Origin: Anthoceros angustus
Taxonomy: Eukaryota; Plantae; Anthocerotophyta
DNA length: 64,000 bases
NCBI GenBank assembly: GCA_010909165.1
Contig: MU008157.1
Location: 434,001-498,000, forward strand
Reading direction: 5' to 3'
This document shows, one piece after another, positions 1-64,000 of this stretch. Numbering within the stretch: the first letter of the stretch is position 1; each line of letters starts with the position of its first letter. The position numbers and the translations under genes are program-made. The notes under the pieces were generated by a model that had not been told where the DNA came from, searched no databases, and worked only from the letters and a program-made list of their open reading frames with translations.

Positions 1-495
1 TCCTTTCTCCGTGCTTGGGACTTTTCTTGCAGATCCACTTACCATGTGGCTGCTTAGTTTACAACTAGTACCTGGAGGACCGCAATGCTCAACAACATCT
101 GTTATTGGAGCGAATCAGCGCCTAAGTCTGCACCAAGTTTCCACCACAATAGGACAATGGTCTTTTCTACTAATGTATTTAGGTATAAATGGTCCTTGAG
201 TTTCGATATATTTACATTAAGAACTTCTCGATATGGCCTTGGATCCTGAGATTTTTTCGTAAACTTAAAAAGACCACTATATATGTGTGTATCCTTAGGC
301 ACTACTTATTAAGACAAAGTACAAGTGACTACATGAGCTTGAATTTTTGAGATTTTCACTAATTCTTAAAACAATCACTATTATGTGTATGCATCATTAG
401 GCATTACTTTTAATTAAGGGACAAGTGACTCTGCCCATTGGTCTTGGCTAGAATTCCTTCTCACTCCATTTTTAGTGCGTGAAACCTGTAGCAAG

Positions 496-1090
496 ATGGT
501 GTAGCCCGAGAGCAAACAGCCAAACACAGATGGTGTAGCCCGAGAGCAAACAGCCAAACACAGATGGTGTAGCCCGAGAGCAAACAGCCAAACACAGATG
601 GTGTAGGCAGAGCAACCATACACGGATGGTGTGGCCGAGCAAACAGCCATACACGATGGTGTGGCGAGAGCAAAAACCACAGAGATGGTGTGGCAGAGCA
701 ACCATACAGATGGTGTGGCGAGCAAACAGCCATACATGATGGTGTAGCCCGAGAGCAAACACCATCTCTATAATTTGCTCTCCGAGCAAACACCATCTCG
801 TTCTATGGCCGCTCTCCGAGCAAACACCATCTCGTTCTATGTTTGCTCTCAGCAAACACCATCTGTTCTATGGGTTTGCTCTCGAGAGCAACACACCATC
901 TCGTTCTATGGCTGTTTGCTCTCGAGAGCAAACACCATCTCGTTTTATGGTCGTTTGCTCTCCGAGCAAACACCATCTCTGTTTTATGGTGCTTGCTCTC
1001 AAGAGCAAACACCATCTCTGTTCTATGGCTGTTTGCTCTCGAAGAGCAAACAGCCATAGAACAGAGATGGTGTAGCCCGAGAGCAAACAG
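496..1090. repeat. 34-bp minisatellite array with an internal orientation switch (fold-back)
   Basis: Unit GATGGTGTAGCCCGAGAGCAAACAGCCAAACACA occurs as about 3 perfect copies from 496, then degenerate copies to ~770. From ~775 to 1040 the units carry the reverse-complement motifs (GGCTGTTTGCTCTC, ACCATCT). The array flips back at a perfect 31-bp hairpin, 1009-1039/1043-1073. Confidence 0.9.
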
Positions 1091-1262
1091 AGAAGCTGGA
1101 GAAGCCTTGGAAAGTGAAGAGTGCAACTATAAATGGTGTAGCGTGCACGCGCTTTCTGTGTAGCGTGTAGAGGCATAAAGCAAAAAACCATACTTGGTTT
1201 TTTATGTAGTGTGCACAGGCAAATAGTATGGTTTTTTATGTAGCGTGCACAGGCAGATAGCA

Positions 1263-1535
1263 AAGAACCATACATGGCCTTGCTTACACATAGCTTTGCC
1301 CAAGAACCATACATGGCCTTGCTTATACACAGCTTTGCCCAAGAACCATACATGGCCTTGCTTATACACAGCTTTGCCCAAGAACCATACATGGCCTTGC
1401 TTATACACAGCTTTGCCCAAGAACCATATATGGCCTTGCTTATATACAGCTTTGCCCAAGAACCATACATGGCCTTGCTTATACACAGCTTTGCCCAAGA
1501 ACCATACATGGCCTTGCTTATACACAACTTTGCCC
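1263..1535. repeat. 39-bp tandem repeat, ~7 copies
   Basis: Unit AAGAACCATACATGGCCTTGCTTATACACAGCTTTGCCC is repeated nearly perfectly and explains the repetitive 13-aa ORFs in the track. Confidence 0.95.
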
Positions 1536-2713
1536 CTCAGTAAGGTACAAGGGAGAATGAAAGAAAGCAAAGAACCATACATGGTTTTGCCCCTCAATAA
1601 GGTACAAAAGCACATGGAAGAAAAGTTAAAAACCATATATGGCCTTGCCTCTCAATAGGATACAAGGGCACGTGAAAGGTTTAGTCAAATTGAACCTCTT
1701 CGGGCTATAGCCTAAAGAAACAACAAAAAAGAGACCCAACTAAAATCTTCCAAAGAACAGAGATGCCTTGCCCCTCATTCAATAGGGCACAAAGGTATAT
1801 GAAAGGCTTAGCGAAATTGCAACCCTATAGCAAAACAAGGGGCGAAGTGAATCTCCTCTACTCACTCTAGTGCAAGCATGAGGGAAGAGCGCGTAGCCCA
1901 CAAGGAGGGAAGAACGCGTGGCCCACACTTTATGTTTTGTTAATAGTTAAATGAACAAATAGTTCTTAGTATAAGACGTCAAAGGTGATCACCATGTTAT
2001 AGGTTATCGAAATAGGTAAAAGGCATATAGATTAAATTATTAAGTTATTTTTATTGATTCATATTTATATTGGTATTTATAAAAATTATCTAGAAATAAA
2101 TTCATTTTTTACTTTAATAAATACCTAATATTATCTCGTATCAAATTGTAAATGTAATGTATACTCTTTTGGGTATACAGCCGCTGATTTGCTGTATACA
2201 GGGAAGCAAGAAGAAAATATATTTTAGTCCACTCAAACAATAGCGTGAAGCGGGCTAGGCCTAAATAGAGATAGGTTCCGCACGGTGGGACTCCTTCCCA
2301 CCGAGTTTCAACGTCAAATCGGACACGGAGGTTGCCGGGAAAACTAGCCCCCATTTCCAAGCACGCACCGTCACCGGGGCCGTTCACCGGTGGGTATGCC
2401 GCCAAGCAGGTCGGGTGATGGAACGCGGCTAGGCATTTATTGGGAAAGCAGTCGACATTGGCATAGGCATTCGCACTGGCACTGATGAGAGCAATTGCAA
2501 GCAAGCGACAGTGAGTGGGACTTGGAAATCGGATTGCGACTACAATTCAGGATCGCCAGAGAGAGAGTTGAATGTGGGGCCTCACACCCCTTCACGAGGA
2601 GTCACACCTCCTCACCAACATACCTCACGATGTATAATGCTGATTTGCAGCCTTCTCTTTGATAACAATTCTTCCTTCTTCTGCACTCGACCTTCTGCAT
2701 ATACTGTGTACAG

Positions 2714-3256
2714 GACATCACATTCCAAAGGGCTGGAACCTTGTGCTCGATGTCCATAACTTGCACCACAGCCCGGAACTGTTTTCGGATCCACACACCT
2801 TCGACCCATCTCGCTTCGATGTAGGTGCTCACCTCCCAGCCTACAGACATCATCTGCACCTCCGTGCAGCTCTCCTTCTTCCCCATGTTAGCACCTGGCC
2901 CTCGAGGATATACGTCAAGTGTGGTGCTTAACAGGAGGCACCAAAGAACTTCACCGTCATGCCGTTCGGCACGGGCCCCAGAGTGTGTCTCGGTAAAGAT
3001 CTGGCCATCGTGGAGATGAAAGTCTTCCTTCACTACCTCAGCAACCAATTCAGGTGGGCTGGTTACTGTCTTGGAACCTGCGTAATAGTGTTCCTCCGGT
3101 TTCTGTTTCACCCAACAATTCTCATGATCAGCTTCTCCGTGTCTGTGTTTGTGTTACAGCTGGCCCGTCACCGAGCCCGACACGGGCAGGGACTGGTCAG
3201 GCCTTCCATGCCCCAACAACGGCGCCCCCATTCAGATTGACGCCGTCCTTAGATGA
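2714..3256 (+). pseudogene. Cytochrome P450 (CYP85-clan-like), three terminal exons only
   Basis: Exons 2714-2820, 2934-3053 and 3161-3256 with GT-AG introns splice to GHHIPKGWNLVLDVHNLHHSPELFSDPHTFDPSRFD/EAPKNFTVMPFGTGPRVCLGKDLAIVEMKVFLHYLSNQF/SWPVTEPD...DAVLR*. The PERF-like DPSRF and heme-binding FGxGxRxCxG motifs are present. I found no upstream ExxR exon or N-terminal exons. Confidence 0.8.
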
Positions 3257-4974
3257 TAAAGCTAGCCAGTCGGCAAGTTTTCTTCCTCCAACGGCAAAAC
3301 CCTCTTTGAGCGGACCTTGAAGAAAAGCGACCTGTTCGTGTTCCTGAGGGACCTTTTACACTTTCACAAGAATGTGGGCAACGGGCTTAATGCTATAGGA
3401 TGTCGATATACCCCATACTGGGTGAGGAGATTTGATTGACACGAATTGAGAGTATATAATAGAGCCCTTGGTCGGCATGTTTCATCTTTGCGCTTGGGGC
3501 AATGACGCAGTTCGTGAGGTAATACCGAGACGCGTCAATTGCTGGTTGAAAACTTTTTCCAACCCCCCTTAGCGGCCTGAAAGGGCCACTAAGAATTTCT
3601 GGCAGGTTCGCTTCCGAGCTGAACCTAACATATCAAACTCAAAACGGATGGAACTTTGATCGGACCCAGTGTGGGACAGCCAGGCCCGATCTCGGACAGC
3701 CAAACACCAGGGGTGAAGGACCTCAGACTGCACAGTTTGTGAGGTGCCATTGAATGGTGAAGGATCAGACTGCGCAGTATGTGTGAAAATCCTGATCGGT
3801 ACGCGCACCTATGAACTCCTCGTCACCAATTGAGGTTGACCCCGCTCTGTAAGCTTCCAGTATGGAGACTGACGCTGGCAGAAAGGAATCTTGCAGTGGC
3901 AGTACCATGCCACGAAAGGAACACATCCTGCCTGATCGATCCTGCCTGATTTCCTATATTGCAATCGCTGGGCGCCCCTCCCCTGTAGACATCGAAAAAG
4001 CAGACGAGAACGACTATCTGCCCTGGCCAAACAGAACAAGCATTCCTAAGGGGCTGCCCAAGCGCGAGGTCCTCCCAAGTATTCCTGGGTCCCAAATATT
4101 CCTAAGGGGCTCTCCAATCTACTGCGCTGCTTTTTCTTAGGGGGTGGCTAACGGTAGTCCGAGGGCATGGGTCGAATCTCCAGGAGGAGGTACTCCCTTA
4201 TCCGGATGTGATGGAGGGCATCTCGCCATCGTCCTGTGAAGAACTTTCTGGCCTTATCGATTAGCGAATGGCTGATCCAATTCGCAATCGAAGACTACAA
4301 GGGATCCGGAAGCAACTGCGTGGGCTGAACAGGAAACATCTGACCGCCTTCCCCATGGACCATCACTTGAAGGTCAAATTCCAGCAGTGACGTGGGCTGC
4401 ACTCCTACATCTAGGACACTTGAGGGTACCATACAGAGGGTACCATACAGACACTGTAGCTGCTCGAAAGGGCTGAAAGCAAATTCAGTGAAGCATGCAA
4501 GCGCGCAATGCGAGAAAAAAACCCCATCGAACCTCGGAATGGAGTCTGATTCCACGTCCATGTCTCGAAGAGATGCACCTTTTCCCCCACCAAGCGTCGA
4601 AGCTGTTCATGAAACCGTGCTCAAGCTGCAGTGCCGCCCCCGAGATGGCCTGCACAGGCCTGCTGATCGCCAGATAAGAGAGGTCCGCTAGTGCACGCCG
4701 AATATCAACCTGATGCTGGAAAAGTCTTGCAGAAGGCTGCACAATCTTCGGGAGAGAAGTGGCTTCGGACATGGACTTGCATCCTTGCTCACATGTACTT
4801 CGTAGCATGCACTTGCATCCTTTCTCATGCATGTATTTCACGACACCAAAAAGTAGACTACGTAGCTGGGGGGAAAGTCTGCCTTGCCTGTATCGTATTG
4901 TTAGCGATTCTGAAGCTCCATCAGGCAAACCTCCTCCCTCTTCAGGAACCAGGAAGGATGAAGTCCAAAACAAG

Positions 4975-5178
4975 AGCTAATGGACACACAACGTGATTAT
5001 TAAGCATCCTGCGCTTGGATCGGTACTTAGATGGGGTGCCTAAAGGGAATGATGGGGTGCCTAAAGGGAATGATGCTATTACCTTTGGCATACCATGGTA
5101 CAAGTTGTTTAAGTATCAAGTCCCATGATAGAAATCCGTCCTTAGTGGACTTAAATAAAATTCTTCTTCTTCTTCTTC
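4975..5178 (+). mobile_element. SINE-like short interspersed repeat, copy 1
   Basis: Core GCTTGGATCGGTACTTAGATGGGGTGCCTAAAGGGAATG...GGCATACCATGGTACAAGTTG...AAGTCCCATGA ends in GTGGACTTAAATAAAA followed by (TTC)n. The same sequence recurs at 11356-11848 and 56375-56457. Confidence 0.6.
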
Positions 5179-6048
5179 GTTATATCTCGGGGAAAGGAAA
5201 GTAACCTGAGCGGCAGGTAAACCGAAGTTCCCTGCTGTCGAGGTTTCTTCTGATGTTGCGTCTTACGAGCACGGGCAGCTGAAATATGGCAATCTGTCGT
5301 GGTGCTCGCAATGGCGGTGGCAGTGCCTGCCAGTCATCATCCCCGCCGCTGTGTTAGCTCTTTAGGGTTTCTGTCCTATGAGCGGCAAACCTAGAGGGAG
5401 GTATCCCGAACGACAGTACTTCAGCAGCTTTCTCAATCTCACGCTCGCTGCGGGCTGCATCCTCAGGGTTGAAAGGAAGCACTGGATCCGCCTTGCTTAC
5501 GCATTACACCTTGCGCACCAGAATCTCAACCTGCCAGCAAAAGCAAAACGTTCAGAAACGCAGGCACTAAGCATCGGAATTTCGTCCCTCACTCGATCCA
5601 CACCGCCACGGCACTGCAAGGCACATCAAACAATTTCCTCTCTCCTCGTCCCTCTTTCCTTCGCCCTGCGACGCCGCGACCGGAAGCCATTAGGGAACTC
5701 GAGTTCCCGTCCCCTGCTGCCGCGGCGAAGACCCGGCAATATTCTCGCCCTGGGTTTGAATTCGCAGGTGCCCCTGTTCCGGGCGTGCCGCGCGGCCGGG
5801 TGGTCTCTGCCGATAGCGCGGGCAAGTGGCGCTTCCGAAGAAAAAAATGAAGCCAGCACTTTCCGCTAGGGTTTTCGAGGTCTTCTGAGGTCGAGGGTTG
5901 AGACATATTGCCTTACCAGCGAGAATTGTGGTCAGACAAGGGTGTACCAAGGGGAGGAGTTCAAGGAGTTCGAAAACTTGAAGAATCCTCAGTGCAACAA
6001 AAGGCTCAGCAGGTCTGGTCTGACTCTATGTCCGCGAGGTTTCTCCAC

Positions 6049-8322
6049 CTATTGATCCTTCACAAATGAAGCTAAGATGTTCTTCTTCACAATGAACTCA
6101 TCCACCTTCAGCGGGTTGACAGCCTGCGCATGGCCATATCGTTTCACTGTCGGTAAGCTCATCGGAGAATACTGCTCGTTAGGGAGGCGAGGGAGAAGAA
6201 ATGACTCCCCAAGGACAAAGCGAAGAGAGAAAACTGACCCCTGATAGTACACGCTCAAGCCTGCTGACCTCCTTCTTTGCGTATTCGTCGCCCTTTGAGA
6301 CAATAGTCTTCAAGGCCTTGATGTACACCTTCGAGTACCTGCACCGATCTCACATAAAACATCAAGAGTGCACAGTTCGTGCGAAGGGCAGCAAAGCAAT
6401 CTGTGCCACCAACCTTGCGGCTGACCCATCCAGGGTGGAAGACGTCACTTCCGCTTTCTCGATGATGGCCTCTCTCTCCTTCGGACTAGCAGCCAAAAAT
6501 TCATCGATGAACTCTTCCAGCTCAGGAACCTTCCCGGCCTGCATTGTATGTCGAAAGTTAGGCCATGATCAATAACCAGTCGAAGGTATTACTTCTGGAC
6601 TGTCTTCAAGAGCCCTCCAGAAAGCACTTACATTTTCATTCAAACCGCCTGAAGGAGTTCGACTCGTACCCGCTTTCGTATTGACGAAAGCAACTAGGTC
6701 TTCCAGACTTCGAGCCTCCTCATAGTTCTCACCTTCTTTGTTGGCCTTGGGGAACCATTTCAGAGTTGGAAATCCACCAACATCGTATCTACAGAGACAC
6801 AAGAGAGGCGTTAAGACCTAACCTCACCCGCTTGTTCAGCGAACAGAGGAAGAAGTACCTTTCAGCTAGATCCTTGTGAGCATCAGCATCCAACTTGGCA
6901 ACTACCACATCGCTATCTCCTTTGAAAGCACTAGCTAGTTGCTCGTAAACCTGCATCACACAAAGATATGAGAATCATACTTGTTGACAGAGGAATCATA
7001 AACGCCAGACTGCAGATAGTCTAAGATGCTTACTGGAGCAAGACTTTTGCAGTGACCACACCTGAACAAGATGGCACCCAACCAAAGTGGTGGAAGCCAG
7101 TCAGTTGTTTGGCCACAGCTAATAGCTAACTTTAAATAAAAATCTTAGAAAGGATGCATCAGAATATACCAAGGTGCATAGAATTCAACCAGAACATGCT
7201 TGGATTTGTCTAAGACCACAGCATCAAAGTTGGATGGAGTCAACACGACAACATCAGAAGTTGCTGTTGCCAATTTGACAGAGGTGCCTGCACATCACCA
7301 GCAGTTCAAATTAGAAGTGAAGAGAGACCAAAGGTCGCAATCACTTAGACTCGAATACGAACCAGTTCAAAGTCCACAATACCTGCTTCCGCATTAACGA
7401 ATTCCACAAGATCCTCCACAGTTCGGCCCCCAGAGTACCTGTGCAGCACAGACAGATGTGAAAATGTCTTCAGAGAACCGAAACTATTTTCTAAGACAAA
7501 CGTCTAAAGGAGCTGATAGCTAGTGCAGAGGCTGGGAACCTACTCCTTGGGAGTCAGCGACCCCGCAGCAAACCACTTCAAGGTTGGATAACCGGAAACC
7601 CCATACTTGGTGCACACACTCTTGTGAGCGTCACAATCAACCTACAGATATCAGCCGATAAAAAACCGTAAATTGATGAAACAACGGCTGCATTTCTCGT
7701 ATCTCAAGCTCACTCCAACAAACAGTTAACCCCGCCCCAAGGTGACAAACGTAACAACACCAGTAGCTCCCTGCATAATCCGCCTGAAAGCCCCAAATAG
7801 AGACGAGCTCCATAACTCTTACCTTGGCGATCAGAACAGACTTAGTCTTCTTGAAAGCAGCCCCAAGCTTTTCATACTCGGGAGCCAACTTCTTACAGTG
7901 ACCACACCTACAGCAACGCCAGATACATCAGCAAATCCTCTTGCACGCCATCATCTCAAAAGGATGCCTACATCAAATTTCAGCCTGCTGTTCCACCATT
8001 TCCTCGAAAAACTCAAATTAGGGCAAGAGTCCGAGCTCAACATGTCAGCCCAGGGTGACAACAATCCAATTCAGTGAATCCGCCGTCCACAGTCCTAAAC
8101 AGTCCCGCCGATACCCTGAATTATGCAATCCAACCCCATCCCTGCTAGCTCATATTGACAACTCGCAGTCACTCACCAGGGTGCGAAGAACTCCACCAAC
8201 GCCCCTTTCTCCTGCCCCACCTCCTTCTCGAAGCTGTCGGGATCAAGATCCAGCACCTCTCCAGCCACGCCGATCAGCGTGGCCAGCAGCAGCAGCAACA
8301 CCAGGGATCCGGACCGCGCCAT
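6049..8322 (-). CDS. Protein disulfide isomerase-like, a-a-ERp29c architecture (PDIL2-1/UNE5 type), 11 exons
   Basis: Spliced by eye: signal peptide [21 protein letters not shown], two thioredoxin domains each with WCGHCK (FFAPW|[13 protein letters not shown] and FYAPW|CGHCKSLAP), [16 protein letters not shown] motifs, then an ERp29 C-terminal domain ending ...[12 protein letters not shown]. All introns are GT-AG. There is no KDEL, as is known for this subfamily. Confidence 0.95.
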
Positions 8323-8844
8323 CGGCGAGACTCGAGCAGAGAAAATGCAACTACAGAAAATGCAATCTACCCGTACCCCCCAGTTCAGTAATTCGAATTC
8401 TCACTCTTCTAATCCGAGTGCGTACCCCGCAGCTACCAGGTCACCGTAGTGGCTGCTGCTCGCGAAGCCGGCCGCCCCCTGCCGCCTAAATCAGACGGCG
8501 TTTCTGGGCACGTGGCCCTCGCCCAGAAGCCCTTCCGTCGCGGATCTTTCTTGACTTCGGTAGGACGGGAGGGCCGGTTTCCCGGTTGCCTCCGAAATTT
8601 CCCGGTTGCCTCCGAAAGCGTGTTGCTTCTCGTTTCGTTTAGGGCTGTGTCCAGATGTTACTGGATCTGCCTGGGAGCACATTTGTTCCCGCGCTGAAGA
8701 GCTTGTGAGCGTAGGATCATCCAGCTGTCGCGGCCTTGTGTCTGAGCTGCTTTTGGGTTTGTGTGTCGAGGGCGTGGCGCAGTGTGGTGTGTGATCTTGC
8801 CATCCAGCTCTTTTGTTCTGTTCCCGCGCTCGTCTGATCGAGCC
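8323..8844. promoter_or_regulatory. Putative shared (bidirectional) promoter/5'UTR region of PDI and the RRM gene
   Basis: About 520 bp separate the divergent start codons. The interval contains a G-box CACGTGGC (~8509) and a tandem 20-bp duplication TTTCCCGGTTGCCTCCGAAA (~8578-8617). Confidence 0.5.
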
Positions 8845-10189
8845 ATGTCGGTGAGTTGCGACTTGTGTTCGATCTGATGTGTTCCTGACGAAACTGCGCA
8901 AGGATGGCCGCAATTCTGATTTTCTTGCGTCTATGTGGCTGTCTGTTGCTCAGCAAGCTCAAGGGAGTATTGTACGGGTGAGCAATGTCTCACCTAGAGC
9001 AACTGAGAGTGACATCATGGATTTCTTTTCCTTCTCCGGAGAGATCCAGAACATCGAGCTTCGGAGGTTCGTGGGCCGGGGCCTTGCAATTGGCTTGCAG
9101 TCCGTTGTTTGGGGCCTTGTCTTGCTCCGTCTTATGGGAGTATCGTGCGGTTGCGGGTTTGCAGGGACGGTGAGAACTCGCAGGTCGCGTTTGTGACATT
9201 TAAGGAGGTTGGGGCTTTGGATACTGCGCTTCTCCTCTCTGTAAGGACGCGATCATGTTACTGTCGTTGTCGGATTTTTAGTGCATTCAGGTGGCCTTAG
9301 GTGACCCTGGTTGGTTCTGAAAGCTGGTGGGTGATGTTCGCCGGGTCAGGGAGCAACTATTGTCGACCAGGCGGTGAACATCGATGTGGCTGCTGACGAC
9401 GAGTTCGTTTCTCCTCGCGCTGACGGGTCTGATTCCACGGTGTGTTATCGTTGACCTCTTTCTTGTGGTCGGGAGGGATTTCCTGCTTCCCAACGAATTA
9501 TGTGTTCTCATCCGCTTTTTCTGTGTTTGAACCAGCCGCATAACCTCACGAAGGCGGAAGAGGTGATTGCATCTATGCTGGCAAGGGGGTTTGTTGTCGG
9601 CAAGGATGCCATGTCCAAGGCAAAAGCCTTTGATGACAAGCACAAACTGACAGCCAGTGCCTCGGCCACAGTGTCGAATCTGGACAAGAAGATAGGGCTC
9701 ACGCAGAAGCTGAATGCTGGCACGACGGCCGTGAATGAGAGAGTGAGAGCTGTGGACCAGAAGTTTCAGGTGTCAGAAAAGACGAGAACTGTGTTTGCAG
9801 CGGCTGAGCAGAAGGTTAACAGCGCAGGCTCTGCCTTGATGAGGAACAGGTACGTGTTGACAGGTGCTTCATGGGTGACGGGGGCTTTCAGCAGGGTGCA
9901 GAAGGCTGCAGTGGATGTGGGCCAGAAAACAAAGGAAAAAGTCCTTCAAACACAGGGGCCAAAGGCTGCCGACACGGAGGACGGAGAGGACAGATACAGC
10001 AGCCCTGCAGGCAACGAGTACTCCCAGTTTCAGGCAGTGCAGCAGCAAAACTTAACTCCACCAGCAGCTGTTTCCTTGAGCGCGGCAGCAGAGTCTGGGC
10101 CAGTGAGGTACCCTAATATTTATGATCCGCCTGTTCGGGGAGCTTCTGTAAAGTCAGGCCCTCCTCCAGCCCAAGGATTGATTCTTTGA
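8845..10189 (+). CDS. RRM protein, BPA1 (binding partner of ACD11)-like, 5 exons
   Basis: First coding exon ATGTCG|GTGAGT, then QAQGSIVRVSNVSPRATESDIMDFFSFSGEIQNIELR/DGENSQVAFVTFKEVGALDTALLLS/GATIVDQAV.../...KAEEVIASMLARGFVVGKDAMSKAKAFDDKHKLT...PPPAQGLIL*. The RRM and C-terminal AQGLIL motif match the family as I recall it. Confidence 0.92.
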
Positions 10190-11355
10190 TTGGGTTGACA
10201 TCACGCCCCGTGTACATAGCCACCGTTGGTGATGGTGCAGGTTAGCTCAGCTTAGGCCATGGTTGTTGCGGGTGCTAACACCGCCCGCTGTAGATAATGT
10301 CTAAAACCATTCTGGCTGTCAATTTTGGCCACATCCAATTCTGATTGATATTATTTGGGTTGTTTAGATTCAAAGTGCTCCTGCTGTTGCTTGCACTAGT
10401 TTTTTCTTGTCTAACTAGGTCTGAAGTGGCAACATTTTGAGCTTCACCGCTAGCACGTTAGTTCAGGGCATGTCCATGGATGGGCCCGGCCACCCACTGT
10501 TCCCGTTGGCCCAAGAGTCCTCAATGTGGGCGAGCACGTCCACCAACAGGTGAACGTCTCGAGACGTGCAAGAGTTGTTCATACTCTGACGCCCGGCTTT
10601 ATCTGGAGCTCAAAGTTGAAGTTCGATGTGACTCGAGGTCTTCACAGCCCGGGGTCCACGGCCCATGTCCTCCACATGCTCACCCTCTTGTAGCTTGGAA
10701 TAGGCCTGATACCCCTGGAGAGTGTTAAGAGCGCTCCCTCTATCTTGTAATTAGCTGCCTCGATGGGAGCTCGCTGGAAGGAGGAATGGGCCCTGAGGCA
10801 AGTGACGGTACTTCTCGAAAGACCAGGACGGCGTTAAGGAAGTACTGTCCATATTGGACGTACAAGCCAAACGACTGATAACATTCAGGATTCGGCCCAA
10901 TGCTTCCCTTCGCATGATGGATGCGTTATAGGAGCCCGTTGTCGTTTCTGAGGGACTCCATTGCCAGAAACGCTCTCATTAGTAGTCGTGGAGCCTCTTG
11001 AGTGTCCGCTCTCTCAGCCTCGCAAGGCAAAGACAGGAGCATGATCTCATAAGGCTATGGCCAACTTTTTGTTTGTTAGCGGTCACTACGGGCTACTTGG
11101 TGTGGTGTAGAACTGATCTGAAATGGAAATAACTCTGTAAATGCTAATTTGAAGCTCCTCCTACATTGCACATTTCACACCACCGTCTACCACTAATTCC
11201 ATGTTATGTTGTTTGCGAGTTGTTTGAAGTAGCTGACTTTGTTTCATATGCATTTGTAAAACATCTTCATTTGATGAAATTTTTGGAACAAACAAACGCT
11301 AACATAAGAAAGACATCTTCTTGTTATGAGTTGTAGGTCATTATACAACATCTAT

Positions 11356-11848
11356 GTGTGTCCAAATGGCTTAGGCCAAATGGACAAACATTTATAAGAA
11401 TGCATGGATCAGTACTTAGATGGGGTGCCTAAAGGGAATGGATGCCCTTGGTGCAAGTAGCTTCGGCATACCATGGTACAAGTTGTTAAGTACCAAGTCC
11501 CATGACTGCGCTTGGATCAGTACTTAGATGGGGTGCCGTAGATGGGGTGCCTAAAGGGAATGGATGCCCTTGGTGCAAGTAACTTAGGCATACCATGGTA
11601 CAAGTTGTTAAGTACCAAGTCCCATGACTACGCTTGGATCGGCACTTAGATGGGGTGCCTAAAGGGAATGAAGTAGCTTAGGCATACGATGGTACAAGTT
11701 GTTAAATACCAAGTACCATGGGGTGCCGAAATGGAATGAATGCCCTTGGTGCAAGTAGCTTAGGCATACCATGGTACAAATTGTTAAATACCAAGTCCCA
11801 TGATGAAAATCTGTCCTGAGTGGACTTAAATAAAATTCTTCTTCTTCT
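11356..11848 (+). mobile_element. SINE-like repeat, copy 2, with its ~105-bp body tandemly amplified ~4x
   Basis: Repeated unit GCTTGGATCAGTACTTAGATGGGGTGCCTAAAGGGAATGGATGCCCTTGGTGCAAGTAGCTTAGGCATACCATGGTACAAGTTGTTAAGTACCAAGTCCCATGA, followed by a single 3' end GTGGACTTAAATAAAATTCTTCTTCTTC. Confidence 0.7.
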
Positions 11849-12039
11849 ATTACATCATTACATAGTTTTTTTTAATTTTATTTATATATCTATTTATTAT
11901 ACATCATTATATTATATAAGATTTAATTATAGGGATATTACATTTCATAATGAGTGTGGTTGAAGCTAGATAATTGATATTTCATTTCATGTGACCATAT
12001 CTATGGGTTGGTGGCTTAGTTGGCTACTGCGCCCTACTC

Positions 12040-12420
12040 AGAGGCCGAGCTATTCTTCTTGTCGGGGACCTCAATGCTTGGACAGGTTGCCAATATGCTC
12101 CTATATATGATTCTTTGGATTTTGACAGATTCGCTCAATCATGTGGACCTTGGCCTCAATAAGTCTTTCTCTAACATCCATGCAGTCAACACTTATGGTG
12201 CTACTCTTTTGCGCCTTCCCGAGTCCCACAACATGGTCATCTTCAACGGACTTCCTCGTTGGGGGACAATTGGGGCAATTCTTTTTTCAACAGCCACGGG
12301 CACTCCTCTAGCACGTCAGACTATGTTATAAGTGATGTCGAGCTTCTTTCGCGAATATCCAAGTTGTGGACCCAGTCCGATGACACTGTCTGCATCGAGT
12401 TTGACCATGCTGCAAGCTGC
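12040..12420 (+). mobile_element. Degenerate non-LTR retrotransposon (LINE) APE-endonuclease fragment
   Basis: Frameshifted motifs ILLVGDLNAWTG (GDFNA), NTYGATLLRLPESHNMVIFNG (NxNG..LL..NLxILNG) and SSSTSDYVISD (STIDY) occur in the canonical order. Confidence 0.7.
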
Positions 12421-12689
12421 TTTGATCTGTGTATACGTACCTTACCTGCCCCTCCTCCTCCCCCTCCCAAACCTGGTCTCATCACCTGAATCAACCTATC
12501 CCAAGAACCTGTTGCCCAATTTTCGTGCATACCCCTTTCTTTGTCGGGCCTCTACTTCCTCTTCTACTATCTTTTCCTCAACTCGCTCTAATTTTCCTTT
12601 TCAAATTTTGGCACCCTCCCCACAAAAATTAACCCCTCCGCTACTCTTGGTTTGAGGCCGATTGTAAGCGCATGTCCTCTTAATTGCAT

Positions 12690-12960
12690 CTTGCTTTGCG
12701 CCAACTTAACCTTCCCCCTAGGTCTCATCACTCCCCTCTCTACAAAGCCACTGCGAAACCTTATAAAATTTTATCTTCTCCAGTCTGAACACATCCGTCT
12801 TATAACTTCCCTCCTCCAGATGTCCCCTTGCTTTGCGCCAACTTAACCTCCCCCCTAGGTCTCATCACTCCCCTCTCTACAAAGCCACTGTCAAACCTTA
12901 TAAAACTTTCATCTTCTCCAGTCTGAACACATCCGTCTTAAAACTTCCCTGCTCCGGACG
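12690..12960. repeat. ~137-bp tandem duplication in C/T-rich LINE-adjacent sequence
   Basis: TTGCTTTGCGCCAACTTAACC...CCCCTAGGTCTCATCACTCCCCTCTCTACAAAGCCACTG...CTCCAGTCTGAACACATCCGTCTTA occurs at ~12691 and again at ~12828. Confidence 0.85.
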
Positions 12961-13694
12961 CCCCTTGATGCGCTGCCTTTTGGAAGGAATTCCATACCTA
13001 CTCCTCCATCTGGCTCAAAGCTAACCATGAGCTCCTCTCCTACGTGGATAGGTCTTTACCACATCTTTTCTACCCTCCATGCTCTTGAATCTTCTGACCC
13101 CGACCTCATGTTCTTCAACGCCAATCTCGTGGCTCGTGCCATTAGGAGGTCGAGAGATGGTACCACATGTACAACGCACCCTGCTGGAGATTTATTCTAT
13201 TTTGTACTATATACTAGTAGCAAATATAATGATATAAGTATGGGTCATTTTCAGCGGAAGTTAGCAAGTCTCTTTTCTTTGCATGCTTGAGACATCTTAG
13301 GTGCATGCTTCATAATGTCAATTGCCTGCTAGAGACATTACATGTGCAGGACCTAGGTGATTTAGGACCTTGATCTTTCTTATATTGATTTATTTTTTGA
13401 TTTATGTTGATGGATTGATGGCTTTGTTTTCATTTTTATTTGTGTTGATGAGTTGATATTTATTGGGCTTGGAATAAAAATATATTAATAATTATTACAA
13501 AGTAAAATATTATATGCAATGGAATTTGTACCTAATTACCTAGGTTTAATAGCTTACTCCAGAATTCTTGCTATTGGATAAAAAAAGAAAAAAAAATTAT
13601 CCTGTTGCCTTTTTCTACATTTCAACCTTTGTAAGAGACATTGTATTCAACAAAAAAATACGAAGTCTTCATAAATGTAAGTTATAGTACTATC

Positions 13695-14486
13695 ATGGAT
13701 TGTTGCTTATGTAGTTCTTCTGGAAATACTTATAGATCGCCTAGAAATACCATATGTATAAGTTGCTTTGAAGGTGGACGTACCATTCTGGATCTATCAC
13801 GAAAATTAGAGCATGAGTGGAGAGATGACGATCTTGATAAAGCCAAATCTTTAGGGATTAGACAAGGGGGTCTTGCTCAAGCTTTCAAAGTTATGAAGCA
13901 ATTAGAGCAATTAGAAGAAGAAACTTCTGAAAAGCTCGAGTTCTTAGAATCTTTAGTTGAAGCATTTAGAGAAGGTGCTCATTCAGATGTGGAAATAAAG
14001 ACTAATGATGGTCTTTCAATCCAAGCCCATAGAGTTGTCATGGCAACAAAATCCCCAGTCTTTAAGGCTATGTTTGAGTCTGATTATTGTAAGGAGGCTC
14101 ATAAAGGGGCAATTCAAATTCAAGAATTAAGCCACGCCCAGATGAAACACCTACTAGAATTTTTGTATTGTGCTGAAATTCCAGAAGAAGCCATGGCCCA
14201 ACATGCACATGCTCTTCTAATTGCAGCCGACAAGTACGATATTCCTGTATTGGGAAAAGTTTGTGAGTCATATATAGCCACAACTATCTCCTCTTCAAAT
14301 GTTTTAGAAGTTATCGAACTAGCAACTCTTTGCTCTGCTAGTATATTGAAAGATACAGCTATCGGAGTGATTTTAAAGAGCTATGATGACATAGTTTTTT
14401 CAAAGGAATATGAAGACTTTGCAATGAAAAATTCTCTTCTTGCTGTGGAAATCACTAAAGCCCTTATTCGTGATCTAAAGAAATAG
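13695..14486 (+). CDS. BTB/POZ domain protein (At3g56230-like), intronless
   Basis: MDCCLCSSSGNTYRSPRNTICISCFEGGR N-terminus, then BTB core SDVEIKTNDGLSIQAHRVVMATKSPVFKAMF...LLEFLY...LLIAADKYDIPVLGKVCE and a BACK-like tail. The ORF is open for 263 codons. Confidence 0.9.
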   Translation: MDCCLCSSSGNTYRSPRNTICISCFEGGRTILDLSRKLEHEWRDDDLDKAKSLGIRQGGLAQAFKVMKQLEQLEEETSEKLEFLESLVEAFREGAHSDVEIKTNDGLSIQAHRVVMATKSPVFKAMFESDYCKEAHKGAIQIQELSHAQMKHLLEFLYCAEIPEEAMAQHAHALLIAADKYDIPVLGKVCESYIATTISSSNVLEVIELATLCSASILKDTAIGVILKSYDDIVFSKEYEDFAMKNSLLAVEITKALIRDLKK

Positions 14487-15316
14487 TCTACAAGTGTATC
14501 TCCCATAGATAAATAATTAAGAGAGTTTTAAAAGTAGGTATAGTTTGTCTATGCATGCTAATATCAACCAATCAAGGGCACCCAAAGATGATTGACCTAA
14601 TATGCACGAAGACAAAAATGTCTAAGGTGCTGATGGTGGAATTTAGGGATGAGATACCGTCCCTATCATTATCAAATGAAGGCACATTTAAGCTTGGGAT
14701 TAGAACACTACTTAGTGTTAGAAAAACATCACACAAATATATTCCTTATGAGGTGATATTTGATCGTCAAAAGTTCCAAGGTAGCCATTCTAGGTACCTC
14801 CTACGTAGGTCAATTGTTGAGCTTACTAAAATAGTAGCATTTATGTTAATTATTTCAATGATTTTGTCAATTTTGAATTGACAAGTATGAGATACCCAGC
14901 TTGGGACTGAGGATCACTAAATGTATGAAACCTGAAGGAGTACTTCTAGTTTTGAGCTAGGAGTACTTCTCTTTGAGATAATAAGGAGGACCACTAAATT
15001 GAATGAAGGTTTCATGAGTATGTACATTCTTATTTAGTGAAAACTTGTTTATAAACTCATCTTAAAGTTACAATCAGACCTGTCTCAAGTGTCATAAGAC
15101 AATACCGGACCGCACTTAATGCATCCTTATTTGATATCCAGTTTCTCATCAGATATCACATACCCAATTACATTAGTAGATTTAACTCAACAGGTAGGTA
15201 TTTCATATCCACCTCATATTTTGATTATACATTGAAAAATTATTTTTTACTTGGACATCAATAGGTAATCAATTCAAAAACTATCTATCTGTTAGTCACT
15301 CATTATAATATATATA

Positions 15317-15670
15317 CCGTACCCCGAGGGGTGGTTCAACAGGATAATGCCGAAATAATTAGTTTTTGAAAAAAATAAGGTTCAACATAAATATTTATAT
15401 TTTTCAAAATTTCAATATTTACCAAAAAAGAATTTTATCAAATTTTAACAATTATTAAAATATATAATTATATATATATATATAAATAATGGATATGTAT
15501 AGACCTCCCTAAATAGGCCCTAATTTTCCACACAAACCCTAGTTTCCTTATTTTTGGCATCATAAACTCATAAATTTTTACCTATTCAATATTTTAAGTA
15601 TAATAATTTCTGGATTTTCAACTTTTATTAATTTTAATTAATTAACATCAAATCACCCCTTGGGGTATGG
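15317..15670. mobile_element. MITE (~354 bp), TA-flanked, Tc1/mariner-Stowaway-like
   Basis: Left end CCGTACCCCGAGGGGTG (15317-15333) and right end CACCCCTTGGGGTATGG (15654-15670) are inverted repeats with 2 transitions. Both ends abut (TA)n and the interior is very AT-rich and non-coding. Confidence 0.75.
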
Positions 15671-15999
15671 TATATATATAATTAAAAATAAACTCAAAAT
15701 TATAACACTCAAAATGTAGGTATTAACTTTTCAGTTCTCATGGCTTGCATTCACAGGCTCCACGAACACTCCATATCACAAAAGGTTTGCATATAGGCTT
15801 TTGCTACCTACACCTAACTATGTAGGTACATAGTTTAGAAAGCGGCTCTCCATTCGACCGCGCTTTCGTGTGAAGTACAAGGGTAAGTGAATAAACTAGA
15901 AAACGATGAAGATTAGATTTTGAAAGCCACACGTAATTGCAAATTGTTTGGTAGTTCGATGGGGCATCGCAGTGTGCGAGGGAGAGGGAGACGGCAGGC

Positions 16000-17505
16000 A
16001 TGGAGGGGAGCGCGGTGGAGTCGGCAGTGGTGAAGATGATGGTGTTGCAGATGCCCATGGCGCCGGTGGTGGTGATGCTCTACGCGGTGCTGTTCGCTCT
16101 GGTGTGCGCGTCCGACAAGGAGAAGCAGCAGGAGAGGGAGCAGCAGCAGCAGCAGCACGGAGGAGGAGGAAGCAGTAGCGGAGGATCCCGAGCCTGCAAG
16201 CTCCCGAGGAAAGCCACCTCCTGGAAGCTGTTGCGCAGCAGAGCGCGGCGCATGGACGAGGCGAACAGGAACCGGCAGTGGAGGCGGCGCTACCGCGTCT
16301 CCTTCCCGGCCTTCACCTTGCTGGTGGCTGAGCTGCGGCCTTTCCTGCAGCAGGCGCAGCAGCAGGCGGCGGCGGCAGGGGAGTGCGCCCCGGTGGAGGT
16401 GGAGCGGGTCGTGGCCATGGTGCTGCACCGCCTGGCGCACGGCCTGCCCCCCGCCGCCATCGCCGATCTCTACGCCGTCTCCCCGGCCGCCGTGGCCTGC
16501 TTCACCCGCCTGGTGACGCACGCGCTCGCCAGCCGCGGCAAGCTCTACTCCAGGTACGTGCAGGCGCCGGCGGGAAGGCGGTTGCGCAGGATCGCGCTCG
16601 GCTTCCAGGCCGCCACTGGCCTGCCTAATGTCTGCGGCGCCATCGACGGGACTCACGTCCGGCTCAGCCAGATCCCTTCCCCGGATTCCTCCCCCGCAAG
16701 GTACTGGACTCAGCACGGGTTCTACAGCGTGCTGCTCCAGGGCGTGTGCGATGCCGACTGCGTCTTCTGGGACGTGTGCTGTAACGGGCCGGGCGGGCTG
16801 GGGGACGCGGCGCACTTGAGGTCTAGTCGGCTGTGGAGCAAGCTGATGGAAGGCGGGGAGCTGGCGGAGCCGCTGGAGGTGGTAGATGGGAGGGAGGTGA
16901 GGCCGTACTTGGTTGGGGATTCCGCGTACCCGCTGCTCCCGTTTCTTATCACGCCATTCGCTGGCGGGAGTCCGGGGCGGGAGGATCAGGGCAACAGCGT
17001 GTGCCATCTCAACTCCTTCGACGCGCAGCTGAGCAAGGGGAGGGAGCGGATCGGGGCCGCGTTCGGGATGCTCAAGAGCAGGTGGCGGATTATGAGGAAC
17101 ATGGACGTAGGGTTGCAGTACGCGGCTCAGACCGCCGTTGCCTGCTGCGTGCTTCATAATTTTTGTCAGCTGCACGGGGAGCCTGTGCCGGGAAGGGATC
17201 CTGTCGACCCGCACCCGAACCTTAACATGGAGGACAGGATCCCGGTTCCTGAGGATGAGAGGTATCTTGCGAGCTTTGGCCAGGAGACCAGGCTCGCCTT
17301 GTACAGGGATTGGCTGGGGAGGCGAGGTGAGGAGGAGGAGGAGGAGGAGGAGGAGGAAGAAGAAGAAGAGGAGGAGGAGGAAGCAGAGCAAGGGCAGGAG
17401 GAGGATGGGGAGGGGTTAGGGGGAACCATGGAACAGCCTGACCATGAGGTGAACAATATTTTTCGTTTCATGCGGGAGTTCTGTGCGAGATCAGGTCATG
17501 TCTAG
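16000..17505 (+). CDS. Harbinger/PIF transposase-derived nuclease (HARBI1/ALP1-like, DDE_Tnp_4), intronless
   Basis: Motifs VAMVLHRLAHG, LPNVCGAIDGTHV, VLLQGVCD..VFWDVC..GPG, YLVGDSAYPLLPFL, FDAQLSKGR..IGAAFGMLKSRWRIM and ACCVLHNFC. The 501-aa ORF is intact and no TIRs are seen nearby. From memory it most resembles the At3g19120-type domesticated clade. Confidence 0.9.
   Translation: MEGSAVESAVVKMMVLQMPMAPVVVMLYAVLFALVCASDKEKQQEREQQQQQHGGGGSSSGGSRACKLPRKATSWKLLRSRARRMDEANRNRQWRRRYRVSFPAFTLLVAELRPFLQQAQQQAAAAGECAPVEVERVVAMVLHRLAHGLPPAAIADLYAVSPAAVACFTRLVTHALASRGKLYSRYVQAPAGRRLRRIALGFQAATGLPNVCGAIDGTHVRLSQIPSPDSSPARYWTQHGFYSVLLQGVCDADCVFWDVCCNGPGGLGDAAHLRSSRLWSKLMEGGELAEPLEVVDGREVRPYLVGDSAYPLLPFLITPFAGGSPGREDQGNSVCHLNSFDAQLSKGRERIGAAFGMLKSRWRIMRNMDVGLQYAAQTAVACCVLHNFCQLHGEPVPGRDPVDPHPNLNMEDRIPVPEDERYLASFGQETRLALYRDWLGRRGEEEEEEEEEEEEEEEEEEAEQGQEEDGEGLGGTMEQPDHEVNNIFRFMREFCARSGHV
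17329..17382 (+). repeat. (GAG/GAA)n coding microsatellite, 18 Glu
   Basis: In-frame poly-Glu run near the C-terminus of the ALP1-like protein. Confidence 0.95.
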
Positions 17506-17662
17506 CGCTATCAAGACTGCATAACCTTTAAGAATCAAGCTAATCGGTTCCTGATAGAGAGTTCTTCCCTCTCCCTTCAGGGGGAAGCTTCCGCCATCCT
17601 TCCTCCTCCTACAGGATGCAAACTCTGAGCCGTAGGCGAGGGAGGTTCTTTCCTTCCCTTCC

Positions 17663-18682
17663 TCAGGGGTGTGGGATCTGAAGGGCGTTGAGAACTATCT
17701 GGACAGCAGCATGGTAAGTGGCTGGCGAGTAGTGCATACCGTCTTCGGTGCAATCCGGGCCACAGTCGAATGTCAAGCGCCTCAGGTCTACAAGCATGGC
17801 GGGGCCCTGGGGTTGCAGCACCTGGCTTCTTCCCAGGCTCGCGTCGTACAGCAGGCACGTCTCCTCCGTCATTCGGACCCTCTTATCCTCGGTGTTGAGA
17901 AGCCTTTGGATCAAAGTTGGGATATTTAACCAGAATATCTGCGGAGGATGCCGATGGGCCACCCGGCTGGCCTCCAGCATCATGGCGTCTGCTGCTTGTC
18001 GCAGCTCCAGCAGCGACTCCTCGTAGTCTCCGGCGTCGGTGACGTGAAGCATGTGCCATAGCCCGGCTCCCAGCACCACCACGTCAGGGTAAAGGTGTGT
18101 CTCGGCCACTTCGGCCATCGCGTCCGAGAGGTTGCGGGTGAAAGGAGCCCAGTCGAAGTGGAACACGGTCTGCTGTTGCCGCCAAACATGAGTGTAGTCG
18201 CTGTGGCGCCTCATGAGCGTCATCACCCTGACAACCTCCCCGTCGTCAGGTAACACCCACTTCAAGAGCGAAAGGAAGAAGAAGCGGGATTGGGAGTCCC
18301 CGGACACCCGCACCCGCTTTCCTCTCAGCAACGCCCCCGCCTTCTCCTTGGTTACCCTGTCGAATTGGCATGCTGCGGGAGTGGCAGCCTGAGACCAGGC
18401 CACCTCGCTCTCGGGTGCCGGGAAGTCCCGCATCGCCGTCCAGTTGAACTCGTGGAGCTGTGCGTGACAAAGCGGCGAGATCGGCGACGCTGGCTTCCTT
18501 GTCCCTGTTCCAGTTGCTGCTGCTGTTCCTGTTGAGGACCACGGGAAGGGCGGCAGCCGCTCCCAGACCTGCATGTGCATAGAAGCAGCCAGGATCAAGC
18601 AGAGGGCCACAAGCGCGATGCGTGCTCCGTGGCGCAGCAGAGAAGAGCTTGCCACCGACATGACTCGCCTTGCCACTGACAT
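17663..18682 (-). CDS. AXY9: ALTERED XYLOGLUCAN 9-like SGNH/GDS protein (cell-wall polysaccharide O-acetylation), intronless
   Basis: N-terminal TM segment, then GDSQSRF, RRHSDY, YPDVVVLGAGLWHMLH, LLNTEDK, CGPDCTEDGMHY (DxxH) and AAVQIVLNAL. These match the Arabidopsis AXY9 motifs as recalled. Confidence 0.85.
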   Translation of the reverse strand: MSVARRVMSVASSSLLRHGARIALVALCLILAASMHMQVWERLPPFPWSSTGTAAATGTGTRKPASPISPLCHAQLHEFNWTAMRDFPAPESEVAWSQAATPAACQFDRVTKEKAGALLRGKRVRVSGDSQSRFFFLSLLKWVLPDDGEVVRVMTLMRRHSDYTHVWRQQQTVFHFDWAPFTRNLSDAMAEVAETHLYPDVVVLGAGLWHMLHVTDAGDYEESLLELRQAADAMMLEASRVAHRHPPQIFWLNIPTLIQRLLNTEDKRVRMTEETCLLYDASLGRSQVLQPQGPAMLVDLRRLTFDCGPDCTEDGMHYSPATYHAAVQIVLNALQIPHP

Positions 18683-19165
18683 TGCAATTGCTGCGTGGAG
18701 TCAGGTCAGGTTCATTGCCAAGGCAAGCCCAGGGCTGTCAGTCGTGTGCCGGTAATGTTCTACTACCGCCACGCCACTCCAGGACGGTGGCAAGCGTCTC
18801 GTCTTGTCAGTCAGTCCGCCGTTACACAACTCAGCCGCAGCTTCAACTCATACTCATTCCAAATGCCTGCTTACAACTCCATCCGTTCAAGGATGCTGAA
18901 CTCTACTGTACTGTATGCCGCAAGGCTACTTGAGATGAGGGCCAATTTGATCCCGAAGCCATGGTCAGAACTACTGGTGGCAGCAGATATCATACACAGC
19001 CTTCACTGATGGGATCGTCTTGGAGGTTCCAGTTACTTTGCCATACAGACCATTGAATGATCCCATTCAGTATCCAGCTGGTTACAGGGATTTGTCATAA
19101 ATTCGACTACGCCGGTCCAGCCAGACGGCCCGAATCTGGGAGGAGTAGACAATGCGAGGTGGAGT

Positions 19166-22100
19166 TCACCGTAGTAGATCCATGTCGTCGCCACTATCAG
19201 GCTTCCTGGTCTTCAGCCCTGCAAATATGTTATCTAGCGTCTCTGCCGAGGATGTTTGCACCTTGGCAGCTTCCCTGTCTTCGAAATTCCTCAACGGTGC
19301 AAAGCGCTTGCCCACAATGGCTGACTGCACATCCATCCCTCCTGTAGTGACATTTCCCCATGTATTCCTGAGCCCTCCATTCCCTTCCACAAAGGGATTT
19401 TTAGGTCGAGACAACCCTCCATTCCCCTCTGCGAAAGGATTCCTTGAGCTGCTATCAGGCGGTCTCGCTGAAGGGTTAAATGGATTTGGCCTCGAGCCAT
19501 CCGCCTTATGGAGATTTTCTCGCAAGGCTGCGTATTTTGCTGTGATGTTGTCTCTGGTGGATGAAAATTGCTCACTGGTAGCCAATGGAACTAATCGACT
19601 TCTATCTTCAGGTTCTGCTTTTGACACCACATTTGTGCTGGTCTTCTCCTGCAAAAGTTTCTGCACCAAGAAAGACAAAAAGCAACTCAAGCCATGCGAC
19701 TTCATGGTACCATTCTCAGATTTGAAGCCATGGTCTCCCAACAGACTCCCAGACGACCAAGGGTTTAGCCCAAACGAACCTACCTCTTCAGGATTTCCCC
19801 CACTTTCAGGGTCCTGATCCACATGACCAAAATGTCTTGCCAAAGGTACAACGTTGTCACCAATATTGCCACCTTGCTCCAAACCCGTACGTTCTGAAAC
19901 ATGGACAAAATCCTCTCAGCTGGTAACAGAATGTCCCTTAAATCTCAATCAACAATGACCAGTAAAGGCTGAGCATCCTGAGTACCTTTTTTGATGATGA
20001 TCACCCCTGACGGATCACATCCCTCTACAACAGCTTCATGGTCATGTTCACGGTCAACTTTGAATCTTTGCCAGCCTCCGACATACTCAACCAACCGCGG
20101 GAAAATATTGCTGGCTAACAATCCAGTGTAAATGACCATAAAGAGAGGATATATTTGATTGAACAATTTCCCTCCAAAAATTGGTAAAACCTCCATCGTT
20201 CCCATTTTCTGTAAATCCAGCCATATACCACCATGAATATCAACAACCACCAGTCCCGAAGCAGGTAATCAGAAGGCTTCAACCTACAAAAAGGAACGTA
20301 CCGTTTCAAACGTTGTCTTTCTCGGGGCATTCAACCGAATCAAATTGAGATAATTATATGACAAAGGTGCAGCATACCGAGCCACCATGCTGCAAAAGCA
20401 TATCACAAGGCAACGTCAGAGAACCCAAGCAAGACCTGGTGGTCTACACCAAGCACAATCATATCAGCAAATCCTGCAACACACTGTTTTGCATTAATCA
20501 AAAAGGATAAGGTGAAGTAAATTACGAGCAGATCATCAGCAGGCTCACAGAGTTAGTGTGCCTTGGAGAGAGATAGTACAAAGTGTTCATCCCAAGCCTT
20601 GCCAAAGAGTAGTAAGTGCAGATGCACATGTATAGCAGGGGGATGAATGCTACAATCTGCAAGACATGTCATCCTAGATCAGGCTTGAGGGAACAAGTGT
20701 CATGCAAGGCTTAGTCACTAAGCAAAGACAAGGTGGGAAGATGCTGATACAAACCTGGACAGACATTTCCTCATCTCCCAGGGCATTGATCAAAAGCGAG
20801 AAAAGAGAAAGGTCCAGCCCGTGCTTAAAAATAAGGGTTGCTTCTGCAGCTATGATGGCCAGGGACATTAAAACCATCACTACTGCTGCAAGTCTCACAG
20901 CCTGCTGCCTCACTCTGCACCTCCAGATCCACTCTACAAATCACCAAGTTGTTTGTGTCAGCAGATATGTTAACCCAGCCGTATGAACATTTGTGACCTT
21001 CTTCTACACCATAATGCATCTGTTCACCAAAGATAAACATATCACGTAGCTCACCAAGTGTTTCTAGCATGGGAGCCAGAGGACCAACACGAGCAGGACG
21101 TAAAGATGAGATAAAGCGCCTGCAGAACAAGTTTTTCCTTCAATCACTGCATGACTCCACCTACATGCTGATTTGCAGCTCAGTCTAACACAAAATCAGG
21201 GGCAGCTACTGCCACAAAGGGGAAAAGATCAGGGTAGCTTCTTTTTGACAAAATTGTAATGTATACTAACTTGTCGGGGGAATTGCCTCGCTCCGAATTT
21301 TTCACGGTATCCTCAAGCTCAAGAGCCTCCCTTACAAAGGATATGTACTCACTGTACGACGAACGTATACCATTAGGCAGACATCACTTGAAAAGTATCT
21401 ATCCAGCTTTTTCTTGAATCAAAGCTTGAGGAAATTGATGCCATTATCCACCACAGATGGCAGACCACAAGACAGAATATGTTGGCATACCTCTTGTACC
21501 GTGTGTATGCTTCTTTACATTTTTTCAATCTCCTTCTCAATTCAGCCATGCTGGTTTCATCGGTGTCGTAATCCATGTCACTCTCACCCATTCTACCCCC
21601 TGATGGCTTGAACGAAGGATCATCTTTGACCTGTGATTGCTTGTTTAGTGACTGATGGGAGCAAAGGCACTGGAATGTCCAATTGTAGACAAATGAACAG
21701 CAGCTATGATCAAGCTCATTCAACAAGCACGCACGAGTAGCGCTGTACCATTTCTTGCAACTCTTGATCAATAATATCCATGTATGCACGCATGGGATCT
21801 CGCCTTGACATTTGGTTCGAAGTTGCTTGTGCGATCTGCGTAACATATCAAAAAGCTTAATGCTTCGAAACAAAAGCAGATTGTGGTACACACAGAAGTT
21901 GTTGCAGCCTTTCTAAACACCCACCACGATAGCTGTAGACAGTTCTGTGTGAGCCATGTCAAGCTTCTCGGCTACTCTTACAACTTTATGGGTCAGCCAC
22001 TTTTGGCGGAACTGTAGGTCAGCGTTCCACCAAAGACTGCGAGGAACACTAACAAGACCATACCCCAACAGAAATGCACCTGTAACCAGACCAAATGTGT

Positions 22101-22962
22101 TTGAGCACGCCATGGCAAGACCCAGTACACCATCCCTGCATGGCATTGCAGAACTTTGTCAGAGGGCACTAGCATCGACTACAACCAGCTTGACCCTATT
22201 TTCAAACCTTAGTCAGGAGGATTTACAACCCAGGATCAAGGGCAAGGACAAGGGCAGCTAGCCTTACCATTTCAATTTACCCATAATGATCAATATCACA
22301 ACACCAACAAATCCCACGACGCCCACGCTGGAATAGAGAATGAAATTGCTCTTGATGCTTGTTTTGATTCTCTGTGCAGCTGTGAAGTCCCCGGCATCCT
22401 CAAATCCTTGCAACAGTGGCACAATTGCCCTAGTGCACCAAACCCATGTTAAGACGTGCCTCACAAGCAGCAAGAATTCCTTCATCTGTAATCTACACTC
22501 CACATCTAATACAGCCATCATAGCAGAATTCACACGGAAAACTGAGAATGTTGACAATTTTAGAAAAAAGAGATGTTGGGGTGGACAATACCAAGTGAGA
22601 ACGAACGTGCTCCAGTATGACCAGCCCCACAGGAACTCTAGATTGTGCTGATCACCGTCTGAGAGTGTCTGGTACAAGGAGGCAAGAAGTCAATGGCAGA
22701 GCACCAAAATGTGACATCGGAGTAGCATTACAGATTTGGCCGGTTCAAATGACGTCTGACAGCGAGACTACAAGTGATTCACCACGCAGCTTACCGTCCA
22801 AATATCAGCAGGTACGAGCACGATGACCGCAATTGTACAGAACCACGCATAACCTACGATGAGCTTCACGGGCACGGAGACCGTCGGAGACGCAAAATAC
22901 TGTAAAGTAAAGACCACGAGGGCCACTGCCACAGGCAGAGCCAAGGCATAAAAGAACCACAT
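19166..22962 (-). CDS. LMBR1-domain-containing membrane protein 2 homolog, multi-exon
   Basis: Start MWFFYALALPVAVALVVFTLQYFAS...VGYAWFC..IVLVPADIWT. Later exons read LWGWSYWSTFVLTW, IVPLLQGFEDAGDF, AMACSNTFGLVTGAFLLGYGL and LPIFGGKLFNQIYPLFMVIYT, with a polar tail ending DDMDLLR*. GT-AG introns are visible but not every boundary was resolved. Confidence 0.9.
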
Positions 22963-24555
22963 CTTGCTACGCTCTCCAGATTGAAATGATCCCCTATGAT
23001 TCAACAATCTGGAGAGGCTTGAGGACAGTCAAACCAAGTAGTGCCTCTTCAAAACAGCCTTTGACGATGCAGTCCGCAACACTGTCAATTCTGCTTGGTA
23101 GCCACCTAGTACGCGAGCACCGAGAAGAGCGAAGAATTCAAGATCCTAAGGATCTAACAATGGCCAACCTCGTCCGACCTCTTCAACTGTCTCACTCCCC
23201 CCTCTGCGGATCAGGTTCGTGTGTGATCGGCTCCTTAGATGTCTGGCCAGGAATTGCACCAGAATCGGTGAACAGAACAATTCTTCTGTCCCGAGATCTT
23301 GATCCGCAACTCCCATAAAGCACCCGCATGCCTCGGCACCATCAGAGCTGACAATCTGAGCATACAATATGTGACTGGAACTATTCGCCCAAGGCCACAC
23401 GATTCATGGCCTATACATAAATTTCCCTGCTACCGCATATCCGCGTGGATCCTCTAGGCACACATTGTCAAGTCGAAAGAAGCAGCGTGGTAGAGAAAAC
23501 TGCATGCCTCAGGCACCATCCAATGTGAAGCTCCACCTCGCGCCAAGTAGCAAAGGCTGGCCCGACAAGCCATGACAAGGAGTCAATTGTGGGAGATGGG
23601 TGGATCCTTCCACCGAATTGCCGCTGGGTTGCTCCACGTTTTCCTCCTCCTCCTTCCTTCATTCCTCCCCTCCCGCTCCCTTCGTGTAAACATATAGGTT
23701 AAAACATGTCATATATTTCAATGTTCGTTATCATTTTTGAGGTGTATTTGATTATAAGTACATATAAGGCCGCTCACTAAAATTCGTCGGGGTTTAATGC
23801 TTGGTTGGCCTGATGTGGTGGGGCCTACCATCTGTCTCTCACATCCGTGACTTGCGACCGGGAGCGCGAGCCGGGAGCCGGGTGAGTGCACTATGTGAAC
23901 ACACGGAAACATAGTGACTGTTGCGAACACATGGGCACATACATGAGAACAGGATAGCCATTCGGCACATCAAGCACACATATGAGAATAGGGACGCATC
24001 CCGTGTGAGTGGCGAAGAACCCAAAGATGTAGAGCACGCGGGAGTGAGGCCTGGTATACGAGATGCACGTTGTCGTACATATTTTCTGCGGGACATAACC
24101 GAATTTTTGTACAGGGTAATCAAATTGAAGCTTGTCTGAAGGGCGACAAGATGAGCTATTGCTCAAAGCAAAAAACATAGAGCATTCGGGGTTGAGGCCT
24201 GGTAACAGAGATGCCCATTTTCGTTCATAACTTATGGTAGACACAACCAAAATGTAATACATGGTAATCAAATTGAAGCTTGTCTAGAGGGCTACAGAAT
24301 GAGCTATAGCTCATTTCGTGTAAACGTATGTGGAACACGTACTCAGAGTTTGAAATTCAGAGAGCACAAATTATTTATCGGGCAATTCTGACGAACATTA
24401 ATATCCAAGTTCGCATACAGATAGCTAAACATGATGAGTTTGAAACTGGCTTTCCAATGACCTATCTTACAAAATTTATAGCCAAGTAAGGCATGAAATA
24501 GCCACAAATCTCATCCTTCCCTCTCCTCAAGATAACTACTTTCAGCACCTTGGTG

Positions 24556-25577
24556 CAACACCTCTAGCATCTTTGGCTTCCAACGGTTGGGGGCTTCCAA
24601 GTAGTCATCTCCACAATACTTTTTTTCCTCTTCAGATTATCCAAAGCCATTGTCCAATTTGAGTAAATGGCCTTGAAATGTGGACACTGCACCATGGGCA
24701 CATTTTTGTGCCTGCAACTGTTTAACTAGGAGAAGCAACGTAGAAGTTGCTGCATGAGTATGTTGGAGCAAGGAAGCATCAGCATGCATCATTCCCCACA
24801 CTTCTTTCCATATATTTTTGAAGCTCTGGTATGAAGCAACGGCCTTCACTTGTGGCTTTACGTTGCCAAATGGCAGGCAATTGGCAATGATTCAGTGTCT
24901 TCCTGAGTTGTGAAAATAGGCGTGTCTGCCTCCTCGTGCACCGCTTGTTCACCAGGCATATGTACTGGTCCAACAGAATGCAGAGAGACATGGACATATC
25001 CTCTTCTAGCCATAGCTGTAACTAGCTCATGTGTGGATACCAGTTCCCCTTTGAGGTGTAATATCTTAGCTTGGTGCTTGCAAGAGAAACCTTGAGTGCC
25101 TCTGGGATAATTATAGCAGGTCCAATATGCACTTACATTGAAGATGGTATAGATCAACTTCCGATCAGTGCAACTCCTCACAAAAGATGGTCCATCAATT
25201 GTGGTTGGTAATGTGACAGTTGAGTCGGGAATGGATTGGAAACCCAAGATTGCATTGTCCACGATTGCTGCTTCCCTTACATTGTACCTGAATCCATGCT
25301 CCTTTGTGAAATGCTTATACCAGTAGATTTTGCTTACTGTTTCCATGTTGTGTGGAGCAACCAATCCAACCGTCTTCCTCGCAGGCTAACAAAATCATGG
25401 CACAACAGAGACTTTAAAAACCCATGCCAAGCTTCGATAGCAGAGTTACAATCTTGGCCTGCGTGCCTCATAGTTCTAATACCCTTTAACCTTAAGGGAA
25501 GCACATTGTGCCATTGTTTCTTGAAATACCCAATGAAACTCGGAGCTCTGTCTCCAAATTTATCTATATACACTTAT
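24556..25577 (-). pseudogene. MULE transposase, C-terminal half (catalytic E region + SWIM finger)
   Basis: YIDKFGDRAPSFIGYFKKQWH...AGQDCNSAIEAWHGFLKSLL...RLDWLLH...SIPDSTVTL...WTC...QGFSCKHQAKI, with frameshifts. Confidence 0.8.
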
Positions 25578-27014
25578 TGTGGACTACGGACTTCCCTGGG
25601 GGGGTTAGAAATTAGGTAGGATTTTGTTTTTTTTGTGTGGGAGCGAAGGATAGAATGAGGCGAAAAAGGAGGAAATAAGCCGGTTAGCACTCGGACGGCA
25701 CTCGGAGTATACTCTGACTCGGAGTGAGGCGTACTTAGACCTCGATGGCGGGCGGGGTGAGTCGGACCCACTCCGGGACGAGGCGGGATAAATCGCGAGT
25801 AACTTAGAAGTTGGGCGTAAGGCGGGCGGCACGTGGGCGACCACGAGTGGAGGGCAGCAGCATCGTGGTCGGGCCGTAACCTTGCGAGGCCGTTATAGCA
25901 GTATTCACGCCCGCGGGCGGTGAGCAGTCTGTGGCGGAGTAAGGCAGTGCAGCGGCGTAGGGCGAGTAAGCCATGCGAGACCTCGGCGATTCTGGACGGG
26001 GAAGCGCCCTCCGCCCGGTTACTCCGGCGTGGTCGCGGAAGAAGGTCATTTATTGCGACCTCGAGACAATTCTCGCGATCTCTTGCGCTCCGCGGTCGGC
26101 TCTGGCGGTATCTCGTGGGACACTCGGGCGTCTTGTGCGCGGCTCACCGTTGAGGTCGGAGGCGGCGAAGGAGGCTCAGCGTGCCGGTGATCTTGACAAG
26201 CGGCTCGGCAACCAAGGAGGAGAAGGCGATGGCACCCAAAAGCCAGCGGAAGTTTGGGAGCCATGGAACCTTGTGGGCGCAACATTGTGACCGGCGCTAT
26301 CCGGACTTTGGGCTCTGGCTCCGAGGCGGGAGGTGGTGCGAGTGGCATTTGGATGTGTTCCAAATGGTGCGGACATTTGGATGTCACTACAGTCGGGAGT
26401 TTGCGGAAGATCTTGGCGGCGGTCAATAAGGAGGTGCGGTCAAGAACCTCGGGAGGACCCAAGGCGATGGACCTTGGAGGTCTGGCGGCCTACCCAAGGA
26501 AGAGGGGGAGTGGTGCGGGCCCCTCAAGGCGAAGGGAAGATAGGTCCGGCCACGGCGGCTGCTAAGGCACAGGGGCAGCGGACCTGTGTTGGGCGATATC
26601 CGACTGTTGGGCGGTCGAGTCGAGGCGGTGGCGGATCATCGTCCACTGGAACCTACTCACCAAGGTGGATCACCTTGGTGATAATCTAATAGTGTTCTGC
26701 CGCGCGTTGCGGCGGGGAAGAAGGCGGGAGGAGGATTATCTTCGCCCGGTTTAGCGAGGCTTCATAGCTCGGGGCGAAGCCATCATCTATCCCCATACGA
26801 TCCATGTATGGGGCATTTGAACTCCTCGGGAAGGAGAGCTTGAGCGGCGCTCGGAAAGGGCCAGAGGCCCTCCGGAAGTGGAGGCGGGCAAGGCGGAGGA
26901 GGGAGGCAGTCGAAAACCAAGCGGACTCGGGAGGAGGGCGGCGGGAGGATTCGGACTCCATACGCTGGGCGGACCCCCTCACCACCCAGTATGGGAAGCA
27001 ATTCCGCCTCCCTC

Positions 27015-28005
27015 CCTTGGTGCAACACCTCTAGCATCTTTGGCTTCACGGGTTGCAGCTTCCAAGTAGTCATCTCCACAATACTTTTTCCTCTTCAGAA
27101 TCTCCAAAGCCATTGTCCAATTTGAGTAAATGGCCTTGAAATGTGGACATCGCACCATGGGCACATTTTGTGCCCGCAATGTTCGTTATCATTTTGAGGT
27201 GTATTTGATTATAAGTACATATAAGGCCGCTCACTAAAATTCGTCGGGGTTTAATGCTTGGTTGGCCTGATGTGGTGGGGCCTACCATCTGTCTCTCACA
27301 TCCGTGACTTGCGACCGGGAGCGCGAGCTGGAGCCGGGTGAGTGCACTATGAACACATGGAAACATACGTGACCGTGGCGAACACATGGGCACATACATG
27401 AGAACGGGATGGCCATTCGGCACATCATGCACTTATATGAGAACGGGGACACATCCCATGTGAGTGGCGAAGAACCCAAAGATGTAGAGCACGCGGGAGT
27501 GAGGCCTGGTATACGAGATGCACATTGTCGTACATATTTTCTGCTGGACATAACCGAATTTTGGTACAGGGTAATCAAATTGAAGCTTGTTTGAAGGGCG
27601 ACAGGATGAGCTATTGCGCAAAGCTAAAAACATGGAGCATTCGGGGTTGGGGCATGGTAACAGAGATGCACATTTTCGTTCATAACTTATGCTAGACACA
27701 ACCAAAATATAATACAGGGCAATCAAATGGAAGCTTGTCTAGAGGGCTACAGAACGAGCTATAGCTCATTTCGTGTAAACGTATGTGGAACACGTACTCG
27801 AGTTTGAAATTCAGAGAGCACAAATTGTTCATCGGGCAATTCTGAACATCAATATCCAAGTTCGCATACAGATAGCTAAACATGATGAGTTTGAAACTGG
27901 CTTTCCAATGACCTATCTTACAAAATTTATAGCCAAGTAAGGCATGAAATAGCCACAAATCTCATCCTTCCTCTCCTCAAGATAACTACTTTCAGCACCT
28001 TGGTG
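27015..28005 (+). repeat. Circularly permuted copy of 23719-24717
   Basis: The order here is segment B (native 24556-24717) then segment A (native 23722-24555), joined at CAA and bounded by CCTTGGTG microhomologies. Confidence 0.85.
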
Positions 28006-28960
28006 ATAATCTGTGTTCACAGCGTTGCGGCCGGGGAAGAAGGCGGAAGGATTATCTTCGCCCGGTTTAGCGAGAGGCTATAGCTCGGGGCGAAGCCTTC
28101 GCCATGCATCCCATGCACGATCCATGTATGGGGCATTTGAACTCCTCAAGGAGAGCTTGGCGGCGCTCGGAAAGGGCTGAGGCCCTCCGGAAGTGGAGGC
28201 GGGCAAGCGGAGGAGGAGGCGGTCGACAAAACCAAGCGGACTCGGGAGGAGGGCGGCGGGGATTCGGACTCCATCGTGGGGCGGACCCCCTCACCACCCA
28301 GTATGGGAAGCAATTCCGCCTCCCTCCTTGGTGCCCCAACGAGCAGCCCGGCCAATGACGGCCCGGCCCGGCCGCCACGGCCATCACTCGGTGAGCCCCG
28401 CGGACGGAGAAAGGCAAGACCACGGCTGCGCGGTACCCGGTCGGTGCAGTACCTCTTCCCTGCCAGTGGCAAGCGGAGGAAGCGATGGGAGGCGAAGGGC
28501 CAGCGCCCGGGGAGGCGAGGACAGCGGCGGCGCATCGAGGCAGTCACATGTCAGGAAGGGGCAAAAGGCGTGCTCCGGACTCCATCACCTCATGAGCCCG
28601 GGAGAAAAAGGCGGAGAAGGAGCTCATGACCAAAGGGCCAAGGAGGAAGCTCGAGCTCGGCCTCGGGACCTAAGGGTCTGATTGGGTCCGGAGAACGTCC
28701 GGACTTACTCGGGCTGCGGTATGGAGGTCCTTGGACCGTGAGATCTGGCTCACTTCGGACTTTGTGGGAGCCTCACGGCGGCCGTGGAGGAAACACAGCG
28801 GGTCAGCTACCGTCATGGGCCGGTATGCTCACAGAATACATGCGGGATGGCGAGAAGGCCGGAGGTGGAAGCCACCGGGCGCATGGTGCTCCTCCGAGGC
28901 GGTTGGAGGAGCCCGGAGGCGAAGGAAGGCGGAGAAGCCGGGAGGCGGAGGAGGGAGGTC

Positions 28961-29333
28961 TGGTCCATCAATTGTGGTTGGTAATGTGACATTGAGTCGG
29001 AATGGATTGAAACCCAAGATTGCATTGTCCACGATTGCTTCCCTTACATTGTACACGAATCCATGCTCCTTTGTGAAATGCTTATACGAGATTTTGCTTC
29101 GCTTTCCATGTTGTGGAGCAACCAATCCAACTTTCCTCGGCAGCTAACAAAATCATGGCACAACAGAGATTTTAAAACCCATGCCAAGCTCGATAGGCGA
29201 GTTACAATCTTGGCCTCACAGTGCCTCATAGTTCTAATACCCTTTAACCTTAAGGGAAGCACATTGTGCCATTGTTTCTTGAAATACCCAATGAAACTCG
29301 AGCTCGTCTCCAAATTTATCTATATACACTTAT
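28961..29333 (-). pseudogene. Duplicate of MULE transposase segment 25188-25577
   Basis: SFIGYFKKQWHNVLPLRLKGIRTMRH is repeated. The segment is entered from element R through a GTCCATC microhomology. Confidence 0.85.
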
Positions 29334-31759
29334 TGTGGACTACGGACTTCCTGGGGGTTAGAAATTAGGTAGGATTTTGTTTTTGTGGGAGCGAAGGATA
29401 GAATGAGGCTAAAAGGAGGAAATAAGCCCGTTAGCACTGGACGACCGAGTATACTCCGACCGGAGTGAGGAACGACTTAGACCTACGATGGCGGCGATGC
29501 GGGTAAGTCCCGACACCTGTGACCAAGGTGATAAGTACGCCAGGAAGTAACTTAGAAGTTGGACGGACTGACGGGCGACGCCACGTGACGACCGAGTGGA
29601 GGACGGCATGCAGCCTGTGATCAACCTGCCGAGGCCGTTATAGCAGTATTCACGCCTGCGCGCGCGCGAGGGGCCGAGGCACGCGCGAGTAAGGCCGTGC
29701 ACGCTGGCAACAGAGGGGCCGAGTAAGCCATGCACTGGCGCCAAGTGAAGAGGCGCGCCCGCCGTTACTCCCAAGGCGTGGTCGCGGAAGAAGGTCATTT
29801 CACGCAGCCGAGACAATTTCGCGATCTCGCGCCCGCACCGCTCGCGGTATCTCGTGGACACTGACGTTTCGCGCGCGCTCACCGCTGAGGTCGAGAAGCG
29901 AACGCGCGGAGGCTCAACGCTGCCAGCCTCGACAAGCGGCATGCGAACCAAGGAGGAGAAGGCGATGGCACCCAAAAGCCCGGAAGTTTGGGAGCCATGG
30001 AACCTTGTGGAGCGCAACATTGTGACCCGCGCTATCCGGACTTTGGGCTCGCCCGTGGAAGCGGAGAATTGGTGCAGAGTGGCATTTGGACGTGTTCCAA
30101 ATGGTCTGACCTTGAGGCCACCGTCCGGAGTTTGCCCGGAAGATGCGGCGGTCAACAAGGAGGTGCGGTCCAAGAACCTCCGAGGGACCAAGGCGATGGA
30201 CCTTGAGGTCCCGGCGGCCTACAACCCCCCAAGGAGGAAGAGGGGAGGGTGCCGAGCCCTCAAGGCGGGGAAGATAGGTCCAGCCACGCTAAGGCTCGAC
30301 GAACGGACCACCAACGGTTCGATATCCGCTGATGCCGAGTCGGCGGCCGATCATCCATCGAACCTACTACCAAGGTGGATCACCTTGGTGATAATCTATT
30401 GGTGTTCCCGACGCGCTGAAGAGGGGATCGGGAAGGATTATCTTCACCGTTTAGCTGTGAAGCTCGCAAGCTCAGAGCGAGAAGCCTCGCCATCTGTCCC
30501 CATACCGATCCATGTATGGGGCATTTCAACTCCTGTGGAAGGAGAGCTTGAGCGAGCGCCCGGAAGGACCGAGGCCTCCCGAAGTGGAGCGGCAAGGGCG
30601 CCGGAGGAGGAGGCCGGCCGACAAAACCAAACGGACTCGGAGGAGGACGATCGAGAGGATTCCTGACCCATACGCCTGAACGGACCCCCTCACCACCTGT
30701 GGGGAAGCACCCGCCTCCTTCCGTGCCCCAACTGTAACACCACCCACAGAAGGGCCCCGCCTCACCCCTGGCCATCACTCCGAGGAGCCCACTGTGAGAG
30801 AGCCAAGAAACGCAAGACCACGGCTACCAACGCGGCTGGTGCCAAGACTCTTCCCGACGGAGTGGCAAGAAGCGGAGGAAGGAAGGAGGGAGGGCCAGAG
30901 TGGAGGAGGACACCGCAGATCCAGAGCCGGGTCCGCTGTGAAGGGGCAAAGGGCGTGCTCCTGACTCCATCACCTCCGCCGAGCCCTGTGGAGGAAAAGG
31001 GCGAGAAGGAGCTCGCCAAAAGGAGGGGAAGCTCGAGCCAAGACTCGTGACCTAAGGGTCCCGATTGTCCGGAGAACCCGACTTGCTCCGGATCGGTATG
31101 GAGGTCCTTGACGATCGGAGATGCCGGCCCCGCAACGGACTTTGTGGGAGCCTCACTGCCAGCCGTGGAGGAAACACGGTGGGTTCCACCGGGCCATGGA
31201 CCTGGGTCCAAGGGATGGCCGAGAAGGAGAGGAAGCCACCCGAGGCATGGTGCCTGTGAGGCTGGAGGGAGGTGAGGCGAGAAGGAAGGCCAAGCTCTCG
31301 GCAGGATTGAGGAAGGAAAACGCCGAGGCGGAGAGGGAGGTCCGTCCATCCAAGGACCGGACCAAATTCTTCACCGGAGGAACATGAAGCAGCAAGGAGG
31401 CCCAAGCGGCGGAGGACCTCGCAGTGCAGGGGCGAGCGCAGCAGAAGAGGACGCCCGGGCGCAAGCGAACGGGCGCGGATCTCGCGAGGCAGACGACCAG
31501 AGCCAAGCCGGAGAGGCTCAGTGAAGGTGGCCAGGCGGAGGCCACGGCGGCCGATCGCGATCACTATCGGCGTGATCGAACCGGTGGAGGAGGCGGCCGA
31601 GAGAGCCGCGCCAATCAAGGCCGAGCAAGTGGTCATGGAGCAAGCACGGCCGAGCCGTGAGGAGGCGCTGGAGGCCCACCCGGAGATTGGGGACCCTGTG
31701 GTGCACGCAGGAGGTAGAAGGGCGGCAGAGCCGGAGGACAACAAGGACACTTGGAGTTG

Positions 31760-33235
31760 CAACCCGAACTTAGTCCGGACCTTCAACAACATCGTCGTAA
31801 ATAACACTTTTGGACATGCCACAAGCAATAACACCTTTGGGCCATCCGCCCCATACATTGTGAATGGCTGCACGCAGGTACCGCATCGTCTACGGAAAAG
31901 GCACTTGGTTGCCATTAGGGGCGGGTACCAACTATAGTCCTTGGCTTGCAACCAAGACTCAATATCTACTGTTGTCCCACTATCTGTAACAATCCAAGCA
32001 ACAAGCACTCCGTTATAGTAACGATCAAACACCAAAAGTGTATACAAGTGAAACTTGTATTTGTTGGTCCCAAATGTGGCGTCCATGGATATGACATTCC
32101 TATTCCCAAACTGCAAAATCATGGAACGCTAGAAATCAGTTTGCAAGCTAATCACTAAGTGGGAGGAAAGTAGAATTGAAATCATAAGCTAGTGATTATG
32201 AACCTTGTCGCGCTGATTTTTTACAGCCACACGACATTAACAACATTGCCTCTCAATTGTTTGCGGGAATCTATCAGTATCACTCCAACGATGAGATTAG
32301 TGTTGGTTTGTGGATAGAGGCTCACAAGGACCTTGTCTGGTATATATCATTTTGTGTTCCACATGCTCGAGGTATATTTGCCTCTTTGTTACTGCAGCTA
32401 GAGCGTTGTCTCACGCAATGCGGATGTCCTCTCTTAAAGCGGGCAAACCTTGAGCGAGGTCTCCAATATCTTGTCCGTGGAGGATTTGTCGTATTGGTCT
32501 ACATGTTCAAATGAATCACAAAACACAAGCGCGATTTGTGGCGGAATATGATTGCGTCACATCAAAGTAATCACAGCAGAACCATGTTTGATACTCTGAC
32601 CTCTCAAGATCTTGGCTTTCCGTTTTCCTACACTGCTTGAAGCCTGTTCTGCTGCATTATCATCACGAAGATCAGCTTTCCCAAATGCACACCAGTATTT
32701 CATGTGGCACAAATAAGCCCAAACATTAGTTTTACGGCTGCTGTTGGAGGCGACTTGCTTCTTATCCACCTCCTTCCAAAAGTATATGGGGAACTGCGCA
32801 TTCTTGCCTTCTCCTAACACCAAGTCAGACACCCTGTTCCATGGAATAATGGCAAATCTAGAGATAGCAGGTACGCAATCCTTAGAAGCAACCTCATACC
32901 GTCTTGCTATAACAGTGGGTGAAAACTTCAGATGTATTGAACAAGCCACGTGGCTAACACCTCCCAACCGTAGGGGAAGATCTTCAATCATCTTAGTTGC
33001 CATTGCAAGTCATTCGGTGTTAGGAACATGGGCTGCGGAGGTATTGCTTAATCGAGTTTAGTGTGGAAGTGAACACCAAAAATGATGCTTACTTTCCATT
33101 TCAAATGGAAACATGTTTTAGGGTTTGTTTCCTGCAATTCTGAGTTCTATGGCATGCATGCCATGAGCAAGCACACATGGTCATAGCATGAGCTCATGCT
33201 CATGACATGAGGCATGACATGAGCAGGCGCCAAAG
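31760..33235 (-). pseudogene. MULE transposase N-terminal half, copy 1
   Basis: MATKMIEDLP...FAIIPWNRVSDLVLGEG...YWCAFG, then MILQFGNRNVISMDATFGTNKYKFHLYTLLVFDRYYNGVLVAWIVTDSGTTVDIESWLQA (MULE first catalytic D motif DxTFGTN). Confidence 0.85.
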
Positions 33236-33285
33236 ACTGGCAGGCCACACGGCAGAGGAGGAGAGAGAAGAGGGAGGACGAGGAA

Positions 33286-35544
33286 GACTTGGTGGTGATC
33301 GCCGCCGTGCCGCCACGGTGGCGCAGGCTGCACTGAAGAGGAAGGGCCCCGCCGCGATCATCCGATTGGGTGCGCCGCACATGTGGCCCGCCGTGCCAAG
33401 AAGGAATGAGGGGCTATCCCACCCCACCACCGACGGCGATAGGGAATAGGTGGTAGTAGGCGGTGGTTAGGCACACCGAAATGGCCCTCACCGTAATAGA
33501 GGTGTAAAGGCGCCGACCTTCGCGAGTATAAGAGGGCCAAGGCCACCAATAAATCATCTTCTCTTGGTGTTGATGCCGCTGCTGCACCTTTGTGTGTCTT
33601 CTTGCTAACGTGAGTCCCGAGTCACCGAAAGGTGCAATGGCGCCTACACCGGGAGTGGTCCCGTGACGGACCTAACGTGTTGGTGTGTGCAGGAAGGGTG
33701 AGGTGACCCGTGCTCGTCCGGAGCCGCCCAGACCGAACCGGATCGAACGTGAGCCGAGGAACTCCGGAGGCGGCATGCCCAGAGAGGTCCTGACTTTGTC
33801 CGGACTGAGAGGAAGGCCGGATCCCGAGGTCCCCTCAAGGAAGTCCGACTTAGGGATCCAGACTCAGTGACGAGTCCCACCCGAGGTCCGACCCTGTGGG
33901 AAGGTTGGGTCCAGAAGACCGGACCCCAGAGGCAAGTCCGGTCCCCGAGGACCGGACTCCAGAAAGAAGGCCGGGCCCAGGAGACCGGACCCCAGAGGGA
34001 AGACCGGACCTAGAGGTCCGGACTCCGGAGTCGAGACAGGGTCCTGAGGTCCAAACTCGGGGAGTGGGGGAGAGCCACCAGTCACCAACCCCAGCAGATC
34101 CAACCCTTGGAGGGCCCACTGCGCAGGGGCCCGCCGGAGAGAGACTTAGTGGTGGGCCCCACTAGATCAAGGCAACTTCGCATTAAACCCCCGACAAACT
34201 ATAGTGTCCGGGCGTATAAGCATGTAAGAATAGTCTATTCTACAGGCTTCCCTTGGAGCGCCTCGCGCAGGACTCCCGAATGAAGCAACCTGGACTTTGT
34301 TCCTTTTTCTTCCCCAGTGGTATCTCCATCACTCTAGAGGTGGGAATTCAGGTCACAGGGAGGTTGCCTCTCGGCTCCGCCATTTTCGGGCGGGGACTGG
34401 TAGGCTCTTTAGGAAGGGGGGGCTTGCTGCTCGATCAAGGATGGAGTCGCAGTCGGGTTTGTCAAGACCCGTGAAGGCGCATCTCAAAGGTGCCTCACGC
34501 AGTCATGAGGCAAGTAGAAATTCCAGGGGCCGGTGAGATCATGGTGTCGGATCGCTTGTGGAGCCGACCAATTTTCCTTTCCCAACCCATTGTCTAACAG
34601 TGTGTCTAATTAAGGTGAGGGTGGCACGAGGAGGGGTCATGTGGCCCAAGGAGGGGTCTGTGTGGCCCAAGGAGGGGTCTGGCCCAAGGAGGGTCTGTGG
34701 CCCAAGGAGGGGTGCATGTGGCCCAAGTGAGGCTGTGGCCCAAGGTGAGGTCTGTGTGGCTGAGGGAGTGCAGGTGGCCCAAGGAGGGGTCTCATGGCCC
34801 AAGGAGGGGTCTGTGGCCCGAGAGAGGAGGATGCTGGGAACATCTTGTGCAAGGTGGTGTATGAGGTCCTAGAAGAAAGGGGTGAGTGAGTCGTTGTGTG
34901 AAGGGAGTCAGGAAGTGGTGGCCGAGAGTGGAACGCGGGCAGCCGAGGAAGGTTGGGAATAAATTGTGGGGTCGAGGAAATCGGTGGAGTGAGGTGCATG
35001 ACGTGCTTGGCCATGGTGTACATCCACCAGTGAGCTCAGGCGTGAATCCACATGAGTGTGACTTGGTGGTGATCGCCGCCGTGCCGCCACGGTGGCGCAG
35101 GCTGCACTGAAGAGGAAGGGCCCCGCCGCGATCATCCGATTGGGTGCGCCGCACATGTGGCCCGCCGTGCCAAGAAGGAATGAGGGGCTATCCCACCCCA
35201 CCACCGACGGCGATAGGGAATAGGTGGTAGTAGGCGGTGGTTAGGCACACCGAAATGGCCCTCACCGTAATAGAGGTGTAAAGGCGCCGACCTTCGCGAG
35301 TATAAGAGGGCCAAGGCCACCAATAAATCATCTTCTCTTGGTGTTGATGCCGCTGCTGCACCTTTGTGTGTCTTCTTGCTAACGTGAGTCCCGAGTCACC
35401 GAAAGGTGCAATGGCGCCTACACCGGGAGTGGTCCCGTGACGGACCTAACGTGTTGGTGTGTGCAGGAAGGGTGAGGTGACCCGTGCTCGTCCGGAGCCG
35501 CCCAGACCGAACCGGATCGAACGTGAGCCGAGGAACTCCGGAGG
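33286..35544. repeat. Apparently identical 485-bp direct repeat pair (33286-33770 and 35060-35544)
   Basis: The two copies read identically by eye and give identical ORF translations (33358-33549 and 35132-35323). Confidence 0.9.
34630..34820. repeat. 21-bp minisatellite GTGGCCCAAGGAGGGGTCTGT (copy in duplicated flank)
   Basis: About 8-9 degenerate units within the 34139-35066 block, which duplicates 37464-38383. Confidence 0.85.
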
Positions 35545-35876
35545 GCGGCAGCCCGGACGAGAGGCCCGGAACGAGAGGAGGTCCGGATCGTAACCCGCTT
35601 TTTCTAAGACCGAGGAGTGTAGCGTGAGGGGAGAGAGGAAAGGACGATGTGAGAGAATGTGAACGATACGACGCGAACGGTCTAAACGCTTGGCCATACC
35701 GGCCTCAGACGGTGAACGTAGTTAGAGTATGTGTGTTGAGATCGAACGAGCGCTATGCGGTAGGAATCACAAAACGCGTAAACGGAGCCTATCATTCCCT
35801 TTGGGAACGGATTCTTCCTACAACGTGACCACGGATTGTGCGCCCGGTGCCGGCCATATCAAAAGCTAATACCACA

Positions 35877-37420
35877 CTTATTGTAGCATTTATGGGCTTC
35901 ATCTTGATTTGCCACACCGCGATAGGTACATAATATGACCAAGGCGGAAGATTGCAACCCGAACTTTATCCGGACCTTGTAACAAATCATACGTGAACTA
36001 CAGACTTTCTCGACATGCCACAAGCATACAACACCGGAACCGCCACGCCCTATACATTGTGAATGGCTGCAATTCTGCAGTGATCGTCACCGTAAAAAGG
36101 CACTTGGTTGCCATCAAGGCCACCAATATGGTCCTCAAAGCTTGCAACCAAGATCTAATATCTATCGTTGTCCCACTATCTAACAATAAGCAACAAGCAC
36201 TCCGTTATAGTAACGATCAAACACCAAAAGTGTGTACAAGTGAAACTTGTATTTGTTGGTCCCAACGTATGCCCATGGATATGACATTCCATTCCCAAAC
36301 CGCAAAATCATGGAACGCTGGAAATCGCTTGCAAGCCAATCACTAAGGGGAGGAAAGTAGAATTGAAATCATAAGCTAGTGATTATGAACCTTGTCCTTG
36401 ATTTTGACCCCATCCACAAAACCAACATTGCCTCTCAATTGTTTGGAATCTATCAAGAACCCAAACAATTGAGAGGCTAGTGTTGGTTTGTGGATAGAGG
36501 CTCACAAGGACCTTGTCCATATTCAATTCTACTTGTTCCACATGCTCGAGGTATATCCGCCTCTTTGTTACACTGGAAGATAGACGTTGTCTCATGTAGC
36601 ACGGATGTCCTCACTTAAACCGGGCAGCAAACCTGAGCGAGGGTCCAATATACCAAGTCCGGAGGATTTGTCGAGATTGGTCTACATGTTCAAATGAATC
36701 ACAAAACACAACCGCCAGGTGGCCGAGCAGCAAGTGTCGCTACATCAAAGTGGCACCGGCAACCATGTTTGATACTCCGACCTCTCAAGATCTTGGCTCG
36801 CTTTCCTACACCGCTGAAGCCTGCTCCGCATTATCATCACGAGATCGCCTTTCCCAAATGCACACCAAGATTTCATGTGGCACAAATAAGCCCAAACATT
36901 AGTTTTATTTATCATGGAGGCGACTTGCTTCTTATCCACCTCCTTCCAAAAGTATGGGGAATCGCATTCTTGCCTTCTCCTAACACCAAGTCAGACACCC
37001 TGTTCCATGGAATAATGGCAAATCTAGAGATAGCAGGTACGCAATCCTTAGAAGCAACCTCATACCGTCTTGCTATAACCGTGGGTGAAAACTTCAGATG
37101 TTGCGTATTGAACAAGCCACCTGGTGGCTCTAACACCTCCCAACCGTAGGGAAGATCTTCAATCTGCATCTTAGTTGCCATTGCAAGTCACAATTCGGTG
37201 TTCAGAACATGGGCTGCACGGAGGTATTGCTTAATCGAGTTTAGTGTGAAGTGAACCTGCCAAAAATGATGCTTACTTTCCATTTCAAATGGAAACATGT
37301 TTTAGGGTTTGTTTCGCCCCTGCAATTTACGAGTTCTATATGACATGCATGCCATGAGCAAGCACACATGGTCATAGCATGAGCTCATGCTCATGACATG
37401 AGGCATGACATGAGCCGCTT
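35877..37420 (-). pseudogene. MULE transposase N-terminal half, copy 2 (contiguous with the right inverted repeat)
   Basis: Paralog of 31760-33235 with many indels (RRYEVASKDCVPAISRFAIIPWNRVSDLVLGEGKNA; DSGTTIDIRSWLQALR). Confidence 0.85.
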
Positions 37421-37919
37421 GGCGCCAAAGACCGGCAGGCCATGCCGGTGGCAACGGGGAGGAGAGAGACTTAGTGGTGGGCCCCACTAGATCAAGGCAA
37501 CTTCGCATTAAACCCCCGACAAACTATAGTGTCCGGGCGTATAAGCATGTAAGAATAGTCTATTCTACAAAGGCTTCCTTGAGCGCCTCGAGACTGAAGC
37601 AAAGGACTTTGTTCCTTTTTCTTCCCAGTGGTATCTCCATCACTCTAGAGGTGGGAATTCAGTCACGGGGAGGTTGCCTCTGCCCGCCATTTTCTGACGG
37701 TAGGCTCTTTAGGAAGGGGGGGCTTGCTGCTCGATCAAGGATGGAGTCAGCCAAGCTTGATCAGGTTTGTCAAGACCCCGTGAAGGCGCATCTCAAAAGG
37801 TGCCTCGCTCACGCAGGCAAGTAAATTCAGGAGGTGTGAGATCGGGTGCGGATCGCTGTGGAGCCGACCATTGTTTTTCCTTTCCCAACCCGCTGTCTAA
37901 CCAGATTGTGTCTAATTAA

Positions 37920-38130
37920 GGTGAGGTCTGTGTGGCCTGAGGGAGGGGTCTGTGTGGCCCAAGGAGGGGTCTGTGTGGCCCAAGGAGGGGTCTGTGTGGC
38001 CCAAGGAGGGGTCTGTGTGGCCCAAGTGAGGCCTGTGTGGCCCAAGGTGAGGTCTGTGTGGCCTGAGGGAGGGGTCTGTGTGGCCCAAGGAGGGGTCTGT
38101 GTGGCCCAAGGAGGGGTCTGTGGCCCGAGA
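37920..38130. repeat. 21-bp minisatellite GTGGCCCAAGGAGGGGTCTGT
   Basis: About 10 units; source of the QTPPWAT repeat ORFs. Confidence 0.9.
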
Positions 38131-38483
38131 GAGGAGGATGCATGGGAACATCTTGTGCAAAGTGGTGTATGAGGTCCTAGAAGAAAGGGGTGAGTGAGTC
38201 GTTGTGTGAAGGAGTCAGGAAGTGGTGAGCGCGAGAGTTCGAAAACGAACGCTGAGGAAGGTTGGGAATAAATTGTGGGGTCAGAGGAAATCAGTGACGG
38301 AGTGAGGTGCCGCGACGTGCTTGGCCATGGTGTACATCCACCAGTGAGCTCTGGGCGTGAATCCACATGAGTGTGACTTGGTGTACATGTGAATCTGTGT
38401 GCATAGGACCATAGCCCTTAACGAGCGTAGCAGGGGAACCGGGTGCCAAATAGTCAATCGCGACGCCGGCGCGTCGGTGGGTC

Positions 38484-38725
38484 CCACCACGGCGGTGGCG
38501 AATCCACCACGGCGGTGGCGGAACCCACCACGCGGTGGCGGAACCCACCACGGCGGTGGCGGAATCCACCACGGCGGTGGCGAATCCACCACGGCGGTGG
38601 CCGAATCCACCACGGCGGTGGCCGAATCCATCACGGCGGTGGCCGAATCCACCACGGCGGTGACCGAATCCACCACGTCGGTGGCCGAACCCACCACGGC
38701 GGTGGTCGAACTTACCACGGTCGTG
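38484..38725. repeat. 21-bp minisatellite CCACCACGGCGGTGGCCGAAT, ~11 copies
   Basis: Tandem units with no spacers; each unit contains the mini-stem CCACC/GGTGG. Confidence 0.9.
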
Positions 38726-38894
38726 GGCTCGGACAAGGTAGTTGATTATGGCTGGGTAGGAACTGATTGTAGGAGGACTAGAATCCATAGTTTTGGAACA
38801 TCTTGACACAAAACCATTCCCTTGGGATCGAATCCTAGGACTATAACGACATAGAGGGTAAATGTGGCCTCTTTGCGTCTTCGGATGCAAAAAC

Positions 38895-39110
38895 CCATTC
38901 CACAGTCGGTGACAACCACGTCCGCAACCGAGACCTCGTCCCCCCTCGTCAAGAAAAACTTAGCTCTAATACAGACGTCATTGAGCAGAGTATATCGTCG
39001 CTCCTTGAAAGGGAAGAAAATGCTCTCCTTGGCCATCAAGAACATGACGTCTCGGACGGCGTCGTGTATAGCAATACGTTGTCCATCCATTGGACAACGC
39101 GCTGGGGCCC
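38895..39110 (-). mobile_element. C-terminal fragment of a restriction-like-endonuclease (RLE) non-LTR retrotransposon (CRE/R2-like)
   Basis: RCPMDGQRIAIHDAVRDVMFLMAKE...R...DEVSVADVVVTD resembles the CCHC-RHD and PD..D-type motif region of RLE LINEs. Confidence 0.65.
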
Positions 39111-42062
39111 AAGGTCTAAGGACTCTTTGGCACATATTACAGTTCGAGGCCCAAGGACTAATTATTTGTAAAAGTAATATTGTCATGGGCCAAGGACCAA
39201 TTTTAGTATAAAAGGCCTTGCCTCGGACATTTCTAAGCACTCCATCACACAAAACATAAGAAAAACAAAAAAAACATTCAATAGTCCGGGGAGGGTTAGT
39301 GTACATGTGGTCTTCCACATACTCCCTTCTCATTTGTTGGCGTCCTCGCCAACTTATTGATAGGGCCACAAATGCATAGCAAGAGAGCTCCCCTGTGGAT
39401 CCCCACACCGCGGTTCCCATTGCGGAGTCAAGCACAGAGACTCCCTCCACCGAAGGGCCGTGCTAATAATATAGGTTAGTTGGGGAACCATAGAAAGAGC
39501 GAACAAAAGGAATAAGACTTGCCAGTTGCCCGTCCGCATCTTTAAGCTCTTGGAAGATGGCCGCCCTGGGTACAATGTTGAAAGCGTTCTCAACATCGAC
39601 CTGAAGGGCAACCCAATCTAGATGTAGCTGAAGAATCGCCTCGACTTCAAAACTCACCATTTCGAAGCCTCCCGGGGTGGCAATGCCAAATTGATGGGGG
39701 CTAAGATGAGCCCGAAATTACTCCATGAGCTGGAGGGCAATGCTGCAACTAATAAGACGTGGGAATGCCTCTCCCATAGCGATAGGGCGCACCCTCGGTG
39801 TGGGCTTCTCCATAGCCAAAAGCCTGCTGGCCCCCAACACTCGTGACATCCGTTGGGGGGTCTCCCCCTGCGCCACAGCCGCTGCCAGGAGGATAAAGAG
39901 CTCTGAAAAACCACTAGAAAGATTCTCATGAGATTCACTAGAAAGATTCTCTAGAGAAATAGTCACGGAGGTGAGGCAGTTCGAAGACCCCAAGAGAGGC
40001 GGCGCACAGGCGGGAAGAGAGGAGGCCACTTACGGGTCGCCCAACCTAGAGAGGTCGTCGATATGCGCAAGATCCTCTTTCAAAGAAGCATCCACAAATT
40101 CCCGTATAAAGCTCGGGGCCCCGACCGGGACTTCAAGGCCTGCAGCCCTTATGGAGAATCAATATCCCCTCCCACCTCCTCGGGATAATGAAGAGGGGGT
40201 ATAATACCGGACGGGGACCAAACCTTGCACTTCAAGGTTTTGACTTTCAGGCCAAGGCGAGAGAGCTTCAAGGAGAAGTGGTCAAAAGCATCTTTGACTT
40301 TGTCCACCGACCCAAGGATGTAGGTGTCGTCGGCCACCGATGGAAAGAGGCACTCCCAAGAGGGAGGCGTTATTGATAATACTTTTTAACTCGCCAACCA
40401 ACTGGTTGGCAAAAGCGATATTCAAATCTGCGGTGGATGGAACCATTGTCAAAACCTCCGGGACCTGAGCGGACCCATCCACACTGCTCGTCACCCATAA
40501 CCGTTTTTACCGTCCGGTCCCATTCGATATAACTTGGTCTTGTGTGTCTTACGAGCGGTCGCGAGTAATGGACATCTTCTTGTACCTTAGAGAGGTTTTG
40601 AGGAATTTGGCGATGCCGATATACTCACAAATTTCAGATCGTCGATTTGTGAAGCTCTTTCTCCCTTCTCATTCGAGGCCATCTCGTCTCCTTCCCCTCT
40701 TGAATTGGGTTTGGCCCTCTGCCTCCCATCAGCAGATCTCAATAAGCGCCTCCTTGAGCATCTTGATCCACACATCTTGAGTTGTCTTCATCACAAACTT
40801 TCCCTTCGCTTTGTCATCCCGACAAACACGCTTAGTCTGAAAAGGTTTCTCCTTGCCTTGCTCCAGCGGATTTCTGATGATGATGATGTGGCTGGCTTGC
40901 CTCTAGTCGCAGTGGTGACACCGCAATGGTTGGTTCCGGCGTGGATGAGCAGAGGAGAAACAACAACATGTGACGAGAGAGAGGCGGGAAGGATCCACCC
41001 AAAGATGAAGTACGACCTTCCGTGGTGAATCACAAGTATGGTGCGGTTTAAGGAGACAAATGAACCAAGCGGCGATCAAGGGAGTAGATGGGACATTATT
41101 CAAAAACTCTAAATCCTCGTCCGTGACCAGATTCATCGTGGAATATTGTTTACCCCTCTGATCCGCGCTCACCTCGCTTCTCGGGTAATTTTGAATTGAT
41201 CTTTGGAAAGATATTTTGTGCAATGCTTTAACTGTCAAGAACTGTTTATAATGACCTACCATAAGGTATTGGCCACATAAACTATTGGATGTTGGGAGCA
41301 ACAATCTCAATCTTCAATCCTGATTTCCTTGATCTTGGATGCCAACTTCTCGTTGAGAACATCAAAGCTTGCTTGAGTTGCATGTTAGAATTCTCGTCTG
41401 GAGGATTCGGCCGTGGTGAGTATCTCCTTGAGTTGCGTTCGGTCGGCTGGAACCAACATCGTTGTAGGAATCTCGGTGTCTCCCCAAGAAGAGGAATCAT
41501 GTGGGGTCTTGGTGGTGCGGGGATTGCAGGGCCTGAGGCAGACGTGATCCATGCAGGCTTGCCTCTATCGTCATTCCCTCCTGTGCTCTCAGGAATCGTC
41601 CCAGCTGGGATCCCAAATTTGGAGATCCCTTTGTTTGGAGTTCACGGTAGTTCGCGCGGCCCCCCATTGACCACATTCTTGTTTGTCCTTCCCCACAAGA
41701 GAATATACCTGACGTCAATTGGAATTGTCCTAGGGTGTTGCTGTGTCTTAGCATCAGCATGACCGCCCGACTGCCAGATCCACCAGACATATTAGGAGTG
41801 AATAAGACATCATTGAGCTCGATACCATGTGAAGTTGGTAGTAGCGGGCGAGAGAGGCGAAAAGCCTTGTGCGTGAAGAATACCAAAAAGCAATTGAATT
41901 GTGTAATGAACAAAATTGTCTCAAGAGAGACACTCAAGGGTCTCTTATACATCCAAGGCCATAGCTCACTTTCCCAAAGGTTCTAAAGATGGCTAACCTA
42001 CCTCCAAAGGTTCTAAAGATGGCTAACTTACCACAAGCGCCTACCAATTGTATCTATTCACA
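39110..42062 (-). mobile_element. LTR retrotransposon 5' part (LTR + PBS-Met + degenerate gag), copy 1
   Basis: 235-bp LTR 41828-42062 with TGTGAA...TTCACA ends. On the minus strand it is followed by TGGTATCGAGC (PBS for tRNA-iMet), then a frameshifted gag-like ORF with a coiled coil. No pol or 3' LTR. Superfamily is uncertain (gypsy-like). Confidence 0.75.
39354..40378 (-). mobile_element. Non-LTR reverse-transcriptase fragment, circularly permuted, flanked by TTATTGATA direct repeats
   Basis: Motifs HLRD, SRLLAMEK..RVRPIAMGE, LSPHQFG, ALQVDVENAFN and GDP (39360-40020) lie downstream on the minus strand of ADDTYILG, KCKVWSP and EVPVGAPSFI (40030-40370). Confidence 0.85.
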
Positions 42063-42734
42063 AGCTTCCTAGCACCTTATCCTCTAATCCAAGTGAAAGC
42101 CTCGACCTATGATGCCGCCCTCTAAAAATCAGTAGCGCTTGCCTCGTGGCCGCCTAGCCCTGCGGCCCATGGGTGTTCCCCGCCTCCTACCACGCCCGAT
42201 CCGAAGATCCTCCCTTAATATCTCCACCTCACTCCCTATCCGAGGTCCCTTCACTCCTCCTAGGAGGCGCCGCCCGCCATCGCCTCGACGCTTCTCGCCT
42301 CCTCATCATGCCCAAACAAGGCCTTCCATCCATGCTCTAGCCTCCCTTGCTCATTTCCTCGAGCACAACCGTGAAGGGTATGCCTCCCCGTGGACAATCG
42401 GGCTGGCCGCTCGAACTGAGGGAGTTGCATCCTCCCGGCCCCGACGGTGGCTTCCCCACCTTGGGTCCTTCTTCCGACGATGGCCGGCTCCACCACCGTG
42501 GTGGCCCATGACTGGCTTTAGCGGTGGTTGTTTGACCACTGCGTGGGCTGTTGCTACCCTTCTTGATTTATGCCTCTCTCTTGACCACGCCCTAGCCTCA
42601 CCTCTCTCCCGCTTATACCTCTCCGCTAGCTTCTTGAACTTCTCCGGAGGTGCAGGCGTCTCCACTTGTTCACAGGCCCTTCTTTGAATGAAGGATCCCC
42701 ACCTTATATAGACAATTTTTATTCCTAAAATCCC

Positions 42735-44620
42735 AAGGTCTAAGGACTCTTTGGCACATATTCAGTTCGAGGCCCAAGGACTAATTATTTGTAAAAGTAA
42801 TATTGTCATGGGCCAAGGACCAATTTTAGTATAAAAGGCCTTGCCTCGGACATTTCCTAAGCACCCCATCACACAAAACATAAGAAAAACAAAAAAAACA
42901 TTCAAACTAACAGTCCAGGGGAGGGTTAGTGTACATGTGGACTTCCACATACTCCCCTTCTCATTTGTTGGCATCCTCGCCAACTTATTGATAATACTTT
43001 TTAACTCGCCAACCGGTTGGCAAAGCGTATTCAATCTGCGGTGGATGGAACCATTGTGGAAAACCTCCGGGACCGAATGGACCCATCCACAGGTCGTCAT
43101 AACGTTTTTACCGTCCGGTCCCATTCGATATAACTTGGTCTTGTGTCTCTTCTGAGCAGTCGAGTAATGAATGACATCTTCTTAGAGAGGTTTTGAGGAA
43201 TTTGGCGGTGCCCATACTCACAAATTTCGGATCGTCGGTTTGTGAAGCTCTTTCTCCCTTCTCATTCGAGGCCATCTCGTCTCCCTTCCCCTCTTGAATT
43301 GGGTTTGGCCTCTCCTCCCTCACCGCCAATGATCTCAATAAGCGCCTCCTTGAGCATACCATCCATGCCGAGTTGTCTTCATCACAAACTTTCCCTTCGC
43401 TTGTCATCCCGACAAACACGCTTAGTATGTAAAAGGTTTCTCCTTGCCTTGCTCGCGCCAAAGATTTCGCATGATGATGAGGAAATGTGTAGGCGCTCAT
43501 AGCCTCTAAGAGGACCACCGCAATGGTTGGTTCCGACGTGGATGAACGAGAGGAGAAACAACAACATGACGACAGGAGAGAGAGAGAGGCGAGGAAGGAT
43601 CCACCCAAAGATGAAGTACGACCTTCCGTGGTGAATCACAAGTATGGTGACAGTTTTAAGGAGACAAATGAACCAAACGCGCAGCGATCAAGGGAGTAGA
43701 TGGGACATTATTCAAAAACTCTAAATCCTCGTCCGGTGACCAGTATTCATCAGTGGAATATTGTTTACCCCTACAAGTCCGCGCTCACCTCGCGCTTCTC
43801 GGGTAATTTTGAATTGATGCTGGAAAGATATTTTGTGCAACTGTTTCACTGCTGCAACCTGTTTATAGCCAGCCTTACCATAAGGTATTGGCCACATGAA
43901 GCCTGCTGGATGTTGGGAGCAGCAATCTCCAATCTTTGCAGGTAATCAGTGATTTCCTTGATCTTGGATGCCAACTTCTCGTTGAGAACATCAAAGCTTG
44001 CTTGAGTTTGCATGTTATTAACGAGAATTCTCGTCTGGAGGGATTCAGCCGTGGTGAGTATCTCCTTGAGAGTTGCGTTCAGTCGGCTGGAACCAACATC
44101 GTTGTAGGAATCTCGAGGGGTGTCTCCCCAAGAAGAGGAATTCACAGGCCGTGGGGGTCTTGGTGGTGCGGGGATTGCACGGGGCCAAGTGATCCAGCTT
44201 GCCTCTATCCTTATCCCTCTGTGCTCTCGGTAGGTCGGTCCAGGCACAGGATCCCAAATTTGGAGATCCCTTTGTTGGAGTTCACGAAGTAGTTCGGCGC
44301 GCTCCCTGTCGCTGGACCAATTCTTGTTGTGGAGCCCGGTCCTTCCCACAAGAGAATATGCTACGGCGTTCAATTCGGCTGGAATTGTCCTAGGGGTCTG
44401 TTGTGTGTCTTCGCATCTGTAAAAACGCGAGCCACGCCCCTGACTAACAGATCCACCACGCCGAGGCATAATTAGGAGTGAGAATAAGACATCAGAACAT
44501 TGAGCTCTGATACCATGTGAAGTTGGTAGTAGCAGAAGGCGAGAGCCGAGAGAGCGAAAAGCCTTGTGCGTGAAGAATACCAAAAAAGCAATTGAATTGT
44601 GTAATGAACAAAATTGTCTT
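42735..44620 (-). mobile_element. Tandem second copy of the same LTR element (truncated LTR 44516-44620, perfect PBS TGGTATCAGAGC)
   Basis: Paralogous to 39110-39362 plus 40370-41920. It lacks the 1-kb RT insert and shows a single TTATTGATA at 42985-42993. Confidence 0.8.
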
Positions 44621-44849
44621 TAAGTATTATTTAGCTATCTAGACCACATAACCCTAGTGTGTCCATTAGTTGACCAGTATAGGGTTACCCCTTTAACACG
44701 CATCATCCTGTCGGTACGCTCCAACATACATGTCCCGCCGTGGCACTTGACGAACGATTGGATGTTGTAAAATCTCAGCCTCGGGTACAACCAAAGGGCG
44801 ATGCAACTCTTCATTATGTGTTTAATCGTACCATTGCCAAGCGGTCTTT

Positions 44850-47800
44850 AATTCCTCAGCATGCTCACTTGCTATCTTGTCCACGATGGTCGATTGCTCA
44901 CCCTGCACCTCCCACCAAATATCCTCACCGCCAAATGGGTCCCGAGTTTTTCCTCTAGTTTCACGACATTTCAAGACTCTTCGGGATCTCCCCCCAGAAC
45001 CGCTTTTTACTCGGACCTCTTCAATGGGCAAAGGTGACGACGCGCTGCGAATGCGTGCACTTTTCCGCAATCGAGATCTATGGGACGCTGTAAGTGGGTC
45101 CACACCCACTACAATGGGGCTCCGAGAGCAAAGAAACCGGGACGCCAGGATGAAAAGCTCAAGACCTCCCGATCGGACTAGCACAATATGGTAAGACAAT
45201 GCCAAGCAAAACTTCTAAACAGATGTGGGATCACCTTGCTCGCTTATATTCTTCAAGAGATGTGATGAGTATGATGACTGCGCAAGATGATGACGGCCGA
45301 ACACCATATCAACACTTTCCGAAAGCTAGATCTCAATATGAAGCCGCCACCAACACCTCCGCCTCCGAACTTGTTGCATTCCTTGTTCTCTTGATTTCCC
45401 TCCCACCCTCCCATGACCATTTCTCACCACACGTGGTCGACAAGCCCAAAAGAATTCGCGGCTTCGATGCGCAAGACCTCGACATCATGTCGCAACTCAT
45501 CGGAGCCATGATTCGAGGAGTCCAGACGCCATGAGCCCAAGTCCACCGATGATACCGGAAGAGGCAGAGGAAGAGCGCGCAAAAGTTCTCCTTCCAATAG
45601 ACCGCTTATTCCACACCAAACAAATATCATGGCGAATCCAACTCTTCCACACCTTCCGTGGTAACCAAAAGAGTGGAATTATTTGTAATTGGTGAATTCC
45701 TAATCACATGGAAAAGGACTGTAGAAAGAAGAAGAATGGGAACCTAGATCGAGGCTCCGCTCATGTTGCTTCAAGAAACACTCTTCATCAACAACACGTG
45801 TGCTCACTATTTGCCTTGCATCCTCTAAGCCGCCAACCGCTTATTGGTACCGGAGTGGAGCAACATCACATATCTCATACAACAAAGACTTCGAGTCATA
45901 CACCCCACCTGGACATCCGACTGTTCTCCGGGCGATGATCACACCTTCCATAGCGGGCCTAGGTTGTTGTACTCGATGTGATTCAGTCGACTCTTCATCT
46001 TCATCAAGTCCTCCATGTCGCCATGTGCAAAACCTAGTGTCACCGCTAGTCTTTGCAAAGAACATACATGCAGTGTCCTTTTATATGCCGATAGTTGTTC
46101 CTTTCCTACCTCAAGAATAGAACACACAATATCTGACCGGCATCTTAGAAGATGGACTCTATAGATTGTCGATCAAAAGTAGGAGCCACATTCCCAATGT
46201 AGCCTCCCAACATTCTCGCACATTACCAACACACACGATGCTCGCATTGTAGATTAGGTCACCTAATAGTCGGTTACTCCAAATGTCTAGAGACAACATA
46301 GAACACCTATCTCTCCAAGGTTCACAACTTAGATTGTGCGAAACCTGTCCTCACAAAACGTCAGAACCTTTCAAAATCCATCTCCTCAAAGGGCCAAGTC
46401 ACCTTTTAGAGATAGTACACACGACATTTGTGGACCCCTCTCTACACCCTCCTTTAGTGGTAGTAGATACTTCAACTTTCACCAGACTATTCCCGTTCGC
46501 CTCCTACATCCTCACCACAAAAGAGTGAAACTTATCGCTTTTCAAGGATTACATGGCATGTAAAAGGCTTACGATCACAAACTCAAGACCTTACGTTCCG
46601 ACAACGGTGGAGAGTTTACATCTCATAGATTTGCTGAATTTTGTCGAGTCAAGGCGTAGCTCAACAATTAAGTGTAGTATACACTCAAAGAATGGCGAAA
46701 ATAAGAATCTCCGCCTCCAAGAGATTACAGTTGCTGTTAACACAAGCTAACTTATCCAAAGCTTATTGGGTGAGGCCCTCCTTAGAACCTATCTCATGAA
46801 TCGCCGACTTCCTCATTCAAGGTATGACTCCATATGAAGCATTCACGCAACAAGCCTTCCATAGATCACCTTGAATTTTTGGCTCCCGCATATGTCTTTA
46901 TCCCTAAAGTACAACAGCAAGTTAGATCCAAAAGCTGCCAAATATCTATTTATTGGCTACACCAAGGCATCAAAGGTTACAAGCTATTTGAACCCACAAC
47001 ACGGAAGCTTATATATGCCAGGAGTGTTACTTTTCATGAGTCTTACCTCTTTTTCCCCAGCAGTGGGAGCTGGTACATCCGCCCCGAGGACGTCTCTTCA
47101 AGAGCCCTCGATACCTCCTCATTTGATGATACTGATTATATCACTCAATTTCCGCCTCGCTACGTGTTCCCGTGGAACCTATTGCATCTATTCCACAAAC
47201 ACCACGATGGCGACAACATTCAAGTCGAGGAGCCGTGACACTCTTTATGAAGAGCATGATGACCCTCCGTGAATGACATGGAGCACCATGATCCTATTGA
47301 TGTTCTGCTCCGGAAGATGCACCGAACCTACACAAAAGGTACAACTTAAGAACCCGTCTGCAATCTCGGACCGCAGGATGGAAGGAACCTCCTTTAGGAT
47401 ATAGCTTTTTGATGATCCCCCCTCGTATCACTTTTACTCACAAGTCGTATACAAGGCAACCATAGATCGAGAAGAACCTCTTACCTTAAAACAAGCTTTC
47501 TCTTCTCCGAAAAGCCTTATGGAAGGTAGAGATTAATATAACTCTCTCATTAGTAACTCTACATGGGAATTGGTTAAGCCACCTAAGGGTAGGAAGATAG
47601 TCACCAGCAAATGGGTATTCAAAATTAAGAGAAAAGGAGATGGTTCCATTGAGAGATACAAAGCACGCCTTGGCTGTGGGATTCACCCGATACCGGGTTT
47701 AGATTACCTCCCATGGGCCACATTCGCCCCGAGCAAAGTTTGCTTCCCTTAGAATAATCTTGCCTTAACATCATGATCTTGAGCTCCATATGATGGATGT

Positions 47801-48950
47801 GAAGACAACATATCTCTATGGCCGTCTTCAAGAAGAAATCTACATGAAACAGCCGAAGGTTATTAAAAGGCAAGGAAGATTGGGTATGCAGACTAATTAA
47901 AGGCTTGTATGGTCTGCAACTGGTAAAAAATATGGACATACATGTGAAACTCATCAAAGAGGCTTCCGCAAAGTGATGCCGATGCATGCATGTATATCCT
48001 AATATCGTGCAATGATACCTTTTACTTATTGCCGACGACGTATTCATGGCCACAAACTCTCTTACTCTCCTAGCCGAGATCAAAAGTCGGCTCAAGACTT
48101 TTATGAAATGTCCGATTTAGGAGAATGACATATGCACTTGGTGTCAACATTATTAGAGATCGAGCAAACAAGACTCGAGTATTGTTCAAACCAAGTACAT
48201 TAAAGAAGTTTAACCAAGTTTGGACTTGAAGATGCGAAACGCCTACACCTTTTGCTAGTGGTCGCTTACCATGGATATGAGTCCAAAGACAGACAAGATA
48301 AGTTGGAAAATGTCGCATCTATCGACATCTTTGTTGGCACACTTATATATTTATCCAACTTCACACACGGATATATCTTCAAGTCACCCCGCTCACAATT
48401 CTCGAGAACCTCGACGTGAACACCGGATGTCAACTAAGCGCATATTCGATACCTCAAGGGTACCATGCACAGGATTGACATTCAAGTATACACCGTGCAT
48501 AAAGACGTTGACATTAACGACGCCGACGCCGACTATGCCGGTGACTCGACACACGCAGATCCGTATCGTGCATGCGCTATTGGGGGAGCACCAATATCCC
48601 GGTCAAGTAAGAAACAACCAACCATAGCCTTGTCCAAAGACCGAGTCGAGTATACTAACCTCTAAAGACATAGTATGGACTAGGCTAACCTTGAGTGAAC
48701 TTCATCACAAGGTGAAAAGCCCACCTTGTTGTTGAGTGATAGTCGTGGAGCTATAGCCTTGTCAAGGAACCCATCTTCCACTCTAGAACTAAACATATTG
48801 TCGTCGAATATCATTATATCGAGAGAAAATAGAGGATAAAACTATAGATATTAGTTATGTTCAAACTTTAGATAACGCATGATTTATTAACAAAGTCACT
48901 AGGCATTGAATTGCAGAAACATATGAAATGTTTAGGTATATTGGACACAT
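44850..48950 (+). mobile_element. Degenerate Ty1/Copia internal region (gag-PR-INT-RT-RH)
   Basis: In Copia order: RMRALFRNRDLWDAVSG, zinc knuckle CNW*..HMEKDC, WY.SGATSH, DICGP, DNGGEFT, KPPKGRKIVTSKWVFKIKRKGDGSIERYKARL, MDVKTTYLYGRLQEEIYMKQP, DADYAGD. Many frameshifts; LTRs not found. Confidence 0.9.
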
Positions 48951-51900
48951 TGTCTAAGCCTCCGACTATAGTTCATCCTATACTAAATTGGTCTACTTGA
49001 GATAACCTTAAAAACTAGTCCAATATTCTATTCTAAGTCTTCTAAACATAGGCTTCACGCCCCTCTCCTTCACATAGTTGAGGAGCTCTATGGAAAATAA
49101 TAAAAATATTAATAATCTTTTAGCAAGAGAAAAATAAGTTAGAACACCTTTTTAGAATCACAAAAGGCATGTCTACCTTTTTCATTTTTCTCATTTTCTT
49201 CATTTTCCACTTCATTTTCCTTTTTCCCAAAATTTTCCATACATAAATCTGCGAAAATAGTATCAGAAAATTCATTACAATTTATATTTTTGGAACTGGA
49301 AAATGGTCACTTGAACATGCCCACAAACGGGCTTACAACTCGGTGCCTCTCCTCACGGGGGGGAGGCATCCACATCGCCCAACCTCCCTTCACATGGGGG
49401 AATACCTTGCTCACAATCGTCATCACACGAGTGCTAGACCACTTCCTACCACCAGGAAATCGTGGTGGGCTCTCAACAAAAGTTGGAATCGAGGGGTAGA
49501 GGATCACTGCTGCCTGTGAGGCGCTTTTCGGCGCGATCTCCCTGTGGGCCGGCCTCCTCTTTTTCCCGGCAGTCGGGCTCATCCTCCCGATGGGCGGGCG
49601 ACTGGTATGTGTGGCGGCGGGCGCGCCCGTGTGGCCCCTCCGACGGATGCGGCGCTTTCCGCACCGAATCCGTCTCCTGCAATGCTTTGGGGTTGAATCG
49701 AGGAGCGCGACAGAGCGGATGGGGAGCGAAGCTCGAAATGAAACCGTATGGGGGAGGGTACATTAACGGTATGACCTTCCCCCCACATGGGCATACGGAC
49801 GGGCATCATATGGCCCGGGCCGTTACCCATTTAATGGGTTTTCACTTTTTACCTCTTTCAAATTTTCCTTTAACTTTTACCTATAGTTTTTACTAAGATT
49901 AACCTAATTTGAGTTTTACTTTTATCTTTTTACCTTGTTTAGGAATTTACCATTTTCCTAATTAATTTTTTGGTAATTAATTTCGATTACATTAAATTCT
50001 GCTTAAATGTAACTTAAGCCAGTTTTTAATTATTTTCTTAGTTAGCGGATAGCTTTCGAGTTAGTGGGAGCTAACTGACCCTTTTGGGCTTATTTTGAAG
50101 CTATTTCTTCACACCTAGTTCATAGTGAGTGGGAGTGATGAAATATGACCTATTTAGGGCACTCTTCACTAGGGCACCTAAGACTATTAATTAATTTAGT
50201 TCTTAGGGCTTTAGGTAGTTTATGTAGTAGTTAGTTGTTACAACCACCTAGAGGTTAGAACTACTTATGGTTACAACCACCTTATGGTTATAACCACCTA
50301 GCCTATATAAAGGCTTTGTACTTTCTATTATAATCAATGCATACAACTCTTTTGTGCAAAGCTTTCTATTATCTGCCTGCTATGTTTTGCTACCTAGAGC
50401 AGCCATGATTCTCATCAAATAAAAAGGATTATTTCTCAAAGAAGTTTCATAGTGAATATACCTAATGAAGTAGATATATTATTACTCATGTTGTGAAAAA
50501 AGATATTTTATTGTTTATGAATTAATAATAACTATTGTACAATATTTTTAAAATATATGCTTTCCACCAATCACTCCCGACCTAAAAGTGCCACGAAGTG
50601 GCCTCTTCCATGCAGCACACTCTCTAGGTTAGCACCAAGCCTAGGTTGATTTGTTCTCCACACAAAGCCTATGTCACCTAATATATTCTCCACACAGTTA
50701 GAAATAATAGAAGATCACCTTGGTTTTGTACTAATATGGTTAGTCAGCTAGACCTAGCAGTTAGTATAGGTAGTTAGCTAGGCTAGCGAAAGGACACACC
50801 CCTTACAAGACCACCTATAAAAGCCCACATATGAACACACTTGATTCATTGTTAATATAGCATCTTTGCTTAAGACGCTTCCGCATGCAATTCTATTTTG
50901 ATTTCAGAGCCACAGGGCTCTTATTATGGTCTCCAGGTCCAATGGCTAGATTACGCATGTATCACTATTTAGGTGAGCAATGGACGCATGAAGCTCTACT
51001 TGCTCGCTTATGGATAGAAGCACTTGATACGTCGTTCTGGATAGCAGATTGAAATGACATGACCACCATTGGAAGTTACGCTATCTTTGTCGTCGCTTCC
51101 ATACAACTAAGTAGATGGGCTCACCCAAGTCTTCCACTAAATCTAGACTCACTACTCTTATGGGATTAGATTTAGTGTCCTACAATTTTTCCTTTAGAAG
51201 AAATGAAAAAAAAAAAGCATGTTTCTATTTTTATAATATTTATCTATTTGACAAAAAAAAAAGGGAGATTTGATGGGGTTCTCTACATAGGTTTATAAGC
51301 AGGGATTTGTGTTTAGGGGAAGGCATTCAGCCTTGCTCCTTTTCACACATTGCTCTTCTAAGCTCTAATTCTCCACCAATCCTAACAAGCCTCACTTCTA
51401 CACACCAATATGGCCAGAAATCGACGCAACGCTGCTCATTCTCGGCGCTTTGGTGACGATGTGGAGCGTGCTCAAGGGCGATCAATTCAACTTAGGAATT
51501 CACGGGGATTCGGATGGCAGAATGCACCATGCTACTATCAATTCTTGGGTAACAACTTCATGGATGCTTTGATCCAAGCTTTGGATAACAGAGGGTGGGC
51601 TCCCCAGCCTAATGTGGCTCTCAATCTTCGTGAATTGGGATCCAATCGATCTCCAAGTCACAACAATCGCCAACAAAGGAGATTGGAGGAAAGATGCAAG
51701 CGTTCTGGTTTTTCTGTTGATTCCCAGCCCAATTCCTCACCTTGTAGGACATCCTCAAGGTGCCATGAAGATGCAAGTACATCTCACCAGAAGGATTTGT
51801 CAGTCGGCATCAATTCCGCTGGAAATTCTGCATGGGAGGAGAGCGACGACGATTTGATCGTCAGCGAGTTTCTCCTTTCCAGGCTGCAATCATGAGAGGA

Positions 51901-52199
51901 GAGGCACCTGATCCCACCAGGCCCTGACGGTGCCCCATCTGTCAGAAGCAGAGCCACAGGAGGGGGACCTGCACCCCCGATTGCCCAGGCTCCGGCAGAC
52001 GCCATCGCCGAGGTCAAGAGAGTCGCGCGACGCGAAGGAGACGCACATGCACACGCGAGAGGCACGTCGCGCGGCCTCGCTGGTGCGCCCGCGAAACGGT
52101 GCCCAACTTAAGTTGAGCAACTGCTTGCGGGGCTAGTAGCGGGAATAATCATCCACTATCGTCATAAAATGGCGCGCTCCGCCTAAAGAAGTAACAGGG

Positions 52200-53957
52200 A
52201 GAGGTCCACACAAGTCTACATGAACGAACTCCAAAGGCTGAGAAGCCCTAAGAGCAGGAAGACCAGAGTAGGGAGAGCTCCGGCTTGGCAGCACACGCCT
52301 TCAGAGGTGGTGTCTTGGCCAAGGAGGGCAGCTTATCTCGATACAAGTCCTGCTGAGTCATGGCAAGGAGCTTGGCAGGATTGAGGTGCCCAAGTTGACA
52401 GTGCCAAAGTAGAGCATTAATATTCTTAGATGAAGGGAGCCCAGGTGGTGAGGCAACCTTAGAAGATGCCACCACTGAAGCAATTGTAGTGTACACAGGG
52501 GTGCCAGTGAAGATGTAGAGATCACTTCGGGGCTGCCCTCCTGCTACAACTCGCCCTGGCTGAGAGGAACGATAGAGGAAGCACTCCTTACGTCCAAACT
52601 CCAGCCGAAAAGCTCCATCAAGCAGAAGTTGGCGAACGGAAATCAAATTCTTAGCCATCTGCGGGACGTGGAGCACATTATTTAACACAAGGGAGGAATC
52701 ATCCTCCAGTGTGAATGTCACAGAACCAACTCTAGCAATGCCAAGGCTAGAGTCATCGCCCAACAGCACAAAACGTTGAGTATCAGTTGTCGCCGTGTAG
52801 GAAGTAAACATGTGCTTGGAGCTGCAGATATGGGCAGTGGTTGCGGAGTCCAGCAACCAGGAGGTCCTGAACTCTGAAGCTACCAAGCACACGGTTAAAT
52901 CAATCTCAGACTTGGACTGGTTCTTGGCCTTGGAGACGACAGCTGTATTAGCAGTCTTGATCTCACGCTTGGCCTCACCGGCCTGCTTCTTCCTGCACTC
53001 TCGCTCCCAGTGGCTGGGTGACTAACACCAATTGCACATCCCTTGACGTTTTGCAGGCTTGGAAGAGGAAGGGGCAGAAGGAGCAGCCTTTGATGTGCCG
53101 GAGTTGTTGTTTCTCCGAGGGTTGTTCCCTCTCTTCTGTTGTTGATTTTGTGACCATCCAGGAGTCACAAAATTACTCTCCACCGTGTTAGGATGTGCCG
53201 GAATTGTAGCGGGATGCCTCCTCCTGAAGGAGCGCGCTAGCAAGCTTGGACACTGATAGAATTGAGTGAATTTAGATAGGCCGAAAACCAGCATTTGCAT
53301 GGCTTGACGATCCAACTTGAGCCACGCATCAACCGCCGACTGAGGTGCGGTAGGCTTCGGGAAAACATCCTCCACCAGTGGGAGAAGATCACGCGTGTTG
53401 AGAGCCGTCTTCATCCGTCGAGACCAAATCTCATATTTGGTCCCGTTGAACTTATCTCTCTCTTTGAAGTCCATAGAGACGTTCACAACATTAATTACAG
53501 GAGCCAGAGATGGCGGAGGTGGTGGTGGGGTGCCTCCTGACATGGCCAAATCCTTGGCTCCACAAACACCAGCCACCTACAATGCATCAGCCGGATCCAG
53601 TGCTCCAGAATTGTTTTTCAAAACACCTGCCCCCTCAAAGCTCGACTCAATTCGTCGAACAGTCTCAGCAACATTCACTAAGTTAGTGCTAATGTGTGTG
53701 ATGGACTGCCAGAGAGATTGATAGTGTTGTGAGCGATGCTCTTGTGTAGAAGCTTGGGATTGAGCCTCGTTGTCCTTGAACTCCTTGTAGCCAGCTTCAA
53801 GAGTCTCGAACGCAGGAGAGCTTAAGGTTCTAGGTTCCTCCTTTACAGTAGCATAGGCAGGTTTCGATGAACTAGCATTGAAGTCATGTATCGGAGGCAA
53901 ACATCTCATGGACATAAACCTTGAGCTTGATGAGGATCTCCACCACAATCGCCACAA
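52200..53957 (-). mobile_element. Ty1/Copia gag-protease-GAG-pre-integrase remnant
   Basis: KFNGTKYEIWSRRMKTALNTRDLLPLVE, CNWC*SPSHWEREC (CCHC), WLLDSATTAHIC, LNNVLHVPQMAKNLISV and LWHCQLGHLN. Gag carries an internal deletion. Confidence 0.88.
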
Positions 53958-53989
53958 AAATACGTGTATGTAGGAAAATCTGCTGGAGG

Positions 53990-54520
53990 AATGCCCGAAA
54001 AATAGTTCATAGGGGCGAAATTAAAACTACAACTAGGAGCCCCGGAATGGAGAGTGTACCTTATCGTATGGCAGTTGGTACCCTCATGTTTCTGAGCAAT
54101 TGGACAAGACCAGACATATCTAATACCGTTAATGCAGTTGCCCAATTCTCTGAGAACCCGGGAAGGGATCACTGGGTTGCACTTAAAAGAATTATGCGGT
54201 ATCCTAACTATGATCTCTGCTACAAGCCTAGTGGCAAAAGAAGTCTACAATTGACTTGCTATGTAGATGCAGATTGGGCTTCCGATGCAGACATCCGAAA
54301 GAGTCTATCGGCATATTGCTTCCTCGTCGGCTTCATAGTTGTAAATTGGTCTTGTTGGAAACAAGCCTCTAATCTTTATCTTCCACGGAATCGGAGTATA
54401 AAGCACTCACAGAAGCCACAAAGGAGGCTGAGTGGGAAAGGAAGTTATGCGAAGACTTGGGTATGCAACAAGCAGGACTTACGCTTATTAAATGTGATAA
54501 TATGTCAGCCATCGCTTTGA
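53990..54520 (+). mobile_element. Ty1/Copia RT C-terminus/RNase H fragment
   Basis: SVPYRMAVGTLMFLSNWTRPDISNTV..QFSENPGRDHWVALKRIMRY, CYVDADWASD..RKSLS and ESEYKALTEATKEA...CDNMSAIAL. Confidence 0.88.
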
Positions 54521-55407
54521 TTTCTAACCCTAACATAGTAATATTCATTCCGGCGAAATAAACAACGTCGGTTCTGAGAAAGTTGCCGCCGCTTGGTAGT
54601 TTTTGTCCAGTTACTAATTCATATTAAACACGGCACTTCAAAAGCACTCGCTCCTGCGCTTAGCAATCCATCAGAGTGGGATGTAACTTTTGTGTCCAAA
54701 TCGTTTGAAATGATGGTGACAAGGCGCAGGAATGCTGGCGCCCAAGCGGAAATCCTTTATTCTAATTAGGCTATCTCCATAAGAGCATAGGGTGCTAGCA
54801 TATTGGAGCCGTCATTAGTATAACCCTAACCCTAGGGTTTAGGGTCTCAACCTTGTTTTGACGAACGTGCGGGTTAGGGCGCACTTCTGTAGGTCGAGGG
54901 TTACATACTGTTGTGACGAACTTTGTGTTGTGCAAAGGGCGCCGGCATGTCGGCGCCCTTCGTCTTCTAAATTCTTTCACGAGTAACACATTATGCACCC
55001 ATGTACATTATGACTTACATACATTTAGCCATGTGTCGCTTGCTTGCGCAAGAGAATGAGAAAGAACACACCACCTTTGACACTTCCGATGACGATGCAG
55101 CCTTGGTTGCACACAAAGATGGTGTCCAACATACAAAACACCTAATCATTTGCTATGATCTCCGTAGAAAGATAGTCGCGGCCTGCAATGAGCTCGAGAA
55201 TAGGGAAGAAACTTGGCCGTGTCATGTCTTTCTTCACCGTTCCGATTCCAGTACAATTTGCGATCATGAATATTAGGGCATGGGTAATTTCAAACAACGT
55301 GCTTAGAAAACCGTTGAAATTTGAAAATAATTTCCATGATTTTGAGTCCAAGATTACAAATTATTAGAATAAGGGGATTTGAAACCGAACCAATTATTAA
55401 TCACTTT

Positions 55408-55518
55408 TACAACACAAACTATGCTGGCCAAAATATACAACACAAACTATGCTGCCCAAAATATACAACACAAACTATGCTGGCCAAAATATACAACACA
55501 AACTATGCTGGCCAAAAT
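55408..55518. repeat. 28-bp tandem repeat x4
   Basis: Unit TACAACACAAACTATGCTGGCCAAAATA, period 28. Confidence 0.92.
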
Positions 55519-56374
55519 GCTGAGGGACTGGAACGATCACGGGCCTGTGAAGTACATATAAAACTGCACGCAAAGTCACAGGAGATTGCTTCCACGAGCA
55601 AGTCGTTGTGTGAGTGGACACAGACAGAATGCAGAAGCATTAGAAAGCACACTAGTGAAGCCAATTCGGTAAAGCCGCGTTTTCGAATGGCTTGGAAATT
55701 ACCAAAGGATGTGCCTCTTATAAAATTGAAGGTGGAAAACAAAAATCTAAGGTTGGCAGCTCAGCACTTCCAGGTTGCCACTGCTAGGTATAGACCACCA
55801 AGTCAGCAACTGTGTGGAGAGTAAGGCTTCCATCCCTTGCATCAACTTAAGCTTTTTGTACTCAACCTTGACTGCAAGCCTGATAAACCCCCATATGGTC
55901 GACGACTTGAAGATGCTTTCCTATGAGTCAGATAATGTTCGGAATTGAGCGATTAGGCCGAGTAGGTGGTGACCTTGGACTGTAGAGTCCTAACCCGAGG
56001 TCATTAGAGGACTCTGACCCCAGATCCAACTCCAGGCACGAAACAAACTCCTTTGGGTACAGGCTAGACGCTAGAAGATACGAGCCTGCCTCAAGGCAAT
56101 GCGAGCGTGCCTGCCTCAAGGCGATGCGAACTTGATTCCTGCCGATACGAACTTGAATCTCGGTAGTAAGAATTGCATATTGGGCCATGAGGATCATACG
56201 ATCCTGAACACTCATGGCCGACTCGTTGCTCTTCCCGTCAGGTGGACAGTGATAAGCCATTGCACCTTTGCCGGTAGCACAATCTGGCCTACACTCCTCC
56301 TCTGCTACGTACATCATCCTATCTGTCGTCAAGGGGCCCATTGGCCGATGCGCCGGCCATCAGGTAAGATCGTC

Positions 56375-56457
56375 TTGTCTTAGGCCAAATGGACACACAT
56401 TTATAAGAACGTCATTATTAAGCATCCTGAGCTTAGATCGGTACTTAGATGGGGTGA
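56375..56457 (+). mobile_element. SINE-like repeat, copy 3 (5' part, interrupted by element R)
   Basis: TTAGGCCAAATGGACACACATTTATAAGAA...GCTTAGATCGGTACTTAGATGGGGTG matches 11370-11430 and 4978-5040. Confidence 0.7.
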
Positions 56458-57602
56458 TGTGGACTACGGACTTCCCTTGGGGGTTAGGAAATAAGTAGGG
56501 TTTTGTTTTTTTGTAGGAGCGAAGGATAAAATAAGGCGGAAAAGGGGCGAATAAGCACGGATAGCACTCCGGACTGCACTCCGGAGTATACTCCGGACTC
56601 GGAGTGAAACGTGCCGGACCTACTATGGCGGGCCGGGGCAGGGACCCACCTCAGTCCAGGTGGATAAATCGCCAGGAAAGTAAGTTAGAAGTTGAGCCGT
56701 GAGGACGGACTAGGCGGCGCCACGTGACGGTGGAGTGGAGGACGGGCATGCACCGGGGCTGGCTGCTGCGAGGGGCGTTATAGCGGTATTCACGCGCGGC
56801 TAGCGGCGGCGTAAACGGCGTAAGGCGAGGAAGCGAGGCGTAAGGTGAAATAAGCCATGCGAGACCTCGCGATTACAGACGGAAGAGGCGCCTTCCGATT
56901 CTCGAAGGCGCCGAAGGAGAAGGTCATTTCGCTGCGACCAGAGACAATTCGCGATCTCTTGTGCTCCATGATCGGCTCTCGCGCTACCTCGTTGGACGCT
57001 CATACATCTTTGCGCGCGGCTCACCGTTGAGGTTGGAGCAGCGAACGCGGCGAAGAAGGAGCAACGTGCCGCCTCCTGCGCCTACGAACAAAGGAGGAGA
57101 AGGCGATGGCACCCAAAAAGCCTGCGGAAGTTTGGGAGCCATGGAACCTCGTGGAGCGCAACATTATGACTCGGCGCTATCCGGACTTTGGACCCTGGCT
57201 GGAGGAAGCGGGAGAATTGGTGCAGGAGTGGCACTTGGATGCGTTCCATGATCTGGACGTTCGACAGTGTCACCCTGGTCCGGGAGTTCGCCCGGAAGAT
57301 GCTGGCGGCGGTCAACAAGGAGGTGCGATCCAAGAACCTCCGGGAGGACCCGAGGCGATGGACCTTAGAGGTCCTGAGGGCGGCCTATAACCGCCCAAAG
57401 GAGGAAGAAGGAGGAGTGGTACCAGAGCCTCTCAAGGCGAAGGGGAAGATAGGGCCGACAGCAGTGGCCGATCAGGCACAGGGGCCTTGACGCAGAGGAC
57501 CACCAACGGATGGCTGATATCCGACCTGCTGGACAGTCGAGTAAGGGCGGTAGCCCGGATCATTGTCCATTGGAACGTGCTCACCAAGGTGGATCACCAA
57601 GA
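56458..57602. mobile_element. Dispersed, truncated copy of element R
   Basis: Begins TGTGGACTACGGACTTCCC exactly as at 25578 and 29334, carries the MAPKKPAEVWEPWNLVERN ORF, and stops at the CACCAAGGTGGATCACC palindrome. Confidence 0.85.
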
Positions 57603-58358
57603 TTTTTTTTTAAGGGGTGAATGCTATGCATCTCAAACGAAGATACATGAGGTATTTTTTAGTCAAAATCCACTCATAGCATGCTAGATAGCTTGACACC
57701 ATGCCATGCTTATTATATGGATAGGAGTTGGTTTGTATTCAACCATAAAGTTTATCCACATGTGGCCTAACTCTGACCTAGGTTAGACCATGTGCGTTTT
57801 AGAAATTGGTTTTCAACTAAAGGTGAGGTCTCCTCTCAAAGTTGCTCAAGACAACGTTGTTGTGAAAAACTAGAACATGTTCCAATATATTTAGATTTAA
57901 TCCACTTAAACATCACTAGCTTTAAGTTAAACGCTAAGCTACTATACAAAGAAGGAGTTACTGAATAAAAAGTGCCGAACCTTTACTAGTCCTCATGAGA
58001 GACCCTTTCAAGTGCAGCCATCTGCATGTTTCCGTTGTGCGGTTGGTTTAGGGTTTCCAAACTCTAAGGATACCAGCGTCCCCATGTACATACGGTTTGG
58101 TTTTGTGAAATTGAAATGTGGGCCCGTTTTGGTTTTGTGAAATTGAAATGTGGGCCCGTTTTGGTTTTCGGGAGGCTTAAATTGTTGTTGGCGCGCTCGC
58201 TAGCCAGTACCATGGAAAGGCATTTTGTCGCTCATTTCTTGAAAATTATCACTCATGGGTATGTGCACATGGAGAGGCATTTTGTCTCTCATTTCTTGAA
58301 ACTAATCACTTGCCTTTTGAACGGAAATGAATTTCTTTGTCACGCTGCATATTACTGC

Positions 58359-58430
58359 AAGTAGGGTCTCCAAGCATATCACTCTAAGTAGGGTCTCCAC
58401 GCATTTCACTCCAAGTAGGGTCTCCACGCA
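58359..58430. repeat. 27-bp tandem repeat x3 (also a 32-bp x2 repeat at ~58097-58165)
   Basis: AAGTAGGGTCTCC recurs at 58359, 58386 and 58413. Confidence 0.85.
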
Positions 58431-58936
58431 GCAATTATTGAAAAGAGTTGACACACGATCAACGCCAAACTCTCTGCCTTCGCATAATTTCCTCTTATAG
58501 TCAAAGATCCAAGTGAGCGCCCTCACTCACTCATCGTCAATTGCACAATGCCGCTCCGATACCATAATGATTTTGTGATACCATCATTAGGCTATGGCGA
58601 TGAACAGGACATACCAAATATTCCAGAAGCCAATAATTTGTATTAAGTGCATAAGTAGCATGAGGAACAAAAGTGTTTAAGTAGAGGTCTAGAGAGATAA
58701 TTATCATAACTAATTGATAAAAAATAATTATAATTGAATAACTTGAGGATTAATCCATTCACCCTCATTTACTATCCGCCGCGTTGGAAATAATAGACCC
58801 CAATTCACAAATTTCATAAGACCCTTTCTTTGTGTGTAATTTGTATCATCTTTCGATTCCAACTTGCTCTTGTCCCTCTTGCTTACCTCTTGCACGATCT
58901 TCACACATGCGATCCTAGGCTACCAACTTCTTTAGC

Positions 58937-59163
58937 AGCAAGCAAGAGGGCAAACCAAGAAGACAAGGCTCCCCAAAACAGTGTCTTTTATGGCATTGTT
59001 GTTAAGTCCAAAGCAAGCAAGAGGGCAAACCAAGAAGACAAGGCTCCCCAAAACAGTGTCTTTTATGGCATTGTTGTTAAGTCCAAAGCAAGCAAGAGAG
59101 CAAACCAAGAAGACAAGGCTCCCCAAAACAGTGTCTTTTATGGCATTGTTGTTAAGTCCAAAG
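58937..59163. repeat. 75-bp tandem repeat x3
   Basis: Unit AGCAAGCAAGAGGGCAAACCAAGAAGACAAGGCTCCCCAAAACAGTGTCTTTTATGGCATTGTTGTTAAGTCCAA; nearly identical copies. Confidence 0.95.
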
Positions 59164-60869
59164 CATCGTCGTAGATTCAGTGTCCTTGTGAATGACCATG
59201 TTGTAAATCATGCGCTTGCGTTGCAAAACCCAATTTGTTTTAATTTGTGTATTTTAGCATTGTTAAAGTGTCAGTTGTAAAACACCATGTCCCGTTGTAA
59301 AACACGCTCCATTGTAAATGACTTCATTGTCTCATTGTAACTTCTCACCGCGTAGGAAAAGACCCTTGCACCATTGCAAAATCCCCATCGCAAATCAATG
59401 CCTGTTGTAAACCTCAAGAGCCAGCATAGTAAATGACCATTGGGTGTGCCACATCATCACAATAACCCATGGTAAAATCCACTATGTTGTAAAACCCCTA
59501 AACTCATGTTGTAAAGTCATGAGAGCATACTTGAAAATAATACATAGACCCAAAACTCTTGTAGTAAAATGAAATGACGCCAAAATCTCCAAAAGAGCCA
59601 TTAGAAAAGACTTGTTTCCTAGTAGCAACGGCATTTCTGACCTGTGTTTCTCTAACCTTTGGTACCAGCTGTCGCTTGGTGCATAACTTGTTTTGCTTGA
59701 ATGCACAACATATGTAGATATATGCAAGTTGTCTCTACCTTTCTCCTACACTCGTGGTTAGCACAAAACGGCTTGAATTTCAATAAAACAAACTGCCCAC
59801 TTGCAATCCTTCAACCAGGAGACGAGTGAGAGACTTGTACCTTGAACTAACTAAGTCCTTAAGCAAAGTGTGGGCCATCAGCTAGTGCCAAGTCCTCAAG
59901 CAAATGAGTGTCCAATTGAATGGCAACTGTGTACCTGACGACTTTTCTTACAACTGTGCTATTTAGAATTGATATTGGGTATAGGTACGTAAATCCTTCA
60001 GGTCATTGGCAAAAGAAGAACTCTCTAAAGATTCAGATTCAGGGTGTTGTTGTGCTGAATTCGTATCATTAGTTTCAATGAATGAAGGAATAGCCATAGC
60101 AATCTCAGCACACCGATTACACTGAATTGGTGTTATTAGTTTCAGTAAATGAAGGAACAGCCGTAGCAATCTTAGCACACCGATTACACTGCTACCATTC
60201 AATGTGTGCCTGGTTTTGGCGCAACCTAAACCCCCACCAGCGACGTTTTGCACTTGCGCCCACTATAAGTGGTAAGAACACGAGCTGAATTCATTTCCTT
60301 GTCTCCATTCAAATGTCTGGTCACCCGGGAATCGGCGCGCACAAAGCTTATGATCGGCCCGGGAAGGTATGGCATTTAAATATGATTTACGAAGCAGCAA
60401 AATTGTTAGTGGAACCAGCAAAACTGAAGCGTGAATAAATGAACACCGCACGGTTTTAGAACCGCACGGTTCTGAAACCCGCTTGTTTGCGGCAATGCAT
60501 TCACATGCGGGCGAGTCCTCATCGGACATGCATGGAGATGTGGCAATGACCGTATACGGACCGCATACGGGCTGTACGGGAGTGAGGCCCGACAGAGGTT
60601 GCCCGGATGGGATGGTGGGGCCAATCTTTGAAGAATTCCTTGCATCTCTGCTACCGGGGCTGATCGCTGATCGGTGCACTCACTTTTGGGTGAATTCACA
60701 AGTTCATGGCTTAAAGTGCGCTTGAAGTTTCGGAGAAGTTTCCACTTCACGCTTGGCGGCTTGGCTGAAACTGAAACGTCTCTAGGTTCGATCGACACGT
60801 TGGTGGAGGCAGGTCGAGGCTGATACGAAAGCAGCGTGTGAAATCGAATGCGGCTCAGCAGATTGATGA

Positions 60870-64000
<3,131 letters not shown>

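Follow-up and report, generated by a model that had tools for sequence, protein, structure and literature searches.

The analysed DNA is a 64-kb stretch of the Anthoceros angustus genome, called the window throughout, and the locus was read from one assembly. It contains a repeat (the host repeat) that is interrupted by an insert, and a paralog of the same repeat that is not. The parts that define the interruption are as follows.

39108-39353, plus strand: left arm of the host repeat, with 95% identity to 42732-42984 and the hairpin GTTGGCG-TCCT-CGCCAAC (39336-39353) at its end
39354-39362, plus strand: left 9-bp direct repeat TTATTGATA, at the edge of the homology with the paralog
40370-40378, plus strand: right 9-bp direct repeat TTATTGATA, at the edge of the homology with the paralog
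40379-41921, plus strand: right arm of the host repeat, ~82-90% identical to 42994-44619; an AT-rich start is followed by the hairpin GCCAACC-AACT-GGTTGGC (40393-40410)
42732-44619, plus strand: paralogous copy of the host repeat whose site is empty, carrying a single TTATTGATA at 42985-42993

Alignment of the two host copies gave 95% identity between 39108-39362 and 42732-42993, and 82% (BLAST), or ~90% per aligned column, between 40370-41921 and 42985-44619. The indel between them consists of exactly 39363-40369 plus one 9-mer, corresponding to a period of 1016 bp. The insert itself (39363-40369, 1007 bp) lies between two copies of TTATTGATA and is missing from the paralog, which is continuous across its single copy at 42985-42993; this is the empty site. 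Short terminal homology and an empty target are both present, with the 9-mer occurring once in the paralog and twice at the insert.

In the 64-kb window, TTATTGATA has three exact occurrences (39354-39362, 40370-40378, and 42985-42993), and 0.44 copies are expected by chance in shuffled sequence of this window. These positions and the flank alignments confirmed what the first-pass annotation had stated, namely that a 9-mer is doubled around ~1 kb of reverse transcriptase (RT) sequence and single in the paralog. Other 9-base repeats within 2 kb are common by chance (five such pairs were listed); the weight of the TTATTGATA pair is in its exact position on the indel boundaries and not in mere repetition. 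The chance of an identity of 9 nt at both indel boundaries is ~4e-6. A 9-bp direct repeat around the insert is compatible with a target-site duplication as well as with shared microhomology.

The insertion site is AT-rich over 20 bases and has a 6-7-bp hairpin on either side. DNA folding of the empty site resulted in a z-score of -2.8, with 3 of 200 shuffles as good, and this prediction makes the hairpin-flanked AT-rich target a site where a break or a stalled fork is plausible. The paralog equivalents of the two short hairpins are located at 42967-42984 and 43008-43021. No protein family was detected in the host repeat by Pfam. At the left end of the repeat (39106-39202), a ~16-bp motif (GGCCCAAGGAC.AATT) is found three times, ~40 bp apart, followed by a TATAAAAGG box. 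The motif copies and the box look like transposon subterminal repeats or a promoter.

On its minus strand, the insert is a decayed fragment of a non-LTR (R2-like) reverse transcriptase. The motifs NAFN, GDP, and VADD are legible in the minus-strand translation, and the reading frame is broken by at least two frameshifts and four stops in 1 kb, so that the RT piece is dead. In an exhaustive protein search, an 83-residue piece of the insert matched 501 proteins with a top E-value of 8e-24. The Pfam model RVT_1 gave an E-value of 0.0069 on the insert fragment alone, which fails the cut-off; full-length relatives reach up to 6.6e-19 with the same model and are devoid of an AP-endonuclease domain. 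For one relative, P0020, R2 proteins were the sole matches among solved structures (PDB, 1e-6), and these matches are suggestive of an assignment of the insert RT to the R2 clade. The nearest named relatives are RT fragments from the liverwort Riccia fluitans (~49% identity).

The order of the RT domains was mapped with tblastn of 18 relatives and a family HMM built from 31 relatives. Permutation was judged by comparison with the domain order of the family's proteins and not with donor DNA. The insert is divided as listed below.

39363-39972, minus strand: piece B, RT domain 0/1 through domain 4 (GDP), HMM ~280-455; HMM scores 53.4 and 121.5, two in-frame stops and one frameshift
39912-39957, plus strand: imperfect 24-bp tandem duplication inside the start of piece B; the minus strand reads ..ENLSSES HENLSSG..
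39973-40032, minus strand: zone of the inner end-to-start (putatively circle-closing) fusion, from the end of piece A to the start of piece B, delimited by the homology
40033-40369, minus strand: piece A, RT domain 5 (VADD) through thumb, HMM 475-579; HMM scores 48.8 and 7.7, one frameshift and two stops

Along the minus strand, HMM positions 475-579 (VADD to thumb) come first, at 40355->40033, with the segments 475-532 and 538-579 both within this interval; positions ~280-455 follow at ~39972->39363. Within piece B, HMM 290-432 aligns to 39897->39466, pairwise matches reach 39972 upstream, and a frameshift carries the piece from the HMM match down to GDP at ~39400. The earlier observation that later RT domains precede earlier ones was borne out by both the tblastn and the HMM mapping, and the inner fusion proposed at ~40020-40030 is compatible with the mapped zone of 39973-40033. 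Extensions of the P0014 and P0026 tblastn matches into the flanks are low-identity run-ons.

Both junctions of the insert fall between RT domains 4 and 5. The two outer ends and the inner fusion are all internal to the RT, and the 3' end or tail of the element is absent at both junctions; therefore, this is not an ordinary LINE insertion. The canonical TPRT layout, with the 3' end at the junction and the sequence either collinear or inverted by twin priming, was not found either: the order is permuted and on one strand. In-place tandem duplication of a resident LINE was rejected, as the flanks have no DNA similarity to the insert (BLAST) and neither the flanks nor the paralog give an RT signal (HMM). 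The domain order supports a true cyclic permutation of one RT segment, placed at a site that is empty in the paralog.

The quality of closure was assessed from the spacing between GDP and YADD, which amounts to 27 or 28 residues in 42 of the 49 relatives with both motifs; 28 residues correspond to 84 nt. At the insert ends, GDP is followed by 33 nt and the left 9-mer, and the right 9-mer by 32 nt and VADD. When the ends are joined via one 9-mer, the spacing is 74 nt compared to the 84 nt of the family, i.e. 10 nt short with the frame off by 2; when joined without the 9-mer it is 65 nt, 19 nt short and out of frame. The first-pass annotation had stated that joining the flanks restores GDP...ADD continuity, which is only approximately the case. 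In family coordinates, the end of piece B and the start of piece A are ~4-7 codons apart, and the chance of such a closure for two independent adjacent fragments is ~0.006 by a rough estimate.

The residues that the 9-mers would encode correspond to no conserved RT position. If both 9-mers were counted as RT sequence, the spacing would be 83 nt and thus near 84 nt; this was judged a coincidence, since the paralog assigns at least one 9-mer to the host. The inexact closure requires either an earlier 10-nt deletion in the donor or a loss of 16-19 nt from the linearised piece. That the RT was cut exactly at its own TATCAATAA was an assumption of the annotation: no native LINE copy was found, and the spacing argues against exact closure. 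The 9-mer as native RT sequence is unproven, because no donor copy was found in the window or in protein databases.

Within the 64-kb window, neither a second DNA copy of the insert (BLAST) nor another RT of its family (family HMM) was detected, and no unique DNA-level source interval was found. Among 5.8 billion proteins, no close relative was retrieved, the best match having ~60% identity. In word-based protein searches, piece A gave no match and piece B matched one protein with 52% identity. One fragment assigned to the same RT family adjoins the left edge of the host repeat.

38902-39107, minus strand: C-terminal nuclease-like domain fragment of the insert's RT family (HMM 801-876); a weak match (score 10.4), lying at 39144->38902, with six relatives matching the same spot

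This fragment is on the same strand as the insert, 220 bp away, and could be what is left of a local donor LINE, or else a truncated and unrelated copy. Another weak match (iE 0.0012), to the N-terminal part of the LINE family (HMM 115-173), is found at 34261-34446 on the plus strand, i.e. the opposite strand, 5 kb off. Two further candidates were discarded. The minus-strand open reading frame 38746-39450 spans four unrelated segments and was attributed to chance, the sequence being T-rich. In the right flank, a candidate LINE remnant on the plus strand (P0014 residues 487-590 at 40639-40923, E 2e-4 to 4e-3) was backed by no other relative and not by the family HMM.

The wider surroundings are transposon-rich. 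They include a PIF/Harbinger DDE_Tnp_4 transposase (16000-17505, plus strand), a MULE transposase fragment (31052-32122, minus strand), copia gag/pre-integrase sequence (52248-52892, minus strand), and an open reading frame with a BTB domain (13641-14486, plus strand). Short tandem arrays with units of ~60-110 bp and 85-96% identity are located left of the LINE fragment, at 38470-38726 and 37918-38134. The segment 36004-38383 duplicates 31806-35068 at ~85%.

A companion case is found at 27 kb, and its donor was identified.

23719-24722, plus strand: companion donor, single by alignment, with its own CCTTGGTG at 24548-24555
27015-28005, plus strand: one-turn permuted copy of 23726-24722 by alignment to the donor, bounded by CCTTGGTG, in tandem repeat R

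The interval 27015-28005 consists of 24548-24722 followed by 23726-24555, and the donor lies 2.3 kb off on the same strand. The 8-mer CCTTGGTG is native to the donor and to the target; the latter is a ~340-bp tandem repeat whose units start with it (26673, 28326, and 30383). The companion insert starts and ends with the 8-mer, and closure is exact with zero bases missing. Its donor is not tandem, and the joint that would have closed the circle has ~7 bp of imperfect homology. The cargo is MULE-end DNA with intact non-coding sequence. Compared to the donor, the companion has 948 matches, 42 substitutions (25 transitions), and 16 gap columns, i.e. ~4% substitution divergence, and these substitutions argue for an old event rather than an artefact. 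By this alignment, the companion is a complete, old, one-turn insertion bounded by microhomology. It is a better specimen than the insert at 39 kb. Self-BLAST of the window gave no third permuted pair, and only the 27-kb case besides plain tandem repeats.

The idea that both cases reflect a recurring route via circles of ~1 kb, which the first-pass annotation had proposed, is supported by the companion donor, the native 8-mer, and the exact closure. Its reading of a permuted piece at an empty site is supported; the reciprocal crossover on 9 bp implied by its term Campbell-like is not required. The core sequences differ between the events (TTATTGATA at 39 kb vs. CCTTGGTG at 27 kb) and no recombinase was found in the host repeat, which argues against a recombinase acting at a fixed core, as in Campbell-type integration.

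The sequence shows directly that the RT order is permuted, that a repeat flanks the insert, that the site is empty in the paralog, and that another event of this design lies at a distance of 12 kb. The 39-kb insert probably represents one turn of a small circle, or of an equivalent concatemer, of a LINE piece placed in the host repeat. Since the companion displays the whole scheme 12 kb away, the same route is the most economical one for the 39-kb event. The source would have been a ~1.0-kb segment from within an R2-like LINE copy that was already decaying, reaching from the start of the RT to a point just beyond the thumb. Head-to-tail closure would have made this segment a small DNA circle or an equivalent concatemer, and one turn of this template would have entered the host repeat at TTATTGATA, in the AT-rich stretch between the hairpins. 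The junctions could have been resolved by annealing at microhomology shared with the circle, through ligation or copying, or by fill-in of a 9-nt staggered break that received a slightly trimmed linearised circle. Either route would leave the 9-mer on both sides, and the product would be a dead RT fragment in AB->BA order. We infer a circular intermediate, a DNA rather than an RNA template, and microhomology rather than a target-site duplication. A linear piece of nearly one full turn, flanked by a 9-bp target-site duplication, is an equally good fit. The sequence alone would be compatible with a circle, a tandem donor, or serial template switching.

Template switching without a free circle (FoSTeS/MMBIR type) seems unlikely to us, but leads to the same product. 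A nascent strand would leave the host at the 9-mer, copy the LINE from before ADD to past the thumb, jump back by ~1 kb, copy from the RT start to GDP, and re-anneal at the 9-mer, so that the LINE is copied in swapped order. The return at the 9-mer would be natural, as this is the sole homology with the original template; the hairpins beside the AT-rich target (z -2.8) could stall a fork, and the donor of the 27-kb case is nearby and on the same strand. An inexact closure is also easier to obtain when the strand leaves and re-enters the donor at different points. However, three ordered switches are needed, one of them backward, and the start and end points must fall a few codons apart in two independent events, exactly so at 27 kb, whereas a circle accomplishes this in one step. 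A chimeric LINE cDNA made by the RT itself, through internal priming and a template jump or by copying a circular RNA, is improbable, although the cargo is LINE RT sequence. In this scenario a staggered nick would turn the 9-mers into a true target-site duplication; a 9-bp duplication is typical of TPRT scars, and there is no need for the 9-mers to come from the RT, in keeping with the 19-nt gap. Template jumping is a known property of R2-type enzymes, and the family representative P0020 matches R2 proteins in the PDB. Against the cDNA, neither junction has a 3' end or tail, and the near-closure is unexplained unless the template was circular; moreover, the twin at 27 kb has MULE-end non-coding cargo and a donor-native 8-mer and needs no RT.

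The two remaining explanations concern the empty site and the assembly. The insert might predate the duplication of the host repeat, and the paralog might have lost it by deletion between the 9-bp repeats, so that the empty site is secondary. Deletions between short direct repeats are common in plants and are the exact reverse of circle integration, and the host copies, diverged by 5-18%, leave enough time. Nevertheless, we regard this as quite improbable: two events are needed instead of one, and the same permuted, 9-bp-flanked insertion must still come first. A loss changes only the timing and leaves the mechanism the same. A mis-assembly or read artefact is very improbable. Small homopolymer indels are indeed frequent between the copies, but known chimeras are inverted or simply joined pieces and not a one-turn permuted block with a perfect 9-bp repeat in sequence that is collinear elsewhere, and the twin event is 42 substitutions away from its donor.

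The preferred reading, one turn of a re-inserted circle, does not amount to the undescribed process that the first-pass annotation had suspected: the literature already gives AB->BA order with terminal microhomology as the signature of eccDNA reinsertion. The process is known in animals and rarely documented in plants; the present locus adds an instance from a new group of hosts. Scars of re-inserted circles are documented for cattle, humans, mice, and yeast, and the cattle colour-sidedness translocations are reportedly a case of eccDNA-type insertion. No report of circle re-insertion scars in a plant was found in the literature searched. The locus offers the filled and the empty site side by side and a better-resolved second example 12 kb away, and the two events together suggest that a genome-wide count in Anthoceros angustus is worthwhile. 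The insert also shows one origin of scrambled transposon fragments, which are able to confuse repeat annotation. Two events in one 64-kb window are the basis for a further, speculative and rather doubtful reading, according to which an unusually active germline pathway moves ~1-kb pieces of any DNA via small circles that are re-inserted at 8-9-bp microhomologies. If this were true, circle 'transposition' would contribute measurably to structural change in plants and to their scrambled transposon fragments.

Compared to known systems, LINE TPRT, including its 5' truncations and twin-priming inversions, shares with the 39-kb insert the LINE cargo and the short direct repeat of the target. The insert differs in that no 3' end is found at the junctions and in its cyclic shift on one strand, which is neither truncation nor inversion. 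In plants, filler DNA is captured at double-strand breaks. Yeast captures Ty1 cDNA and mitochondrial DNA at such breaks (PMC11372161). Break-captured filler and cDNA are alike in that ectopic DNA is patched into a break via microhomology, but the pieces are normally collinear with their source and a one-turn permutation does not characterise this class. Rice eccDNAs form at 7-15-bp direct repeats, reach 4.5 kb, and are enriched at transposons (PMC10948907). They demonstrate plant circles of up to several kb at short direct repeats; the rice work deals with free circles and the resulting deletions, whereas only the re-inserted scar is seen here.

The closest parallel in design is found in animals. 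That circle transposition shapes genomes was proposed earlier by Holt et al. (bioRxiv 10.1101/2022.06.22.497135). In the human germline, AB->BA order served as the criterion for eccDNA-mediated insertion, which applied to 82 of 327 source-resolved insertions in 1000 Genomes long-read data, and a mouse reporter was also used (bioRxiv 10.64898/2026.09.03.749254). Of the human AB->BA insertions, 28% have a terminal microhomology of ≥5 bp, and nearly all are nearby, intrachromosomal, and in donor orientation (bioRxiv 10.64898/2026.09.03.749254). The present case differs in its plant host and in its cargo of transposon fragments, a class that the human screen filtered out; in contrast to the source-resolved human insertions, closure at 39 kb is off by 10-19 nt, and the event is an old one, fixed in the assembly. 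The cyclic block shift, the short terminal microhomology or repeat, and the kilobase size are shared with the human, mouse, and cattle insertions, and the 27-kb companion additionally shares the nearby donor and the same orientation with the human ones.
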